From: Verrucomicrobiales bacterium
GTDB taxonomy: Bacteria; Actinomycetota; Acidimicrobiia; Acidimicrobiales; SHLQ01
Assembly (NCBI GenBank): GCA_047638715.1
Contig: JBLIMK010000003.1
Span: 17,161 to 81,160, forward strand
Reading direction: 5' to 3'
Length of the DNA stretch: 64,000 bases
The translations under genes and the position numbers were made by a program. Below the pieces are notes generated by a model, which had not been told where the DNA came from, ran no database searches, and worked only from the letters and a program-made list of their open reading frames with translations. Positions within the stretch are counted from its first letter, which is position 1. The number at the start of each line of letters is the position of its first letter. Shown here in pieces: positions 1 to 64,000 of this stretch.

Positions 1-308
1 TGGGCGGAACGCCTCGCGGTGAAACGCTCGTGCGCAACGATGGCTTCGGTGTGCTGAAGCAGATGTTCGCTCGTGGCTACGAAGAAGGTTCAGCCGACGT
101 CTCAACCTTCCCCGAGTACGTGGAACGGCCAAACTCTTTCGACGCAGACGATGTCAGCATCACGTTCGCCGAGGAAACCGGCAAAGGCTTCTACGACCAG
201 GTCGCCGAGGCCGTCGAGAGTGGAGACCTAGAACCATTCTTCGACTTCTCGCGCATGCCGAACGACTGGGAAGTTCCTGAGGCCACACCTCTACAGGGCG
301 CTCGCTAG
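1..308 (+). CDS. 3' end of a hypothetical acidic protein (partial)
   Basis: Open frame from the window edge to TAG at 306-308 with typical codon usage; no recognisable motif. Confidence 0.6.
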   Translation, partial: GGTPRGETLVRNDGFGVLKQMFARGYEEGSADVSTFPEYVERPNSFDADDVSITFAEETGKGFYDQVAEAVESGDLEPFFDFSRMPNDWEVPEATPLQGAR

Positions 309-1486
309 CTCCTCTGTCGAAGCCCCATGTCATTGGAGAACGCGGCCAGCCGGTAGCCAAGCTCATCCAGTCGTTCGAGCTCGGTATTGGCAAAGCTGAA
401 TCGAATCATCTGCTCATCTTCGGGCATGAACGCGACGCCCGGGATCGTGAGCACCCCTTGCTCGACCAGCAACCGCTCGACGATGTCGGTCGTGGGCACG
501 TCGGCGAACGGGTGCCGAACCCAGCCGTAGTACGCCCCCGCCGACAGCAGCTCGAAACCGCCGGGCCGGGTCGACATCACAGACTCGAAGCCCGCTTGCT
601 TCTCCGCGATCTCAGCGATCTTCTCGGCCCGCCACGCGCCTGCTTCGGTGAGCCCGGCATGCGCGCCTTCCTGACCGATCCTCGAAGGACAGATCGTGAC
701 GCAATCGATCAGCTTGGCAACCTCAGTCAAAAGTTCCGGAGCGCCGACGACCGCTCCCACCCGATTGCCCGGAATTGCAAGATCCTTCGAGAACGAGTGC
801 AGACTCACCACGTTTTCTCGCCAGCCATCGATCGTGAAAATGTTGTGAGGGGAACGGTCGCCCGGCACGAATGACCGGTAGGTCTCGTCGATGATCAACA
901 CGATGTCGTGCGCTTTTGCGAGCCTCGCGAACTCCGCTAACCGGGCCGGCTCCATCGTGTGGCCAGTCGGGTTTCCTGGCGTGACGAGAACAATGGCCCG
1001 AGTGCGGTCGCCGATCAGCGCCTCCGCTTCAGCGGCCAAAGGTGTCACGCCATTACCCGGGCGCAAATAGTTCGCCTTCAGGCCGTCGAGCCCGAGCCAC
1101 ATATCGTGATTGAAGTAGTAGGGCAGCGGCAAGATGACATCATCGCCGGGCTCACACAGCGCCGATACCACCATCGAGAACGCCTGATTGCAGCCAGACG
1201 TAATACAGATGTCGTCGACGTCGAGATCGCCGCCATAGTCGCCAAGCAGGTCATCGAGCAGCGCCTCACGAAGGTGCTTCAAGCCCCGAATCGGGCCGTA
1301 TCGGCTCCCCTCCGGGTGAGATGCGATCTCGGCCATCCGCCTCGAGACTTGTGGCGCTGGGGGAAACCCTGGTGCACCTTGAGAAAGGTCGAGCAGCGGC
1401 CGATCTGCTGGTACCTGCTCGAGAAGGTGCGCCAAGGCTCCAATGGGACTATCGGGCTGATCGAGCGTTCGCCTATTCAGCCTCAT
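305..1486 (-). CDS. PLP-dependent aminotransferase class I/II
   Basis: LVTPGNPTG, IIDETY, HSFSKDLAIPGNRVG (PLP lysine), IRFSF motifs. Confidence 0.92.
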   Translation of the reverse strand: MRLNRRTLDQPDSPIGALAHLLEQVPADRPLLDLSQGAPGFPPAPQVSRRMAEIASHPEGSRYGPIRGLKHLREALLDDLLGDYGGDLDVDDICITSGCNQAFSMVVSALCEPGDDVILPLPYYFNHDMWLGLDGLKANYLRPGNGVTPLAAEAEALIGDRTRAIVLVTPGNPTGHTMEPARLAEFARLAKAHDIVLIIDETYRSFVPGDRSPHNIFTIDGWRENVVSLHSFSKDLAIPGNRVGAVVGAPELLTEVAKLIDCVTICPSRIGQEGAHAGLTEAGAWRAEKIAEIAEKQAGFESVMSTRPGGFELLSAGAYYGWVRHPFADVPTTDIVERLLVEQGVLTIPGVAFMPEDEQMIRFSFANTELERLDELGYRLAAFSNDMGLRQRS

Positions 1487-2922
1487 TCCGACTCATCTTC
1501 TTTCGCCGGTATGACCTTGCCGGGGTTCATGATCCCGGTCGGGTCGAAGGCTGCCTTCACCGCGCGGACCAGGTCGAGTTCGAGGTCGGATTTCTGGCGA
1601 CCAACGCGATCGCGCATTGTCTGGCCGACGCCATGTTCGGCAGAGATCGTGCCGCCGAAGCTCCAGGTAAGTTCGTCGATCGCTGCTTCGAGCTCGGGGC
1701 CCGATGTTTCGTATGCCTTCAGATCTGCGCCAGATCCGGGGTAGATGCTGAAGTGCAGATTGCCGTCACCGACGTGTCCGAAGCCAAAGGTTTTTGTCCC
1801 CGGCACGACCGCATCAACGGCAGGCCCTGCAGCATCGAAGAACTCGACAACTCGATCGACGGGAATCGCGATATCGAACTTGTGACGGCTCCCCCACTCG
1901 TCGAACGTGTTGTGTGGCGGAACCTCGTCGCGTATGAACCACAGGTTCGCTTCCTGTTCGGCTGTCGAAGCAACTACCGCATCGGTTATCAAGCCGGATT
2001 CGGCCGCCGATGACAGCACCGCCGTCAGGGTGTTGTCGACGTCGTCGCCGCCGGAGAACCGTAGGAGCACGTACCATTCCGCTGGCTCCGCGAAGGGATG
2101 TTGTGCTTGCGGCGCAATATTGCGAACTCGTCGAATGCCTTCCTCGGGCAGAAGCTCGAATGCACTGACGAGGCCATTGCCCGTCGCTCGGGCGTGATGG
2201 AAGAACGGCATGAGTGCATCGAGATCTCGAAGGGCCGCAAAGGCTGTCCGATGGACCGCTGGGAGCGGATGAAGAGCGAAGACCGCAGCAGTGACGACTC
2301 CTAGTGTTCCTTCGGTGCCGATGAACAGCTGTTTGAGATCAAGCCCGGTGGCATCTTTTCGTAGCGATTGCATTCCGTCCCAAATGCGACCGTCGGGCAG
2401 GACGACCTCGATTCCAAGAATCTGGCTGCGCATCGATCCCCAACGCAAGACGTTCAGTCCACCTGCGTTCGTGCTGATTCCCCCGCCGACCTGGGCTGTG
2501 CCTCGGGCTCCCCAATCGGGAGCGAACAGCAACCGTTCGGATGCGCAGACCTCCTGCAACGCTTGGATCGTGGTGCCCGCCTGGGTTGTCACCGTTGCCC
2601 GCTCGGCATCGATGGAGACGATCCGGTTCATCCGACTGAGCGATAGTACGACGCTCGGTTTTCCCTCGGGATGCCCCTCAGCGAGTGGAACCGATCCACC
2701 GCACAAACCCGTGTTTCCACCCTGCGGGACGACGGCGATTCCCAAACGGTTGCAGAGCGCTACAACAGCGGAAACCTCAGCGGTCGACGCCGGACGTACA
2801 ACCGCGAGCGCTGTGCCCGAGTACTTCGTGCTCCAGTCCGTGACATATGAATCGGTGTCGTCGCCGACCAGTAGCCCAACGTCGCCGACGATGGCTCGAA
2901 GATCTCCCACTACGTGCTCCAT
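1483..2922 (-). CDS. FAD-binding oxidoreductase (D-2-hydroxyacid dehydrogenase/GlcD-like)
   Basis: PQGGNTGLCGGS, FIGTEGTLG, GHVGDGNLH, SAEHGVG, MNPGK. Start moved to ATG 2922, 6 nt after a TACGTT -10 element; ATGA overlap with the aminotransferase. Confidence 0.92.
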   Translation of the reverse strand: MEHVVGDLRAIVGDVGLLVGDDTDSYVTDWSTKYSGTALAVVRPASTAEVSAVVALCNRLGIAVVPQGGNTGLCGGSVPLAEGHPEGKPSVVLSLSRMNRIVSIDAERATVTTQAGTTIQALQEVCASERLLFAPDWGARGTAQVGGGISTNAGGLNVLRWGSMRSQILGIEVVLPDGRIWDGMQSLRKDATGLDLKQLFIGTEGTLGVVTAAVFALHPLPAVHRTAFAALRDLDALMPFFHHARATGNGLVSAFELLPEEGIRRVRNIAPQAQHPFAEPAEWYVLLRFSGGDDVDNTLTAVLSSAAESGLITDAVVASTAEQEANLWFIRDEVPPHNTFDEWGSRHKFDIAIPVDRVVEFFDAAGPAVDAVVPGTKTFGFGHVGDGNLHFSIYPGSGADLKAYETSGPELEAAIDELTWSFGGTISAEHGVGQTMRDRVGRQKSDLELDLVRAVKAAFDPTGIMNPGKVIPAKEDESE

Positions 2923-2956
2923 AGGGAGAACGTAGTGGGATGAGCATCCGCGAGCC

Positions 2957-3292
2957 TTATGCGGCCAGGTCGTCTTGAGCCCGCTGCAGCAGCTTCGCAA
3001 CCGCTGCCTTCTGGCTGGGCTTGGCCGCCGCCGAAGCAACCACCTCTGTGCGACTTGCCGTGGCGCCGCCGGCCCGGAAGAACCGACGCCGAATTTCGCC
3101 GAAGACGACCACCTCGTCACCCTCTTCGAATCGAAGCGCGAGGCGGGGCGGGTCGTCCCATTGCACCGGAACGGACCGTTTTCCGGCTTCGGTCTGGGTG
3201 GTCACTTCCCAATTCATCACGTTGGTTCCCGATGGCAATGTTCGCTCGACCGGCTCGCTCGACAACGTCCCTTGCAACACGACGATATTCAT
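2957..3292 (-). CDS. ssb: Short single-stranded DNA-binding protein (OB fold, no acidic tail)
   Basis: MNIVVLQGTLSSEP..RTLPSG, GDEVVVFGEIRRRFF, RTEVVA; purine-rich RBS upstream of ATG 3292. Confidence 0.85.
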   Translation of the reverse strand: MNIVVLQGTLSSEPVERTLPSGTNVMNWEVTTQTEAGKRSVPVQWDDPPRLALRFEEGDEVVVFGEIRRRFFRAGGATASRTEVVASAAAKPSQKAAVAKLLQRAQDDLAA

Positions 3293-3346
3293 CGCGGTTT
3301 CCGTCTTTCTTTCTGTGATCGGCAAGGGGAAGTGCGATTTGCATCG

Positions 3347-3368
3347 ACCATACCGACGACGTCTGACA
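3347..3368 (-). promoter_or_regulatory. RecA-NDp/PafBC-type DNA-damage promoter upstream of ssb
   Basis: Minus strand reads TGTCAG-N10-TATGGT, matching the actinobacterial TGTCRG-N10-TANNNT motif. Confidence 0.65.
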
Positions 3369-3387
3369 GTGCCCGGAAACCCCAGCA

Positions 3388-4530
3388 CTAGGTCGATGAG
3401 TCTTCGTACAACGGTCCGTGATCGATGTTCGGGAGCACGTACTTTGCGAAGAGATCAGCCTCGGCGGTATGTGTGTAGCCGCTCAAGATGAAGGCTCCGA
3501 CGCCCACCTCGCGGTAGGCGTGCAACTTTGCGAGCACTTGATCGGGGTCGCCGACGATCGCTGCACCGGCACCACTGCGGGCTCGGCCAACACCGGTCCA
3601 TAGGTTCGCCTCAACGAAACCATCATCTTCGGCAGCACCGCGCAACTCGTTTTGTCGTGCGACTCCCGCCGATGCGGTGTCGAGCGACTTCTGACGGATC
3701 TTCTCGCCTTCGTCGACCTCGAGCTTGGAGAGCAAACGTTCGGCGGCGGTGCGAGCCTGCGCCTCGGTCTCACGCACGATGACGTGGGCCCGCAATCCGT
3801 ATTTGAGTTCGCGATCGTAAGCCGCAGCTTGGGCAGCCATATCGACGATCGTCTCCGATACGCCCGAGACCGTGTCTGGCCACGTGAGAAAGACATCGGC
3901 ATGTTCGGCCGCGGTGTCCTTGGCAGCCGGGCTGAAGCCGCCGAAATAGAACGGAGGACACTTGCCCGAAACCGTTCGTAGGCGAGGTGGATCGATGACG
4001 AGGTCGACGAAGTCGCCATGAAAGTCGATCGATTCACCATTCAGGAGCGCCCGAAGTACGTGCATCCACTCGCGGGTCCGCTGATAGCGGGGTTCGGATT
4101 CGAGGGGAGCGCCTGGGATGTCGCTCGAGATGATGTTGATGGTCAGACGGCCTTGCGCCATTTGATCGATCGTGGCGAGCTGACGAGCCAGCTGCGGGAG
4201 CCACATCTCGCCCATGCGCACAGCGAGCAGGAGCCGGATTTGTTCGGTATGGGTCGCGATGGCAGCCGCGAACGACGTCGAGTCCATCCCGAGTTGATAA
4301 CCCGACGGCAACAGCACGTTGTCGTAGCCGAGGCGGTCGGCCGTCTGCACGATGTTGGAACAGTGCGGCCACGAGGTCTGAAGGCGCTCATCGGGAACTC
4401 CGAGAAACTCATAGTCGTCGTCGCACAATGCGCCGAACCAGGAGATCTCTACCATTTCCTCGGCACTTCCGGCCGAAATCCCCGACGGGCTTGAGGACTG
4501 CTCAGCGCTGCTCCGCTCCGCAGCACTCAT
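3388..4530 (-). CDS. LLM-class flavin-dependent monooxygenase, probable sulfoquinovose monooxygenase (SmoC/SquD-like)
   Basis: SsuD-like fold; EISWFGALCDDDYEFLGVPD, RLTINIISSD and LWTGVGRARSGAGAAIVG resemble the SmoC subfamily as I recall it; coupled to an aldo/keto reductase. Confidence 0.8.
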   Translation of the reverse strand: MSAAERSSAEQSSSPSGISAGSAEEMVEISWFGALCDDDYEFLGVPDERLQTSWPHCSNIVQTADRLGYDNVLLPSGYQLGMDSTSFAAAIATHTEQIRLLLAVRMGEMWLPQLARQLATIDQMAQGRLTINIISSDIPGAPLESEPRYQRTREWMHVLRALLNGESIDFHGDFVDLVIDPPRLRTVSGKCPPFYFGGFSPAAKDTAAEHADVFLTWPDTVSGVSETIVDMAAQAAAYDRELKYGLRAHVIVRETEAQARTAAERLLSKLEVDEGEKIRQKSLDTASAGVARQNELRGAAEDDGFVEANLWTGVGRARSGAGAAIVGDPDQVLAKLHAYREVGVGAFILSGYTHTAEADLFAKYVLPNIDHGPLYEDSST

Positions 4531-5435
4531 GGCAACGGTTGTCCTTCGCTCGCGGCGACAATGTCGTATACATCGTTGCGATCGAGGTGCACGTCAAATG
4601 CGCCGGACGCAGCGGACAGCCGGGCGCCGGTTTGGGTACCGAGGAGCGCGACTGGATTCGACGGATGCGCCAGGACGAACGCTGTAGCGATCGCGGCTCG
4701 ATCTACAACCTCACGTTCGGCCAGCCGGTCGATGACCTCGAGGAGTTCGGTGCGGATTCCTTCGCCGCTGAATAGTCGACCGCCCGCGAGAGGGCTCCAA
4801 GCCAGCGGAACCACGCCGTCACGCATTGATCGGTCGAACGTTCCGTCGCGCAAAGGCTGCAACTGCGCTACCGAAAACTCGGGCTGGGTCGACACGATCG
4901 GGGCTGAAAGGTGCGCCGCCAATGCGTCGTATTGATCAACGGTGAAGTTGGATACTCCGACCATCGCGATCTTGCCCTCGGCAATCAGCGCATCGAGGGT
5001 CTCGGCCACCACGGCTGGGTGCGTGAACATGTCGGGCCTGTGGATTTGGTACAGGTCGATGCACTCGACTTGCAGCCGCCTCAACGAAGCGTCGACCGCG
5101 CTGCGTAAATACTCCGGACTCGAGTCGTACGGCAGCGGTGGCATAATGCCACCCTTCGTCGCGAGCACCATTCGGTCTCGAAGCTGCGGTGCTGCACCGA
5201 GAACCTCTCCCAGACGCGCCTCGTTCTGCCCAAAGCCGGTTCCGCCATGATCCAGGCCGTAGACGTCAGCGGTGTCGATCAGGTTCATCCCCGCGTCGAG
5301 CGCCGTTTCGATGAGCTCATGGTTCGTAGCCACGCTGTCTGATGTGAGGCGCCATGTTCCGTAACCGAGGGCGCCGATCAGAGGGCCGTCGGGTCCGAGC
5401 TGACGAGGGCTCGCGGTGACAAGATTCGAGGACAT
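4527..5435 (-). CDS. Aldo/keto reductase (YdhF/SmoB-like, probable 6-oxo-glucose reductase)
   Basis: IDTADVYG, LATKGG, LYQIHRPD, GVSNF, AWSPLAGG; leaderless start ATG 5435 after TACGCT-N6. Confidence 0.88.
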   Translation of the reverse strand: MSSNLVTASPRQLGPDGPLIGALGYGTWRLTSDSVATNHELIETALDAGMNLIDTADVYGLDHGGTGFGQNEARLGEVLGAAPQLRDRMVLATKGGIMPPLPYDSSPEYLRSAVDASLRRLQVECIDLYQIHRPDMFTHPAVVAETLDALIAEGKIAMVGVSNFTVDQYDALAAHLSAPIVSTQPEFSVAQLQPLRDGTFDRSMRDGVVPLAWSPLAGGRLFSGEGIRTELLEVIDRLAEREVVDRAAIATAFVLAHPSNPVALLGTQTGARLSAASGAFDVHLDRNDVYDIVAASEGQPLP

Positions 5436-5467
5436 TAGGCCAGCGTACATCAGCTATACAGTATCGA

Positions 5468-5481
5468 TGCAAGCGTTTACA
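5468..5481. promoter_or_regulatory. LacI-family operator between the divergent AKR and Gfo/Idh/MocA genes
   Basis: TGCAAGCGTTTACA, near-identical to sites at 14701 and 15922. Confidence 0.65.
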
Positions 5482-5522
5482 TTCGCAGGAAAATCAACAA
5501 AGTTATCGGATAAGATCCATAC

Positions 5523-6698
5523 ATGAACAACAAGCACATCCGGTACGGCGTCATCGGTACCGGCATGATGGGCGTCGAGCACATCCAGAATATTCTCGCC
5601 CTCGAAAACACGAGCGTCGGCGCCATTGCCGATACCGACGAGCACTCTCGTGCCGCTGGGGTCCACGCAGCTGGTGCCGACTGTGCTGAATACGTCGACT
5701 ACCTCGATCTTCTCGCCGATGACTCGATCGACGCTGTGGTGGTCGTGACCCCGAACTACACCCACATCGACGTGATGCGAGCCGTGATCGCGTCGGGCAA
5801 ACACGTGTTGTGCGAGAAACCGCTCTGCACCACGACCGCCGACTGCCAGACGCTAATCGAGCTGGCGGAAGGATACGAGGGCATCATCTGGGTTGGCCTC
5901 GAGTACCGCTACATGCCAGCCGTCAACGCGCTGATCGACGAAGTGCACAACGGTGTGGCCGGCGACGTAAAGATGGTGGCCATTCGCGAGCACCGACACC
6001 CATTTCTTGAAAAGATCGGCGCCTGGAACCGTTTCAGTCGCAACACCGGCGGAACCCTGATCGAAAAGACCTGCCACTACTTTGATCTGATGAACTTGCT
6101 CATCGGCACCCGACCAGTGCAGGTGTTCGCGTCGGGAGCCCAAGACCTCAACCACCTAGACGAGATCTACGACGGTGAGCGCTCCGATATTCTCGACAAC
6201 GCGTTCGTGATCATCGACTACGAGTGCGGCGCTCGTGCGATGCTCGACCTGTGCATGTTCGCGGAGGCCAGCACGGACCAAGAAGAGCTCGTGGTCACCG
6301 GCACGAAGGGCAAGGTCGATGCCCGCATGCCCTCGTCGGTCCTGCACATCGGCGTGCACCATATGGACGGCCAAGAGGCTCGCGCCAATATGAACAACGT
6401 CGAGACTCGACACATCACGAACGACGAGATCCGCCACGTCGGGATGCACCACGGTTCGAGTTATCTCGAGCACGTCGATTTCGGCGACGCCGTTCGAGCA
6501 AACGCCAGCATTCGTTCGGCGGAATCCCCGGCGGCCGCTGACCAAGCCCGCTTGGAGGTCCAGCCCACTCTCGACAAGATCGTGACCCTCGACGACGGGC
6601 TGTGGTCGATCGCTATCGGTGAAGCCGCACACCGCTCAATCGCCGAAAACCGGCCCGTCACCCTCGCCGAAATCCTCGCGACCACAAATCCTGAGTAA
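5523..6698 (+). CDS. Gfo/Idh/MocA-family protein, probable NAD+-dependent sulfoquinovosidase (GH188/SqgA-like)
   Basis: GVIGTGMMG Rossmann motif, CEKP, GLEYRYMP, REHRHPFLEKIGAWNRF, GTLIEKTCHYFDLM, HHGSSYLEH; leaderless TAAGAT-N6-ATG. Confidence 0.8.
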   Translation: MNNKHIRYGVIGTGMMGVEHIQNILALENTSVGAIADTDEHSRAAGVHAAGADCAEYVDYLDLLADDSIDAVVVVTPNYTHIDVMRAVIASGKHVLCEKPLCTTTADCQTLIELAEGYEGIIWVGLEYRYMPAVNALIDEVHNGVAGDVKMVAIREHRHPFLEKIGAWNRFSRNTGGTLIEKTCHYFDLMNLLIGTRPVQVFASGAQDLNHLDEIYDGERSDILDNAFVIIDYECGARAMLDLCMFAEASTDQEELVVTGTKGKVDARMPSSVLHIGVHHMDGQEARANMNNVETRHITNDEIRHVGMHHGSSYLEHVDFGDAVRANASIRSAESPAAADQARLEVQPTLDKIVTLDDGLWSIAIGEAAHRSIAENRPVTLAEILATTNPE

Positions 6699-6711
6699 CC
6701 CAGGGTCAGAC

Positions 6712-7572
6712 CTAGCGAGCGGTGTTTGCGCCACAGAGAAGTATCCCGACGCGTTCGCTGGCGGCGGGGAGATATTTGCCCGAGCGAAGTGCCGCGATGG
6801 TCGTCGCGGCGGAAGGCTCGACGATGATGCGGAACTCATTCCAAAGATGATCCTGCGCCTCCGCGAGCTCGTCGTCTGTAACGGTGACGCTCGGTGCCGA
6901 AACGGCGGACAGAGCCTGCCATGGAAGTTCACCGATCCGGGTCGCACCGAGCGCGTCGGCCGCCAGGCCACTTACGGCCACGTCGACCGGTTCTCCAGCG
7001 GCGACCGCCGCGGCATAGGCGTTCGTCGTTTCCGTCTCGCAAACGACGACCTTGATGGAAGCGTCGACAGCGCAAGCAATGCCACCGGCGAGCCCACCGC
7101 CACCGCAGGCGACGAGCATCGTGTCGAGAGCATCGACCTGGTCAACAAATTCGGCGCCGGTCGTGCCCGCCCCCGCCATCACCACGGGATGGTTGTACGC
7201 ATGAATCGATGTCGCGCGGCTTTGTTCCTGAAACACCATGCTCGCTTCGAGCGATTCGGCATACACCGCGCCGACCTGATGTACATCAGCCCCATACGAG
7301 CGAAGCCGATCGACCTTTGCGGGCGAGGAGATCGTGGGTACAAAAATCGTGGCCCGATGCCCGGCGCGACCCGCGGCCCAAGCGACGGCAGCACCGTGAT
7401 TGCCACCTGACGCGGCAACGACACCAGCATCGCTGATCGGCATTGACGCGATGTAGTTGGACGCGCCTCGGGCCTTGAACGTACCGCTGTATTGGAGCAG
7501 CTCAAGCTTCAAGAAAAACCGGTCTACCTCCGACTCGGCCGTACCGAGAACCGATGCGTCAGACACCGCCAT
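6712..7572 (-). CDS. Serine/threonine dehydratase-family PLP enzyme (true start uncertain)
   Basis: KLELLQYSGTFKARGA, ASGGNHG, ACGGGGL, VEPSAA, LCGAN; frame stays open upstream to 7674. Confidence 0.88.
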   Translation of the reverse strand: MAVSDASVLGTAESEVDRFFLKLELLQYSGTFKARGASNYIASMPISDAGVVAASGGNHGAAVAWAAGRAGHRATIFVPTISSPAKVDRLRSYGADVHQVGAVYAESLEASMVFQEQSRATSIHAYNHPVVMAGAGTTGAEFVDQVDALDTMLVACGGGGLAGGIACAVDASIKVVVCETETTNAYAAAVAAGEPVDVAVSGLAADALGATRIGELPWQALSAVSAPSVTVTDDELAEAQDHLWNEFRIIVEPSAATTIAALRSGKYLPAASERVGILLCGANTAR

Positions 7573-7770
7573 AGTTGGCGTCTGACGAATGAGGGAGACG
7601 AGCCGAACCTGTGCCCCGCGAACTTGTTCGCGAGAGGGAATACCGCCCGAGGGAATATCAAATGAAGTGATGATTCAGCCTTTCACCGATCGAGCAAGCA
7701 AGCCTCGCACAAAGAAACGCTGCAAGCTGAAGAACGCGATCAGCAACAAGAATGGTTGGACGAACGCTCC
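7534..7770. repeat. Left copy of imperfect direct repeat (dehydratase 5' end + dead copy of permease 3' end)
   Basis: 7663-7770 matches 9687-9794 with 9 mismatches in 108 nt (hand count); 7534-7563 matches 9643-9672 with 3 mismatches in 30 nt. Confidence 0.9.
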
Positions 7771-7865
7771 TATCTAGCTCACCTCGTCGGAGACCCAGAG
7801 GACGAGACCACCGACCCCACGGCGCGATGTTCGAACTGGTCTACGTCTGGCTATTTGAGATGGCC

Positions 7866-8992
<1,127 letters not shown>

Positions 8993-8996
<4 letters not shown>

Positions 8997-9544
8997 TCGG
9001 AGACCTCTCGATCAAGAATTTCTCGTTGTAGGCGTCGCAATGCTCTCGCTTGTAGCCGTTTTACGGCAGTCACGGGCTTGCCGATGATCTTGGCAACTTC
9101 GGCCAGAGGAAGGTCCGCGACGATTCGAAGCGCGATCACATCTCGCTGATCGGACGTGAGTATCGACATCAATTCGCTGACCCGGGCGTCACCCAACTGC
9201 GCCATCGCGACGTGTTCGGCACTTGGTGTTTTGATGTCGACGACGACCGCGCTGGGCGCGAGACGTTGTCGCTGGTCGCGTCTATGCGAGTCGATCAACC
9301 GGTGGCGGGCAATCGTGAACACCCAACTTCGAAAGCCGGAGTAGTCGCCGGAGAATGTCGCGATGTTCCGAAAGACATCGACAAAGACTTCGTTCGTGAT
9401 GCCTTCAGGATCGGTCGCGCCACGGGATTGTCCGAATGCAGTGACCGGCCCGCCGAGGGTGTTGTAGAGCGCGTCAAACCCTGCTGGTTCTCCACGACGC
9501 GCCGAGGCCAGCGACTCGTCGAACCACACATCGGTGTTCGTCAC
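8993..9544 (-). CDS. ECF-type RNA polymerase sigma-70 factor
   Basis: Region 2 (EVFVDVFRNI, FRSWVFTIARHRLID) and region 4 (LTSDQRDVIALR..LAEVAKIIGKPVTAVKRLQARAL); GTG 9544 has an AGGAG RBS. Confidence 0.92.
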
Positions 9545-9642
9545 CGCAAGTCTCCTGAGTACCATTTACGTACGCAACCGGTGGAGCGGGTCCAATGGAG
9601 ACCCCTGGCGCCAGAATTTCTTTCTGAGACAATATTGCCACG

Positions 9643-9794
9643 CTCGGTCGTACCGAGAACCGATGTATCAGAGGGGTGACTTCATGTGAAGTGATGATTC
9701 AGCCTTTCACCGATCCAGCAAGCAAGCCTCGTACAAAGAAGCGCTGCAAGCTGAAGAACACGATCAGCGGGAAGAACGCTTGGACGAACGCTCC
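9643..9794. repeat. Right copy of imperfect direct repeat (intact permease 3' end + deleted dehydratase remnant)
   Basis: Matches 7534-7770 with about 85 nt missing between the two matching blocks. Confidence 0.9.
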
Positions 9795-10628
9795 AGCAGG
9801 GAGCAGGTGCTCGTTTCGACCGAAGTCGCCAGCGAGGTTGGCCACGAGCACGGTCGTTGGAAGGTCGACTGGGTTACCACCGCTCAGCATGGTGACGGCG
9901 ATGAGGAAATCGTTCCACGTCCACAAGAACTGAAAGATTGCGAAAGCCGCAAGCGCCGGAATCGACAGCGGCAGAATCAGCCGCCAAAAGATTGTGAAGT
10001 GACTCGCTCCGTCGATGCGCGCAGACTCAATGATCTCTTTGGGCAACTCGGAAATGTAGTTGTGCAACAAGAATATGGAGAACGGCATGGCGAAGCCCGT
10101 ATGGGTGAGCCACACCGCAATACCCCCTCGCGTATTCAGGTCGAGATCGGGTACCAGCGTGATCGCTTTCTCGGTGAACGGCAAGGTGAAGTGTGCGCCG
10201 CCGACATACGTCTGTAACAGCGGGATAAGCGCCACTTGCAACGGGATCGCCAGCAATGAAATCGTTCCGATGAACATCCATTCGCGGCCCTTGAAGTCGA
10301 TCCATGCAAATCCATAGGCCGCAAACGCAGCGAAGGCGATCGGGATGACCGTCGCCGGGATCGCGATCGCAAACGAGCTCACGATCGATTGCGAAAGGTC
10401 GTTAGCACCACCACCAGCCAGGACCTCGTCGTAGTTCTCGAGGGTGAGATCCCCGAAGTTCGCAGGAACGGTCCAAAAGCCGGCCGTTAGCTGGTCGCTC
10501 TTCGACCGAAAGGAGTTGACGAACAAGCTGAGACTCGGGATCGTCCACATGACGACGAGGCTCCACAGAGCCCACATCGGGACGTTGCTCAGCCGAGCGT
10601 AAATTCGTGCACCGAGTGAATCGTTCAT
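9699..10628 (-). CDS. Carbohydrate ABC transporter permease (AglG/MalG-like)
   Basis: EAA loop IIESARIDGAS, FLWTWND, RGLLAGSVKG end. Confidence 0.93.
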   Translation of the reverse strand: MNDSLGARIYARLSNVPMWALWSLVVMWTIPSLSLFVNSFRSKSDQLTAGFWTVPANFGDLTLENYDEVLAGGGANDLSQSIVSSFAIAIPATVIPIAFAAFAAYGFAWIDFKGREWMFIGTISLLAIPLQVALIPLLQTYVGGAHFTLPFTEKAITLVPDLDLNTRGGIAVWLTHTGFAMPFSIFLLHNYISELPKEIIESARIDGASHFTIFWRLILPLSIPALAAFAIFQFLWTWNDFLIAVTMLSGGNPVDLPTTVLVANLAGDFGRNEHLLPAGAFVQAFFPLIVFFSLQRFFVRGLLAGSVKG

Positions 10629-13057
10629 CGGTTCACCACCCGCTCCTTCTGCATTCTTCGCACATTGAGAAACATCACCGGCAAGACCGAGATCAAGATG
10701 AACACGGAGATGGCAGATCCGAGGCCAGTGTTGAAGAAGCTGAACGAAACTTCGAACATGTCGTTCGCCAACACGTTCGTCCCGAAGTTTCCGCCCGTAG
10801 TCACCTTCACGATGTCGAACACCTTCGTGACAAGGACGATGAGGGTGGTCGAAACGACACCGATAGTGGGCAGGATCTGGGGCATCGTAACCCGGAAGAA
10901 AGTCTGGGACTCGGTAGCGCCGTCGACCTTGGCTGCCTCTATGAACTCCGTTGGCACCGCCTTAATTGCCGCCGCCAAAATGACCATCGCAAATCCGGTT
11001 TGGATCCAGATCAGGATCACCATCATGTAGACGTTGTTGAACGGACCATCGTTCAAGAAACGAACAATGTCGGGGCCCGCATACTCACCGTTCGAAAGCT
11101 TGAATCCGCCAAGGCTCCTTCGAGCGAGTTCGATGAAGAGGTACCCGAACACGATGATCCCGCCGACCTGAGCCGAGAATGCCTTGCCAGACTTCACCCG
11201 GCGGATCCCCGAGCGCACCAGCAGCCCAAGTACGCCAGCGAGAATTACCAGCGCCAACACCCGCGGCCACCCCGCAAAGCTGAGCCGGCCAAGTTGGACC
11301 CACGTGGCGTTGAGGACGCTGGTCTGGGTTTCGGTTGCGGGAAAGCGTGGCTGGTATTGCAAACGCCACACGATTGAGGCACCAACAAACGAAACCGCCA
11401 TCGGCATGAAGATGAGCGCCTTGGCGACGGTCTCAGTCGATCCTGCACGCTCGGCAAGTACAGCGATCATGAGACCGAGCACGACCGAGAGGGTCGTGAC
11501 CGTAATGACCCACCAGATGTTGTTGAAGAACGTTCCTCGAATCACTGACAGGACCCCGAAGGCAAAGAGGAACAAGCCGAAAATGATTGCGCCGATCGAA
11601 GCGCCCGTCCGTTCGAAGTTGCCGAATGATTCAACTCTTCCCGTGAGGGAGATGCCAGCAATACCCAAGAGAACGATAAGTGCGATGACCGGGATAAACC
11701 ATGGGATCGAGGTGAACTGGGTCAGGCTCGTCGACCTGAGCGTCGACCAAAGGCCAGCGACGAACGTGATCGATGCGACCAAGAGCAAAACGATCGAACC
11801 ACGAGAGCCATCGATCAGGCCGACCCGGTTTCGACGACTGTTCGCAATGAGACCGATGAGCAAACCGGCGCCGATGAGCAACATGCCTAGGAGATACAGG
11901 TCGGAGGTAAAGAGCGACCGCCAGTTAGACAGATCGAAAGAGTCGTCATCGGTCAAGAGTTCGGTGTAGTTGTCGAACCACACCCACTCCTCTGACCGAC
12001 GGTCCTTGAACGACAAGATGATGGTGCGCACTGCGGGAATGACGAGTGCCGCCGACAAAAACAACATCGCGGGACCGAGAAAGATGAAGGCACGCATTCG
12101 GTTATCGAATCGTGCGAGCGTGCCCCCTCGGGGCGCGACGTTGATGCCGAGCCGCATGCCGAGAAGCGAGAGAGGAATAATGGTGGCGATGGCAGCGTCC
12201 CGCTCGGGACCGGAGCCAAGAAGTGTGTGCCAGTTGCCGCCGAGCCACACGGTCGCTATCCAACCAAGAAAGGCACCTACCATCGCTGCCGGCGCGAGTT
12301 CAATGGTTGACGTCTTGCCACGCAGCCGCGAAATACCGGCGGCGATTGCGATACCGATCAAGATGCCGATGAGCGCATTGCCCCAGTGGATTTCTGGACG
12401 GTGCCAGACTTGAAGATTCGAACCGATCATGTAGCCCGAGATCGCGCCCAGTGCAGCGCCGAGGGACACGCGCGCTACCCGATTCGGCAACGACGTCATA
12501 ACAAAGACGCCGACCCCCCACACAAGAAGGCCAAAGATTGGCCACTCAAGGCGGCCGGCCGTTCCGCTTCCCGCACCTCGGAGGATGGGGTCCTCGGGCC
12601 GCACGAGGGATGTGACAACAAGGTTTCCGCGCAGCATGGAGAAGGAGATGACAGCGACGACGCCGCACACCAGGCCCATGAATCGCGACCAGCCGAACCT
12701 GGCTTGATCAGCGATCAGATTCATCAGCACCCAGGTGCCGCCGATCAAACCGATTGCGCAAATGACCACAAACATCGTCGACGCGACCCGGTCGTAAGAC
12801 AGAGGGTCGACGATGATCGAGACTCCGACACCGGCCAAGAGGGCGAGGAGTAAAACTCCACGAATGATTGGCCACATCGTCGAGCGCGGGTCGATCGTCG
12901 CAGCGATGTAGCCGACGATTGCGCCGAAGACGAGGCCGAAGGATGCCCATTGGGCCCAATCCAAGCGCATCATCCCTGGCTCACCGGAGCGCACCAAAAT
13001 AAATAGCGCTACCCCGACCAAAGCAACAATGGCGGGCAGACGTTGCCTCGTACTCAC
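10625..13057 (-). CDS. Carbohydrate ABC permease (AglF/MalF-like) with large extra membrane segments
   Basis: KALIFMPMAVSFVGASIVW, WIQTGFAMV, IEAAKVDGA; 810 aa and highly hydrophobic. Confidence 0.9.
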   Translation of the reverse strand: MSTRQRLPAIVALVGVALFILVRSGEPGMMRLDWAQWASFGLVFGAIVGYIAATIDPRSTMWPIIRGVLLLALLAGVGVSIIVDPLSYDRVASTMFVVICAIGLIGGTWVLMNLIADQARFGWSRFMGLVCGVVAVISFSMLRGNLVVTSLVRPEDPILRGAGSGTAGRLEWPIFGLLVWGVGVFVMTSLPNRVARVSLGAALGAISGYMIGSNLQVWHRPEIHWGNALIGILIGIAIAAGISRLRGKTSTIELAPAAMVGAFLGWIATVWLGGNWHTLLGSGPERDAAIATIIPLSLLGMRLGINVAPRGGTLARFDNRMRAFIFLGPAMLFLSAALVIPAVRTIILSFKDRRSEEWVWFDNYTELLTDDDSFDLSNWRSLFTSDLYLLGMLLIGAGLLIGLIANSRRNRVGLIDGSRGSIVLLLVASITFVAGLWSTLRSTSLTQFTSIPWFIPVIALIVLLGIAGISLTGRVESFGNFERTGASIGAIIFGLFLFAFGVLSVIRGTFFNNIWWVITVTTLSVVLGLMIAVLAERAGSTETVAKALIFMPMAVSFVGASIVWRLQYQPRFPATETQTSVLNATWVQLGRLSFAGWPRVLALVILAGVLGLLVRSGIRRVKSGKAFSAQVGGIIVFGYLFIELARRSLGGFKLSNGEYAGPDIVRFLNDGPFNNVYMMVILIWIQTGFAMVILAAAIKAVPTEFIEAAKVDGATESQTFFRVTMPQILPTIGVVSTTLIVLVTKVFDIVKVTTGGNFGTNVLANDMFEVSFSFFNTGLGSAISVFILISVLPVMFLNVRRMQKERVVNR

Positions 13058-13088
13058 ATTTCCCCCTGTATGTACGTGTTAGCCAGAC

Positions 13089-13118
13089 GGGGGTGAATGT
13101 GATCCCACATTCACCCCC
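13089..13118. terminator. Perfect 13-bp hairpin between the binding-protein and permease genes (mRNA stabiliser/attenuator)
   Basis: GGGGGTGAATGTG-ATCC-CACATTCACCCCC. Confidence 0.8.
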
Positions 13119-13168
13119 GGTCCGGAACTGCTTTGCCGTCCGCGAAGGGCGAGCAATTGGCTACAGAA

Positions 13169-14638
13169 CTACTCTGTTGGCCAAGCTTCGTCGATCTTTG
13201 CTGCACCACCGGCAACATCGATCTCGCCGTTGACCATTGCGGTCGCTTGCGTCCAGAACTCGCCTGCGCCAACGTCAGCTGGCATGAGGTCGGAACCATC
13301 GAAGCGGAAGACTGGAGCTTCCTGAAGGATGGTCACGAAGCCCTGTCCAAGTGGCTCCCAGAGGGACTTGTCAGCGTTCAGGTTTGCGGTGTTGAAGCCG
13401 GAGAGCACGCCGTCGCCGCCCTTTGCTGCCTTCTGCGCTGCCTGACGGCGGTTCGCGTACTCGCCTGAACCCATGTAGTCCATGACGGCCCACGTGGCGT
13501 CGTTCGTGTTGAACGCACCGGTCAGGTTTCCTCCACCCATGACTGGCTTGTCGTCAGCGGTGAGTGAAGGGAAGTAGAAGACGTCGACGTCGACCGAAGA
13601 TCCCTCCGGGAGGAAGCTTGCGAAGAACGATGCCTGGCGAACCATGGCGCAGTTGTCGGCGATGAGGTCCTCAGCTGGCTTCGATGCGAAGTGCGTCGAA
13701 GCAATCGACTCAATTCCACCGAACACGGCACCATCGGTGCTCCAGAGATCGATGATCTCCTGCATGACCTGGGTGACCTCATCGGAGGAGAACTTGAGCT
13801 CGTTGCTAACCCACTGATCGTAGGCATCGCCACCGTGGAAGCGAAGCATGAGGTCTTCGGTCCAGTCGGTGAAGACCCAGCCGGTTGCCTGACCTGATTC
13901 GATACCGACACACCATGGGGTCACGCCGTCATCGATCATTGTGTTGGTGAGCGCCTTGAGGTCATCCCACGTGGTGGGGATTTCGTAGCCGTTGGCCTCG
14001 AACACTGCTGGCTTGTGCCAAACGATCGACTTGAGGTCGTTCTTGACCGGAACGCCGTAGAACTCGCCGTCGACGAGCCCGAAGCCCATCTGGGCTTCCT
14101 GCCAGTTCGCCGACACGGAGTCGAACACATCGCCGGGCAGTGCGTTGACGAAGCCCTCACGAGCGAAGTCAGCGAGCTTGCCTGGCTGTGGGAAGATCGA
14201 AATGTCGGGTGGGTTGCCCGCTGCGATCTGCACGTTGATCTCGGCTTCCCAATCGGCCGAACCGGTGTAGATCACCGAAAGACCTGTCTCTTCCTCGAAC
14301 GGCTCCATGGCCGTTTCGATGGCGTTCCACTCTTCTGCGGAGCGCTCTGGGCCTGTGATCTGAACCACCTGGCCTTCGAACTCTCGAACAACAGGTGCTT
14401 CTACACCAGTCGTGGCGGCTTCGAGGTCGGCCTGGGCTGCCTCGAGGTCTGCCTTGGCCTGGTCTGCGTCAGCCTGGGCTGCGGTTGCGGCATCTTGTGC
14501 TTGTTCAAGGCTTGCTGCGGCTGCACCGTCATCGGTGACTGCAGCGACAGCACCCGATGGTGCATCGGAGCCACACGCGGCGGCAACGAGCGATACGGCG
14601 AACAGTGCTGCGAGCAGCTTCATCCACTTACTTATCAT
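13169..14638 (-). CDS. Sugar ABC transporter solute-binding lipoprotein (AglE/GgtB-like)
   Basis: Lipobox LVAAAC, PPDISIFPQPG, WCVGIESGQATGWVFTDW, FRFDGSDLMP; Ala-rich coiled-coil spacer after the lipobox. Confidence 0.92.
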   Translation of the reverse strand: MISKWMKLLAALFAVSLVAAACGSDAPSGAVAAVTDDGAAAASLEQAQDAATAAQADADQAKADLEAAQADLEAATTGVEAPVVREFEGQVVQITGPERSAEEWNAIETAMEPFEEETGLSVIYTGSADWEAEINVQIAAGNPPDISIFPQPGKLADFAREGFVNALPGDVFDSVSANWQEAQMGFGLVDGEFYGVPVKNDLKSIVWHKPAVFEANGYEIPTTWDDLKALTNTMIDDGVTPWCVGIESGQATGWVFTDWTEDLMLRFHGGDAYDQWVSNELKFSSDEVTQVMQEIIDLWSTDGAVFGGIESIASTHFASKPAEDLIADNCAMVRQASFFASFLPEGSSVDVDVFYFPSLTADDKPVMGGGNLTGAFNTNDATWAVMDYMGSGEYANRRQAAQKAAKGGDGVLSGFNTANLNADKSLWEPLGQGFVTILQEAPVFRFDGSDLMPADVGAGEFWTQATAMVNGEIDVAGGAAKIDEAWPTE

Positions 14639-14700
14639 TACAGGGGTCCCCTCCTGATTTGGGATTCCCGACCACTCGGCCGAAAACTCTAAACGTCTTC

Positions 14701-14727
14701 TGCAAACGTTTACAGAAAACGTTTACA
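14701..14727. promoter_or_regulatory. Tandem LacI-family operators upstream of the ABC operon
   Basis: TGCAAACGTTTACA immediately followed by GAAAACGTTTACA. Confidence 0.75.
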
Positions 14728-14801
14728 GCGGGAAGCTAGCGGACCTTGGTTGCGTTGTCACGCCGCGCCGGAAGACTAGATAGCAACTCCATGAGTCATC
14801 A

Positions 14802-15872
14802 TCATTTGCGATAGACGTGATCGCCATTCCCGATGGTGGATTGACGAACGACCAGCTCTAGCCATTCCAGGCTGGCCTCGGTCGCCTTGCCTTCACTATT
14901 CGGCTTCGGTACATCGAGGAGCGCAACATCGTTGATTACCGACAGCAGACGTTCCGCTGCCGCCGCACCCAGTCGCCGTGGCGCAAGTCGAACGGTACTG
15001 AGCCCAACGAGCGGTGCAAGTTCGTGATCATCGATACCGATGATCGCCATGTCGTCGGGCCACGAGAGGCCACGTTCCTTCAAGACACTCCAGGCGCCGA
15101 ACGCCATTTCGTCCGAAAGGACGAATAGCGCGGTCGGTGGATTCTCCATATCGAGAATCCGCTCCATCGCTAGTCGACCACCATCGGCGGTGAAACGCCC
15201 CGATTGTTCAAGCGAAGGATCGACGGCGATACCCGATTCGGCCAGCGCGCCCGTATATCCAGCAAGACGAAGTCCCGGAACAGAGAATACGAGCGGATGG
15301 TTCGGCTCTCCCGAGATCACACCGATGCGCGTGTGCCCGAGGCTTAGAAGATGCTCGGTCGCTAAGTACCCAACTTGGTAGTCATCAATGAGTACCGCCG
15401 GGAACAACCGTGTGGCGAAACCTGCGGTGACGGTCGGGACCCCCGCCTCCCAAAGATCTGTTGCCGCGGCTTCGGAAATATTCAGATCCACGAGGATCGC
15501 TCCGTCGACGCGCTTGTCGAGTTGCGCCACGTCCGACAGGAATTGTTCACGCGCCTTCGGATCCTCGACCGGATGGGTGATCGTCTCGTAGCCATTCAAC
15601 AAAAGGTGATCGATCGCACCGGCGATGAACCGGGAGAAGTACCAGCCGTCGACCGTCGGGGTCGAGATTTGAACGAGATTCGTCCGCCCCGTTGCCAACC
15701 GGGCCGCACTCGGGTCGGCTCGATAGTTCATCTCGTCCGCGACCTTTTCGACGCGAGCCTTGGTCGACGCGGCCACGTTAGGTAGACCTCGCAGCGCGCG
15801 GGACACGGTTGCGACGGACACGCCTGCTTGTCGGGCAACGTCCTCAATCGAGGGGCCGCGCTTACGATTCAC
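14802..15872 (-). CDS. LacI-family transcriptional regulator
   Basis: SIEDVARQAGVSVATVSRAL HTH, LGHTRIG, IIGIDD; start set at GTG 15872. Confidence 0.93.
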   Translation of the reverse strand: MNRKRGPSIEDVARQAGVSVATVSRALRGLPNVAASTKARVEKVADEMNYRADPSAARLATGRTNLVQISTPTVDGWYFSRFIAGAIDHLLLNGYETITHPVEDPKAREQFLSDVAQLDKRVDGAILVDLNISEAAATDLWEAGVPTVTAGFATRLFPAVLIDDYQVGYLATEHLLSLGHTRIGVISGEPNHPLVFSVPGLRLAGYTGALAESGIAVDPSLEQSGRFTADGGRLAMERILDMENPPTALFVLSDEMAFGAWSVLKERGLSWPDDMAIIGIDDHELAPLVGLSTVRLAPRRLGAAAAERLLSVINDVALLDVPKPNSEGKATEASLEWLELVVRQSTIGNGDHVYRK

Positions 15873-15921
15873 TTCGTTGGCCGCCGAATTTTCGAGGATG
15901 ATCGGCAAACACCGAGCCGAA

Positions 15922-15935
15922 TGTAATCGCTTGCA
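15922..15935. promoter_or_regulatory. LacI-family operator upstream of lacI (autoregulation and/or fda)
   Basis: TGTAATCGCTTGCA (reverse complement TGCAAGCGATTACA). Confidence 0.65.
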
Positions 15936-16166
15936 CAAGATCTGCAAATCGATACATTCCTGGGACAGATCCACTATCTCTCCAGCCGATGGCGCAGTGC
16001 GCGAAGATACGACTCGGTGATATCGCGTGGGTTCGTCACAAACGGCCCACCCAATGAGCGCGAGATCTAGTCTGATGGTCTCACGACGTACCTTCGAAAG
16101 CGCTCTACGCTGTGCCGAGGCACGTCGGCGACATACGACAAGCCACACGGAATAACAGAGAGTTTC

Positions 16167-17054
16167 ATGAACGAACAGCAACTCGAAAAGATGACCACCG
16201 CTGCAGGCTTCATCGCCGCACTCGACCAGAGCGGTGGCTCCACGCCCAAGGCGCTACTCGCCTACGGCGTAAGCGAAGGCGAATACTCCGGCGACGAAGA
16301 GATGTACGCCAAGGTTCACGAGATGCGAAGCCGCATCATGACGAACTCCGCCTTCACCGGTGATCGTGTCATCGGCGCGATCTTGTTCGAGAACACCATG
16401 GGCCGCCAGGTCGAAGGACAAGACACCGGCGACTACCTGTGGAACGAGAAGGGTGTCGTGCCGTTCATCAAGGTCGACAAAGGCCTCGCAGATGAAGAGA
16501 ACGGCGCACAGGTCATGAAGTCGATTCCCGGCCTCGACGACCTACTCGTCCGATCGGTCGACAAGGGCATGTTCGGCACGAAGATGCGCTCGGTCATCAA
16601 GATGGCCAACCCGGCCGGTGTCGACGCAGTCGTCGCCCAGCAATTCGAAGTCGGCCACCAGATCATCGCCGCTGGCCTCGTACCGATCATCGAACCCGAG
16701 GTCGACATCAACTCGCCAGAGAAGGCCGAGGCCGAAGCCATGCTTCGCTCATCGCTTCTCGAACACGTCAACCAACTCGCAGCCGATCAGCACGTCATGT
16801 TGAAGCTGACCTTGCCCGAGGCCGACAACTTCTACGCCGAGCTCATCACACATCCCCAGGTCGTTCGCGTCGTAGCCCTTTCGGGTGGCTACAGCCGCGA
16901 CGAGGCCAACGCTCGCCTCGGCCGAAACAACGACATGATCGCCAGCTTCTCCCGAGCACTGAGCGAAGGATTGTCCGCGCAGCAATCAAACGACGACTTC
17001 ACCAAAACGATGGACACAACCATCCAAAGCATTCGCGACGCCTCAGCGACCTAG
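16167..17054 (+). CDS. fda: Fructose-bisphosphate aldolase class I
   Basis: GFIAALDQSGGSTPKAL, GTKMRS, PIIEPEV, VMLKLTLP, VALSGGY. Confidence 0.95.
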   Translation: MNEQQLEKMTTAAGFIAALDQSGGSTPKALLAYGVSEGEYSGDEEMYAKVHEMRSRIMTNSAFTGDRVIGAILFENTMGRQVEGQDTGDYLWNEKGVVPFIKVDKGLADEENGAQVMKSIPGLDDLLVRSVDKGMFGTKMRSVIKMANPAGVDAVVAQQFEVGHQIIAAGLVPIIEPEVDINSPEKAEAEAMLRSSLLEHVNQLAADQHVMLKLTLPEADNFYAELITHPQVVRVVALSGGYSRDEANARLGRNNDMIASFSRALSEGLSAQQSNDDFTKTMDTTIQSIRDASAT

Positions 17055-17124
17055 TCCGCTCGACCCGTTGGGTCGAGATCCCCAAACAAGTCACCGGCGA
17101 AACACATTCCGAGGGCAAATCACC

Positions 17125-17171
17125 GAACAGCGTCGTCCGAGAGTTCTCTCGGGCGGCGCTGTTCTGTTTTT
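17125..17171 (+). terminator. Intrinsic terminator between convergent fda and AIM24 genes
   Basis: GAACAGCGTCGTCCGAGA...TCTCGGGCGGCGCTGTTC hairpin followed by TGTTTTT. Confidence 0.8.
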
Positions 17172-17203
17172 ATTCACGACCCCACTTCGGACCGCCGCAA
17201 AAA

Positions 17204-17929
17204 CTACTTGCCGAGGACCTGGCCGAGAAGACCACCACCGCCGCCACCGCTTTCGTTGTTGTCAACCCGTGGACCCTCCGATGGTTGGACGAGAACGAAC
17301 CCCTCCCCACCGAAGGCCATCTGGAATGTCTCGCCACTCCCGCCGCGGACCATCGACTTGAGACCGCCGGTATCGGTCTTGAGTTGCATCTGAACACCGC
17401 CAGACCACATGACCACAGCCTGGGCATCGGCGAAGGTGGGTGCGCTGGCGACATCGAGCATCACCGGAGGTCCGTCGCTCGTAACAGCGACAAATCCGGT
17501 GCCCGACAACTGCATGTTGTAGAGGCCTCCGGCCATGGCGCCGGCAGCGCCGCCGCTCAACCGCTTGATCTCCCAGTCGATCGACTCGTTGAACGCCAGG
17601 ACGTTGGCCCCGTTAACCGACATGCTGTCGTTCTCGAGATACATGATGTGAACATCTTTGGCGTCGTCGGCGACGAAGAGCTCACCCGTGCCATTCGCAT
17701 GCATCATGCTCGCGCCTTCACCGGTGGCGGCCTTCTTCAACATCTTGCCGAGTCCACCCGACCCCTTGTTCTCGAACTTCACATCACCCTGGTAGGCGAC
17801 CATCGATCCTCGTTTGGCGTGCACCCCGCCGGCCGCGAGTTCGATCTTGAGCAGCTTGCTATTTTGTCGAGTGAACTGCTCCCCTGTTTCGGTCTCGGCG
17901 TATTGATCGAGGTTGGATCGAATCGACAT
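17204..17929 (-). CDS. AIM24 family protein
   Basis: GSMVAYQGDVKF, TGEG..M..NGTGELFVAD, GGSGETFQMAFGGEGFVLVQPSE; ATG 17929 with RBS. Confidence 0.88.
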   Translation of the reverse strand: MSIRSNLDQYAETETGEQFTRQNSKLLKIELAAGGVHAKRGSMVAYQGDVKFENKGSGGLGKMLKKAATGEGASMMHANGTGELFVADDAKDVHIMYLENDSMSVNGANVLAFNESIDWEIKRLSGGAAGAMAGGLYNMQLSGTGFVAVTSDGPPVMLDVASAPTFADAQAVVMWSGGVQMQLKTDTGGLKSMVRGGSGETFQMAFGGEGFVLVQPSEGPRVDNNESGGGGGGLLGQVLGK

Positions 17930-18018
17930 GTTGGAGGTGCTCCGCTCTTCTACGTAGTTGTAGTGACCATCTTTGTCGATCCGTTGACCTCGGTGCTTGA
18001 GTGCGGGAGGTTCGGGTA

Positions 18019-19104
18019 TCAGCGAGCGGCGAAGAACGCCTCGAGCCAACGATCGTTCTGTTCGGGCGAACCAATCGTGACGCGCAATCCAAATCCCGCG
18101 AACGGCCTGGTGACCAGACCCTGCTTCTCCATGGCGATGGCGATTTCTTCGGTCGCAGCGCCGGTCGGGATGAACACGAAGTTGCCGTGGGCCGGCGGCG
18201 TCTCGACACCAGCGTTGGCCAAAGCCTCAATACATCGGTCACGTTCCGTGACGAGCGAAGTCACGTTCTTGAGCGCGGCGGCCTCATGTTCGATAGCGGC
18301 AAGCATTCCTGCTTGCGCCAGATTGTTTACCGAGAAGGCCAGCCGGACTTTGTCGAGTTGCTCGATGATCGACGGATCGGCGACGCCGTACCCGGAGCGC
18401 AGACCAGCCAACCCAAATGCCTTTGAGAACGTGCGGGTCACCACAAGGTTGGGATGTGTTGGTTGTAAGTCGACTATGGGATCACCGAACGATGCGTCGG
18501 AGAACTCTCGATACGCCTCGTCGATGACGACGATCACATCGTCGGGGATCCGGTGCAGCAGCGTATTGACCTCGTCCATCGAGATGGCCGAGCCCGTGGG
18601 ATTGTTGGGCGTCGCGAGGAAGATGACCTTGGTTCGATCGGTCACGGCCTCAGCGACCGCATCGAGGTCGAAAGCGAAGTTGGAATCGAGCGCTACCCGC
18701 ACGTCGACGGCATCGCACAGCGTGCTGAAAACCGGATAGATCTCGAACGAAGGCCAAGGAAAGATTACCTCGTCGCCCGGATCGACGAACGTCATGAACA
18801 GCTGTTGTAACAATCCGCTCGAGCCGCATCCCACGGTTATGCGTGAAACGTCGACCCCGAGCCACTCACCTATGGCGACGCGAACTTCGCTTGCGTTGTT
18901 GTCCGCATAGCGGTTCACCCCTGACGCGGCCTCGACGATGGCGTCGATAACAGCGGGTGCGGGCGACCATGGATTCTCATTCGATGCAAGTTTGATGGCG
19001 TCCTCGATGCCGTGTTCGTCCTCGATCTGGCTCGCTGCCTTTCCAGGTCGATAACTAGCCAGGTTCAGTACTGCGGGTCGCACTCGTCCGATCATCACTG
19101 CCAT
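18019..19104 (-). CDS. hisC: Histidinol-phosphate aminotransferase
   Basis: KLASNENP, PNNPTG, IDEAY, TRTFSKAFGLAGLRSGYG, LRVTIG. Confidence 0.88.
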   Translation of the reverse strand: MAVMIGRVRPAVLNLASYRPGKAASQIEDEHGIEDAIKLASNENPWSPAPAVIDAIVEAASGVNRYADNNASEVRVAIGEWLGVDVSRITVGCGSSGLLQQLFMTFVDPGDEVIFPWPSFEIYPVFSTLCDAVDVRVALDSNFAFDLDAVAEAVTDRTKVIFLATPNNPTGSAISMDEVNTLLHRIPDDVIVVIDEAYREFSDASFGDPIVDLQPTHPNLVVTRTFSKAFGLAGLRSGYGVADPSIIEQLDKVRLAFSVNNLAQAGMLAAIEHEAAALKNVTSLVTERDRCIEALANAGVETPPAHGNFVFIPTGAATEEIAIAMEKQGLVTRPFAGFGLRVTIGSPEQNDRWLEAFFAAR

Positions 19105-19402
19105 CCTCTCGAGATGTCCCCACGCTCGCACAGCGGTTCGTGCGACAACCACCTCAGGCTCAAGATCGCCCTGGTTGCACCGATTGGACTGCACAGCGCT
19201 AGTGTTGTTTACACAGCGAGTTCGGGCATGCCACCCGCAGTAGCTGTAGGCGCAACCTTCCGGGTTGCAGCCGAACGCACACCTTGCGTTTCGACCTTCG
19301 ATTCGCAGTGGTGCAATCAACCGAGATGAGGATCACCTCGTCTCCCTAGTGTCGCCAGATCCCAAGCGGACCAATCCGGTGCCACATCTGTAGGAGAACT
19401 TC

Positions 19403-22400
19403 ATCGCAACAAACGAGCCGCCCGCACTGCTCGTCGAGATCGCACAAGCCCATCTCGACGGTCTAGCAACACCCGCGCAGCAAAAGAATCTCAACGCCGA
19501 CAAGGACGCCTGGGCATCTGCTCTTTGGCTCCTGCTCGACGACGCCGAAGCCGCACTCGAGCGAGCGCGTAAGACCGTTCGTGGACCTGAGCGCGCAAAC
19601 GTGCTGAACGACCTCGACGACGAGTGTTTTCAGATCGACGACGCCCTTACCGCGATCATTGGGGCGCCAAAGGAAGAAGAGCTCACCGCTCCATCTCGTT
19701 CGAAGCAGCAGGTAGAACCGCCGGTCGAGAAAACTGGCACGGCGCAGCTCCAACTGTCGTGGAACGATGGCCAGCTCGTCGCGTGGGTCGCTGGTCACGA
19801 CGCTCGGTATGAACCGGACGACATCATTCGTGAATACCTCGCCTCAACGGGCGCCGGAACAATCGAGTGGGAGAGCCGCAGCCCACTACGGATTCCCACT
19901 GGACAGCGGGTCCCGGCGCTGACCGCGCCGGTAACATCTGCGCTCGGTTGGCTCGTCGCCCAGGCGCGGGAAAGTAATAACCCCAAGGTCGGTCCAAGCG
20001 TCCGATGGATGGGACTCACCGCGGCTACTGCTGTTTCTGCGGTGGCCCAAGGGCGTATGGCGCCACAACTTCGCCAGTCGCGTCGCGGTGGGGGCAAGGG
20101 CGATGGCAGCACCTTCTCGGTGCGCTGGCTACCAGGCCTGATCGAAGCCGATCACTTGCAGGCGTTAGTCGCCTCCGTGCCCGGAACGGCCATGGTCGGC
20201 CAGCAGCGGCAAGAAGGGCTGTCCTTCACGACCGCGGTAATGGGTGACATCACAAACCAGATCGTTCGCATGGCAGCGTCGCAGGTCGACGTTCCAGCGC
20301 CACCTCCCGAGGTCAAAGATCGAAACGACATCTCAGAAGCCTTTCTCGGCCGCCTCGATGGATCGTCGTTCATCGCACCAGATTCTGCTGGCTCAGAGAT
20401 CTCGCGCCGAATCGACCGATGGGCCGCACCCGTCGTCGGTACAAAGAATCCGAAACTCACGGTCCAACTCAGCCCGCCCGATGCATCGAACGCTTGGCTG
20501 GCACAGGTCCTTGGCACGTCGTCTGCCGGATCACTCGAGCCTTTCGAGGTCGTGCTCGCCGAGGCCTCCAAGGACCGTTCACGACTGTTCGAGCATCAAG
20601 CTTCCCGGCTCGAACGACTCTTCCCAGCGCTCCTTCGATCAGGTGGTCGCCGCCGTGGCGAAGTAATCCTCAGCCAAGACGAAGCTTGGCAGCTCATGAC
20701 CGAAGTCGGGCCCGTTCTCCGCTCTGCGGGCTTCGACGTCCGGGTTCCGCCGCTCTCTCGAAAGAAGTCGACACCGTCGCTGCGACTCACGGCCGAAGAT
20801 GCCGAAAAGAGCGTCGTCGGTGCCCAACAACTCGCCAATGTTCGTTGGTCGGCGATGTTCGACGACGTCGAATTGTCCGCAGCTGACATTGCCAAGCTCG
20901 CCCAGCAAGCACGTCCGCTCGTGAAGTCGCGTGGCCAATGGATCGAACTCGACCAAGCCGATCTCGCAGAGGCCGCAGCGGCGCTCGCCGAACGAGCCGA
21001 TCAAACCAAGCTCACCGGCGCCGACATGTTGCGTCACGCCATGGGCCTCGAAGGGGATCCGCTCGGAGGCGGGATCAGCATCGCTGGAGATGGCTGGGCC
21101 GCAGACCTGCTGCGCAGCATGAGCGAGCTACCCGAGAACCCAGATACGACCCCGGAGGGTTTCGAAGGAGAACTTCGAAGCTACCAGGCAGACGCGTTGT
21201 CATGGCTCAATTTCCTCGACGATGCCGGCCTCGGCGGTTGCCTCGCCCTCGATATGGGCCTCGGAAAAACGCCGACGTCGCTCGCCGCGCTTTATGCAAA
21301 TCGCGAACACGGCACAGGCTTGGTCATTGCTCCCCCCGCGGTCGTCGGCAACTGGGCGGCCGAGGCGCGCAAGTTCACCCCGGATATGACCATCCACGTC
21401 CATCACGGCGCCAACAGGACAAAGGGCGATCTGGAGGCCACATTCAGGAAGGTCGACCTCGTCATAACCACCTACGGAACCGCCGTTCGCGACATGGACC
21501 AACTGGCTCAGATCAGCTGGGGCAAGGTCGTCATCGATGAAGCACAGGCGATCAAGAACCCCACGGCTGAAACGTCACAACAACTACGCAGGCTGAATGC
21601 ACGCACCCGAGTTGCACTCACGGGCACACCGATCGAGAACGGTCTCGGCGACCTGTGGGCGATCATGGACTGGGCCAACGCTGGCCTGGTCGGTTCTCGC
21701 CCGCACTTCGTCGCCCAACTCACCCCGACCAAGAAGTCGACCGGATCAAAGGGCGGCGAGGAAGCATTGCGAGCGTTGAACGGCATCCTCATTTACCGTC
21801 GGACAAAGACCGAGCCCGAGATCGCCGCCGAGCTTCCCGATCGAATCGATGAGCTCGACCATTGCGCAATGACCCCCGAACAAGTCGGGCTTTATCAAGC
21901 GGTCATCGACACCCTCGTGCTCGAGACGTCGGGACGCGAGGCAGGAACGCCAGAACGCAAGGGCGCCGTGCTCGCCGCGATCACGGCACTCAAGCAGATC
22001 TGCAACCACCCGGTCAACTATCAGGACGACGACAAGCCGATCGAGGGTCGTTCTGGCAAGCTCGCTCGTCTAAACGAGATCATGGACTCCGTGTTTGCGG
22101 CCGATGAGAAGATGCTGATCTTCACCCACTTCGCCTCATGGGGAGAGAAACTCGCCAAGCACCTCTCCGAACGCACAGGCAAGAAGATCGACTGTTACCA
22201 CGGCGGTCTGGCACGCGGCGCACGCGACAAAATGATCGACAACTTCCAAGCCGGAGATGGCGCTGGCGCACTCGTGCTGTCGCTGAAGGCTGGCGGCACA
22301 GGGCTGAACCTCACCGCCGCAAACCACGTCGTCTTGTACGACCGTTGGTGGAATCCAGCGGTTGAAGATCAGGCCCGTGACCGAGCATGGCGTATCGGAC

Positions 22401-22654
22401 AAACAAAGACGGTCATTTCCCACCGCCTTGTGTGCCCGGGCACGGTCGATGAACGCGTCGAAGAAATCGTGGCTGGCAAGCGGCAAATCGCGAACATGGT
22501 CCTTCCAAAGTCGAGCTCGATCGGGGATCTCGATGCCCAGCAACTGCAAGTAGCTCTCGGAATCGATCCCGAGCTTCTCCTCACCGCCGAAACAGCGATC
22601 GACGAGCCGGCAATACCTGCCAAGAGCGTCGAGCCCGTCGGAGCGCTGTCATGA
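19403..22654 (+). CDS. SNF2-family DEAD/DEAH helicase (copy 1), probable non-canonical ATC start
   Basis: LALDMGLGKT, IDEAQAIKN, ALTGTPIEN, LKQICNHP, GTGLNLT, RWWNPAVEDQA, RIGQ; frame open 66 codons upstream of GTG 19601 to AGGAG-N6-ATC at 19403. Confidence 0.9.
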   Translation: MATNEPPALLVEIAQAHLDGLATPAQQKNLNADKDAWASALWLLLDDAEAALERARKTVRGPERANVLNDLDDECFQIDDALTAIIGAPKEEELTAPSRSKQQVEPPVEKTGTAQLQLSWNDGQLVAWVAGHDARYEPDDIIREYLASTGAGTIEWESRSPLRIPTGQRVPALTAPVTSALGWLVAQARESNNPKVGPSVRWMGLTAATAVSAVAQGRMAPQLRQSRRGGGKGDGSTFSVRWLPGLIEADHLQALVASVPGTAMVGQQRQEGLSFTTAVMGDITNQIVRMAASQVDVPAPPPEVKDRNDISEAFLGRLDGSSFIAPDSAGSEISRRIDRWAAPVVGTKNPKLTVQLSPPDASNAWLAQVLGTSSAGSLEPFEVVLAEASKDRSRLFEHQASRLERLFPALLRSGGRRRGEVILSQDEAWQLMTEVGPVLRSAGFDVRVPPLSRKKSTPSLRLTAEDAEKSVVGAQQLANVRWSAMFDDVELSAADIAKLAQQARPLVKSRGQWIELDQADLAEAAAALAERADQTKLTGADMLRHAMGLEGDPLGGGISIAGDGWAADLLRSMSELPENPDTTPEGFEGELRSYQADALSWLNFLDDAGLGGCLALDMGLGKTPTSLAALYANREHGTGLVIAPPAVVGNWAAEARKFTPDMTIHVHHGANRTKGDLEATFRKVDLVITTYGTAVRDMDQLAQISWGKVVIDEAQAIKNPTAETSQQLRRLNARTRVALTGTPIENGLGDLWAIMDWANAGLVGSRPHFVAQLTPTKKSTGSKGGEEALRALNGILIYRRTKTEPEIAAELPDRIDELDHCAMTPEQVGLYQAVIDTLVLETSGREAGTPERKGAVLAAITALKQICNHPVNYQDDDKPIEGRSGKLARLNEIMDSVFAADEKMLIFTHFASWGEKLAKHLSERTGKKIDCYHGGLARGARDKMIDNFQAGDGAGALVLSLKAGGTGLNLTAANHVVLYDRWWNPAVEDQARDRAWRIGQTKTVISHRLVCPGTVDERVEEIVAGKRQIANMVLPKSSSIGDLDAQQLQVALGIDPELLLTAETAIDEPAIPAKSVEPVGALS

Positions 22655-23112
22655 GCAACAACGCATCATCTGGAAACAACGGACGAAATCGAACGAAGAA
22701 GCGCAAGAAGTCGAACGCTCCAGGAAAGAAGAAATTTGATCCGGTCGGCTTCTGGGGAGATCCAACGGCGTTGCCGAACCCTGAGGGCTTCGAGATCTCG
22801 ACCGCCGACTCCGTCGCTGTTATCAATTCCCTTGGGCAGCCGCCGCTTCCCGGCCATGGCGCCGCATCACCTCATTACTTCAAGCTCGTCTACGACCGCT
22901 CGACGCAGTTGGCAGCCGCGCTCGGTATGGCCGGCGAGATCGACGATCTAACCCCCGATGACCCTCCGGAGCCCGAACCCGATGAAGCGGGCGACGCAGA
23001 CCCCAACGCTCTCGACGCGACGGACGATTCGTCGGATCCAAACGAGCTCGCCGAGACCGGGTCCGATGAACGAGCAACGCCGGTCGAGGCCAGCACGGAT
23101 GAGGCCGAGTAG
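22651..23112 (+). CDS. Hypothetical protein translationally coupled to SNF2 copy 1
   Basis: ATGA overlap; basic N-terminus, compact FWGD..SLGQPPLPG..HYF..VY core, acidic tail. Confidence 0.8.
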   Translation: MSNNASSGNNGRNRTKKRKKSNAPGKKKFDPVGFWGDPTALPNPEGFEISTADSVAVINSLGQPPLPGHGAASPHYFKLVYDRSTQLAAALGMAGEIDDLTPDDPPEPEPDEAGDADPNALDATDDSSDPNELAETGSDERATPVEASTDEAE

Positions 23113-23173
23113 TTCTGGAGTGCGCTTACGCCGGCGTCACCGCAATGGGCCCGGGCCACGGCAAGAGAGATCG

Positions 23174-23671
23174 TTACATCACCGGATCGCCGTACATCTG
23201 GCCGAGGTCATCGGCAATGAGCTCTAGTCGCTCGTTGTCGGGGCCTCGGAAGTACAACGAAGTGTCGTATTCGAATTCGATTTCCACATCGTTATCTATC
23301 AGTGCTTGTCGAAGGTGCCCATGATGCTCCGCGGGAACCGAGATTGCGAGGTGATGCATGCTCCCGAGAACCTCTCGGTACGGGACGAGGTCGAGTCCGG
23401 GGAAGTCGAAGAAGGCGAGAAGGTTGCCGTTCCCGATATCGAAGAAGAAGTGGGTTGAGCCTTCGTAATCCCGATTCTCGAACAGCTCCGTCAATGGAAA
23501 GCCCAAGATGTCTTGGTAAAAGCGAATCGTCTGTTCAACGTCGGAGCTGAGCAACGCGAGGTGATGCACGCCGCGAGCGGTCGAGGCCGGACGGACTTCG
23601 GCAGCCTTGAGATGTCGCTGTCGCAGCATCTCCCACTCGCCGGTCCTATCGAGGGCCTGGTTCTCTGTCAT
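23174..23671 (-). CDS. VOC/glyoxalase family protein
   Basis: GVHHLAL, HFFFDIGNGNLLAFFDFP, MHHLAISV, SLYFRGPDNERLEL; GGAGG RBS before ATG 23671. Confidence 0.9.
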   Translation of the reverse strand: MTENQALDRTGEWEMLRQRHLKAAEVRPASTARGVHHLALLSSDVEQTIRFYQDILGFPLTELFENRDYEGSTHFFFDIGNGNLLAFFDFPGLDLVPYREVLGSMHHLAISVPAEHHGHLRQALIDNDVEIEFEYDTSLYFRGPDNERLELIADDLGQMYGDPVM

Positions 23672-23722
23672 TCGACTCGTCCTCCTCCACGCAACATCGG
23701 TGTTGGTTTGCTTGTTTCCAGC

Positions 23723-23742
23723 GTAGTTTAATATTGAACTAC
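23723..23742. promoter_or_regulatory. Palindromic operator, probably bound by the adjacent MarR regulator
   Basis: GTAGTTTAATATTGAACTAC, 18/20 self-complementary, AT-rich, between divergent VOC and marR genes. Confidence 0.75.
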
Positions 23743-23771
23743 CCTCAACCCGGCCCTGTAGAATTCTCCAC

Positions 23772-24227
23772 GTGACCGAGCCCAACTGGTTATCCGCCGA
23801 CGAAATGCGGCTCTTCCGCGCCTTCTTGTCGTCTACATCGGGGATCACGTCGCGGCTCGACGCACATCTAAAAAACTCATCAGGAATCGCTCTCGACGAC
23901 TACGAAGTGCTCGTCATGCTGAGCGAAGCACCCGATCAGCGCGTTCGTATGAGCGAGTTGTCAGACATGCTTCTTCACTCCCGAAGTCGCCTGAGCCAAC
24001 GCGTCGACCGTCTTGTTGGCCGTGACTACGTCGAGCGAGAGAGGTGCGACGATGACGCCCGCGGTACCTGGGCGGTACTCACGAGCCAAGGCATAGCGGC
24101 TCTTCGCGCTGCCGCTCCACACCACGTTGCACACGTTCGGGCCCACATGTTCGATCACATCGATCCGAGCGACATCACCATGCTGATGACAGCCTTCGAA
24201 AGATTGGCCGCCGGGGTTCGCGACTAG
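23772..24227 (+). CDS. MarR-family transcriptional regulator
   Basis: YEVLVMLSEAPD..RMSELS..SRSRLSQRVDRL..DDARG..LT; leaderless TAGAAT-N7-GTG. Confidence 0.92.
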   Translation: MTEPNWLSADEMRLFRAFLSSTSGITSRLDAHLKNSSGIALDDYEVLVMLSEAPDQRVRMSELSDMLLHSRSRLSQRVDRLVGRDYVERERCDDDARGTWAVLTSQGIAALRAAAPHHVAHVRAHMFDHIDPSDITMLMTAFERLAAGVRD

Positions 24228-24228
24228 A

Positions 24229-25425
24229 TCACGTCGTGTCCGATATCGAGTCTTCTTGTCCCAGCGCAAGGAGCCTGCGACGTCGAGGTCGACGCTTGGG
24301 AATCATTCCTCGCATCTCCTCAAGACTTCCGAAACACAACAGCTGGTCGTTGGCCTCGAGGATCAGCGATGGCTTCGGATTCGGAATTACCCGTGTGCCC
24401 CGCTGCACGGTAAGGACTCTGATGTCGCGCTCGTCCAGACCACTGTCGCCCAACGGCGCACCAACAAACGAGCCGTCCTCTCGAACCAAGAGCTCAGCGA
24501 CGCCATAACCGCGCGACACCGAAAGGCGCTGACGGACGTCGAGCTCGGGAAATGCGACCTGATCATCGACGAAGTCAATCACCAGCCGAGCAATGTCTTG
24601 TCCTGTGGCTCGTTCGATTCCTTGCAGCCCAGGAGACGAATTGACCTCCATGACGAGTGGTCCTCGCGCGCTCTCCAGCATGTCGACTCCCGCCACACGA
24701 AGTCCCATAATCTGGGCAGATCGGACCGCAGCCATCTCATATGCAGGATCGAGCTTGATTACTTCGGGGCTTCCCCCTCGATGAAGGTTCGATCGAAAGT
24801 CGTCGCCCCCAGAAGACCGGCGCATTGCCCCGACCACTTGATCGCCAACGACAAACGCCCGCACATCAGTCCCAGAACTTTCAGCGATGAACTCTTGCAC
24901 CAGCAGGTTTTGGCGAGTTGCCTGCAACGTCTCGATCATGGCTTTCGCAACGGTCAGATCGGGGGCGAGCATCACGCCAATCCCGTGGGTGCCCTCGAGA
25001 AGCTTGATCACGACGGGGGCTCCGCCGACCCGCTCGATCGCGGGAAGAATGTCGGTCCGATCTCGCACGAACGTAGTCGCAGGCATACCAATCCGGTGAC
25101 GAGCCAGGATCTGGTGAGCGTGCAGCTTGTCGCGGCTATTTCGAATACCTGCCGACGTGTTGGGTGTGTAAACGTCCATTTGCTCGAACTGGCGGATGAC
25201 CGCCGTGCCGAAGTAGGTCACCGATGACCCGACCCGAGGGAGCACTGCGTCGTAGTCGGATAGCTGGTTGCCCGAATAGTGAAGGTCGGGCTCATCGCCG
25301 CTCAGATCGATGGCGAACCGGAGCGTGTCGAGAATCCGCACCTGGTGGCCAGCCTCGATCGCCGCGACCTTCAGCCGTTGCGTCGAATAGCTCCGTGGTT
25401 CTCGGGAAAGAATCGCGAGCCTCAC
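24229..25425 (-). CDS. rimK: RimK-family alpha-L-glutamate ligase with C-terminal TrkA_C (RCK-C) domain
   Basis: MRLAILSR..YST, SRDKL, KLLEGTHGIGV, FRSNLHRGG, EVNSSPGL; tail VGAPLGDSGL..IRVLTVQRG..IPNP..LEANDQLLCFG. Confidence 0.9.
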   Translation of the reverse strand: MRLAILSREPRSYSTQRLKVAAIEAGHQVRILDTLRFAIDLSGDEPDLHYSGNQLSDYDAVLPRVGSSVTYFGTAVIRQFEQMDVYTPNTSAGIRNSRDKLHAHQILARHRIGMPATTFVRDRTDILPAIERVGGAPVVIKLLEGTHGIGVMLAPDLTVAKAMIETLQATRQNLLVQEFIAESSGTDVRAFVVGDQVVGAMRRSSGGDDFRSNLHRGGSPEVIKLDPAYEMAAVRSAQIMGLRVAGVDMLESARGPLVMEVNSSPGLQGIERATGQDIARLVIDFVDDQVAFPELDVRQRLSVSRGYGVAELLVREDGSFVGAPLGDSGLDERDIRVLTVQRGTRVIPNPKPSLILEANDQLLCFGSLEEMRGMIPKRRPRRRRLLALGQEDSISDTT

Positions 25426-25512
25426 TACACTCCTGCTGTTCGATGTTGTTCCGGTGGCGCCTCAGAACAGTAGCGACCGCGCGGCGCGAACCCGCAAAGG
25501 AGCAGGGACTTC

Positions 25513-26478
25513 ATGGCAGTACGACCGCCATTCATCATCGGCGACACAGAGGTGCGGGCAGGGCGGCGCGCCCATGTCGAGCTCCCTGTTTCGCGCTTGA
25601 TCACCGGCGCGCAGATGTCGATGCCCGTCACGGTCCTGCATGGGAGCGGCGATGGCCCAACCATTTGGATCAACGCGGCGATTCACGGCGACGAGCTCAA
25701 CGGCGTGGAGGTCGTCAACCGCGTACTGAGCGAACTCGACCCCAAGACGATGAGCGGCACGCTGCTCGCCGTGCCGGTCGTCAACGTGCACGGCTTCATT
25801 ACCGGCGACCGTTATCTCCCGGACCGCCGCGATCTGAACCGCTCGTTTCCCGGAAGCGCAAAGGGCTCCCTCGCTGCACGCGTGGCCTACATGTTCATGA
25901 CCGAAATCGTGAAACACTGCGAACTCGGCATCGACCTCCATACAGCGAGCGACAACCGGACGGATCTTCCGCAGATCCGCGCTGACCTCAACGACCCTCG
26001 CACGAAGGAGCTGGCGGAAGTTTTTGGCGCCCGCTTGATGATCCACGCCAAGGGTCGTAGCGGCTCGCTGCGACACGCAGGCACAAAGGCCGGCGCCCTC
26101 GTGCTCCTCTACGAAGCGGGTGAGCCTCTCCGATTCAACAACGACGCCATCTCGAGTGGCGTGGATGGCGTCCGTCGAGTCCTTCGCCATCTCAACATCG
26201 CGGAATGGGACGGTCCAGTCGCATCGCCGATCGCCGAATCTCGCAGCTCCGCCTGGGTGCGCGCGGCGAAGAGCGGAGTGATCAGACTCGAGGTCGAAAT
26301 TGGTGACATGGTCGAAGCCAAACAACAGATGGGGACGATCATCGACGCGTTTGGCAAACGATTGAGCACGATTCGAGCGAGCAGAAGCGGTCTTGTCATC
26401 GCGCGCACGATGTTCCCTCTTGGCAACAAAGGCGATGCGTTGGTCCACATAGCGAGCATCGAGGCTGTCGACCACTAG
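25513..26478 (+). CDS. Succinylglutamate desuccinylase/aspartoacylase (M14) family metallo-carboxypeptidase
   Basis: AIHGDELNG, RDLNRSFPG, IDLHT, YEAGE; C-terminal barrel-sandwich. Confidence 0.92.
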   Translation: MAVRPPFIIGDTEVRAGRRAHVELPVSRLITGAQMSMPVTVLHGSGDGPTIWINAAIHGDELNGVEVVNRVLSELDPKTMSGTLLAVPVVNVHGFITGDRYLPDRRDLNRSFPGSAKGSLAARVAYMFMTEIVKHCELGIDLHTASDNRTDLPQIRADLNDPRTKELAEVFGARLMIHAKGRSGSLRHAGTKAGALVLLYEAGEPLRFNNDAISSGVDGVRRVLRHLNIAEWDGPVASPIAESRSSAWVRAAKSGVIRLEVEIGDMVEAKQQMGTIIDAFGKRLSTIRASRSGLVIARTMFPLGNKGDALVHIASIEAVDH

Positions 26479-26525
26479 TTCAGGAAGAGACTCAAGTCAC
26501 TGCCCCAATGTGGCGAAATTTACAT

Positions 26526-27035
26526 ATGGACATGATTTCAACCGGCGTTGCCTCCGAATACCAAACGGGTGCACATCTCGCTGACATTGTGATCAACAAG
26601 ATCGAGGTGCTGAGCAACCGCCTCGTGCCCGGGTCGGATGGTTCGGTCGAACACGTCGTGATCGGCAACAACGCGGTCACAGTCATTCGCTCAACGCCCC
26701 TCAAAGGTCGAGTCCGTGTAGCGAAAGACAACGTGTACGTGGGTGGTGTGAGCTGCAAGATTCTGCTCACGGGTCTCGACGCGCGCGTTGAAACGGTTCG
26801 ACATCTCGTCGGCGGAGGCTCGCCCGTCTATGGAGCGCTGTTCTTGTCGAGGCAGCGAAACACGCTGCTGAAGAGCTACGGCTCGACCACGATCGGCTCG
26901 CCGAGCGCCGTTGTGCAGAGTCTGATCAACAAACACTGCGAAACATCGCCCTCACCAAACTTGAAGGCCTTGGCCGCCGAGCTCAACGGGATGTTCCTTC
27001 CCTACGACATGCTCACCGGCAACCACGCGGCGTAG
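26526..27035 (+). CDS. Hypothetical protein, possibly degenerate NERD/nuclease-related domain
   Basis: VLSNRLVPGSDGSVEHVVIGNNAVTVI resembles NERD VLHD..PG...IDHVVIGP.GV.VIE.K. Confidence 0.6.
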   Translation: MDMISTGVASEYQTGAHLADIVINKIEVLSNRLVPGSDGSVEHVVIGNNAVTVIRSTPLKGRVRVAKDNVYVGGVSCKILLTGLDARVETVRHLVGGGSPVYGALFLSRQRNTLLKSYGSTTIGSPSAVVQSLINKHCETSPSPNLKALAAELNGMFLPYDMLTGNHAA

Positions 27036-27038
27036 GAC

Positions 27039-28223
27039 TTACGGGGCCAGCACGTTCATGGCCAGCAACGACTTCTTGTGACACGTTGGCCACTGGCTGA
27101 TCGGCGTGGTCGCCGCCCACCACGCCTTTGCAACCTGGTCTTGAACGCTCGCAGGCACCAAATGAGGAAGTACACCGTCGTACTCAGCAAAGCCCGCGAG
27201 GCGAGCAGCGGCATTCCACGTGTCCGGCAGCCATTGCACACCGCCATAGAAACGATTGCCGGTGTTGATGGCGTGGTTCCCGCCAGATTCGCATTCCAAC
27301 AACGCCGTCAAACCAACGTCTGTGAGGAGCGGCCAACCGAACTTATTAACTCCCTGGGGTGCCTGGTCCGCAGGAACTGCGTTGCCTGTCGGGGGAGCGA
27401 CGTCATCGCCGGGGTCGACCACAGGGGGTTGAGGGTTAACGGGCGCTCCGGTGAAATCGATGTCGCAAAACGTGAGATCGTCACCGTCGTCGATGTCGCA
27501 TTGGTCGCGACCCTTCCCCGCATTGAGAATGTCCGCGCCGGCGTCGCCATCGAGCCAATCGTGACCGGGTCCGCCGAACAATCGGTCGGACCCGTCATCG
27601 CCAGAAACGATGTCGTCCCCTTTGCCCCCTTCGAGACGATCATCACCGGGCCCGCCAGCGATTCGGTCCTTTCCGCGAAGTCCGCGAACGATGTCGTTGC
27701 CTTCGCCACCGAACAATGTGTCGGCGCCAAGGTTGCCGTGAATGAGGTCGTTGCCGCCCTCGCCTGAAATCCGGTCATTTCCGCCGTTGCCTTGGAGCCG
27801 GTCGTTCCCAGAACCGCCAACGATTCGATCCAAGCCCCAGCCGCCTCGTGCTCGATCGTTGCCACTCCCGAGCGTGATGTCGTCGTTGCCGGGCCCACCG
27901 GAGACCCTGTCGTTGCCATCGCCGGCGGTGATGATGTCGTTGCCCGCGCCTCCACAGATCACATCGTCGGCTCCTCCGCCGGTCAAGATGTCGTCGCCAC
28001 CGAAGCCGAGGATGAAGTCACGTGACGCGTTTCCACCGAAGAAGATGTTGTCGGTCTCGTCGCCGATCTGAATCCGATAACCCTTTGCTGTGGCAGTCTC
28101 GATCGTGAGACCAAGACAGAAATCATTCGGCGCCTGCGCGGCTCCAGCAGTACCTGCGCTGAGCGTTGACGCCATGAGGGAGACGGCAACACACACCGCA
28201 TTTCGAGATCGTGAGGTGAACAT
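27039..28223 (-). CDS. Secreted protein: hemolysin-type Ca-binding (RTX) repeats + Rpf-like transglycosylase domain
   Basis: Signal peptide; many GGxGxDxL nonapeptides; C-terminal LECESGGNHAINTGNRFYGGVQW..TW..QWPTC. Confidence 0.88.
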   Translation of the reverse strand: MFTSRSRNAVCVAVSLMASTLSAGTAGAAQAPNDFCLGLTIETATAKGYRIQIGDETDNIFFGGNASRDFILGFGGDDILTGGGADDVICGGAGNDIITAGDGNDRVSGGPGNDDITLGSGNDRARGGWGLDRIVGGSGNDRLQGNGGNDRISGEGGNDLIHGNLGADTLFGGEGNDIVRGLRGKDRIAGGPGDDRLEGGKGDDIVSGDDGSDRLFGGPGHDWLDGDAGADILNAGKGRDQCDIDDGDDLTFCDIDFTGAPVNPQPPVVDPGDDVAPPTGNAVPADQAPQGVNKFGWPLLTDVGLTALLECESGGNHAINTGNRFYGGVQWLPDTWNAAARLAGFAEYDGVLPHLVPASVQDQVAKAWWAATTPISQWPTCHKKSLLAMNVLAP

Positions 28224-28345
28224 GCTCAGGCTTTCGGTTCTTGCTCTGGCACGACGCCACGAAGCGGAAACAGGACGGTGTAAACCGGCCCTAATCCGTA
28301 AACGGTAACAGTTCGTAATGAGACCGCAATGGTCAGGCGAAATCG

Positions 28346-29113
28346 TTAGAGCGCGTCGACGAACTCGAGGATCGCGCTCTGTTGGTCATCCCCGAACCCG
28401 TAAATGAGGCTGCTGCCTTCGGTCAGATCTCCCGAAACCACCATCATCTGGCTATTCGCACGTACCCCAAAAGCTTGCCAGGTGGCGAAACTCGGATCCC
28501 ACAACATCGTCGGCGTCTCGAGGTCACCTTCGTCGAGGAAGCGATAGGCGAACGCGAAATCGTCCTGTGCTCCTACGCCAATGACCTGGACCTTGTCTTC
28601 GTTGTCTCGAGCGAACTGCTCGACGTCAGGCGCCTCACGGCGACAGGTCGGTCAATGCGGGGCAAAGAACCAGAGCAGAACAGGGCGGTCTCCCTTGACG
28701 ACCTGACGAAGCGTCGCGACGCCACCGTCGGCGACCGTCAACACCTCGATGTCGAGGACGTCGTCAGCGGGCTGCAGGTTCGCTTGGTTTACCGCTGCGT
28801 TCGCTTCGGCGTCTTCGGCACTCAATCGGGTGATCGTGAGGCCTGTTTCATTTGAGGTAGTTGCGACCGCACCTTCGGGAACGTCGGACTCCGCTACATC
28901 GGCTGTGTTATCGGAGGTCTCTGTTTTATCAGAACTGTCGGAGGAGGCCGGAGCTGCGTCTTGTGCCGCCGGCGCGGGTGCAGCGATGGCCGCCGCTGAG
29001 CTCACTTCGCCGCCACCGCCACCGCTACCGCACGCCGCTAAAGCGAGGGCGAATGCGGGGACCGCCACAAGCGCGAGTCGTCGGACTCCAGGGCGCGTCA
29101 TATCAGGATGCAT
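28346..29113 (-). CDS. TlpA/thioredoxin-fold redoxin lipoprotein with selenocysteine (TGA at 28654-28652)
   Basis: Lipobox LAAC; RPVLLWFFAPH-TGA-PTCRREAP continues in frame for 101 aa of thioredoxin fold to TAA 28348-28346. Start could be 29101, 29113 or 29170. Confidence 0.85.
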
Positions 29114-29173
29114 GAGGGCCGTAACCCACGTTCGGGGGATCGTATTCGCGTTATTCGGAAGAATTTTCATTCA

Positions 29174-29842
29174 TCATTCTCGAAAGTCAACGTAATCGTC
29201 GAGCGGTGCTCGCGTGGTTCGCAGCTCGTTAATGACGTGATCGGTGTCTTCGTATCCCATGGCCATCCCCACGATCATTCGCTGGTCGGCTGGGAGTTCG
29301 AGATGTTGGTGGATCACGTCTTCAAATTCGCGCCACGCGGCCTGCGGACAGGTGTGTAGCCCATGTTCGCGAGCGAGCGTCATGACGTTCGACATGTAAA
29401 GACCGAGGTCCATCCAACCGCCATAACTCATGCTCTCGTGAAGGGTAAAGATCATCCCAACAGGCGCATCGAAGAACTGAAAGTTCTTGCGCGCCTGCGC
29501 GGCCATCTTGTCGTACTCACCTTTTTGTATCCCGACCAGGCCGTACATGTCCCAACCGATCTTGCGACGGCGAGCGAGATACGGCTCGACGAATTCGGCG
29601 GGATAGTACGCGTCGTCCGTCGAGCTGTTGCCCGAATCGAAGGCCGCCTGCACGGCATCGACCAGGTCGTTTTTGGCGTCACCCTGTAGCACCACCACCT
29701 GCCATGGCTGGATGTTGGTCCCCGACGGTGCACGAGCCGCGTCGGTCAAGATCGCTCGAAGGAGACCCTCGGGAACCGGCTTCTCGGTGAAGGCGCGGAT
29801 CGAACGTCGACTGGTGATGGCTTCGGTTGCGCTCATGGACAT
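29174..29842 (-). CDS. Nitroreductase
   Basis: SRRSIRAF, APSGTNIQPW, FFDAPVG, GLHTCPQ, GMAMGY. Confidence 0.93.
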   Translation of the reverse strand: MSMSATEAITSRRSIRAFTEKPVPEGLLRAILTDAARAPSGTNIQPWQVVVLQGDAKNDLVDAVQAAFDSGNSSTDDAYYPAEFVEPYLARRRKIGWDMYGLVGIQKGEYDKMAAQARKNFQFFDAPVGMIFTLHESMSYGGWMDLGLYMSNVMTLAREHGLHTCPQAAWREFEDVIHQHLELPADQRMIVGMAMGYEDTDHVINELRTTRAPLDDYVDFRE

Positions 29843-29851
29843 GGCTGAAAC

Positions 29852-30835
29852 CTACTGGTCGAGCGTTCCAAGATGAGCGGTCGAATCGCTCGGCGTCTCA
29901 TCTGGCCAATTCGTCCGCCAGACCTCGAGCGACCACGGCCCGACCTCTACCGGGTCAACTCTGATAAAGCCGGGTTGTGGATCGACCAAAGGTGCAATGA
30001 CGACATCGTGATCGGGCGCGAGGAACCAGGGGAACGCGTACCGCTCGGCTCCGGTCGCATTGACGACCTTGTGCGGCGTGGAGGTAAATCGCCCTCCCGA
30101 CCAGACCTCCATCATGTCGCCCGTATTGACGAGCAATGCGCTCGTGGGACAGGTGGCCTCGACCCAGTCACCATCGCGGGTGCGCACGAACAGACCACCG
30201 ACCGGGTCGGGGTGGAGCACGGTAAAGACATTCGTGTCCTTGTGCGGATGGATGCCGAGGACATTCTCGTCGGGCGTTGACGGCGGGTAGTGCAACAGGG
30301 TCATGTTGGTGACCGGGCGGGCGAATTGTTTCGCCATGTCACCCTGGCTTAGCCCGAGGACCTGTTCGAACGCAGCCAACAACGCTCTGGCCAAGCAATC
30401 ACACCCATTCCAGTACTCGAGGACCGTGTCGCGCATCGCCGGCGGATGTTCGGCCCACCGATTGGGACCATAGATGGCCGACTCTGCACAAAGCGGATCG
30501 TTCGCGTCGACTTCCCAGTGCAGCTTGAAACCCTCGTATCGATCGGCGGTAGGCGCGTCGGGATCGTCGCGATTCGGGGTGAAGAAACCGAGCGGTATGA
30601 AGCCGCGATAGTTGTGCCGCGTGATCGCCTGTCGAAACTTGTCCTCTTCGCTGACGGAGAAGAGCTCGGCCACCATTGCTCGCATCCGTGCCAGAAGGTC
30701 TGGCGAGATGCCGTGGCCGGTAATCGAGAAGAAGCCGACGGTCTCGGCTGCGTGAGCCAGCGAGGCGCTCACGGCGCGATGATCTGCCTCTTCATCGAAC
30801 AGCGGAGCAATGTCGATCACGGGAATGACGCTCAT
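29852..30835 (-). CDS. 2-oxoglutarate/Fe(II) oxygenase (isopenicillin N synthase family)
   Basis: IPVIDI, GFFSITGHGI, HKD iron motif, NTGDMM..WSGG.F.STPHKV, RYA. Confidence 0.92.
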   Translation of the reverse strand: MSVIPVIDIAPLFDEEADHRAVSASLAHAAETVGFFSITGHGISPDLLARMRAMVAELFSVSEEDKFRQAITRHNYRGFIPLGFFTPNRDDPDAPTADRYEGFKLHWEVDANDPLCAESAIYGPNRWAEHPPAMRDTVLEYWNGCDCLARALLAAFEQVLGLSQGDMAKQFARPVTNMTLLHYPPSTPDENVLGIHPHKDTNVFTVLHPDPVGGLFVRTRDGDWVEATCPTSALLVNTGDMMEVWSGGRFTSTPHKVVNATGAERYAFPWFLAPDHDVVIAPLVDPQPGFIRVDPVEVGPWSLEVWRTNWPDETPSDSTAHLGTLDQ

Positions 30836-30884
30836 ACCCCAAGGTTACGCGGCCACGCGTATGCCGACCTGTCAGACTTGCGCC

Positions 30885-31541
30885 ATGGAACCCGCAGAAA
30901 CGTTCTCGTCAGCAGAGGTCAGCCAGATGACCGGCTTAGACGATTGGAGGGTCTTACTCCGCACGATGCACGCCTCGTTCAAGACCAGCTCGATGGCCAA
31001 GGGCATCGAGTTCGCCGCGCGCATTGGCCCAATCGCCGACGACGCAAACCATCATCCCGACATAACGCTCTCCTATCCACGGGTTCGGGTCATGCTCACA
31101 ACCCACGAGACCAACGGGTTGACAAATCGAGACGTCGACCTCGCCAAGAAGATCTCGGCGATCGCGGCCGAGCTCGGAATCGCCGCAGAAGAACCAGCGG
31201 CTGTGGCCCAGATCGAGATCGCGATCGATGCGCTCGACATCGCCGCGGTGAAACCGTTTTGGGAGGCGGTGCTCGGGTACTCCCCCGACGGCGAGGACAG
31301 CAGCGATCCTCTCAACCACTCCCCCGCATTGTGGTTTCAGCAGATGGATGCGCCGCGTCCGCAACGAAACCGGATCCACATCGACATCTCCGTTCCTCAC
31401 GACGTTGCTGAGCGGCGAGTCGCCGATGCCGTCGCAGCTGGAGGAACCGTGCTGTCCACAGATCGGGTTCCAGCCTTTTGGGTTCTCGCCGACCCCGAGG
31501 GCAACGAGGTTTGCGTCTGCACGTGGCAGGCGCGGGGCTGA
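30885..31541 (+). CDS. Pterin-4a-carbinolamine dehydratase-VOC fusion protein
   Basis: NHHPDITLSY..LTTHE..LT.RDVDLA then FWEAVLGY, RNRIHID, VLADPEGNE. Confidence 0.9.
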   Translation: MEPAETFSSAEVSQMTGLDDWRVLLRTMHASFKTSSMAKGIEFAARIGPIADDANHHPDITLSYPRVRVMLTTHETNGLTNRDVDLAKKISAIAAELGIAAEEPAAVAQIEIAIDALDIAAVKPFWEAVLGYSPDGEDSSDPLNHSPALWFQQMDAPRPQRNRIHIDISVPHDVAERRVADAVAAGGTVLSTDRVPAFWVLADPEGNEVCVCTWQARG

Positions 31542-31559
31542 ACGGACTTCGCCGCTGGG

Positions 31560-32381
31560 TCAGTGCTCGGCGGTCACGAAGTCGATCATCTGCTCGACGG
31601 CACCCACCATCGGGATCTCAAGATCGCGGAACGTACTCACTCGGCTCAGGAGGCCTTTCCAGAAGATCCCGGGCTCGCCCGTGGCACCGAAGTGAGCCAT
31701 GACGCCCTTCTTCCATTCGGTACCCATTGGGATGGTCGGCCAAGCCTCGATGCCCGCAACCTCGGGGCGAATGGTCTGCCACACGTCGACGTATGGATGG
31801 CCGACGATCAGCACATCGGGGTTGCTGACCTGGCTGGCAATACGGGACTCCTTCGAGCCGTCGATCAGATGGTCGAGCAGCACCGCGACGCGTCGCCCAG
31901 AACGGGGCCCAAACCGCGACACCCGTTCGACGAGATCGTCGGCGCCTTCCATCTGTTCCACGACCACGCCTTCAACGCGGAGATCGTCACCCCAAACTTT
32001 TTCGATGAGTTCGGCGTCGTGGATCCCCTCGACCCAAATCCGACTCGCCCTCGCCATGCGGGCAGGGATAACGCCCGGATCGACAGACCCCGACGCGGTA
32101 AAACTGACCTCGGGCTCGGTCTCATGAACGGTCGGTGGGCGCAGCGTGATGGGACTGCCATCGACCATGAACGCCCCCGGTCGAGGAACGATGTTGTGAT
32201 CGCGTCCGTGCCGATCACGGATGACGACCAGCTGCGGTTTGAACGAAACGATCGCACCGACCGTGCCCGATGCGCGATGTTCGATCACGACACCCATAGA
32301 TGCGGCCACAGGCGGATACACCGGTTTCGAATGCCGAGGTGCTTCGAGGTCGATGGGTTCGGAGAGAATGCCGTCGCTCAC
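31560..32381 (-). CDS. DUF3097 family protein
   Basis: TASGS, ASRIWVEGIHDAELIEKVWGDDLRVEG, LLDHLIDGSKESRIA, GHPYVDVWQ. Confidence 0.88.
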   Translation of the reverse strand: MSDGILSEPIDLEAPRHSKPVYPPVAASMGVVIEHRASGTVGAIVSFKPQLVVIRDRHGRDHNIVPRPGAFMVDGSPITLRPPTVHETEPEVSFTASGSVDPGVIPARMARASRIWVEGIHDAELIEKVWGDDLRVEGVVVEQMEGADDLVERVSRFGPRSGRRVAVLLDHLIDGSKESRIASQVSNPDVLIVGHPYVDVWQTIRPEVAGIEAWPTIPMGTEWKKGVMAHFGATGEPGIFWKGLLSRVSTFRDLEIPMVGAVEQMIDFVTAEH

Positions 32382-32472
32382 AAGGCCAGACTAGTTGAGC
32401 GCTGGTTGCGGGCTGGGACACCCAAAGGCGGCGCCGCGGCGCCGGTTTGGTGGCCACGAGCGCTCAGGATCG

Positions 32473-32494
32473 TGTCATACCCGAGCAGTAGGTT
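32473..32494 (+). promoter_or_regulatory. RecA-NDp/PafBC-like promoter of the HNH remnant
   Basis: TGTCAT-N10-TAGGTT. Confidence 0.5.
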
Positions 32495-32528
32495 TTTGTT
32501 GATAAACCAACGAACTTCTGGGGCGATA

Positions 32529-32860
32529 ATGCACGACACCATGACCAATACCGACCGCCTGTTGACCATCGACGACGCCGAACTCGACAACATGGCACTC
32601 GAACAGCTCGAGGCATAGATCGCTGGCTTCGCATCGCGGCTCGCCGCCGCCACAGCGCACCGCAAGAGAACTCGTCGCCGGCATCGACGCCCTCACCAAC
32701 ACCGACGAGTCCTGGAACGACGCGACCACACCATGTGCCAATTCCCCGGCTGCGAAGCCGAACACCGGCTCCACGCCCACCACGTCACCCACTGGGTCCA
32801 CGGCGGCAAAACCGAGCTCGCCAACCTCATCTCGTTATGCCACTTCCATCACCGCCTGAA
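32529..32860 (+). pseudogene. Decayed DUF222-HNH endonuclease (13E12-type) gene
   Basis: N-terminal LEQLEA*IAGFASRLAAATA broken by TAG at 32616-32618, then CQFPGC..HAHHVTHWVHGGKTELANLISLCHFHHR HNH motif; most of the gene body is missing. Confidence 0.8.
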
Positions 32861-32874
32861 GCGCCCGCCGGCCA

Positions 32875-32920
32875 CACGGAGTCACGGAGTCACGGAGTCA
32901 CGGAGTCACGGAGTCACGGA
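32875..32920. repeat. 8-bp tandem repeat (CACGGAGT)x5.75
   Basis: Five exact units plus CACGGA. Confidence 0.95.
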
Positions 32921-33045
32921 AACATCGGAATGATCGAGGACCGCGTCCGTATCCATCAGCGAGTGTCCGGCTGAAACTGAGAACGTCTCGATGGGTCATC
33001 ATTCCGGGGATCTCGACGTGAAGTGTCGAGGTGTAGCCTCGAAAA

Positions 33046-34725
33046 GTGATCGGCCGAGTGCTTGGAACTGACGACGCGACGCCATTGCAATTTTGGGTGG
33101 CGATCGCCGAGGGTGGCATGCTGCAGCTCGACGACGTCGTTGCACTCGACCGGGTTCTCCCGACCGGTGAACAGATCTCGATCTACGGCATCGTGAATCA
33201 GGTGCGCGCCCGCCACGAGGGCGCCACTTTTGACAGCGATGTGTTCCTTATCGCCGACGGACTGTTGCCCGCCGAGGTCGCCGAAGCCGCCTTGGTGCAG
33301 GTGACGCGAGTCGTACCCGAGGTCTTTGTTCCCGCGCTGCCTGGCACCCCTGTCCGAATCGCTACAGACGCCGAGCGTGATGCGGCACTCGATTTCGACA
33401 GCGTGGTCCGTCGACTTCCAGCGGGCCTGAGTCGGGAGAACGAACCGATCTACCTCGATCTCGATTTCGTCGATGGAACAAAAGGCGCACACGTCAACAT
33501 CTCGGGCATCTCCGGTGTGGCGACCAAGACGAGCTACGCGACATTTCTCCTCTACTCCCTCTTCAACAGCGGGGTGCTCGGTCGCGAAGCAGCGACCACC
33601 AAGGGCCTGATCTTCAACGTAAAGGGTGAAGATCTCCTCTTTCTCGACTCACCGAACATCGACCTGTCGGCCGACCAAGCCGCCCGATATCAACACCTCG
33701 GCCTCGAGCCTGAGCCGTTTCGCAGCGTCGGGATTGTGGCCCCTCCTCGACGGGGCGACAGCGCAGCGACACCCGCCGTCGGAGCGAGAAGCACGGGGGT
33801 CCTGCCTTTCTTTTGGACGCTCGATACGTTCTGTCGCTCGAACCTCTTGCCATTCCTTTTTGCCGATGCTGAAGACGAACGCCAGCAGTACACGATCGTT
33901 GTGCAATCGGTCGCGGCACAGCTCAACGCCGCCGTGCGTAACGAGCCCTCGCCAGACGGCGCTGTACGACTCGACGGCCAAACCATTCGCACGTTCTCAC
34001 AGCTCGTCGACTTCATCGAGCGAAAGCTCATCCCGGATGACCTCGATGAAAAACCCGACCAGCGATGGACCGGTCGCGCTGTTAGCGGTGGCAGCATCAA
34101 TGCCTTCGTCCGCAGACTCGCGAGCTCGGTCCGACACGTCGAGCACCTGATCCGAGCCGATGTCGACGATGCTCCGCAATACTCTCTCGACCTCGACCGA
34201 AATCAACTCACCGTCGTCGACATTCATCAACTGCACGACCGAGCAAAACGTTTCGTCGTCGGTGTCGTACTTCGACAGGCATTCGACGAGAAAGAGGCCT
34301 CGGGCGTCGCCAAACCTTTGCAGTTCATCGTCCTCGATGAACTGAACAAATATGCGCCGCGGGACTCCTCGAGCCCGATCAAAGAGCTCCTGCTCGACGT
34401 CGCCGAACGCGGACGTTCGCTCGGCATCATCTTGATCGGCGCTCAGCAGACGGCAAGCGAAGTCGAGCGGCGAGTCGTCGCGAACAGCGCAATCCGAGTC
34501 GTTGGGCGATTGGACACAGCCGAGGCCGGCCGAGATCAATATGGCTTCCTCCCGGGAGTACAACGCCAACGAGCAACGATTCTCAAACCAGGCTCGATGT
34601 ACTTGAGTCAACCTCGTCTGCCGATCCCACTCCTGATCGAGTTTCCGTTCCCCTCATGGGCAACACGCAGCGCTGAAGCAGCCCCAACGGTATCCAATTC
34701 CCGCGATCCATTCGAAGGCCTCTGA
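33046..34725 (+). CDS. herA: HerA-family ATPase/DNA translocase
   Basis: N-terminal HAS-barrel-like region, HVNISGISGVATKTS Walker A variant, FNVKGED, IVLDELNKYAP Walker B, ERGRSLG, GAQQ. Confidence 0.88.
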   Translation: MIGRVLGTDDATPLQFWVAIAEGGMLQLDDVVALDRVLPTGEQISIYGIVNQVRARHEGATFDSDVFLIADGLLPAEVAEAALVQVTRVVPEVFVPALPGTPVRIATDAERDAALDFDSVVRRLPAGLSRENEPIYLDLDFVDGTKGAHVNISGISGVATKTSYATFLLYSLFNSGVLGREAATTKGLIFNVKGEDLLFLDSPNIDLSADQAARYQHLGLEPEPFRSVGIVAPPRRGDSAATPAVGARSTGVLPFFWTLDTFCRSNLLPFLFADAEDERQQYTIVVQSVAAQLNAAVRNEPSPDGAVRLDGQTIRTFSQLVDFIERKLIPDDLDEKPDQRWTGRAVSGGSINAFVRRLASSVRHVEHLIRADVDDAPQYSLDLDRNQLTVVDIHQLHDRAKRFVVGVVLRQAFDEKEASGVAKPLQFIVLDELNKYAPRDSSSPIKELLLDVAERGRSLGIILIGAQQTASEVERRVVANSAIRVVGRLDTAEAGRDQYGFLPGVQRQRATILKPGSMYLSQPRLPIPLLIEFPFPSWATRSAEAAPTVSNSRDPFEGL

Positions 34726-34726
34726 C

Positions 34727-35887
34727 ATGGCGGTTCGAGTACTCCACACCTCGGACTGGCACATCGGCAAGACCATCAGAGGGCTGAGTCGGGCCGACGA
34801 GCATCGAGCTGTCCTTGCTGAGGTCGTCGAAATCGCCCGGTCAGAAGCGGTGGACCTCATCCTCGTCTGCGGCGATCTCTTCGAGACATCGGCTCCGACC
34901 GCGGAGTCCGAGTCGATTGCTTGGCAGGCATTACTGGAGCTCGCGGACGTCGCGGGAAACGTGGTGGTCATCGCAGGCAACCACGACAACCCGCGTCGTC
35001 TCGATGCACTCCGAGACCTCATGCGACGCGGGAACATTCACGTCGTCGCAGAACCTCGCCGGCCGGACGACGGTGGTGTCATCGGGCTCGACGTCGACGG
35101 TGTTCGAGTTGAGATCGCGGCGCTTCCGTTCGTGTCGAAACGCGGCATTATCCGTGCGAACGAACTTATGCATGACGCCGCCCACGAACACGCCGGGGTT
35201 TACTCCGATCGGGTTCGATCGATCCTCGCAGCACTCGACGCCGCATGCACGAACGACGCGATCCGAATCATCACCGCTCATGGCTTTGTCCTCGGCGGAG
35301 GCGCAGGCGGCGGTGAGCGACCCGCACATCTTTCCGATGACTATGCGATTCCTGCGCAGGTCTTCCCGGTCGGGGTTTCCTATGTAGCTCTCGGTCATTT
35401 ACACCGGGCGCAGAAAATTCCCGGCCCGACGGCGATCTACTACAGCGGGTCATTGTTGCAGCTCGACTTCGGCGACCCGGATGCGTCGAAGTCGGTCTCG
35501 ATCGTCGAACTCGAAGCCGGGGCCCCAGCTGCCGTCACCCAAGTTCCGCTGACGGCAGGGCGCCCCCTTAGAACGATCGTCGGGACCCTCGATGAACTCC
35601 GGACACGAAAGATCGGCGACGAATGGTTGCGCGTTCGCGTTCGTGAGGCGCGGCGAGCAGACCTCGCTGACGAGGTTCGTACGTTGTTCGGTCCGCAATG
35701 TGTCGACGTGTTCATCGAGGCCCCCATGGTCATCGAGCAACGTGCACGGGAGCTAGTAGCGACGCGCAGCTCGCGCGAGCTCTACGGCGACTACCTCAAC
35801 AGTCTCGGCGTTAATGACACTCGACTCATCTCGCTTTTCGACGAACTTCTGCAGCAACACGTCGAGGGCGCGGAGGACGAGCTCTAG
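34727..35887 (+). CDS. sbcD: SbcD/Mre11-family nuclease
   Basis: LHTSDWHIG, CGDLFE, AGNHD, TAHG, ALGHLH phosphoesterase motifs. Confidence 0.93.
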   Translation: MAVRVLHTSDWHIGKTIRGLSRADEHRAVLAEVVEIARSEAVDLILVCGDLFETSAPTAESESIAWQALLELADVAGNVVVIAGNHDNPRRLDALRDLMRRGNIHVVAEPRRPDDGGVIGLDVDGVRVEIAALPFVSKRGIIRANELMHDAAHEHAGVYSDRVRSILAALDAACTNDAIRIITAHGFVLGGGAGGGERPAHLSDDYAIPAQVFPVGVSYVALGHLHRAQKIPGPTAIYYSGSLLQLDFGDPDASKSVSIVELEAGAPAAVTQVPLTAGRPLRTIVGTLDELRTRKIGDEWLRVRVREARRADLADEVRTLFGPQCVDVFIEAPMVIEQRARELVATRSSRELYGDYLNSLGVNDTRLISLFDELLQQHVEGAEDEL

Positions 35888-38286
35888 TGCGTCCGCTCCA
35901 GCTAGAGATGCAAGGATTTTCAGCATTCCGGGCGCTGACAACGATCGACTTCCGGGACCACGACCTGATCGCATTCACCGGTCCGACGGGTGCGGGGAAA
36001 TCCACGATCATCGACGGAATCGTCTTTGCGTTGTACGGCTCGGTCACTCGGTACGACAACGAGAAGCTGGTTGCGCCGATCATCAACGCGGTGTCCACAG
36101 AGGCTCGAGTTCGGCTCGACTTTGCGGTCGGTGGCGTGGAGTACACCGCAGTTCGGGTCGTCCGACGCACAGCGAGCGGGGCGAGCACAAAAGAAGCCCG
36201 ACTCGAGCAAGGCAACGTGGTGCTCGCCAGCACAGCGCAGGAACTCTCGGCCGAGGTCGAACGCCTTCTCGGGCTGAACTTCACCCAATTCACAAAGACG
36301 GTCGTTCTTCCCCAGGGCGACTTCGCTCGCTTTCTCACCGAGAAGGCGAGCGCCCGCCAACGTCTCCTTCGGCGGTTGCTCGGCCTCGAGGTTTTTGCCG
36401 AAGTTGGCAAAGCCGCTCGGCAGCGCTCGAAGCAGATCTCGTCACAGGGTCATGGGCTCCACCGAGCACTCAAGGACGGGCAACGCGTATCTGAAGATGA
36501 CATCAATAACCTGACCGCCCGGTTGGACGACCTAGCGGGGTCGCTTGCCGAAGTGGAAGCAGCGCAGTCCATCCGCAGCGCTGGCTCCGCAGAACGAGAT
36601 CGCGCACAAATTCTGTTGGACGATCTCGACGCGCAACTCGACGCCTTGTCGCAGCTGACGGTGCCCGGCGAAGCGAAGTCATTCGCTGTAAGCCTGACCG
36701 AAGCAACCAGCACGGTTGCAACGCTCGACAAGCGGCACGCTGCCACGGAAGGAAGGCTCTCATCGGCAATCGAAACCCGAAGCGACCTGCCGTCCACTGC
36801 AGAATCCGATCAGCTCATCGAGATGCACGAAGAAGTAACCGCCCTCGAGGTGGACGTCTCCGCTGCAACGGACGTGCTCGACGCGAGCGAGTCGTCCCTC
36901 ACAAAAGCGATGGCGGCTGCCGAACATGCACGTGGTGCACTCGAACGGGCCGAAGAATCAGCCGAGCGAACAAGGATCCAAGCGGGGGCGCTAGGCATCG
37001 CAGCAACACTGCAACCCGGCGACCAATGTCCGGTCTGCGACCAACCCGTGGGGCACCTTCCACAACACTCGGCTCACGACTCACCTGGCGACGAAGACCC
37101 CGAGCTAGCCGAAGCTGAACGATCGACCGCAGGAGAGCGGACGATCCGTGCGGTCGCCGATCTCCAGCGCGCGACCACAGCACAAGCGGACGCGAACGCC
37201 CGGGCCGAAGCTGCCACACGAGCGGTCGTGGCTCGCTGGGAGAAGCTGGACGGCAGACCAACGCTGGCCCAAGCTCATGTCGGGCGAAAACGAGCGGTAG
37301 CAGCTGACGCCAAGGTTGAGATCGCCCAATCCGCAGTCGATGAAGCGGCGCTCGCTCTTCTCAAAGCCACAAACGAACTCGACCTCATCGAGCGCAGCGG
37401 GGTCGGGCTTCGGCGACAGTTCACGGCGGCGCGAGACGCGGTGGTCGCTCTCGGCCCACCGAAGCCTTCAGAGGAATCGCTACGCGACGATTGGGCCGAA
37501 ATGGTGGCATGGGGGCAGTCTCAGACGACCGATGTTCGTGCTGCTCAACGCGCCAAGACGAAGGAGATCGCAGGAGCCGACAAACGTGTCGCAGCAGCAG
37601 AGTGTCGGATGCTCAACGCGAGCACGTCGTTCTTCGCACCGGGTGTCGAGCCCGTACCGGACCTTGCATCCGCGATGCTCCAGGACGCGCATGCCGATGC
37701 GCGAATCGTGTTGGCGAACGCCGAGGATCGTCGAGCCCGACAACTCTCTCTCGAAGCGCAACTCGCCGAACTCGACACCGATCGAGCGGTCGCCGACGAG
37801 TTGGGCAAACACCTGGCGTCGGGGATGTTCGAGCGTTGGATCATGGCCGACGTCATGATGGATCTTGCAGATCGGGCATCGATTCGACTGAGCGAACTCT
37901 CCGCCGGCGCCTATTCACTCACTACGAACGGGACCGAATTCGAGATCAGAGATCATCGAAACGCCGATGAGGTGCGAAGCGTCCGGACCTTGTCTGGCGG
38001 AGAGACGTTCCTCACGTCGTTGTCGCTCGCGCTCGCGCTTCGCGACAGCATCACCGACCTCGCCTCGACCGCTACCCCACCACTCGAGTCGATGTTCCTC
38101 GACGAAGGTTTCGGCACCCTCGACTCCGAGACGCTCGACATCGTCGCAGCCGCGATCGAAGACCTCGGGGCCTCTGGGCGAATGATCGGCTTGGTGACAC
38201 ACATCCGCGAGCTCGCCGACCGCGTCCCCACCAGATTCGATGTGCAGCGCGGGACGAACGGCTCCACCGTCACCGAAGTGGCATAG
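35887..38286 (+). CDS. sbcC: SbcC/Rad50-family SMC ATPase
   Basis: GPTGAGKST, LPQGDF, CPVC zinc hook, coiled coils, LSGGE, MFLDEGFGTLD, VTH. Confidence 0.93.
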   Translation: MRPLQLEMQGFSAFRALTTIDFRDHDLIAFTGPTGAGKSTIIDGIVFALYGSVTRYDNEKLVAPIINAVSTEARVRLDFAVGGVEYTAVRVVRRTASGASTKEARLEQGNVVLASTAQELSAEVERLLGLNFTQFTKTVVLPQGDFARFLTEKASARQRLLRRLLGLEVFAEVGKAARQRSKQISSQGHGLHRALKDGQRVSEDDINNLTARLDDLAGSLAEVEAAQSIRSAGSAERDRAQILLDDLDAQLDALSQLTVPGEAKSFAVSLTEATSTVATLDKRHAATEGRLSSAIETRSDLPSTAESDQLIEMHEEVTALEVDVSAATDVLDASESSLTKAMAAAEHARGALERAEESAERTRIQAGALGIAATLQPGDQCPVCDQPVGHLPQHSAHDSPGDEDPELAEAERSTAGERTIRAVADLQRATTAQADANARAEAATRAVVARWEKLDGRPTLAQAHVGRKRAVAADAKVEIAQSAVDEAALALLKATNELDLIERSGVGLRRQFTAARDAVVALGPPKPSEESLRDDWAEMVAWGQSQTTDVRAAQRAKTKEIAGADKRVAAAECRMLNASTSFFAPGVEPVPDLASAMLQDAHADARIVLANAEDRRARQLSLEAQLAELDTDRAVADELGKHLASGMFERWIMADVMMDLADRASIRLSELSAGAYSLTTNGTEFEIRDHRNADEVRSVRTLSGGETFLTSLSLALALRDSITDLASTATPPLESMFLDEGFGTLDSETLDIVAAAIEDLGASGRMIGLVTHIRELADRVPTRFDVQRGTNGSTVTEVA

Positions 38287-38349
38287 CTACGCTGGACGGA
38301 TGGGACGAGCCTTCGACGCGATCAGCGGCCAAACGCGATCGTGTGTCAC

Positions 38350-39288
38350 GTGATCTTCGCTGTCGAGGCCTGGGATCCCGACTTTGGAACCGGCGGAGAT
38401 GCCGAGGCGCTCGACGCATCGACGGACGTGGTTCGCGCTGATGTGGAGGTGCCGCTCGAGCAATGGCGAGCAATCCGATCGTCGAGCCCACCGGCCCAGG
38501 GTGTTGTGTATTTCGTCGACGGGGTCAGACGGATCGACGCGCGAATTTGGGTGACCGATGGCGGCAGGGTTCTGCCCGGCTCGTGCGCGACGGTTGCAGC
38601 CGGAGCGGTGGCGTGCACCCCCGGCCGCGCAGAAGTCCGCGATGTTCAGGTTCTGCGCGCGGTGTTCACCCCGCCAGCGGAATCGGCGTCATCGATCGTC
38701 ACCGACGCCGGCGAATACGTTCATGTGGCGGTGAAGACCGGCTCACCCGAAGACCTGTACCTCGGCATTCATGAACAGATGACCGAACTCGAGACCCGAA
38801 CGATCCCTCTCGCGACCTCGGACGATCTGATCGTTTTCGATGGGCCGCTTCGAGGCCGCGCCGTGGAACGAGCGATCGGTTTGATCAAGACGCAGCACGT
38901 GCAATACCTCGACGAGCGCGAGCAGATCGTCGTCAGCGGCCTCGATGAGGGGGAACGTACGCCGTTGTTCGTCATTGGCACGAGTAGGTTTGCCCGTTGG
39001 AGTTGGTATCTCCGGCTTCCGGGTCCTCGGACGCACGGCTGGGCGGGCATCGTGCGATGCGAAATGGCGACCGGCACGCACTTGCCAGTTGGATATCCAG
39101 AGCAAGCAACCGAGCTGGCTGATCTTGTGAGTGCCACGTTGCCCAGGTACGCAAGCGAACCGCACAAGGAGAACCGCGCGCCACAGAACTTGTATCCAAT
39201 CAAGGGACTAGAGCAAGCGCTTCGGCGACGGCTTGGGGATCAACGGCTTTTGCAGCGAGCGCTTCTACGAGCGAGCGCCGAGGCCTAA
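38350..39288 (+). CDS. nurA: NurA-family 5'-3' nuclease
   Basis: FVDGVRRID, VFDGPL, IKT, GERTPLF, RAPQNLYPI..LE..LRRRLGD; last gene of the herA-sbcD-sbcC unit. Confidence 0.8.
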   Translation: MIFAVEAWDPDFGTGGDAEALDASTDVVRADVEVPLEQWRAIRSSSPPAQGVVYFVDGVRRIDARIWVTDGGRVLPGSCATVAAGAVACTPGRAEVRDVQVLRAVFTPPAESASSIVTDAGEYVHVAVKTGSPEDLYLGIHEQMTELETRTIPLATSDDLIVFDGPLRGRAVERAIGLIKTQHVQYLDEREQIVVSGLDEGERTPLFVIGTSRFARWSWYLRLPGPRTHGWAGIVRCEMATGTHLPVGYPEQATELADLVSATLPRYASEPHKENRAPQNLYPIKGLEQALRRRLGDQRLLQRALLRASAEA

Positions 39289-39314
39289 CGAAGTCCAGGA
39301 CGCCCACCGAACGC

Positions 39315-40640
39315 TCAGACTCGACGACAGGTCAGGTCTTCGCGCAGGAGTCCGTCGCGAGCAATCACGATGTAGTTGCCGTTGTCATGGCGAGTGTTGA
39401 GGTATTCAGCTGTAGGACTTCCGGCAAGCCATCGACCGTTTCGTCGGACGTTGTACTTGAACCCGTCACCCGGCGACGCCCACGTCAGCAGATCTCCCTG
39501 TGCCGTGGTCCGCACCGTGCAACCGGTGACGGGTTGTGGTGGTGGTGGGGTTGGAGCCGGCGGAGGCGGTGTAGGCACACCACCACGGTTTCGATCAAAG
39601 AACGGATCGGCCGCGATGCGCCGCGCTGCGTTCAGCGTTGACGTGCTGGAGTCGAGCCACCACGTGCACCCAGCAGTACCTGCTTTCACATCGTGGAAGT
39701 AGAAGACCGCGGCGAACTTGCTCGCGACCTCGGGACGCTTCAGAAACCGTCGGGCATCATCGAGCCATGCTGCCTTTTGGCCAGCGGAGCCCTCGTCGGA
39801 AGCAAACTCAGGGAGTACGAGTTGTTTCGTTGGATGCTGATTTGCGAACTCCATAAAGGGCGTCACAAGGCGCTCGAGTGAGGTCCACGTTTCTTTGTTG
39901 TTGCCGCGGCAGCGGTTCCAGTTATATGGATCGGCCCCGAGGTAATCGACGTACGGGTCGCCGGGGTACCACTTGCCGGCCGACCGGCGGTCGGCGGCGT
40001 TGACCTCGAAGCTCCAACTCGTCATCGTCCAAACCCATTTTACGTCTGCGCCTTGCTGTTCGAAGACCGTGTGGATCTTTCGCCATGCCGCCTTGAAATC
40101 AGCGTAGGTCCCGTACGACTGGCGGTCCTTCGCTTCTGGCTCATGGTGAAATGTCATCCACACCTCGCCGTTGAGGTTTTTCGTCCCACGTGCGAGGGTC
40201 ACCATCTCGTTGTGGATCTTCGACCCGGGTGCGGCGTTGGCGATGGAGCGCCAGGTCAACTCCTGACCGTTGCGACGTTTTGGTTTGACCGAGATCATCA
40301 ACCGGCGGTCGCCGTCGACGACCCAGTTGTTGAGTCGGTTGTCCATCTTGCTATCCCACTTTGAGAAGGAACGAATGATGGGGAGCTTGTCGCCAAGATC
40401 GGATTCGAGGCGCTGAATGGCGCCGATCTGGGACTCGCCTCCGCGAAGCTGAGCGAACGCACCGAAGAGTACGCCGTCGGCCTCGGCTGCTTCGGCCGAA
40501 TCGGACCCTCCGACAGCGGCGCTGGCCAAAAAGAGGGCGACAGCGACGGCGAGCCAGGCGATCATATGAATGAACCGAACGGTGGTGTGTTCACTCTCTG
40601 CGTGCTTTTCTGTCGATGTTTGATCGAAATTGGAGGACAT
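39315..40640 (-). CDS. Secreted GH26-like glycoside hydrolase with Pro-rich linker and small C-terminal beta domain
   Basis: Signal/TM segment, FHHEPE (acid/base), WYPGD..VDYLGADPYN, LPEFA (nucleophile). Confidence 0.8.
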   Translation of the reverse strand: MSSNFDQTSTEKHAESEHTTVRFIHMIAWLAVAVALFLASAAVGGSDSAEAAEADGVLFGAFAQLRGGESQIGAIQRLESDLGDKLPIIRSFSKWDSKMDNRLNNWVVDGDRRLMISVKPKRRNGQELTWRSIANAAPGSKIHNEMVTLARGTKNLNGEVWMTFHHEPEAKDRQSYGTYADFKAAWRKIHTVFEQQGADVKWVWTMTSWSFEVNAADRRSAGKWYPGDPYVDYLGADPYNWNRCRGNNKETWTSLERLVTPFMEFANQHPTKQLVLPEFASDEGSAGQKAAWLDDARRFLKRPEVASKFAAVFYFHDVKAGTAGCTWWLDSSTSTLNAARRIAADPFFDRNRGGVPTPPPPAPTPPPPQPVTGCTVRTTAQGDLLTWASPGDGFKYNVRRNGRWLAGSPTAEYLNTRHDNGNYIVIARDGLLREDLTCRRV

Positions 40641-40754
40641 ATTGTCGTCTTATCACCATTTGATGATTTTTGTAATCTAATTGTCATGTTCGTCATAATT
40701 CCGCAGCCTGATGTCACCAGTCGCACAACTACCCAACACCGCTAGCGTGGATAG

Positions 40755-43727
40755 GTGGTTCGCTCACCCTTCCCCCCCGGGTCCCTCCATGCGACGTGGC
40801 TTGGCGACAGCTTCGGTCTATGGATCGACCATCCCGATGCAAGCTCTCGCGACATGCACAACGTCGCGATTGGAATCCTTGGACCGGACCTTCGGCCCAG
40901 CCTCGATGAGCGAACGGCCCGGCACTCCTTGTACCCGGGCCTCCTCCAGCCGCCAGTCGAAGCAATCGATGTCGTCGCCATCGAGCCGAAGCCGCTCGTC
41001 GATCTGCTCATTCGTCGATCGGGCGGTGCGTCGTGGTCTCCCTCCCTCGCCTGGATCCACCAAGCAACACAATCGGCGATCGACATCGCGTCGAGTGGCC
41101 GGGTCGTCCCGGCGCTGCGAACCGCCGGACTCCGATGGCGAGCCGACTGGAACCCTCTCAAAGATGCGACGGTCGACGATGTGGTCTCGGCCCTCACGGC
41201 GGTGTGTCCTCCCGTAGTTCTCGCTGCATCGGATAAGCCAGCGAACAATCAGGTGAGTGGAATCCTCAACACGCTCATCGATGCGGTCTGCCGGGTCGCC
41301 CTCATCGAGGAGGATTGGCGTCCCCCACTCCCGAGGACTCGGGCGAGCAACGTGGTCGCGCTTCGCCGCATTACGACCGCCTTGTCAAGAGCCGACGCGG
41401 TCTTCGTCGCCGACTCGGTGGCTCACGAATCTGCGTTCGCCGAGTGGTCGACCCAACTGAGCGAATTCGCCAGCGTCATCGTCGGCGCACCGGAGGTAGT
41501 GCTCCAAGGTCGCCTCGAGCCACCGGCCGAAGATATGGGCGGGTCCTGGTCGCTCCAGCTAGAAATCGTGCACCCCTCGGGTAAGACGCTCGGATTCAAC
41601 GATGTCTGGCAGGCATCGGGGGCAGCGTTGGAACTGGCCGAAGAAGAAAGCCTCGCTCCGCTACGCACCCGTATGCGCGAGCTCATCGACCGGTTGGCAT
41701 CCCAACTCGCATCATTCGCGCCGCTCGCCGACGAACCTGAGCCAGCGGAGTTGTTGTTGCACGTCGACGAAGTATCGGACCTCCTCACAGACGGTCTCGA
41801 AGCATGTCGTCTCGCCGGCCTCCCGATCGTCACCCCAACAGGTCTCCTCGCCCGATCGGCTCGGCTCACCGCCCGCGCCTCTTCCAGCTCTGGCTTCGGA
41901 GGCTCGTGGGGTCTCGGCGCGGCCGTAATAAACGTCGACTGGGGATTGGCGCTCGGCGACATTTCCTTGACCCAGGAAGAGATTGAAGCACTCGCTCGGT
42001 CGAACGCCGATCTTGTTGCGCTCCGCGGCTCGTGGGTACAGATCGACCATCATCAGATGCGCGCCGCCCTCAACCGGCTCGACACACAACGCCGAGATTC
42101 AAGCGAACTCAGCCCCGCCGAGCTCCTCCGACAGACGATCTCCGAGCTCGAGCAAGACGAAGACAACGATCTAACCGCCGAAGGATGGATCAAAGAACTG
42201 CTGGAAGGTCTTCCTGAAGACCAGCTCACCGAAGCCCTCGAACCACCTGGGTTCATCGGCGAGCTAAGGCCCTACCAACGACGAGCTCTCGGGTGGCTCC
42301 AGTTTCTTGGGCGCCTAGGTCTCGGTGGTTGCCTCGCCGACGACATGGGCCTCGGAAAAACGCCGACCGCCCTCGCCTACCTCCTTGGCCGCAAACTCGA
42401 CCGGGTTACCAACGACCTCCCTCGGCTGCCGCATCTTGTGATCTGTCCGTTGTCGGTCGTAACCAACTGGGAGGCCGAAGCAGAACGTTTCACCCCCGAG
42501 CTCTCGGTCATGATCGCCCACGGCCCAGATCGGCTCCGCGGGCCCCGATTGGTTCGCGCTGCCGCAGAACACGACATCATCATCACCACCTATGGAACCG
42601 CAAGCCGCATAGCAGACGAGCTCGACCCGATTCAGTGGGATGTTGTGGTCTGCGATGAGGCACAGGCCATCAAGAACCATCGGACAAACGCGGCGATCAG
42701 CATTCGAAGTCTGCGGTCGACACAGCGAATTGCACTCACGGGGACCCCGGTCGAGAACCGACTGACCGAACTTTGGGCGATTCTCGATGCACTCAACCCA
42801 GGAATGTTGGGCGGCATCACCTGGTTTCGGGAGACGTTCTCGAATCCGATCGAGAGCGGTGACGGAGCAGACGCGCTCGAATCGCTTCGCCGCCTGACCG
42901 CTCCGTTCGTGTTGCGGCGCACAAAACTCGATCGATCGCTCGTGCCCGATCTTCCAGACAAGATCGAGCAGGTGGCGTGGGCGCCACTCACGCCCGAACA
43001 GGCCGGTTTGTATCAAGCGGTGGTCGACGACTTTCTTACCAATGCCTCAGCCTCAACGGGCATGGAGCGTCGAGGTCTCGTCCTCGCAACCCTCACAAAG
43101 CTCAAGCAGGTATGTAATCACCCCGCACACTTCCTTCGCGACGACACGGTCGGCGAGGCGAACCGTTCCGGAAAGCTCGAACGGTTCGACGAACTGCTCG
43201 AGACCATGCTCGAGTCCGGGGAACGGGCCTTGGTGTTCACGCAGTATCGCGAGATGGGCAAGCTGTTGGCCCACCACGTCGAGAGCCGCTTTGGATTCCC
43301 GGCCCCGTTCCTTCACGGTGGAACGACTCGGACGCAACGAAAGAACATGGTCGATGCCTTCCAAGCCCCGGATGGAGCACCGGTCCAGCTGATATCGCTA
43401 CGCGCTGGCGGCACGGGCTTGAATCTGACCGCCGCGAGCAGGGTCATCCACTACGACCGTTGGTGGAACCCAGCGGTCGAGGATCAGGCCACAGACCGGT
43501 CCTGGCGTATTGGCCAGGACAAAACGGTTTTCGTTCACAAACTTGTGTGCCGAGGGACCCTCGAGCAGCGAATCGACACGCTTCTCACCGAGAAACGTGC
43601 ACTGGCGAACGCCGTCGTCGGGACGGACGAGTCATGGTTGACCGAGCTCTCCACGGATGAACTTCGCGAGCTACTTCGACTCGATCCGTCGGCGCACACA
43701 GCCACGTCCGAGTGGGAGCAAGAATGA
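40755..43727 (+). CDS. SNF2-family helicase (copy 2, HelZ/Rv2101-like)
   Basis: LADDMGLGKT, CDEAQAIKN, LTGTPVENRL, LKQVCNHP, RWWNPAVEDQATDR. Confidence 0.93.
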   Translation: MVRSPFPPGSLHATWLGDSFGLWIDHPDASSRDMHNVAIGILGPDLRPSLDERTARHSLYPGLLQPPVEAIDVVAIEPKPLVDLLIRRSGGASWSPSLAWIHQATQSAIDIASSGRVVPALRTAGLRWRADWNPLKDATVDDVVSALTAVCPPVVLAASDKPANNQVSGILNTLIDAVCRVALIEEDWRPPLPRTRASNVVALRRITTALSRADAVFVADSVAHESAFAEWSTQLSEFASVIVGAPEVVLQGRLEPPAEDMGGSWSLQLEIVHPSGKTLGFNDVWQASGAALELAEEESLAPLRTRMRELIDRLASQLASFAPLADEPEPAELLLHVDEVSDLLTDGLEACRLAGLPIVTPTGLLARSARLTARASSSSGFGGSWGLGAAVINVDWGLALGDISLTQEEIEALARSNADLVALRGSWVQIDHHQMRAALNRLDTQRRDSSELSPAELLRQTISELEQDEDNDLTAEGWIKELLEGLPEDQLTEALEPPGFIGELRPYQRRALGWLQFLGRLGLGGCLADDMGLGKTPTALAYLLGRKLDRVTNDLPRLPHLVICPLSVVTNWEAEAERFTPELSVMIAHGPDRLRGPRLVRAAAEHDIIITTYGTASRIADELDPIQWDVVVCDEAQAIKNHRTNAAISIRSLRSTQRIALTGTPVENRLTELWAILDALNPGMLGGITWFRETFSNPIESGDGADALESLRRLTAPFVLRRTKLDRSLVPDLPDKIEQVAWAPLTPEQAGLYQAVVDDFLTNASASTGMERRGLVLATLTKLKQVCNHPAHFLRDDTVGEANRSGKLERFDELLETMLESGERALVFTQYREMGKLLAHHVESRFGFPAPFLHGGTTRTQRKNMVDAFQAPDGAPVQLISLRAGGTGLNLTAASRVIHYDRWWNPAVEDQATDRSWRIGQDKTVFVHKLVCRGTLEQRIDTLLTEKRALANAVVGTDESWLTELSTDELRELLRLDPSAHTATSEWEQE

Positions 43728-44311
43728 GGCGGCCACTTCGATCCGACGAAGCGCGAGCTATCGCGAACATTGCCATCGATCTCGGTGATCCGGGCCGAAT
43801 GGCCAAGGCGCGTCGCGTACACCGATCAAACGGTGTGGGCGAGGTCGACATTTCTGGCGGTATCGCGGAAGCAACGGTGACCGATGCTGATGGTGAACTG
43901 CACGACGTCCAAGTCACGATTGAATTTCCCCCGGTCAATGGACCCATCCCCGCGTCCAGCGATCTACGAACGAGTTGTGTATGCGACGACCAAGGCGACA
44001 CCTGCACCCATGCGTTAGCAGCGCTGCTCGGCATTGCTGAGGCCGTCGAGGCCAACGGCCGACTGCTCGACCTCTGGACGGGAAGTTCTGCTCCAACGAC
44101 ACCGGTCGGTCCGTACTCGTCACCTTCAGACGATCAGCAGGCATTCTTCGAAGGTGCGTGGTCCGCGTCGATCGCGATACCAAAACTCGTCCCGATCCGA
44201 TTCGACCAGGCCCCTGCACTCGTCGTCGATGAAGTCGATGCAGGCCCTGTAGTCATCGATGCGATCGCGGCAATCGGGTCTGGGCTCAGGCAATACCGAG
44301 CTCAGCAATAA
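43724..44311 (+). CDS. SWIM zinc-finger protein coupled to SNF2 copy 2
   Basis: GRMAKARR, CVCDDQGDTCTHALAALL (CxC-x5-CxH); ATGA overlap. Confidence 0.85.
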   Translation: MRRPLRSDEARAIANIAIDLGDPGRMAKARRVHRSNGVGEVDISGGIAEATVTDADGELHDVQVTIEFPPVNGPIPASSDLRTSCVCDDQGDTCTHALAALLGIAEAVEANGRLLDLWTGSSAPTTPVGPYSSPSDDQQAFFEGAWSASIAIPKLVPIRFDQAPALVVDEVDAGPVVIDAIAAIGSGLRQYRAQQ

Positions 44312-44615
44312 CGCCCTCGACGACGAGGCCATCCTCGCCTGGATAGACGAGCAACGTTTGCTCACCCTCATAGATCAGCTCAGATCGAACACCGCGCAAG
44401 AGCAGCCGGTCTCGAACTCTCACCGCATCCGCGCCGCTGTTGAACGTGCTGCTAGCGCCATCGCGCGAATTACGCAGCCGCGTGGCGCGCTCGAGACGTG
44501 CCGTTTCTGCATCATGTCGCGATCGTGCATTGATACGTCGGTGAATCGTCGGGGCGACGAGCAACACGACGAAGCCCGTTCCGATGAGCCCAACAATCAC
44601 CATCCATGGCGCCAT
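44286..44615 (-). CDS. Small membrane-anchored hypothetical protein
   Basis: N-terminal TM helix then a ferredoxin-like segment (F.SG.DA.RVRDRLLLRGVRSEL). Confidence 0.65.
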   Translation of the reverse strand: MAPWMVIVGLIGTGFVVLLVAPTIHRRINARSRHDAETARLERATRLRNSRDGASSTFNSGADAVRVRDRLLLRGVRSELIYEGEQTLLVYPGEDGLVVEGVIAELGIA

Positions 44616-44632
44616 GAATCAGTCCGGCGAGG

Positions 44633-45502
44633 TCAGGGGGTAGACGTGTGATCGTCTGCGCTGGCCATTCGCGCGACGTCGTTGGCCTGCCACAACGCGC
44701 TTCGGAGTATCTCACGGTCGCGAAGCTGTTCGTCCGTAATGAAGATCCGCACAACCTGTGGGCCGAGTGCCTCTTCATGCTGCACGTAGATCTCGTGAAG
44801 TCGTAGTCGCTGATCCTCGGACAACAGATGCACCGGGAGTCGTAGGCCCGCCATTCCGGCCGTCTCTGCGTAGGAGCACAACCCAACGAGCGAATCTCGC
44901 GCGAGCGTCCCGGATGGATGGACCGGGTCGCTGGCGAGGTGAGCGAGTAAGTCGAGGGTGCGGGGCAAAGCGACTCCGCGACTTTTCTCCTCGCTCGCTA
45001 GCCGGCCGGGCGCAGTTGGACGCACCGCTGCATCGAGGGCTGGAACCACTCGAAACTCGTGGGCCAAGGCAATGAGGTTCCTCTCGGAATCCACGGCCGA
45101 GAACATTCCCTGGTGGGAGTCGTACCCGGTCTGGCACAGTTCGACCAGTTCGATCTTCGCCAGTTCGTCGCCTTCGGTGAGACGAGCACGTAGCACCCGA
45201 ATCAGGTGGGCCAGGTTGTGCCCATCCCCCTGTTGTTCGAGGATCCAGCGAAGTTGGTTGTCGAGTCGTTGAGGCAAGACCCGATCGGCGAACAGTGAGA
45301 TTTCACAAACCTCTGTCGCGACCTGCACGCAGTAGTCGACGAGGCCCACCACATCATCTCTGGGATCCTCATCGATCAGATAGTCGTAGAAAACATCGGT
45401 GACCTGCGAGGCGAATTGGTCGGGCGTCATAGCGTCGGTCCGACAGCGGTCACGGATTGCTTCGACCGCTTCGATTGTTTCCACATACCTCGGCGATCCC
45501 AT
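44633..45502 (-). CDS. Hypothetical helical protein
   Basis: Long ORF with typical codon usage; no recognisable motif. Confidence 0.75.
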   Translation of the reverse strand: MGSPRYVETIEAVEAIRDRCRTDAMTPDQFASQVTDVFYDYLIDEDPRDDVVGLVDYCVQVATEVCEISLFADRVLPQRLDNQLRWILEQQGDGHNLAHLIRVLRARLTEGDELAKIELVELCQTGYDSHQGMFSAVDSERNLIALAHEFRVVPALDAAVRPTAPGRLASEEKSRGVALPRTLDLLAHLASDPVHPSGTLARDSLVGLCSYAETAGMAGLRLPVHLLSEDQRLRLHEIYVQHEEALGPQVVRIFITDEQLRDREILRSALWQANDVARMASADDHTSTP

Positions 45503-45558
45503 CGAGGGACATTCTTGTCGCATGATGGCGCGGAGTCGTGGACCAACCTGTTGCTCTT

Positions 45559-45589
45559 CGTCACATCCCCGTCACATCCTCGTCACATC
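45559..45589. promoter_or_regulatory. Three 11-bp-phased CGTCACATC direct repeats (GlnR/MtrA-type box)
   Basis: GTCAC-N6-GTCAC-N6-GTCAC just upstream of the 44633-45502 gene. Confidence 0.6.
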
Positions 45590-45874
45590 GACCAGAAACC
45601 GGGCCGGACTCGATCGAGTTGCAGAAACTCGAGACTTTCATCCATTTGGCGAAGATTCGACGAAGTTCCGGTCGCAAAACACGACAACGAAAATCTCCCT
45701 GTGTTAGGGTTCTCTCATCACGTTCGCTCCGGGTCTTTCCCGGGGCGATTTCTCGTTTTGGGCCGACGTTCGAATGTGTTGATGATTCCTATGTCGCGTC
45801 AGAACGAGGCTCGAAGGATCCCCGGCTCGGGCGCACGGCGGAGCGACCGCTGCAGTTCACCGCCTGCCAAGAAC

Positions 45875-47341
45875 TCAGCTGCGCCCGAAGAAGGAATCGA
45901 ATCCGTGGACGATTGGATGTGGCGAAGACGCGGGAAGTTGTGCCCCGTTCGGCACGAACATCGCGGTCGACATGTTGAGGGACCGAGCCATGTCGAGGTC
46001 ATCGATCTGATCATCGATCAGAAGGCTGTCAGTGTATTCGACGCTCGTCATTCGGCGAAGGGCTTCGAAGAAAGCCGCATCAGGCTTTCGACTTCCGATC
46101 TCGCCTGAGACCACCCAAATATCAACTCGTTCGTCCAAATCGAACCGTTTCCGAATGGCCTTGGACCAACCGAGGACATTGTTGGTGATGACCGCCACAC
46201 GCAGCCCCCGCTCGTGAAGACGGTCGATGAAGTCGAGCACGCCTTCGCGAAGTCGAAATTCTGCGGTGTACAGCGCGTCGAGTTCAGCGGGATCATCCGT
46301 GAGCCCAAGATCCGTCCACAGTTCTGCGGTGGACAAACGGCCGAGGCTCGCTGAACGGAAGGCGTCGTTGATCTCCTGCAACGATGCCTTACTGCCACGT
46401 TCACGAACAAAGGGCACAAGGCGGGCACCAATATCATTCGCCTCGTCGTACAACACGCCGCGAGCGTCGAGCACAACGAGTTCCAGGCGCGGCGGTCGCT
46501 CGCGGGGAGCGGTGACCGCCGATGATTCTGACGGCGCCTTGTCTGGTCGACGCATTTGCACGACCTCTTCGCCGAGATCGTCGGTGCGTCGTCCACCGAA
46601 TCGCGCGAGGACACGGAAGATCAGCAAGGTGCCAAGAAGTGCGATGGCCACGAGGGCGACAGCCGCCCAGATTCGAGGCAACCGGTCCTCGATGCTGGAA
46701 CTCACCTCGATATCGGTCGCCAGGGGATCCCGAGGACTGAGCTGCCAGCTCGCGACCGTTCCTTCGACGTCGGCGGTGTTTGCTAGCACCGTGTCGGGCA
46801 ACGTGATCGAAAACTCGAGTGTGACCGTTTCTTCCAACGGTCGCCCCGCTGCGGCTTGCAGCTCGGCTAAAGACAGACCGAGCGGAGCGCCGACGAGACC
46901 TGCAATATTGTCGTCTCCGAACGTCGTGAAGCTGATTCGCGGATTGATCTTGCCAGTGACGTTGTATGTAGTTCGAGCAAAGGAGCGAGTGCGTTCGACC
47001 GTGAAGTCGGAGAACAATGTGCCCGGACCCGCGATTTCGTCGAGAACACCGCCCAGATCGTCTGGCGAGGCAAATGGCTTCGTTGCACTCACCACGACGG
47101 CGTTCCCGCCCTCTGTCCGCCGTGGGCCGTCGACGGTCCATCCCGCAGATGCGAGGTCTTCGGTGCGCAAACCATCGAGCAGCTCTGGGGCCGCCTCGAC
47201 AATTTCATCGTCGAATGCAGCCATGAGCGTCACCGTGCCCGACCCATCCTCGGTGACGTCGACGTCGACGACGACGTCAACCTGACATGCGCTCAATACG
47301 AGCGCGGCAAAGAAAACAAGCAGAAGTCGGACAGGCCTCAC
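45875..47341 (-). CDS. LppM-like lipoprotein domain + TM helix + cytoplasmic HAD hydrolase fusion
   Basis: Lipobox LSAC, DVDVTEDGSGTV, TM IWAAVALVAIALLGTLLIF, then LVVLDARGVLY, VITNN, RKPDAAFF, LIDD. Confidence 0.82.
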   Translation of the reverse strand: MRPVRLLLVFFAALVLSACQVDVVVDVDVTEDGSGTVTLMAAFDDEIVEAAPELLDGLRTEDLASAGWTVDGPRRTEGGNAVVVSATKPFASPDDLGGVLDEIAGPGTLFSDFTVERTRSFARTTYNVTGKINPRISFTTFGDDNIAGLVGAPLGLSLAELQAAAGRPLEETVTLEFSITLPDTVLANTADVEGTVASWQLSPRDPLATDIEVSSSIEDRLPRIWAAVALVAIALLGTLLIFRVLARFGGRRTDDLGEEVVQMRRPDKAPSESSAVTAPRERPPRLELVVLDARGVLYDEANDIGARLVPFVRERGSKASLQEINDAFRSASLGRLSTAELWTDLGLTDDPAELDALYTAEFRLREGVLDFIDRLHERGLRVAVITNNVLGWSKAIRKRFDLDERVDIWVVSGEIGSRKPDAAFFEALRRMTSVEYTDSLLIDDQIDDLDMARSLNMSTAMFVPNGAQLPASSPHPIVHGFDSFFGRS

Positions 47342-47453
47342 GGCGCACCAACCTAGGCGTTACGCAAGAAAACTGGAAAACGCGGCGCTGATCTTCAGAC
47401 GTGCGACGTTCGGCGAAGCCGAACTAGAGTTGAATCGAGCCGTCAGGCGAGAT

Positions 47454-50003
47454 TCATACCTGTGCTTTGTCGCTCTCTTCGAGTTCTTCGACCGGTGGAG
47501 GCTCGAAGCCCTCGATCGCACGGAAGACGATCAGCTTTTCGCCAGCCTTCTCTGGATCGTCTTCGATGTCGGCGATGATGATCTCGCCAGCGCGAAATTC
47601 CTTGTACAGGAGCTTCTCGGACAGAGGATCTTCGACGAGACGTTGGAGCGCACGACGCAACGGACGGGCACCGAGTGTTGGGTCGTAACCCTTTCGGGAG
47701 ACATAGTCTTTGGCAGCATCGGTGAGCTCGAGGCCCATGCCAAGATTGGCCATCTGCTTGCCGACCCGGGTGATCATCATGTCGATGATCTGACGGACCT
47801 CTGGTTGAGAGAGCTCGTGGAAAACAATGGTGTCATCGATGCGGTTCAGGAACTCCGGACGGAAGTGTTCCTTCAATGCGTCGTTGACTTTTTCCTTCAT
47901 ACGTTCGTAGCTCACTGCTTCATCGACCTTGGTGAAGCCGAGGTTCGCCTTGCGAAGATCTCGGGTACCGAGGTTGGAGGTCATGATCAGCACGGTGTTT
48001 CGGAAATCGACCGTACGACCTTGACTGTCGGTGAGGCGACCTTCTTCGAGGATCTGCAACAGTGTGTTGAAGACATCGGGGTGGCCCTTTTCGATCTCGT
48101 CGAACAGGACTACAGAGAATGGTTTGCGTCGAACAGCTTCGGTGAGCTGGCCGCCCTCTTCGTAACCCACATATCCGGGAGGTGAGCCAACAAGGCGACT
48201 GACCGTGTGTTTCTCCATGTACTCGGACATGTCGAGACTGATGAGTGAGTCCTCGTCGCCGAACAAGAATTCCGCCAGAGTCTTCGCGAGCTCGGTCTTT
48301 CCTACGCCTGATGGGCCAAGGAAAATGAATGAACCCGACGGACGCTTCGGATCTTTGAGGCCAGCACGTGTGCGACGAATCGCCTGGCTAACGGCCTGAA
48401 TTGCGCGCTCTTGGCCAATGACTCGCTTGTGGAGTTCGGCCTCCATGTTGAGCAGCTTCTCGGTCTCTTCCTCGGTGAGTTTGTAAACGGGAATCCCGGT
48501 CCACAACGACAACACCTCGGCGACAGCTTCTTCATCGACCTCATCGAACAGGTCGGTACCGGATGCTTTGATCTCGGCCTCTACGTCTTCGCGCTTTGTG
48601 AGGAGTTCTTTCTCCCGGTCACGCAAGCGGCCGGCTTCTTCGAATTGTTGCTCTTCGACGGCGATCTTCTTCTCGCGGACTACCTCGGCGATCTCGGCCT
48701 CGATTTCTTTGTATTCCGGCGGGGTGTTCATCCGCTTGATCCGCAAACGCGAACCGGCCTCATCGATGAGATCGATTGCCTTGTCCGGGAGGAACCGGTC
48801 AGAGATGTAGCGATCGGCGAGATTCGCTGCGGCGACGAGCGCCTGATCGGTGATCGTCACGCGATGGTGCTCTTCGTAGCGTTCACGAAGGCCCTTCAAG
48901 ATTTCGATCGTGTGTGCAACCGATGGTTCTTCCACCTTGACGGGTTGGAAGCGTCGTTCGAGCGCTGCGTCCTTTTCGAGGTGCTTTCGGTATTCGTCGA
49001 TCGTGGTAGCGCCGATCGTCTGGAGCTCACCACGAGCCAGCATTGGCTTGAGGATCGATGCAGCGTCGATGGCGCCTTCAGCGGCGCCGGCACCAACGAG
49101 GGTATGAATCTCGTCGATGAACAAGATGATGTCGCCGCGTGTCTTGATCTCTTTCAACACCTTCTTGAGGCGTTCTTCGAAATCGCCGCGGTAACGAGAC
49201 CCAGCGACGAGAGCGCCAAGGTCGAGGGTGTAGAGCTGCTTGCCACGGATCGTGTCTGGAACGTTGTCTGAGGCGATCGCCTGAGCGAGACCTTCGACGA
49301 TTGCGGTCTTACCAACACCGGGCTCACCGATGAGCACAGGGTTGTTCTTCGAACGACGACTGAGCACCTGCATGACCCGTTCGGTCTCTTTCGACCGACC
49401 GACGACTGGGTCGAGGCCCTTCTCGCGGGCGACCTGGGTGAGGTTGCGACCGAACTGGTCGAGAACGAGCGAGCCGGATGGGTTGTCGCCTCCCGCACCA
49501 CCCGAGGTGGCGCCAGCCTTCTCGCTGGAGCCGGCGCCGGCCGACGCCGATGCTCCTCCAGGCCCTGAATAACCGGAAAGAAGCTGAATGACCTGCTGGC
49601 GGACACGAGATAGATCCGCGCCGAGCTTCACCAGCACCTGAGCGGCAACACCTTCGCCTTCGCGAATGAGACCCAGAAGGATGTGCTCGGTGCCGATGTA
49701 GTTGTGTCCGAGCTGAAGCGCCTCGCGCAACGAGAGCTCGAGAACCTTCTTGGCTCGGGGGGTGAAGGGGATGTGACCACTGGGCGACGATCCGCCCTGG
49801 CCAATGATCTCCTCGACCTGGCTGCGGACAGCCTCGAGCGAAATGCCGAGTGACTCAAGGGCCTTCGCGGCAACACCTTCGCCCTCGTGAATCAGACCGA
49901 GAAGAATGTGCTCGGTGCCGATGTAGTTGTGATTGAGCAAGCGGGCTTCTTCTTGAGCCAAAACTACGACTCGGCGAGCTCGGTCGGTGAATCTCTCGAA
50001 CAA
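47454..50003 (-). CDS. clpC: ATP-dependent Clp protease ATP-binding subunit ClpC
   Basis: [28 protein letters not shown] and GPSGVGKT Walker A motifs, UVR middle domain. Confidence 0.98.
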
Positions 50004-50033
50004 CGGTTTCTCCTCTGCGACCTTGTACTGCCG

Positions 50034-50075
50034 AGTCTACCCAGCGGCTCCGACAGCACACGTTCGCGCTGGTCG
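50034..50075 (-). promoter_or_regulatory. clpC promoter: TGTCGG-N10-TAGACT plus an upstream ClgR-like site
   Basis: Minus strand TGTCGG-AGCCGCTGGG-TAGACT (50055-50034); GTTCGC-N5-TCG at 50062-50075 is one mismatch from GTTCGC-N5-GCG. Confidence 0.55.
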
Positions 50076-50331
50076 AGTTCACTTGAGTCGATGGACAGAG
50101 AGCAGTTGCCCTCATCGTCCTATTCGGCAGCTTCAGTCATCTGGTGAGCGTCTGTCGAATCGATTTCATTCCCGATCGCCATGATTGTCCCTGAACTCAT
50201 CGATTTCTGGGTTACTGCATCACCGTACGCGTTCAGACTCGCCCGGAAAGTGATGATGGGTCGGTGTTCTTTTCGAAGTTGTCGGCCCGTCGATTGCGCG
50301 GGTGGAGGGGCCGATCCCTACCATTGAGCGC

Positions 50332-51327
50332 GTGTCCACTACCAGTCCTCTTGAGCAGGTACCCACACTCGCCAACGATCTCACGCGAGTCGAGGAGCAA
50401 TTGCACGTCGCCGTCGCGACCGACAATGCACTCTTGCAAGACATTGCCTCCCACCTGATCTCCGCAGGCGGCAAGCGCGTCCGGCCTGGATTTTGCATCA
50501 CTTCTGCCGCGGCTGCGAGCGCAGATTTTGCACCGGCCGAACACGAGATCATCCTCGGAGCAGTGGCGGTCGAGCTCGTCCACCAAGGCTCTCTGTATCA
50601 CGACGACGTCATGGACTCGGCGGAAACTCGGCGCACGGTGAAGTCCGTGAATGCCAAGTGGGGCAATCACCAAGCCATTCTCGCCGGCGACTTCTTGCTG
50701 GGGCGAGCCTCCGAGATCGCCGCGTCACTCGGCGTCGAAGTCGCCGGACTTCTGGCGCGCACGATCAGTCGATTATGCGACGGGCAAGTTCGCGAGCTCG
50801 AGTTCACGTATCGAATCGACCGGACCGAAGAGTCCTACCTCAAGTCGATCGACGGGAAAACGGCGTCTCTCCTCGCCGCTGCCTGTCGCATCGGCGGCAT
50901 CGTCGGTGGCCTCGACCGTGACCGCATCGATCACCTCACAACATTCGGCCGGGCGTACGGCATGGCGTTCCAGGTCGTCGACGACATTCTCGACCTAACA
51001 GCGACCGACGAAGAGCTGGGGAAGCCAGCGGGCAACGATTTGATCGAGGGCGTCTACACCCTGCCGGTGATTCGGGCCATGGCCCACGGCGAGGTCGGAG
51101 CCGACCTCCAACAGCTCCTTGGCCGACCCATCGACGCCACCGCCCGCGATGAAGCTCGCGAACTCGTGAAGAAGAGCGGTGGGCTGAAGAGCGCACACGC
51201 CGACGCCCGTCGTTATGCAGACGAGGCGAACGATGCCTTGCACTCATTTGGGAATACAGCCGGGGGCACCGCACTCAAAGCCGCGGCCGATCATCTCGTC
51301 GACAAAGTGGAAAACCTCGTCGTCTGA
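50332..51327 (+). CDS. Polyprenyl diphosphate synthase
   Basis: GGKRVRP, LYHDDVMD..RR, AILAGDFL, GKTA, FQVVDDILD, GKP.GNDL.EG. Confidence 0.93.
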   Translation: MSTTSPLEQVPTLANDLTRVEEQLHVAVATDNALLQDIASHLISAGGKRVRPGFCITSAAAASADFAPAEHEIILGAVAVELVHQGSLYHDDVMDSAETRRTVKSVNAKWGNHQAILAGDFLLGRASEIAASLGVEVAGLLARTISRLCDGQVRELEFTYRIDRTEESYLKSIDGKTASLLAAACRIGGIVGGLDRDRIDHLTTFGRAYGMAFQVVDDILDLTATDEELGKPAGNDLIEGVYTLPVIRAMAHGEVGADLQQLLGRPIDATARDEARELVKKSGGLKSAHADARRYADEANDALHSFGNTAGGTALKAAADHLVDKVENLVV

Positions 51328-51574
51328 GCGGTGGGTAGGGGTTACACCGTCAGCGCCGTTCACCTTGTCGAACGTTCCACCGATGACCGCGGTATTCGCG
51401 TCGGGTCCCGTGGCGATCACGGTGATGGCAAAGATGGAGATCGCGAGCGCTGCCAAGATCGGATAAATTCGCTTGGGCATTTCGGCTCCAGCACGTGCTG
51501 AGAGCAGCACAAAAGGGTTCCACTCGACCCCTCTTTTTGCATGAGGCCAACGGCTCAGCGACTAGCGTTCGGAC

Positions 51575-52462
51575 ATGTCGTCTCACACCCTTAAGTTCGG
51601 TTGGCTTTCGCCCGTTATCGGGAATCGATTCAGCGATCACAAGCCGATCGTGGTTTATCAAGCCGAACACATCCTGCCGACCGTGAACGACGTGTTCGAC
51701 TCGCTGTGGATCGCTGATCACTTCTATGGGATGGATGCAAAGACCGATCCGTTTATGGAGGCCTGGACCACCCTCACCTGGCTCGCCGCCACCCTCCCCG
51801 ATCTGCAGCTGTGTCACCACGTGTTGGGCCACGGCTACCGGCCTCCAGCCCTCACAGCCAAGATGGCTGCCACGCTTCAAGTGCTGTCGGGAAATCGTTT
51901 TATGCTCGGCATCGGCGCTGGCTGGCGGGACCATGAATACGCGGCCTACGGCTACGACTTCCCAAAGCCATCGGTGCGTTTTGCCGAGCTCGAAGAGGTC
52001 GTGCAGATCTGCCGGCTGATGTGGACCGAAGACGAGCCGAGTTTCAGTGGCGAATATTTTTCGATCGCTGGTGCGTCCGCACCTCCACTGCCCGAGGTCG
52101 TTCCGCCGATATGCATCGGTGCAGCCGGTGAAAAGGTAGGGCTGCCACTCGTCGGCCGAGTCGCCGACATGTGGCATGGCTCAGCCAAGACAGACGACGA
52201 CTGGTTGCGGAAGCGCGACATCGTCAACACCGCTGCGGATCGAGCAGGGCGAGACCCAGCGAACATCTCGAGCGGTATCACGATCGAGACCCCGCTTCCC
52301 GAAACCGACGCCGAGTCCGCAGCGCTCGTCGATCAGATCGGACGGAAGCACGAGCTAGGCATCGATCACTTCGTAATGGACTTCGGTCACCCGCCCTCAG
52401 CTGACCCCATTCAGCGATTCGACGAACAAGTTATAGCGGCACTGCGACCAACAGGGGCCTAA
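51575..52462 (+). CDS. LLM-class (probably F420/FMN-dependent) oxidoreductase
   Basis: FDSLWIADHF, EAWTTL, LTAKMAATL, LGIGAGW..EY.AYG. Confidence 0.9.
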   Translation: MSSHTLKFGWLSPVIGNRFSDHKPIVVYQAEHILPTVNDVFDSLWIADHFYGMDAKTDPFMEAWTTLTWLAATLPDLQLCHHVLGHGYRPPALTAKMAATLQVLSGNRFMLGIGAGWRDHEYAAYGYDFPKPSVRFAELEEVVQICRLMWTEDEPSFSGEYFSIAGASAPPLPEVVPPICIGAAGEKVGLPLVGRVADMWHGSAKTDDDWLRKRDIVNTAADRAGRDPANISSGITIETPLPETDAESAALVDQIGRKHELGIDHFVMDFGHPPSADPIQRFDEQVIAALRPTGA

Positions 52463-54090
52463 AGAACAGCGTCGACGAGCGCCTTTGCCTCCCCCTGCAC
52501 CAGCTTGAGGTGGTCGGGCCCAAGGAAACTTTCCGCGTAGATCTTGTACACGTCTTCCGTGCCGGACGGACGCGCCGCGAACCACGCGTTCTCGGTCTGG
52601 ACCTTCAGACCGCCGATCGCGGCATTGTTGCCCGGCGCTTCGGTGAGCGTGGCCAGAATCTTCTCCCCCGCGACCTCCGTAGCCGCTATTTCTTCTGGTC
52701 GAAGCGCCTTCAATGTCGCCTTCTGATCTCGTGAGGCAGGCGCATCGATCCTGGCGTATGCCGGCGCGCCATGTCGATCGGTGAGCGCTACATAACGCTC
52801 GCTCGGGCTCTGTCCGGTAACTGCGTGGATCTCCGACGCAAGAAGGCAGAGGGTGAGTCCGTCCTTATCTGTGCTCCACACGGTGCCGTCCTTACGCAAG
52901 AACGAAGCACCGGCCGACTCTTCGCCACCGAAACCCACCGATCCATCGAGCAGCCCCGGGACAAACCACTTGAACCCCACGGGAACCTCGAGCAGGGTTC
53001 GCTCGAGTTCGGCTGCGACCCGGTCGATCATCGAGGACGACACGAGGGTCTTTCCAATGGCCGTGCTGCCATCCCAACCGGGTCGGTGCGTAAAGAGGTA
53101 GTCGATCGAAACGGCAAGGAAATGATTTGGGTTCATCAGTCCGCCATTGGGTGTGACGATGCCATGGCGGTCAGCGTCAGCGTCATTGCCGGTCGAGATA
53201 TCGAATCGATCACGACCCTGGACGAGTGATGCCATTGCATTCGGTGACGAACAATCCATCCGGATCTTGCCGTCCCAGTCGAGCGTCATGAACCGCCAGG
53301 TCGGGTCGACCGTTGGATTGACCACCGTGAGATCGAGTGCGTAATGCTCGCCGATGGCTCCCCAATAATCGACGGCCGCTCCGCCGAGCGGATCGGCACC
53401 GATCCGAATACCGGCGCCGCGGATCGCATCGACGTCGACCACGTTTACGAGGTCGGAGACGTATGCCGCCATGTAATCGTGGCGATGGGTCGTATCAGCT
53501 TCACGAGCGATGGACTCGTTCACCCGACGGACGCCCACATTTCCTCCCTCGAGCAACTCATTGGCTCGATCAGCTATCCATGAGGTTGCGTCCGTGTCAG
53601 CGGGTCCACCATGGGGTGGATTGTATTTGAAGCCGCCATCTCTCGGTGGGTTGTGGGAGGGAGTAACAACGATCCCGTCCGCGTGACCGTTCGTCGGCAC
53701 CCGGTTGTGCGCAAGAATCGCGTGACTGATCGCCGGCGTCGGCGTGTAACGGCCGGCGGCATCGATGAGGACAGCGACGTCGTTCGCTGCGAGCACCTCG
53801 AGAGCGGTCGTCCACGCGGGGTCGCTGAGCGCGTGGGTGTCCTTGCCGAGAAACAACGGACCAGTGGTCCCCTCACCTGCGCGGTACTCGACGATCGCTT
53901 GGGTCGTCGCAGCGATGTGTGCGTCGTTGAACGACGCGTCGAACGACGAACCTCGGTGTCCCGAAGTCCCGAACTCGACTCGCTGTTCCACCTGTGTTGG
54001 GTCTGGCGTGGTGTCGTAATACGCGGCGATCAAAGCATCGACGTCGATCAGGTCTTCGGGTAGTGCTCGTTGTCCGGCGCGCTTATGCAT
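52459..54090 (-). CDS. pgm: Phosphoglucomutase
   Basis: FGTSGHRGSS, TPSHNPP, NDADADRHG, GFKWF, RPSGTE..YKIYAESF. Confidence 0.96.
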   Translation of the reverse strand: MHKRAGQRALPEDLIDVDALIAAYYDTTPDPTQVEQRVEFGTSGHRGSSFDASFNDAHIAATTQAIVEYRAGEGTTGPLFLGKDTHALSDPAWTTALEVLAANDVAVLIDAAGRYTPTPAISHAILAHNRVPTNGHADGIVVTPSHNPPRDGGFKYNPPHGGPADTDATSWIADRANELLEGGNVGVRRVNESIAREADTTHRHDYMAAYVSDLVNVVDVDAIRGAGIRIGADPLGGAAVDYWGAIGEHYALDLTVVNPTVDPTWRFMTLDWDGKIRMDCSSPNAMASLVQGRDRFDISTGNDADADRHGIVTPNGGLMNPNHFLAVSIDYLFTHRPGWDGSTAIGKTLVSSSMIDRVAAELERTLLEVPVGFKWFVPGLLDGSVGFGGEESAGASFLRKDGTVWSTDKDGLTLCLLASEIHAVTGQSPSERYVALTDRHGAPAYARIDAPASRDQKATLKALRPEEIAATEVAGEKILATLTEAPGNNAAIGGLKVQTENAWFAARPSGTEDVYKIYAESFLGPDHLKLVQGEAKALVDAVL

Positions 54091-54221
54091 TGAGCAAGTC
54101 TCCTCGATTCGAGAGATCGGGCAGCGAACCGACCGCACTTACTCCATCGGCTCGGTTCCGTGCTCCAGCAGTCACCAGCAACAGCGAGTGCGCCCGCGAG
54201 ATTTCCCCGCTCGACCGCGGG

Positions 54222-55529
54222 CTACGAAACTGCGGCGAACGCTGTCTCGAGGTCGGCCAAGATGTCATCGATCGTTTCGAGACCAACCGACAGACGGACG
54301 AGGCCCGCTCGAACGCCCGACGTGGCTTGCTCTGCTTCGGTCAGCTGACTGTGCGTGGTGCTCGCCGGGTGGATTACGAGGCTCTTGGCGTCGCCGATGT
54401 TCGCGACGTGGCTGTGCAACTCGAGTCCTTCGACGAAAGCCTGTCCCGCCTCGAGTCCACCGACGATGTCGAACGACACGATCGACCCGAAGCCCTTGCC
54501 GCCTCCGAGTTCAATTGCACGGTCGTACCACGGTGAGTCGGGTAGCCCGGCGTAGGAAACCGATTCGACCTTGTCGTGTCCGTCGAGAAACTCGGCAACC
54601 TTTTGCGCGTTCTCGAAGTGACGTTCCATCCTGAGGCTCAACGTTTCGAGGCCTTGCGTGAACAAGAAGGTATTCAGTGGAGCCGCTGCAGGACCGAGAT
54701 CGCGGAGCAGTTGGACACGTGCCTTGATGATGTACGCACCTGGGCCGAGCGCTCCCCAGTAGGGCAGGCCGTGGTAGCTCGGATCCGGTTCGGTCAACAT
54801 TGGATGTTTACCGCTGGCTCCGAAATCGAACGACCCTCCGTCGACGATGAGGCCGCCGATCGATGTTCCGTGGCCGCCGATGAACTTCGTTGCGGAGTGG
54901 ACCACGATGTCAGCGCCATGTTCGAGCGGGCGGATGAGATACGGCGTTGCCACGGTGTTGTCGACGATCAGCGGAACGTTGTTGGCGTGGGCGACACCCG
55001 AGATTCCAACAAGGTCGAGGATGTTCGCCTTCGGATTCCCAATCGTCTCGCCGAAAAACGCCTTGGTGTTGGGCTGCACCGCGGCGGCCCATGCGTCGAG
55101 ATCGTCAGGATCATCGACGAAAGTCGCGGTAATCCCCATCTTCGGGAACGTGTAGTTAAAGAGGTTGTACGTACCTCCGTAGAGCGACGACGAAACAACG
55201 ATGTGATCGCCCGTCTCGGCGACGTTGAGAATCGCCAGTACTTCGGCAGCTTGACCGCTGGCGACCGCAAGGGCCCCTGGGAGACCAACGGCGGTGTCGG
55301 GCGCTCCCTCGAGGGCCGCGATACGCGCTTCGAGAACAGCCGTGGTCGGGTTCATTATTCTCGTGTAAATGTTGCCGATCTCGGCGAGGGCAAACAGGTT
55401 CTTGGCATGCTCGGCATCGTTGAACACGAACGACGTCGTTTGATAGATCGGTACAGCCCGGGCCCCCGTTGCCGAGTCGGGTACCTGCCCGGCGTGAAGT
55501 TGTTTCGTCTCGAATCCCCAGTTGCTCAT
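54222..55529 (-). CDS. metY: O-acetylhomoserine aminocarboxypropyltransferase/sulfhydrylase
   Basis: PIYQTTSF, YTRIMNPT, HSATKFIGGHG, ANIGDAKSLVIHPASTTH. Confidence 0.93.
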   Translation of the reverse strand: MSNWGFETKQLHAGQVPDSATGARAVPIYQTTSFVFNDAEHAKNLFALAEIGNIYTRIMNPTTAVLEARIAALEGAPDTAVGLPGALAVASGQAAEVLAILNVAETGDHIVVSSSLYGGTYNLFNYTFPKMGITATFVDDPDDLDAWAAAVQPNTKAFFGETIGNPKANILDLVGISGVAHANNVPLIVDNTVATPYLIRPLEHGADIVVHSATKFIGGHGTSIGGLIVDGGSFDFGASGKHPMLTEPDPSYHGLPYWGALGPGAYIIKARVQLLRDLGPAAAPLNTFLFTQGLETLSLRMERHFENAQKVAEFLDGHDKVESVSYAGLPDSPWYDRAIELGGGKGFGSIVSFDIVGGLEAGQAFVEGLELHSHVANIGDAKSLVIHPASTTHSQLTEAEQATSGVRAGLVRLSVGLETIDDILADLETAFAAVS

Positions 55530-55530
55530 T

Positions 55531-55612
55531 ATTTGTTTGTCCCGTCTCGTGAAGTCTTCGTCAGACCATACGAAGCGACGGATCACTACACCAAGTGATT
55601 CACCAAACAAAT
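55531..55612 (-). promoter_or_regulatory. Structured 5' leader of metY (candidate cis-regulatory RNA)
   Basis: Four nested perfect inverted repeats closing 1 nt before the ATG (see findings). Confidence 0.55.
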
Positions 55613-55643
55613 CAAAGTATTTGTACGGTCAACCGGAGGAACT

Positions 55644-57014
55644 CTACCGAGCGCCCTTTTGTCGAAGAACGGCAGGCACCGTCTTGACCAAAATGCCGAG
55701 ATCGCTACCGAGTGACCAGTTGTCGACATACCAACGATCGAGCTCGTCCAGTTCCAGAAAGTCGGTGTCCGAACGCCCCGACACTTGCCAGTGACCAGTC
55801 ATTCCTGGGGTCACCGCTTCGCGCTCGCGGAAGCTCTCCGGCGCTGCGACGATCTCACTCTCGATAAACGGGCGAGGTCCAACGAGGCTCATGTCGCCGA
55901 GCAAGACGTTAACCAGCTGTGGCAGCTCATCGATCGAGGTCTTGCGAATGAATCCACCGATCTGTGTGATTCGAGGATCGCGATGCATTTTGAAGACTGG
56001 CCCGTCCAGTTCGTTGGTCAGATCGAGCTGGAGATCCTCGGCCCCGCGCACCATGCTTCGAAACTTAAAGATTGTGAAGAGCTCGCCACCCTTTCCGACT
56101 CGCCGCTGCCGGAAGATCGGGTCCTCTCCATCCACAACGCGAATGAGAAGAGCGGTGACCAGCATTGGTGGCGAAAGCAGAACGAGCAGCACGCTGGAAA
56201 GAACGATGTCCACCACTCGCTTCACGAGCAGCCGCCAGCCGGCTCGATACGAAGGCGTAATCGAGATGACGGGCCGCCCCTCGACATGGCTCACACCGAC
56301 TCGCCGAGGCGCGATGTCACCGAGGCCAGTAAGGGAGACCTCGATGCCTTTGCGGTTGAGCATGCGGGCGAGCGGCGCGAACTTTCCGCCCGTCAAACCA
56401 TCCATGCAGAACATGACCTGGTCGACATCGTGAACGTCCACTAACGCCGGAAGATCGTCGAGCACACCAAGAGACTCTCTGCTCGCAGGATCGGGAATTC
56501 GACCAACCGAGTCGTCAACAACGAAGCCGACGATGTCATACGCGCGGCGTTTATCGCGGCGAAGCGCATCACGCATAGCCAACGCCTGCCGGGGAGAACC
56601 AGCGACGAGCACCCGACTCCGATTCAGGCGAAAGGCAGCACGAAAGCCGTGGTGCAAAGCGAGGCACACATACCAGAGGGCCGACACGAGCAACACCCAA
56701 CGACGGGCACCCCCTCCGATCGCCACGACGAAACCGGCTAGCGAGAAGGCGACGGCTCCGGTGATCACCGCTCGGCTGACCTCGGCCACCGCTGCGGGCC
56801 AACGACGAGACTGCGCGTCGTCGTAGATGCCGACCCAGCCGAGATACCAGAGCACGCCAATGGCCACCGGTATCCCTAGTTGAACCGACCCGGACGTCAC
56901 CAGGTGGCCGGGTCCCCAAAGTCGGGTCGTCACAAAAGCCATGACGAGGAACATCGTTCCGACGTCGATCGCCATATGCATCAGGTTCCGCCTACGAGAC
57001 AGGGTCGTGCGCAT
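55644..57014 (-). CDS. Polyprenyl glycosylphosphotransferase (WcaJ/WbaP-like sugar transferase), copy 1
   Basis: TM helices, KRVVDIV, FKFRSM, DPRIT..GGFIRKTSIDELPQL, SLVGPRP, PGMTGHWQV. Confidence 0.92.
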   Translation of the reverse strand: MRTTLSRRRNLMHMAIDVGTMFLVMAFVTTRLWGPGHLVTSGSVQLGIPVAIGVLWYLGWVGIYDDAQSRRWPAAVAEVSRAVITGAVAFSLAGFVVAIGGGARRWVLLVSALWYVCLALHHGFRAAFRLNRSRVLVAGSPRQALAMRDALRRDKRRAYDIVGFVVDDSVGRIPDPASRESLGVLDDLPALVDVHDVDQVMFCMDGLTGGKFAPLARMLNRKGIEVSLTGLGDIAPRRVGVSHVEGRPVISITPSYRAGWRLLVKRVVDIVLSSVLLVLLSPPMLVTALLIRVVDGEDPIFRQRRVGKGGELFTIFKFRSMVRGAEDLQLDLTNELDGPVFKMHRDPRITQIGGFIRKTSIDELPQLVNVLLGDMSLVGPRPFIESEIVAAPESFREREAVTPGMTGHWQVSGRSDTDFLELDELDRWYVDNWSLGSDLGILVKTVPAVLRQKGAR

Positions 57015-57028
57015 TTTCGTTCCTTCGC

Positions 57029-58489
57029 TTATCGAGCGCCTCGCGCCATAAGGACCGCCGGGACTGTTCGTGCAAGAATTTGAAAGTCTTGACCGAGTGA
57101 CCAGTTGTCGACATACCAACGGTCGAGTTCATCGAGCTCTTCGAATCCGGTGTCGGATCGACCCGAGACCTGCCAGCGGCCAGTCAGACCAGGCTTCACT
57201 GCCTGCCGATCGAGAAAGCTCGCCGGTGCTGCTGCAACTTCGCGCACTGGAAGCGGGCGCGGGCCGACGAGGCTCATCTCTCCTCGAAGAATATTGAAGA
57301 GTTGCGGTAGCTCGTCGATCGAGGTCTTTCGAAGAAATGCTCCGACGCGTGTGACTCGAGGGTCGGCACGCAATTTGAAGACGGGACCTTCGTGGTCGCT
57401 CGTGAGGTCGAGCTGCATGGTCTCGGCGTCAAGAACCATGGTGCGGAACTTGTAGATCGTGAACGGGAAGCCACCTTTGCCGACACGTGTCTGGCGAAAG
57501 ATAGCTGCCCCCCCGTCTTCGATTCTGATGGCGAGGACGGCCAACAACATGATGGGCATCGCGGCGATAAGAGCGAGGCTCGCTCCGGCGACATCCAATG
57601 CCCGCTTCGTCGCCAGGTGCCAGCCGCTGATGGGTGCGGGTGTAACACGAACGAGAGGACGACCAGAGACGTGACCGAGGCTCACGCGACGCAGAGCGAC
57701 GTTCGACAGACCGGTACTGAGGGCGACGTCGACACCCAGCACATTGAGATGACGAACCATCGGCGCGAATCGTTCGGCATCGATCGCTCCGAGGCACACG
57801 ACGACCAGGTCGGCATCGCTTCTCTTCACGACATGATGGAGCTGATCGATTGAGCCGAGCGCGAGCTGCGACACAATTTCCGGGACCTCGTCGTCGAGGC
57901 GATCCATCACAAATCCCTGCACCTCGTATGCAGTCCTGGGGTCGGCACGAAGCGCGAGGCGAGTGGCGAGTGCGTCGCCGGTGTTTCCAGCGACGATTAC
58001 CTTGACCGGCGCCGTTGTGGCATCGCGATGGCGAGCCAGCACAAATCTGGTCGCCGTCATCGTCAGCGTCCAGCCCGCCAACACAAGGAGTTGCCACACC
58101 CGCGCTGGTTCGAGCTCGAGCAACCAGGCCGTCGCGATCATCGCCAGACCAACGCCGAAGATGGAGCTCATAACAAGCGCGAGGTTGCCGTCCCACCGAA
58201 TCGAGCGCGAAACCACGTACGCGTTGCGCCACCAGAGTGTCAGCGAGATTGCGACTGCTGCGGCTACTCCGAGAATGAGCGGATTCGACCGTGTGAAGCC
58301 GTCCAGGCCATGAGTGATGAGGGTCGCCAGGAGGATGACGATGAGAGCACAGATTGCATCGGCGGCAGCAAGAGATCGCCGACCAAAGACAGCTGTCCTC
58401 GATGACCCCGACCCAACATCGCTCTTTTCGGTGGGCGAATGCTCGCCAGAGGTTGCGTGGAGTGTGGAATACGAGATTGTTCTTTGCAT
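57029..58489 (-). CDS. Polyprenyl glycosylphosphotransferase, copy 2
   Basis: KRALDV, YKFRTM, RKTSIDELPQL, SLVGPRP, PGLTGRWQV. Confidence 0.92.
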   Translation of the reverse strand: MQRTISYSTLHATSGEHSPTEKSDVGSGSSRTAVFGRRSLAAADAICALIVILLATLITHGLDGFTRSNPLILGVAAAVAISLTLWWRNAYVVSRSIRWDGNLALVMSSIFGVGLAMIATAWLLELEPARVWQLLVLAGWTLTMTATRFVLARHRDATTAPVKVIVAGNTGDALATRLALRADPRTAYEVQGFVMDRLDDEVPEIVSQLALGSIDQLHHVVKRSDADLVVVCLGAIDAERFAPMVRHLNVLGVDVALSTGLSNVALRRVSLGHVSGRPLVRVTPAPISGWHLATKRALDVAGASLALIAAMPIMLLAVLAIRIEDGGAAIFRQTRVGKGGFPFTIYKFRTMVLDAETMQLDLTSDHEGPVFKLRADPRVTRVGAFLRKTSIDELPQLFNILRGEMSLVGPRPLPVREVAAAPASFLDRQAVKPGLTGRWQVSGRSDTGFEELDELDRWYVDNWSLGQDFQILARTVPAVLMARGAR

Positions 58490-58627
58490 TTACGAGGCCG
58501 TCCTCCGGTCCGCCGCCAACTGCCTCACCGCCGACGTTCACTTACAGGGTTGGCCCACTCCAGACTAACGAGAAAATAGCCGCTCGTCAGCCCTTAAGTG
58601 CCAAAAGTATCACGCTAGGCGTTCCCC

Positions 58628-59389
58628 TCACGGCCGATTCCGGCCATTCAGTGTTTGAATCACGTGCGCTGTGAACTCGGGCCGACAGATCACGAGACTG
58701 TCGACTACCGGCCTCTCCTTGTTGAAAACGAGCGCCTCGCCGCGCGAATCGGTCGCATGCAGACCGGCAGCTAGAGCGACTGCCACAGGAGCGCACACGT
58801 CCCACTCATAGAGAGGGCCGTCATGAACGTAGACATCGGCATCTCCCGCCATCACCATCATTGCTTTAACACCGGCCGAACTGCACGCGATTAGATCGGC
58901 ATCCAAGGCCTCCGCCAATAACTCGCCGTCTGACCACGACCGGCTACGCCCTGTCACCACTACTGGACGCCGCGAACCACGGTCGGGAACGATCGGGACC
59001 TCGAGAGTCGACGCGGTCCACCCCATCCCGGGGACAGCGACCGCACCGACGAGCGCCTCACCGCTGATCGAGAGCGCGACGTGCACTGCCCATTCAGCGT
59101 TTCCGATCCCGAACCCGCTCGATCCATCGAGCGGGTCGACGATCCACGATCTGGCTTTCGCCACACGAGCGCCATCATCGTGGCCTTCTTCGGACAACAA
59201 TCCGTCGTCGGGACGATGCTCCCCAATGTCGCTGATAAGGAGATCGTGAGCTGCGACATCGCCGGATTGCTCAAGGCTCGACCGCAAGTCGCCATTCGCC
59301 AAGCCCTCTTGTTGGACATCGACCAACAAATCCGCCGTGGCGGCAGCAAAACGGTGTGCCAATTCGTGATCACTCGGAGGGTTGACCAC
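58628..59389 (-). CDS. Inositol monophosphatase/CysQ-family phosphatase
   Basis: LSEEG, WIVDPLDGS, SAGVKAM, EWDVCAP. Confidence 0.9.
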   Translation of the reverse strand: MVNPPSDHELAHRFAAATADLLVDVQQEGLANGDLRSSLEQSGDVAAHDLLISDIGEHRPDDGLLSEEGHDDGARVAKARSWIVDPLDGSSGFGIGNAEWAVHVALSISGEALVGAVAVPGMGWTASTLEVPIVPDRGSRRPVVVTGRSRSWSDGELLAEALDADLIACSSAGVKAMMVMAGDADVYVHDGPLYEWDVCAPVAVALAAGLHATDSRGEALVFNKERPVVDSLVICRPEFTAHVIQTLNGRNRP

Positions 59390-59397
59390 CGGGTCGA

Positions 59398-60897
59398 TCA
59401 GGCCCCTACGTCGGGTTCTGGTCGATCATCCGCGTCGCCCACGTCGCTATCGCGAGTCTGTTCTGGGCGCATTGTTGGAAAGAGAACAACGTCACGAATC
59501 GTGGTCGACCCAGTCAGCAGCATCACCAGTCGGTCCATACCGATTCCAAGCCCGCCGGTCGGAGGCATGCCGTATTCAAGGGCACGGATGTAGTCGAGAT
59601 CCATCCCCATCGCCTCCGCATCACCCGCTGCACGCTCTGCTTCTTGATCATTGAAGCGCGCGAGTTGCTCGTCGGGATCGATCAGTTCGCTGAACGCGTT
59701 GCAGAGTTCGCGACCTGCAACTATCGCTTCGAAACGTTCGGTGAGGCCAGGCTTGCTTCGATGATCCCGAGCCAGCGGAGACACTTCTTTGGGATAGTCG
59801 GTCACGAAGACGGGACCCCACAGCTGGCTCTCGGTCGTCTTCTCGTAGATTTCGAGAATCAGCTTGCCGGAACCGTAGTAATCCTTGACCTCGACGTCGT
59901 GTGCACGTGCGATCTGAGCCAGCTCGTCGCGGTCCATGTCGACGGAGAGTTCGAGTCCGGTGTGTTCGTGAATCAGGTCGGTCATCGAAGCGCGCTTCCA
60001 AGGAACCGAGAGATCCAACTCCCGCTCGTCGTATGTCAGCGTGGTCGACCCAACGATCGTTTGAGCGAGCTCGGACACGAGGTTCTCGACAAGCTCCATG
60101 ATGTCGTTGTAATCCGCATACGCCCAGTACAACTCGAGCATCGTGAACTCGGGATTGTGCCGGGTCGAAATGCCTTCATTCCGAAATACCCGGCCGATCT
60201 CGAAGACCCGTTCGAAGCCGCCGACCGTGAGCCTCTTGAGATAGAGCTCCGGCGCAATTCGAAGAAAGAGATCGAGGTCGAGTGCATTGTGATGGGTGGA
60301 GAACGGCCGCGCCATCGCTCCGCTCGCGACGCTGTGGAAAATTGGAGTCTCGACCTCCATGAAGTCACGATCTTCGAGCCAACGGCGTGTGAGCGACATG
60401 ATGCGGCTTCGATTGCGCAACGCCGAATTCGATTCTTCCGACACCCACAGATCGACATAACGCTGCCGATACCGCGTGTCGGGATCGCTCATGCCGTGCC
60501 ACTTGTCAGGGAACGGTCGACGGGTGCTAGCGAGCACAACCCACTCGCTCGGACGGATCGAGAGTTCGCCGCGACGGGTCTTGATCACCTCACCGGTCAC
60601 GCCAATCCAATCTCCGAGGCTCAATGCGGTGAAAGCTTCGAACTCTGGGGTGGTCTTGGCAGGTGCGAAAATTTGCACCCGGCCGACGCCATCTTGCACG
60701 ACGCCGAAAACGATCTTTCCCTGATCCCGCTTCAACATCAAGCGGCCGGCGACGGTCACGGTCCTTCCTGTTTCCGAACCGTCTTCGAGCTCGGCGTACT
60801 TCTCGTGGAGCTCAGCCGTCGACGCCGTCACCTCGTAGCGATAGGGGATGTCGAACGACCGCGGCTCGGCGGGTTCAGGGGGACTTGGTTCGGTCAT
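59398..60897 (-). CDS. lysS: Lysine--tRNA ligase (class II)
   Basis: [50 protein letters not shown]. Confidence 0.97.
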
Positions 60898-60903
60898 CAG
60901 CCT

Positions 60904-61707
60904 CTACCGATCGGTGTTGCGTTCGTGGACGATCCGCAGCCCGTGCAAGGTCAGGTACGGCTCGACGTGTTCCAGCGTTGACGCTACCGGCGCAATCACC
61001 GGCGCAAGGCCCCCCGTGGCCACGACCACTGCGTCACCCTCAAGTTCAGCTTGGAATCGGCGGACCATTCCATCGACCGACGCAGCAAATCCGTAGACCG
61101 CTCCGGATTGCAACGATTCGACGGTCGACTTTCCGATGACGCTGCGGGGTTCGACCAGCTCGATCGAGCTCAGAGCTGAAGCACGCCCGACCAGCGCGTC
61201 CATCGAAACCTCGATCCCGGGGGCGATCGCACCACCGAGAAACTCTCCGCTCGCCGACACGATGTCGTAGTTGTTCCCTGTGCCGAAGTCGACGATGATC
61301 GCCGGACCTCCGTAGAGCTCATATGCGGCGATGGCGTTCGCTATGCGATCAGCACCGACCTCGCGAGGGTTGTCGTACTTGATCGGCATGCCCGTCTTGA
61401 TTCCTGGTCCGATTACGACAGGATCGAAATCGAGGTATCGATCGGCGAGCGCTCGGAGCATCGCCTGAACTCTTGGGACACCGGAACACACGGCCACTCC
61501 GGTGAGATCGTCGAAGCTGACACGGGCAAAGTTTAAGAACCCGCCGAGCATCGCTGCGAACTCGTCGCTGGTTCGATCGTGGTCCGTCGACACTCTCCAA
61601 TGTTCGATCAGGCCATCTTCCGCGTTGACGCCAGGGGCGTTGTGATCGTAGAGACCAATCACCGTTTGGGTGTTGCCAACATCGATCGCGAGTAGATGAT
61701 CAGTCAT
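60904..61707 (-). CDS. coaX: Type III pantothenate kinase
   Basis: LAIDVGNT, VGADR, VDFGT, GGAIAPG, VATGG. Confidence 0.95.
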   Translation of the reverse strand: MTDHLLAIDVGNTQTVIGLYDHNAPGVNAEDGLIEHWRVSTDHDRTSDEFAAMLGGFLNFARVSFDDLTGVAVCSGVPRVQAMLRALADRYLDFDPVVIGPGIKTGMPIKYDNPREVGADRIANAIAAYELYGGPAIIVDFGTGNNYDIVSASGEFLGGAIAPGIEVSMDALVGRASALSSIELVEPRSVIGKSTVESLQSGAVYGFAASVDGMVRRFQAELEGDAVVVATGGLAPVIAPVASTLEHVEPYLTLHGLRIVHERNTDR

Positions 61708-62582
61708 GGTTTACGACCCGAGTCGGCGGAAATGTCGAGTCCAATGTCGAGCGTCGGTGCACCGAAACTCAGCTTCGATGTAGAGATCATGTCGACTCCC
61801 GTGTGACTGATCTCGTCGATGGTCGTGAGATCGATTCCGCCGCTCGCCTCGAGCAGCGGCCGTTTGCTGGTTCCGACGAGCGATCCGACCCGTGCGACCG
61901 CTTCACGGAGGAGGTCCGGGCCCATGTTGTCCAGCAGAATTGCGTCGGCCTCCGCCGCGACTGCAGCTTCTAATTGCTCGAGCCGATCTGCCTCGACATG
62001 AACCGTGCGAGCCGGCCAACGCCGCTTCGCCTCCATCACGCCGTCAGCGATCGAGACACCCATGAGATGGTTGTCCTTGAGCATGATCCAGTCGCTCAGG
62101 TTTCCTCGATGATTGCGAGCGCCGCCAGCCCGGACGGCTGCCTTCTCGAGCGCCCGCAGGCCAGGTGTCGTCTTGCGAGTGTCCCAAACCTGAGCTTCGC
62201 CCGTGGCCGCGTCCACGTATTGGCGAGTATTCGTCGCGATGCCCGACAGATACATCAGAAAGTTCAACGCGGTTCGTTCGGCGATGAGAATCGATTCGAG
62301 CGAGCCGGCCATCGTTCCCAGCACTTGGCGCGATTCGACCACCTCGCCCTCATCGACCATCCAGTTCAGCTCAAGGGCTGGATCGACCTGGTGAATCGTC
62401 TCCTCGACGCATGCCGAACCAGCGATCACCCCTCCGGGACGAACAACGAAACGCGCCGTCGCTGTCGTGCCACTCGGGAGAAGCGCGGCACTCAGGTCGC
62501 CGAGCGGTGTGAGGTCTTCAGCGAGCGCTCGACGGACAGCGTCGACGACCTCATGTCGTGGTGGATGCAAGTATCGAGACAC
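61704..62582 (-). CDS. nadC: Quinolinate phosphoribosyltransferase
   Basis: AERTALN, DTRKTTPGLR.LEK.AV, LKDNH, LLDNM, EASGGI. Confidence 0.95.
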   Translation of the reverse strand: MSRYLHPPRHEVVDAVRRALAEDLTPLGDLSAALLPSGTTATARFVVRPGGVIAGSACVEETIHQVDPALELNWMVDEGEVVESRQVLGTMAGSLESILIAERTALNFLMYLSGIATNTRQYVDAATGEAQVWDTRKTTPGLRALEKAAVRAGGARNHRGNLSDWIMLKDNHLMGVSIADGVMEAKRRWPARTVHVEADRLEQLEAAVAAEADAILLDNMGPDLLREAVARVGSLVGTSKRPLLEASGGIDLTTIDEISHTGVDMISTSKLSFGAPTLDIGLDISADSGRKP

Positions 62583-63346
62583 TCGCTGAATCTAGCCGCA
62601 TCACCGGTTCGACCGTTGATGATGCCGACCACCAAGAAGGCCAGCACGAGACAGAACCCGACGTGGAAGATCGGCAAGGTTCCTAGAACCCAGCCCCAAA
62701 CCGCACCCACGGCTACCGAGACCGTCAGAACCGCGATGGCGACCGGCCGCGCTGCGTTCGGCATCGCTCGATCGCGGGCGTGGGTCACCTCTTCGCCGCC
62801 GTACCACTCAGCGAGGTGCCTTCGGGACACGACCAGGACGAAGAGGACGACCCCGACGAGTGAGCCGAAGGTATGTCCGATGTACTGGAGGAGCTTCGCC
62901 GCATGAACCGGCCCCATCGAGCCTTCGAGGAGCACGCGGTTCAGACCGAAGAGGTTCGCACCGAAACGATCGGTGTGCGTGAACGAGTCGACCAGCACGT
63001 GGCTTGCCACTCCGATGAGTCCTGACAACGCGGTGACAAGAAATCCGGGTCGACCGGCTTTGAGCACCCGATAGCTCTTCACTCGAAGCGGGCCGAAATC
63101 GGGCATAGAGCCGAACAAACCGTCCGCCGCAAACCGACGCAGGAGAATCGCGTAGATGATCGCGAACGGAACGGCCGCGGCAATTCCATCCCAACCATGG
63201 GAGTCGAACGTGTCGAAGTTTGCGAAGGCGTTGAAGAGGTCGGGGCTTCCGGACCCGACGACCAGTGCTGTTCCGTCGAACCAGCGCGGACGCCAAAGCT
63301 TGAGTGGAAGAACGAAGGTCTGATGCGCAGGGAAGGTGAGGGGCAC
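62492..63346 (-). CDS. DUF4184 family membrane protein
   Basis: Starts (GTG)PLTFPAHQ..VLPL, LVVGSGSPD, SHVLVDSFTH, LQYIGH; 3' end overlaps nadC by 91 nt. Confidence 0.8.
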   Translation of the reverse strand: MPLTFPAHQTFVLPLKLWRPRWFDGTALVVGSGSPDLFNAFANFDTFDSHGWDGIAAAVPFAIIYAILLRRFAADGLFGSMPDFGPLRVKSYRVLKAGRPGFLVTALSGLIGVASHVLVDSFTHTDRFGANLFGLNRVLLEGSMGPVHAAKLLQYIGHTFGSLVGVVLFVLVVSRRHLAEWYGGEEVTHARDRAMPNAARPVAIAVLTVSVAVGAVWGWVLGTLPIFHVGFCLVLAFLVVGIINGRTGDAARFSECLDTCIHHDMRSSTLSVERSLKTSHRSAT

Positions 63347-63406
63347 GAGATGCACGGTGACCCCTTCGACCGAAAGCCCAACGAAAACCTCCAACCTGTG
63401 GCCACT

Positions 63407-63488
63407 CGCCCATGGGGTCACGCCCATGGGGTCAGGTCTCAACAATTAACAATTATCTTTAAGGGTCAAGTCTCAACAATTAACAGTT
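63407..63488. repeat. Nested short direct repeats (14-bp x2 and 26-bp x2)
   Basis: CGCCCATGGGGTCA at 63407 and 63421; GGGTCARGTCTCAACAATTAACARTT at 63429-63454 and 63463-63488. Confidence 0.85.
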
Positions 63489-63502
63489 GTAGGTTCACGC
63501 CA

Positions 63503-64000
63503 ATGACCTCGACGCTTCAGTTGCACAGCGGGGATGGACGAGCGACGGTGGCGGTCGACGTCGCGAACGGCGGCCGAGTCTCATCGCTTCGTATTGACGG
63601 AGTCGAGTTTCTCGTTGGTTCCGGAACAGGATCAGGCCCGTTGAGCTGGGGCCTCTATCCAATGGTGCCGTTCGCTGGGCGTCTCCGAAATGGCCACGTC
63701 AGTTTCGAAGGGCGAGAGGTGCAGCTACCGCTTACGAATGGGCCTCACGCAATACATGGGTACGGATTCACTAATCCATGGACGCGTCTTAGTGAGACCG
63801 AAATTCGATACGAGCTACACCATCCATGGCCTTGGAAAGGCGATGTAATTCAACGATTTGAGCTAAGAGAGTCATCCCTGACGCTCGTCATACAAGTGAA
63901 CGCAGTCGACCGACAGCCATTCCAACTCGGCTGGCACCCGTGGTTCAATCGCACTGTGAGCACGGGCGAAGAGGCCACGCTGAAATTTGAGGCGCAGAGC
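63503..64000 (+). CDS. Aldose 1-epimerase family protein (partial, runs off the window)
   Basis: Own translation: GGRVSSL, YPMVPFAGRLRNG, HAIHG, WPW, LGWHPWF; leaderless TAGGTT-N7-ATG. Confidence 0.88.
   Translation, partial: MTSTLQLHSGDGRATVAVDVANGGRVSSLRIDGVEFLVGSGTGSGPLSWGLYPMVPFAGRLRNGHVSFEGREVQLPLTNGPHAIHGYGFTNPWTRLSETEIRYELHHPWPWKGDVIQRFELRESSLTLVIQVNAVDRQPFQLGWHPWFNRTVSTGEEATLKFEAQS

Follow-up and report, generated by a model that had tools for sequence, protein, structure and literature searches.

A predicted selenocysteine-containing, lipid-anchored TlpA-like redoxin conserved in Acidimicrobiales

A minus-strand gene at positions 28346..29170 of the 64,000-nucleotide stretch of DNA analyzed here (the window) very probably encodes a single protein, an exported and lipid-anchored thiol-disulfide oxidoreductase of the TlpA/ResA/DsbE-DsbF type, whose nucleophile is selenocysteine (Sec, U) in an H-U-P-T-C active site and whose Sec insertion would be directed by a hairpin downstream of the in-frame TGA. 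The gene is delimited by its longest frame (274 codons plus TAA), by translation with TGA read as U, and by orthologues in 29 relatives. The data support a genuine, conserved, predicted selenoprotein gene with several twists, namely the lipid anchor, a His before Sec, a missing cis-Pro and an AGUU-loop candidate SECIS element typical of the lineage. This finding does not overturn the current understanding of selenoproteins. It indicates that a lineage of Acidimicrobiales retains, in its selenocysteine form, a redoxin that is lipid-anchored and extracytoplasmic.

Gene frame and conservation of the in-frame TGA

The open reading frame found on the minus strand at 29170..28652 codes for 172 amino acids and terminates with ...RPVLLWFFAPH-TGA. 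The TGA (28654..28652, minus strand) is codon 173 and the sole interruption of a 274-codon frame, which remains open past it via PTCRREAPDVEQFARDNEDKVQVIGVGAQDD...MLWDPSFATWQAFGVRANSQMMVV...LEFVDAL until the TAA at 28348..28346. Translation with TGA as U yields 274 residues with the site ...RPVLLWFFAPH-U-PTCRREAPDVEQFARD..., in which the predicted selenocysteine U173 (28652..28654) opens the U-P-T-C redox motif and the resolving Cys176 (28645..28643) is its last residue. The earliest in-frame ATG, GTG or TTG located 3' of the TGA is the ATG at 28507, 48 codons further on, which starts an ORF of only 53 amino acids (28346..28507), and the downstream half is therefore unable to begin a complete domain. 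On all of these points the translation agrees with the initial annotation, which had described an ORF stopping at APH-TGA, a frame that stays open beyond it, and the lack of a downstream start that would give a complete fold. Candidate starts at the 5' end are the ATG at 29170 (longest frame), Met20 at 29113 and Met24 at 29101. The upper coordinate of 29113 given previously corresponds to Met20, and the longest ORF reaches beyond it to 29170; the true start is likely Met24 or Met20, with the most typical signal peptide (23 residues) obtained from Met24.

Conservation of the TGA was assessed by a six-frame search of 60 relatives and the genome containing the window. The best match in 22 of the 25 other genomes of the genus (E values from 1e-56 to 1e-91) contained exactly one TGA, and in the remaining three (G001, G005 and G024) the search gave only weak, paralogue-level matches without stops. 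TGA-containing matches were also detected in 10 of 11 genomes from other genera of the same family (E <= 3e-22) and in 4 of 24 genomes from other families of the order (E <= 1.5e-21). In an alignment of 30 loci, consisting of the window's own locus and the loci of 29 Acidimicrobiales relatives, the TGA occupies the same column in all 30 and H-U-P-T-C is invariant, including loci from genomes with protein identity as low as 37%. Passages in PMC1088965 and PMC13188914 ask of a bacterial selenoprotein gene that the in-frame TGA be conserved in at least two different sequences; here it is conserved in 30 of 30.

The sequences on both sides of the TGA evolve under similar constraint. The median pairwise dN/dS by the Nei–Gojobori method was 0.18 in the 30 codons upstream of the TGA compared to 0.19 in the 100 codons downstream, as estimated from 23 of the 30 sequences (the seven most divergent or truncated, L039–L045, were left out). 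Of the 253 pairs, 176 could be estimated, and synonymous differences were close to saturation (pS 0.67). A strain-specific nonsense mutation or a sequencing error that left a pseudogene would agree with the truncated products reported by gene callers, but the conserved TGA and the low downstream dN/dS exclude a nonsense mutation, a sequencing error and relaxed downstream selection alike, the stop recurs in the same column down to the most distant of the aligned loci, and the fold in the AlphaFold2 model requires both halves of the protein. The probability that the gene is such a pseudogene is practically negligible. A TGA unique to this strain and followed by relaxed selection, which had been named beforehand as the outcome that would speak against a selenoprotein, was not what we observed, and the suggested comparison of homologues found the TGA column retained with both flanks conserved in all 30 Acidimicrobiales loci.

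The same comparison extends to homologues that carry Cys. Searching 1.84 billion representative proteins with a profile gave 8595 matches with E <= 1e-3, of which 464 had E <= 1e-10 and 25 had E <= 1e-30. The homologues aligned were 28 of the best 150 profile matches and P0002, which came from a word-indexed search. In all 26 full-length proteins of this set, which are more distant from the window's gene, the U column holds Cys, in most cases within APHCxxC, and the CPTC of DsbF likewise provides the aligned Cys that is expected for a bacterial selenoprotein gene. Metagenomic Cys homologues (for example P0002, P0014 and P0019) have the same architecture of lipobox, linker and domain, with APHCxxC at the site. 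The three short proteins in the alignment are C-terminal pieces, two of which begin with MCR.EAP, two residues past the TGA, and the word-indexed search found 11 N-terminal pieces of 153–210 residues, none of which reaches past the TGA. The three N-terminal pieces that we inspected terminate with ...WFFAPH or ...WFFSPH, and one of them is named 'hypothetical protein'. Public protein sets hold the Sec-form redoxin only as halves, which is what the initial annotation had anticipated when it stated that automatic annotation would split the gene.

The occurrence of both kinds of piece among public gene calls could also be taken to mean that there are two genes, one for an N-terminal lipoprotein of unknown function and one for an independent small C-terminal protein. 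This interpretation is almost certainly incorrect: there is no in-frame start for 48 codons past the TGA in this genome, the TGA is spanned by one Pfam domain and by one confidently folded domain, and the full-length Cys homologues are single proteins.

Domain fold, active site and lipoprotein signal

Residues 125–274 (28349..28798, minus strand) form a TlpA/ResA/DsbE-like domain with a thioredoxin fold, as assessed by Pfam, AlphaFold2 and Foldseek. The Pfam Redoxin model (E 4e-12, 46.5 bits compared to a cut-off of 26.6) and, more weakly, AhpC-TSA match residues 140–240, a segment that spans the TGA. The AlphaFold2 model of residues 125–274, built from a 31-row alignment, has a pLDDT of 95.0 and a pTM of 0.91, and places U-P-T-C at the start of the first long helix (domain residues 50–65). 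The top Foldseek matches in the PDB are 1lu4 and 3ios (E ~4e-12), followed by Chlorobium DsbE, Bacillus subtilis ResA, Etrx1/2, CcmG and TlpA, with a Foldseek probability of 1.00 to DsbE, DsbF, ResA, CcmG and TlpA. Two features expected of a TlpA/ResA/DsbE-like redoxin (Pfam Redoxin / cd02966), a fold with extra N-terminal strands and a central insert as well as a CxxC-type pair at the N-terminus of helix 1, are present. No NCBIfam model passed its cut-off; the best was TrxC with 34 bits compared to a cut-off of 125, and a SelL-related model scored 19 compared to 120. We also considered a peroxiredoxin (AhpC-TSA, of the TxxC/TxxU type, with the motif PxxxTxxC) and rejected it, as the site F-A-P-H-U has no Thr three residues before U.

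The initial annotation had placed the TGA at the position of the attacking Cys in a W..PWCxxC motif. The position is corroborated by the alignment with DsbF (3ios), where the TGA pairs with the first Cys of WCPTC. The motif fits only in part, because the residue before U is His and not the classic Trp.

The absence of the usual cis-Pro, which had also been pointed out previously, is evident in the alignments. Its place is taken by Asn239-Ser240 (28451..28456, minus strand) in the loop A-N-S-Q, which precedes the beta strand QMMVV; in the AlphaFold2 model a strand occupies domain residues 117–121, directly past N115-S116. All 30 Sec forms have the Asn-Ser loop, and in the 31-row alignment each of the two residues shows a conservation of at least 90%. 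The metagenomic Cys homologues differ from the Sec form in having Cys for Sec and, for the most part, in keeping the loop Pro, as Gln-Pro in place of Asn239-Ser240: the loop column in the 26 full-length proteins contains Pro in 20, Ser in 5 (4 of them as Asn-Ser) and Thr in 1. The four Cys homologues with the Asn-Ser loop are P0014, P0019, P0020 and P0037. Since Asn-Ser is present in both Sec and Cys forms, the loss of cis-Pro defines a mixed Sec/Cys subclade and is not a consequence of Sec. Without the conserved cis-Pro loop the protein is an atypical redoxin, which belongs to the class by its fold and motif, and the substitution suggests that substrates may be handled unlike in classic ResA and DsbE. 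Natural Sec/Cys pairs with and without cis-Pro on one scaffold provide material for investigating what Sec buys an exported oxidoreductase.

The domain is preceded by a predicted lipoprotein signal peptide, MTRPGVRRLALVAVPAFALALAA (29033..29101 on the minus strand, starting from Met24), and by a lipobox Cys, which is Cys47 in the numbering of the longest ORF (29032..29030; LALAAC/G in the context …VPAFALALAAC/GSG). The sequence matches a lipobox pattern like that of PROSITE PS51257. Matches to this pattern occur in 26 of the 30 loci and hence in all 26 complete N-termini; in the other four the N-terminus is cut by a contig end (L025, L039 and L042) or masked with N (L034). Every complete N-terminus thus carries a predicted signal peptide that closes with a lipobox and its invariant Cys. 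Residues 48–124 (28799..29029, minus strand) constitute a low-complexity linker of about 77 residues, rich in Ala, Ser, Asp, Glu and Thr, which we read as a probable tether between the lipid anchor and the domain. Among orthologues, the lipobox Cys and U are 66 to 130 residues apart, and most of this stretch is linker of low complexity and variable length. A lipobox LAAC and a long Ala/Ser linker before the domain, both described in the initial annotation, are present in the sequence.

Candidate SECIS hairpin and selenocysteine machinery

The 72 nucleotides around the TGA were aligned from the 30 loci; owing to the conserved codon register, this alignment contains no gaps. RNAalifold found one consensus helix in this region, a candidate bacterial SECIS hairpin, UCGAGC-AGUUC-GCUCGA, at 28607..28623 (minus strand), with an apical loop at 28617..28613 that starts 34 nt past the UGA. 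Standard pairs occupy 95.4% of the cells at the six hairpin pairs, and compensatory changes occur at two of these. Among distinct sequences, pair 39/53 is CG in 20, UA in 8 and GU in 1, while pair 41/51 is AU in 25 and CG in 4; neither pair is broken in any sequence. None of 500 column shuffles matched the observed pairing or covariation score, and sliding the 3' arm by 1–3 nt reduced the pairing to 13–56%. As the hairpin lies within the coding sequence, the conserved peptide VEQFA accounts for some of its conservation. Selection on the RNA is indicated by those compensatory changes that replace amino acids (VEQFAR to VAQFAQ). The isolated hairpin has a predicted folding energy of -8.8 kcal/mol, only modestly better than shuffled sequences (z = -1.9, with 8 of 200 shuffles as good), and the stability of the whole 76 nt past the UGA is no better than that of shuffles (z = -0.03).

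The hairpin agrees with the bSECIS model described in PMC13188914. According to the legend of its Figure 2, the apical loop has 3–9 nt and the stem 4–16 bp; one of the first two loop nucleotides is G, as a rule with G or U after it; the UGA and the loop are 16–37 nt apart; and the minimum free energy is -7.5 kcal/mol or lower. The candidate has a 5-nt loop, AGUUC, with G in the second position followed by U, a stem of 6 bp, a spacing of 34 nt and an energy below the limit. Its spacing is near the upper limit of the model, compared with 16–25 nt in other genes of the genome. An Rfam scan of 28000..29500 at E <= 10 matched no family, returning just two chance matches, mir-84 and SNORD37; bacterial SECIS elements are described in a passage of bioRxiv 10.64898/2026.04.03.716425 as poorly represented in Rfam. 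A second, more proximal hairpin, CGCC-GUGA-GGCG, located 9 nt past the UGA, was considered and rejected as not conserved, with 53% of cells paired in the 30 sequences, a value that does not exceed those of the shuffled and slid controls.

The HUPTC gene is one of several of its kind in the genome. Eight of the 15 matches to the Redoxin family, the HUPTC gene included, contain one in-frame TGA, and in all eight it falls at the redox position (TPLU, WUPWC, YUSQE, FUTQE, TUPPF, WUGC, GULPC and HUPTC). In five of the eight genes, a hairpin with an AGUU loop and a stem of at least 5 bp is located 16–34 nt past the TGA; two of these five are paralogues. The number of AGUU-loop hairpins on both strands of the genome is 403, with 0.01 expected in the intervals considered downstream of the TGA codons of these genes. 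The AGUU-loop hairpin could serve as a practical, lineage-specific SECIS signature for re-annotation.

These observations bear on whether UGA might be read as a standard amino acid instead of Sec, be it through a reassignment affecting the whole genome or through read-through as Trp or Cys that needs no SECIS element. Cys would also be compatible with a CxxC site, and Sec insertion is not demonstrable from an assembly without selD (see below). On the other hand, ordinary genes end in TGA, both the upstream nitroreductase gene and 13 of the 30 orthologues, from which we conclude that TGA is not reassigned here. The genome also has a dedicated tRNA-Sec together with selA and selB, and the in-frame TGAs fall at redox-active positions of eight redoxin genes, with conserved hairpins fitting the SECIS model 3' of them. 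We consider it very improbable that the codon is read as a standard amino acid.

The genome assembly consists of 3.64 Mb in 169 contigs, with 93% completeness and 3.4% contamination. The tRNA-Sec gene scores 65.3 bits compared to a gathering score of 47, has the anticodon TCA according to ARAGORN, and lies at the extreme end of a 4.6-kb contig. The selA gene (308 bits) has an open frame of 439 amino acids and is adjoined by selB with an open frame of 662 amino acids. The search for the sel genes recommended in the initial annotation was therefore positive for selA, selB and selC, but searches of this 93%-complete assembly with TIGR00476, NF002098 and AIRS_C, the last of which detected only genes of the purL and purM types, did not recover selD, nor did tblastn with a Sec-type SelD (from G008) or a fused-type SelD (from G006). 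The nearest relatives have the fused form, a protein of about 735 amino acids in G018, G020, G022 and G025. At the site syntenic with selD of G028, a genome of another genus, only 153 bp separate the two flanking genes, and this interval contains no selD.

We read the absence of selD, the single missing component of the Sec machinery searched for, as an assembly gap. The gene is present in 22 of the 25 other genomes of the genus, the three without it being 72–88% complete, and in 13 of the 14 genus genomes that are at least 90% complete, the exception being the genome of the window. It could be argued that the HUPTC family is a true selenoprotein family but that this genome has lost its selenophosphate synthetase, so that UGA terminates translation or is misread at a low level and the gene is dead or dying. 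The failure of both HMM and tblastn searches, and the lack of selD at sites syntenic with relatives, are compatible with this scenario. Relatives carry selD at differing positions, which makes the synteny argument for loss weak, and the assembly is incomplete and fragmented. A long-ago loss is unlikely because selA, selB, selC and at least eight redox genes with an open active-site TGA have been kept: the frames of selA and selB are intact, tRNA-Sec scores above its gathering threshold, the redoxin genes are open on both sides of their TGAs, and the hairpin of the HUPTC gene is perfect in this genome. A loss of selD with decay of the gene is accordingly improbable in our estimate.

Related redoxins, possible role and gene neighborhood

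The closest characterized relatives are Mycobacterium tuberculosis DsbF and DsbE/Mpt53. DsbF (PDB 3ios) is the best PDB sequence match (HMMER E 7.6e-11; WFWAPWCPTC compared with WFFAPHUPTC here), and DsbF and DsbE/Mpt53 (1lu4) are the best structural matches, with TM scores of 0.71–0.82 at the Foldseek E values given above. Both, like the protein predicted here, are actinobacterial redoxins that act outside the cytoplasm and have a site of the CPTC type. They differ in having Cys for Sec, Trp for His before the active site, and Gln-Gln-Pro for the Ala-Asn-Ser loop; the identity is only 25–28%, and the lipoprotein with a long linker is a feature of the Sec redoxin. An oxidase role has been reported for M. 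tuberculosis DsbE and DsbF. The surface-exposed pneumococcal lipoproteins Etrx1 and Etrx2 (PDB 4hqs, 4hqz and 2yp6; E ~1e-8, TM 0.69–0.80) are similar in being lipid-anchored, extracytoplasmic, TlpA-like redoxins, but they are Cys enzymes from Firmicutes with 19–24% identity. Etrx1 and Etrx2 supply methionine sulfoxide reductase.

TlpA-like UxxC selenoproteins have been predicted since 2005, when they were listed in a Sargasso Sea study (PMC1088965), and they also appear in a table of a 2026 review (PMC13188914), which lists in addition a predicted selenoprotein family named 'Prx-like thiol:disulfide oxidoreductase' (UxxC/UxxU). As described in these parts of the two sources, the TlpA-like proteins share with the HUPTC gene the fold, Sec as the first residue of UxxC, and the combination of Sec/Cys pairing with a SECIS-like hairpin. 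By description, the HUPTC gene as predicted from its sequence meets the broad definition of TlpA-like UxxC selenoproteins. The passages concerned in PMC13188914 and PMC1088965, with which the comparison is by description only, mention no lipoprotein anchor, HUPTC or loss of cis-Pro, and our literature search found no description of a lipoprotein clade that combines HUPTC with Asn-Ser, or of the family in Acidimicrobiales.

These results lead us to propose the following mechanism, in which Sec insertion, export and lipidation are inferred steps. The AGUUC-loop hairpin, located 34 nt past the UGA at 28654..28652, would bring SelB and its Sec-tRNA(Sec) to that codon, and the ribosome would insert Sec rather than terminate. 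The precursor would then be exported and lipidated on Cys47, and the flexible linker of ~77 residues would tether the domain to the outer face of the membrane. There the U173/C176 pair could cycle between the selenol/thiol and selenylsulfide states, exchanging electrons with exported substrates. The surface-anchored selenocysteine oxidoreductase put forward in the initial annotation is supported, as a prediction, by the conserved TGA, the Sec/Cys pairing, purifying selection on either side of the TGA, the covarying hairpin, the fold, the lipoprotein signal, and selA, selB and tRNA-Sec in the genome.

If the protein is made, we lean slightly towards a reducing or repair role, perhaps one fed by the single CcdA/DsbD-type membrane protein of the genome. 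Such a role is favored because a CcdA/DsbD-type protein is present and no VKOR was found in a search of the genome. The CcdA/DsbD-type gene is located on contig C75 beside a Cys-type redoxin, and there are no cytochrome c maturation genes beside the Sec redoxin gene, which together make a ResA/CcmG role for the Sec redoxin unlikely. An oxidase role like that of M. tuberculosis DsbE and DsbF and a peroxidase-type role acting on small oxidants are the alternatives.

With the cis-Pro missing, classic handling of protein substrates is less certain. It is conceivable, though doubtful, that proteins of the Asn-Ser clade are not protein-disulfide exchangers and that they would act at the cell surface as selenoenzymes on small oxidants, in a selenenic-acid/selenylsulfide reaction of the peroxidase type resolved by Cys176, or on a dedicated partner encoded by a conserved neighboring gene. 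The candidates for such a partner would be the products of the nitroreductase gene upstream and of the gene for a Cys-containing RTX/transglycosylase-like protein downstream. If either is true, Acidimicrobiales would have extracytoplasmic Sec enzymes of a functionally new class.

The gene of the predicted selenocysteine thiol-disulfide oxidoreductase is co-directional with both of these neighbors. The same-strand genes upstream of it encode a 2OG-Fe(II) oxygenase and the nitroreductase-family protein (29174..29842, minus strand; Pfam PF00881, E 1.5e-31), whose TGA stop is located 3 nt before the ATG of the longest redoxin frame. The downstream gene (27039..28223, minus strand), 122 bp past the redoxin gene, encodes a protein that combines RTX calcium-binding repeats with a transglycosylase-like domain (Pfam PF00353 and PF06737), which we read as probably secreted. 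An RTX/transglycosylase-like gene follows the redoxin gene in 17 of the 30 loci and a nitroreductase gene precedes it in 12, as counted in loci with only ~1.5 kb of flanking sequence, several of which are cut short.

Selenoprotein candidates in the genome

In addition to the main redoxin gene, the genome contains seven redoxin-fold genes, each with a single in-frame TGA located precisely at the redox position. They lie at C10:44732-45127 (L055), C67:18314-18769 (L056), C72:263-646 (L058), C113:801-1193 (L059), C120:1002-1421 (L063), C56:25964-26302 and C31:9146-9427, and the motifs at the redox position are TPLU, WUPWC, YUSQE, FUTQE, TUPPF, WUGC and GULPC, where U denotes the TGA read as selenocysteine. 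The redoxin with the WUGC motif fits the published "UGC-containing TlpA" kind. Judging from these sequences, the genome looks rich in selenoproteins.

The 403 AGUU-loop hairpins of the same genome were scanned for an in-frame TGA located 13–40 nt upstream, with reading frames open on both sides, which yielded 33 candidates. The majority of these look like noise. Three were singled out (C7 near 45536, plus strand; C24 near 15761, minus strand; C10 near 22081, plus strand), and from their sequences the candidates with DWUPYC, VUPVC and FHUAAGAR look like extra selenoprotein genes, the last with a rhodanese-like site.

In the relatives, numerous weaker paralogue matches have two TGAs inside the redoxin domain. 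Such pairs may be UxxU sites, as in the kind named "Prx-like thiol:disulfide oxidoreductase".

SelD forms and the missing selD

Two forms of SelD are found within a single genus (for example, L047 from G008 and L050 from G006). The Sec form is about 350–440 aa long, with an in-frame TGA in the segment HGAGUGCK; the fusion form is about 730–840 aa long, lacks a stop and has a Cys site, and its N-terminal part resembles FAD/NAD-binding oxidoreductases. The genes that flank selD in G028, a relative from another genus, are 153 bp apart in our genome, with no selD between them (C10:31072-31225). The tRNA-Sec gene (L001, C149:91-186, minus strand) sits less than 100 nt from where a 4.6-kb contig ends. 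Its neighbour, possibly selD, was therefore not assembled with it.

The gene downstream of the redoxin

Directly downstream of the redoxin gene, a minus-strand gene (window positions 27039..28223) encodes a protein with nine matches to RTX calcium-binding repeats and a C-terminal transglycosylase-like (Rpf-type) domain. This position is conserved in 17 of the 30 loci, which makes the protein a candidate for a substrate of the redoxin or for its partner.

Follow-up and report, generated by a model that had tools for sequence, protein, structure and literature searches.

A herA-sbcD-sbcC-nurA operon of bacterial-type proteins in Actinomycetota with a probable role in damage-response DNA-end processing

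HerA and NurA have been described from both archaea and bacteria, and they occur in different genomic settings. In Deinococcus radiodurans the NurA-HerA complex (PDB code: 7f6d; Yang et al. 2023, PMC9960219) is encoded by a two-gene nurA-herA operon that lies apart from sbcCD (PMC5448004). In a nurA-herA double knockout of this species, resistance to far-UV and mitomycin C is raised about 10-fold (PMC9960219), and UV resistance after inactivation of nurA and herA is reported for Thermus. These phenotypes imply that bacterial HerA-NurA is not simply protective, the knockouts being more rather than less damage-resistant, and its physiological role is unsettled. In the Sulfolobales and other thermophilic archaea the corresponding genes are tightly packed and co-directional, with the order herA-mre11-rad50-nurA in the Sulfolobales (PMC13748450). 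Among bacteria, linkage of HerA/NurA to SbcD and SbcC was noted in a single genome of the Deinococcota, that of Oceanithermus profundus, as nurA-hepA(herA)-sbcD-sbcC (Blesa et al. 2017), in a report that describes neither promoter nor regulon (PMC5448004). A literature search found no description of such an operon for Actinomycetota and no characterisation of the four-component linkage in Actinobacteria, in line with the preliminary description of the present locus, which took it to be uncharacterised in this lineage.

The window, i.e. the whole stretch of 64,000 nt that was analysed, belongs to an Acidimicrobiales MAG (Actinomycetota) of an ice-dwelling, mesophilic or cold-habitat bacterium. 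Between positions 33046 and 39288 it carries four + strand ORFs in the order herA-sbcD-sbcC-nurA:

33046..34725, + strand: herA, 559 aa, GTG start; bacterial (Deinococcus-type) putative hexameric ATPase/translocase, its role assigned by homology
34727..35887, + strand: sbcD, 386 aa, ATG start; Mre11-family nuclease subunit
35887..38286, + strand: sbcC, 799 aa, GTG start; short Rad50/SbcC-family ABC ATPase with a CPVC zinc hook
38341..39288, + strand: nurA, 315 aa, GTG start; bacterial-type NurA nuclease with an RNase H-like fold

The coordinates bear out the co-directional, tight packing that had been described; the 1-nt gap between herA and sbcD and the 1-nt overlap between sbcD and sbcC were as stated, while the gap between sbcC and nurA, previously put at about 60 nt, measures 54 nt. 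The GC content of the four genes (0.61-0.63) is the same as that of the remaining window, with no anomaly. Both herA and nurA bracket sbcD-sbcC here, unlike the separate nurA-herA operon of D. radiodurans, a member of another phylum. The four-gene operon is genuine, and the catalytic motifs, described beforehand as intact, are kept across the orthologs of all four proteins.

HerA aligns over its full length with D. radiodurans HerA (7f6d_B; phmmer E=1e-144, query residues 2-544, chain residues 15-600). Residues K161/T162, E195/D196, D431/E432 and R496 are kept in 100 of 100 orthologs and R439 in 99 of 100; K161/T162, E195, D431/E432, R439 and R496 align with K175/T176, the catalytic acid, D487/E488, R495 and R552 of the D. 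radiodurans protein, in which K175/T176 bind the nucleotide (PMC9960219). The two proteins share the P-loop, the Walker B DE and the arginine fingers. The Walker A sequence GISGVATKTS (residues 154-163), which the preliminary description had singled out as unusual for its insertion, is in fact the family norm, since it is invariant in 100 of 100 orthologs and is also found in D. radiodurans HerA. Judged by the 7f6d_B alignment and the published structural work (PMC9960219), the protein should carry the N-terminal HAS barrel; by analogy, it would form a hexameric ring acting as a DNA-dependent ATPase/translocase that binds a NurA dimer. HerA matched no Pfam family at E≤0.01 and gave no meaningful NCBIfam match when curated HerA/DUF87-type models were sought; its family membership rests on the PDB homolog, this bacterial clade of HerA being missed by the curated profile libraries. 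A phmmer search of the PDB with HerA retrieved no archaeal HerA chain.

SbcD scores 178 bits with TIGR00619 (cut-off 77.65) and 51 bits with Pfam Metallophos, and its phosphoesterase residues D10, H12, D50, N85, H86, H185, H224 and H226 are invariant in 67 of 67 orthologs. SbcC exceeds the cut-offs of Pfam AAA_23 (73.7 bits), SMC_N and SbcC_Walker_B; with TIGR00618 it reaches 241.9 bits, under the cut-off of 478.5, and it is about 250 aa shorter than this 1043-position model. The short 799-aa length and the CPVC hook (residues 381-384) that had been reported for SbcC are both confirmed. Walker A, Q-loop, signature, Walker B and H-loop, together with the C381-P-V-C384 hook, are kept in 46 of 46 orthologs (K38, Q143, C381/C384, S703-E706, D739/E740, H772), and the stretch separating the two ATPase head halves presumably forms a coiled coil. 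The operon sbcC is the sole SbcC match in the genome, and the operon holds its only SbcCD. An archaeal Mre11/Rad50 identity for SbcD and SbcC was excluded because the bacterial models score higher: archaeal Mre11 models gave at most 57 bits (cut-offs 434.6-600) and archaeal Rad50 models at most 59 bits (cut-offs 700-1000).

That the fourth gene encodes NurA is borne out by sequence search, structural model and fold comparison. The Pfam NurA family (PF09376) is matched marginally (22.0 bits, cut-off 21), while phmmer E-values are 2.5e-22 for 7f6d_H, the D. radiodurans NurA, and 3e-4 for TM1739 (PDB code: 1zup). The AF2 model (pLDDT 89.9, pTM 0.88) retrieves with Foldseek 7f6d_G (1e-18, TM 0.69), 1zup_A (2.6e-14, TM 0.70) and, by fold only (TM 0.45, 12% identity), Sulfolobus NurA (2ygk_A, 6.8e-6). 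Residues D60, G61, E151, D167, G168 and E291 are invariant in 38 of 38 orthologs; the two DG motifs (D60-G61 and D167-G168) align with those of D. radiodurans NurA, and E151 and E291 are likely catalytic. The model opens with a β-strand (residues 5-9), which fits the N-terminal β-strand that serves as the dimerisation element of bacterial-type NurA, including that of D. radiodurans (PMC9960219). NurA of the window is homologous to D. radiodurans NurA and has the same fold, but is shorter (315 aa against a 369-residue chain).

The operon had been called archaeal-style. As to gene order this stands, since the order of the window is that of the Sulfolobales and the same four roles are present; as to the proteins it does not, since SbcD and SbcC score as bacterial and HerA and NurA as Deinococcus-type. 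By these scores all four proteins are bacterial-type rather than archaeal orthologs, the host is not a thermophile, and the likeness to the Sulfolobales is confined to gene order.

The four-gene linkage is conserved in relatives. The arrangement herA-sbcD-sbcC-nurA on one strand is kept in 54 of 80 HerA-related loci, which is far above chance; 17 of the other 26 are cut by contig ends and 9 lack at least one gene despite remaining DNA. Within the genus, 22 of 24 genomes carry a strong ortholog, and the DUF3097 and SNF2 flanks are kept; together with the unremarkable GC content, this speaks for a stable, vertically inherited context. HerA occurs in 88 genomes of a phylum sample of 400 species, and in 78 of these (67 of 77 without unpublished genomes) sbcD is found no more than 5 kb downstream of herA. 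HerA-NurA is almost always joined to SbcCD in Actinomycetota. This conserved linkage contradicts the claim of a 2026 review that no such synteny exists in bacteria. Two gene orders occur in the phylum, herA-sbcDC-nurA, as in the window, and nurA-herA-sbcDC. The latter, which is the order of O. profundus, was seen in 46 of the 88 HerA-bearing genomes, and nurA-herA-sbcD-sbcC was confirmed in 20 of 20 fetched loci of this arrangement; the window differs in having nurA last. In a HerA tree that was midpoint-rooted without an outgroup, all 80 herA-first loci fall into a single clade, a monophyly with weak support (0.49). This clade nests together with 11 nurA-first sequences (support 0.995) and has the remaining 9 as its sister. 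The herA-first order thus probably arose inside Actinomycetota from nurA-herA-sbcD-sbcC by a move of nurA, and not by import of an archaeal operon.

SbcCD and HerA-NurA could be mere neighbours that act independently, their clustering reflecting shared regulation only, a view to which the absence of adjacent sbcCD from nurA-herA in D. radiodurans and Thermus (PMC5448004) lends something, as do the unrelated genes (e.g. FtsX, a transposase, MPG synthase, a luciferase-like gene) that separate herA from sbcD in several loci. We consider this very improbable in view of (i) the persistence of sbcD after herA under both gene orders; (ii) the 1-nt gap and 1-nt overlap at the window junctions; (iii) a Mre11-HerA interaction reported in archaea (PMC2288612); and (iv) complex prediction. 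A HerA-SbcD complex was predicted with a score of 0.52 (best control 0.00), with runs agreeing on at least 89% of contacts and a partner pLDDT of at least 80. Of 157 solved complexes, 116 pass the mark set for such predictions, as do 2 of 215 mismatches; the passing scores up to 0.60 comprise only 18 of the 157 solved complexes plus both passing mismatches, so the model gives weak support to a HerA-SbcD contact.

Three elements lie upstream of herA:

32473..32494, + strand: PafBC/RecA-NDp-type promoter box TGTCATACCCGAGCAGTAGGTT, 552 nt upstream of herA and facing it, directly before the HNH gene remnant
32496..32927, + strand: DUF222/HNH ("13E12-like") gene remnant, outside the proposed machine, inserted between herA and the divergent DUF3097 gene
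33034..33039, + strand: -10-like hexamer TAGCCT, 6 nt before the herA GTG, a putative promoter element

The PafBC/RecA-NDp regulon of mycobacteria has a bipartite promoter, with "tGTC" at -26 and TAnnnT at -10, whose motif form is tGTCgg(N10)tA(N3)T (PMC8635444). The same two parts, at the cited spacing (GTC-N12-TAnnnT), lie upstream of herA in 31 of 77 herA-first loci, compared with 0.7% of 8000 background windows; the consensus of these boxes in Acidimicrobiia, TGTCAC(A/C)CCCC, differs from the mycobacterial tGTCgg. A PWM built from the herA-upstream sites of relatives gives, at ≥18 bits, 16 matches in the window's own genome and 1 in a control sequence. The genomic sites precede, among others, recA, as in mycobacteria, rmuC, yraN, a comM-like gene and an SSB gene. 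At 16-18 bits there is no enrichment (9 genome and 10 control matches), and the sites of xseA and of the uvrD-like and DEAD-helicase genes, which fall in this range, are not individually secure. Of the 20 nurA-first loci, which are independent of the PWM, 9 score ≥14 bits, a level reached by 5 of 3000 control windows. The GTC-N12-TAnnnT form is present in 18 of the 20, and in 19 the best match lies 31-50 nt before nurA. Taken as a whole, the operon family usually has the damage-response box of the phylum. The genome also encodes pafA-pafB-pafC, another feature shared with mycobacteria. These motif data suggest that a PafBC-type promoter links the operon family to the damage response and predict its induction, extending the predicted PafBC regulon beyond mycobacteria; we know of no HerA, NurA or SbcCD among the described mycobacterial members.

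The window's own box scores 18.6 bits. The remnant that it precedes consists of a short N-terminal piece, an in-frame TAG (32617-32619), an internal deletion and an HNH motif (32733-32927, frame-0 translation; Pfam HNH 28.5 bits, cut-off 21.4); in same-genus loci DUF3097 and herA are only 50-110 nt apart. No + strand terminator-like site was found between the box and herA, and read-through into herA may occur. In the genus of the window no box adjoins herA: four loci (L011, L013, L014, L015) score below 7 bits and none appears in the upstream alignment. Since the box is 552 nt away and part of the inserted remnant, damage induction of this particular copy, as predicted from the motif, is uncertain. 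Of 11 upstream regions aligned within the genus, 9 have a TAnnnT hexamer at the position of TAGCCT, in 6 cases TAGCCT itself, which suggests that the herA transcript is leaderless or has a very short leader.

The promoter box and the conserved context also bear on the two functions that the preliminary description had offered, of which damage-response end processing is now much better supported than defence. In the latter case HerA-NurA and SbcCD would destroy incoming linear phage or plasmid DNA with no part in chromosome repair. There are likenesses of this kind: the NurA model resembles 8wfd_G, chain G of the TdpAB complex (E=7.9e-5), which we take to be a defence system; the C-terminal part of HerA gives weak matches (≤35 bits) to the PADLOC HerA and mad8 models; and the second gene downstream, whose position is kept within the genus, encodes an SNF2 helicase with a ZorD/DpdE-like PADLOC score of 409 bits. 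The HerA matches, however, never extend over the full length and are confined to the ATPase core, NurA and the remaining neighbours have no PADLOC match, and the SNF2 protein is nearest to the SCO1167/SCO6262 helicase family (NCBIfam 693 bits, cut-off 1200) and stands outside any Zorya or Dpd gene set. An operon that is near-universal in its genus, with conserved flanks, the only SbcCD of the genome and a promoter box in common with recA across its family, and with no island-type context, makes a defence module distinctly unlikely.

We propose instead, with fair confidence, that the operon encodes a damage-response machine for DNA-end processing and resection, made of bacterial-type parts under a PafBC-type switch: SbcC-SbcD (Rad50/Mre11 family), a Deinococcus-type HerA hexamer and a NurA dimer, all from one chromosomal operon. 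From what is known of the family, SbcCD would recognise and clean a double-strand end. The HerA ring would then use ATP to thread the duplex into the NurA dimer, which would sit on the HAS-barrel face of the ring, and NurA, if it works like its D. radiodurans homolog, would cut mainly the 5' strand, leaving a 3' tail for RecA. DNA damage would switch on the operon family via the PafBC-type promoter, as its motif suggests. The genome also encodes an AdnAB-like pair and Ku, so the HerA-SbcCD-NurA machine would be additional and not a replacement; the AdnAB-like enzyme could do the main resection instead.

SbcCD is known above all for its cleavage of hairpins and protein-blocked ends, and HerA is a member of the FtsK-HerA pumping ATPases. 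A machine devoted mainly to replication- or segregation-linked structures (such as hairpins, forks that are reversed or over-replicated, or the pumping of DNA at division or transfer), and not to general break resection, would suit these properties and the AdnAB-like and Ku pathways already at hand. It would also agree with the Deinococcus and Thermus knockouts, which are unlike resection-deficient strains, and with the reported action of the Thermus HerA-like TdtA in DNA donation (PMC5365140). On the other side, the promoter boxes connect the operon family with the damage regulon, blunt duplex ends are resected on their 5' strands by the D. radiodurans complex in vitro (PMC9960219), and the locus bears no sign of transfer genes; this makes such a role unlikely and favours end processing in the damage response.

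A bolder extension, possible but doubtful, is that about a fifth of actinobacterial species have a PafBC-controlled third end-resection pathway, induced by damage, besides AdnAB and RecBCD, in which SbcD docks on the HerA ring to form a four-protein machine, with the Sulfolobus-like order having arisen convergently within the phylum. If true, Mre11-Rad50/HerA-NurA coupling would be no speciality of archaea but an ancient functional unit shared across domains. The linkage to SbcCD, the damage box and the culturable hosts together make the cooperation of Mre11/Rad50-type and HerA/NurA-type proteins directly testable in bacteria, carriers in culture including Dactylosporangium aurantiacum NRRL B-8018 and Salinilacustrithrix flava EGI L10123.

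The four genes constitute a bacterial HerA-NurA system joined to SbcCD, and lie with two upstream elements in the following order:

32473-32494, + strand: PafBC-type box, PWM 18.6 bits, fronting the decayed DUF222/HNH gene
32496-32927, + strand: decayed DUF222/HNH ("13E12-like") gene, identified by Pfam HNH, an insertion between DUF3097 and herA
33046-34725, + strand: herA, bacterial HerA by ORF call and PDB homology
34727-35887, + strand: sbcD, by TIGR00619
35887-38286, + strand: sbcC, SbcC/Rad50-family ATPase by Pfam domains
38341-39288, + strand: nurA, by Pfam NurA, homologs and fold

The first two genes lie 1 nt apart, sbcD and sbcC overlap by 1 nt, and 54 nt separate sbcC from nurA; the preliminary description gave the first two spacings correctly and the last as about 60 nt. 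The GC content of the operon (0.61-0.63) is like that of the remainder of the window. SbcD scores 178 bits on TIGR00619 (cut-off 77.65), and in SbcC the AAA_23, SMC_N and SbcC_Walker_B domains all exceed their Pfam cut-offs, while its TIGR00618 score (241.9 bits) falls under the cut-off of 478.5 because the protein is short. HerA has no Pfam match and no useful NCBIfam match (both libraries were searched), and aligns end to end with Deinococcus radiodurans HerA (7f6d_B, E=1e-144). NurA passes the Pfam NurA profile marginally (22.0 bits vs 21), its homologs by sequence being D. radiodurans NurA (2.5e-22) and Thermotoga TM1739. The locus is real and intact, and all four genes were correctly named at the outset. 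A sigma-70 consensus scan of 32300-39500 returned 0 sites, and a terminator scan showed no convincing + strand terminator within or past the operon.

The AF2 model of NurA (pLDDT 89.9, pTM 0.88) has a NurA fold, its best PDB matches being 7f6d_G (from the D. radiodurans NurA-HerA complex; E=1e-18, TM 0.69), 1zup and Sulfolobus NurA 2ygk. The model opens with a beta-strand at residues 5-9, which fits the bacterial-type dimerisation element described in section 6 of PMC9960219. D60-G61, E151, D167-G168 and E291 of NurA are invariant in an alignment of 38 orthologs. The catalytic motifs, initially described as intact, are invariant or nearly so across the orthologs of all four proteins: the phosphoesterase residues of SbcD are conserved in 67/67, the head motifs and the C381-P-V-C384 hook of SbcC in 46/46, and HerA shows no variation at Walker B D431/E432, E195 or R496 and has R439 in 99/100. 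The HerA Walker A (GISGVATKTS) had been considered unusual; this did not hold, as the motif is identical in D. radiodurans HerA, where K175/T176 touch ADP and Mg according to PMC9960219, and G154, S156, G157, A159, T160, K161 and T162 are invariant in 100/100 orthologs (V158 in 99), so that it is a family trait. By length the SbcC orthologs form two groups, one of 35 proteins (778-826 aa), to which that of the window belongs, and one of 10 (946-971 aa); three further ORFs in the list were broken or fused.

The four-gene linkage is conserved in relatives. At least 565 related loci were found, and among the best 80 of these, herA-sbcD-sbcC-nurA stand in order on one strand in 54; a contig end interrupts the set in 17, and at least one gene is absent despite remaining DNA in 9. 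Three of these 9 (L036, L039, L052) have an extra gene of ~545 aa after sbcC, followed by the contig end; the same gene lies directly 3' of sbcC throughout a sub-clade that also includes L043 (13549-15228) and L046, in both of which nurA is ~2.5 kb downstream of sbcC. Its copies have a hydrophobic N-terminus, belong to no Pfam family and are mutually 62-79% identical. Of the other six, L040 and L063 have no NurA within 3.8 kb, and at L038, L062, L066 and L088 herA is solitary, the promoter box being nonetheless present; in L066 the gene next to herA encodes an AlkZ-like DNA glycosylase. Apparent gaps at L022, L059, L065 and L086 were artefacts of partial SbcC matches, the ORF ends showing compact loci, and a conserved partner gene between herA and sbcD was ruled out, the inserted genes being mutually unrelated. 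At L032 (14978-17410) the NurA frame extends to 811 aa, possibly through a fusion or an overlooked stop codon, and in genome G004 (C300:2-1635) HerA matches in two adjacent pieces, perhaps owing to a frameshift or to misassembly.

Of 24 same-genus genomes, 22 have a strong HerA ortholog (G017 and G022 have weak FtsK-like matches only); beyond the family, such orthologs are present in 4/16 other families of the order. The flanks are kept within the genus, with DUF3097 in 11 loci and an SNF2 helicase in all 4 with enough DNA. In the window this helicase (40755-43727, + strand) is closest to the SCO1167/SCO6262 family (693 bits, below the 1200 cut-off) and has strong PADLOC ZorD/DpdE-like similarity; it is kept downstream of nurA within the genus, and is followed in the window by a small ORF without family (43712-44311, + strand).

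The linkage extends to a phylum sample of 400 species genomes plus the own genome (401). HerA was found at E<=1e-30 in 91/401 genomes, counting the own genome, a NurA profile match in 88/401 and SbcD in 127/401. With the own genome set aside and G180 and G219 dropped as weak paralog-like HerA matches, 88 HerA-bearing genomes were parsed by coordinates: nurA lies downstream of sbcDC, as in the window, in 30 (HerA mostly 59-68% identical to that of the window) and immediately upstream of herA in 46 (43-58% identical), the remaining 12 being split over contigs or otherwise ambiguous, and sbcD is <=5 kb downstream of herA in 78/88. The 88 include eleven genomes flagged as unpublished (G041, G058, G088, G159, G187, G213, G265, G278, G307, G375 and G430); with these excluded, the counts are 26, 40 and 11, with sbcD linked in 67/77. 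All 20 published nurA-first loci retrieved of the 46 have the order nurA-herA-sbcD-sbcC. These linkage counts contradict, for Actinomycetota, the claim of a 2026 review that there is no such synteny in bacteria. A like arrangement, with sbcD-sbcC downstream of herA, was noted in Oceanithermus profundus by Blesa et al. (PMC5448004). In a midpoint-rooted HerA tree, the 80 herA-first sequences (best 80 of at least 565) form one clade (support 0.49) that joins 11 nurA-first sequences (0.995), the combined group being sister to the other 9. On this tree, which has no outgroup, the herA-first order may derive from the nurA-first order.

The PafBC motif, tGTCgg(N10)tA(N3)T in PMC8635444, has a counterpart upstream of herA: the GTC-N12-TAnnnT form occurs in 31/77 regions vs 0.7% of 8000 background windows, with the consensus TGTCAC(A/C)CCCC...TAnnnT. 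A PWM trained on these sites was run on the own genome and on reversed-sequence controls, giving 16 matches vs 1 at >=18 bits and 10 vs 0 at >=20 bits, without enrichment at 16-18 bits (9 vs 10). Among the ORFs after strong matches are those for RecA, RmuC, UPF0102/YraN, a ComM-like ATPase, an SSB-family protein and a DNA methylase, a pair of Y1 transposase-like genes, and a DUF222-like gene with an HNH motif (L101); two others, for an acyl-CoA dehydrogenase and for UbiA, specify unrelated enzymes. The sites would make up a putative Acidimicrobiia PafBC-type regulon. Its box, TGTCACACCCC...TAnnnT, lies on contigs C148, C2, C14, C25, C47, C48, C101 and others of the own genome; some sites precede ORFs of unknown function, and one (3368-3347, - strand, 19.6 bits) lies before a small SSB-family gene in the window (2957-3325, - strand; Pfam SSB 29 bits). 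The 20 nurA-first loci, which are outside the training set, score >=14 bits in 9 cases vs 5/3000 control windows; 18/20 have the GTC-N12-TAnnnT form, and in 19/20 the best match is 31-50 nt before nurA. A LexA SOS box (GAAC-N4-GTTC) was rejected as a feature of the operon, being present upstream of herA in 1/76 regions.

Damage control of the operon family is thereby a well-supported prediction from promoter sequences; for the copy in the window it is uncertain, since its box fronts an inserted remnant and same-genus loci lack the box in their herA upstream regions (50-110 nt intergenic), where a TAnnnT hexamer is conserved 6-7 nt ahead of the herA GTG. The remnant is interrupted by an in-frame stop and has lost an internal segment, and the insertion is absent from same-genus relatives. 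Searched by tblastn with the own-genome DUF222 proteins, it gave no match at E<0.01; it was named by Pfam HNH instead. Within its 3' end, an 8-nt unit is repeated in tandem about five times (CACGGAGT, 32875-32919).

DNA-end processing in a damage response is the most likely function; of the two initially proposed, defence against plasmids or phages is less likely, as is a replication-linked role. A simple protective role should not be assumed, since knocking out both nurA and herA in D. radiodurans raised resistance to far-UV and to mitomycin C ~10-fold, according to PMC9960219. A HerA-SbcD contact is tentatively suggested by complex prediction (score 0.52, best control 0.00; contact agreement >=89% between runs, partner pLDDT >=80, from our own alignments); the contact-score mark is met by 116/157 solved complexes and 2/215 mismatches, and scores <=0.60 at the mark comprise only 18/157 solved complexes and both passing mismatches. 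The literature drawn on comprised PMC9960219, PMC13748450, PMC5448004, PMC6789036, PMC8635444 and PMC2288612. Consistent with the initial view that the system is not characterised in this lineage, our literature searches turned up no account of HerA/NurA in Actinobacteria and none of a link to PafBC.

The closest relatives of the locus among the matches listed are Acidimicrobiales MAGs. The own genome (3.64 Mb, 169 contigs, 93% complete) has Ku, pafA-pafB-pafC and an AdnAB/AddAB-like adjacent pair (1075 and 1133 aa) with PD-(D/E)XK domains on both and a UvrD motor on one; at this completeness RecC (PF04257) was not detected, and the SbcC of the operon is the only one found. Elsewhere in the window, the protein encoded at 27039-28223 (- strand) has a transglycosylase-like domain along with eight RTX calcium-binding repeat matches. 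The stretch 32400-39300 is present in "ice metagenome" DNA runs, three of which, besides a possible source, contain at least half of its sampled words.
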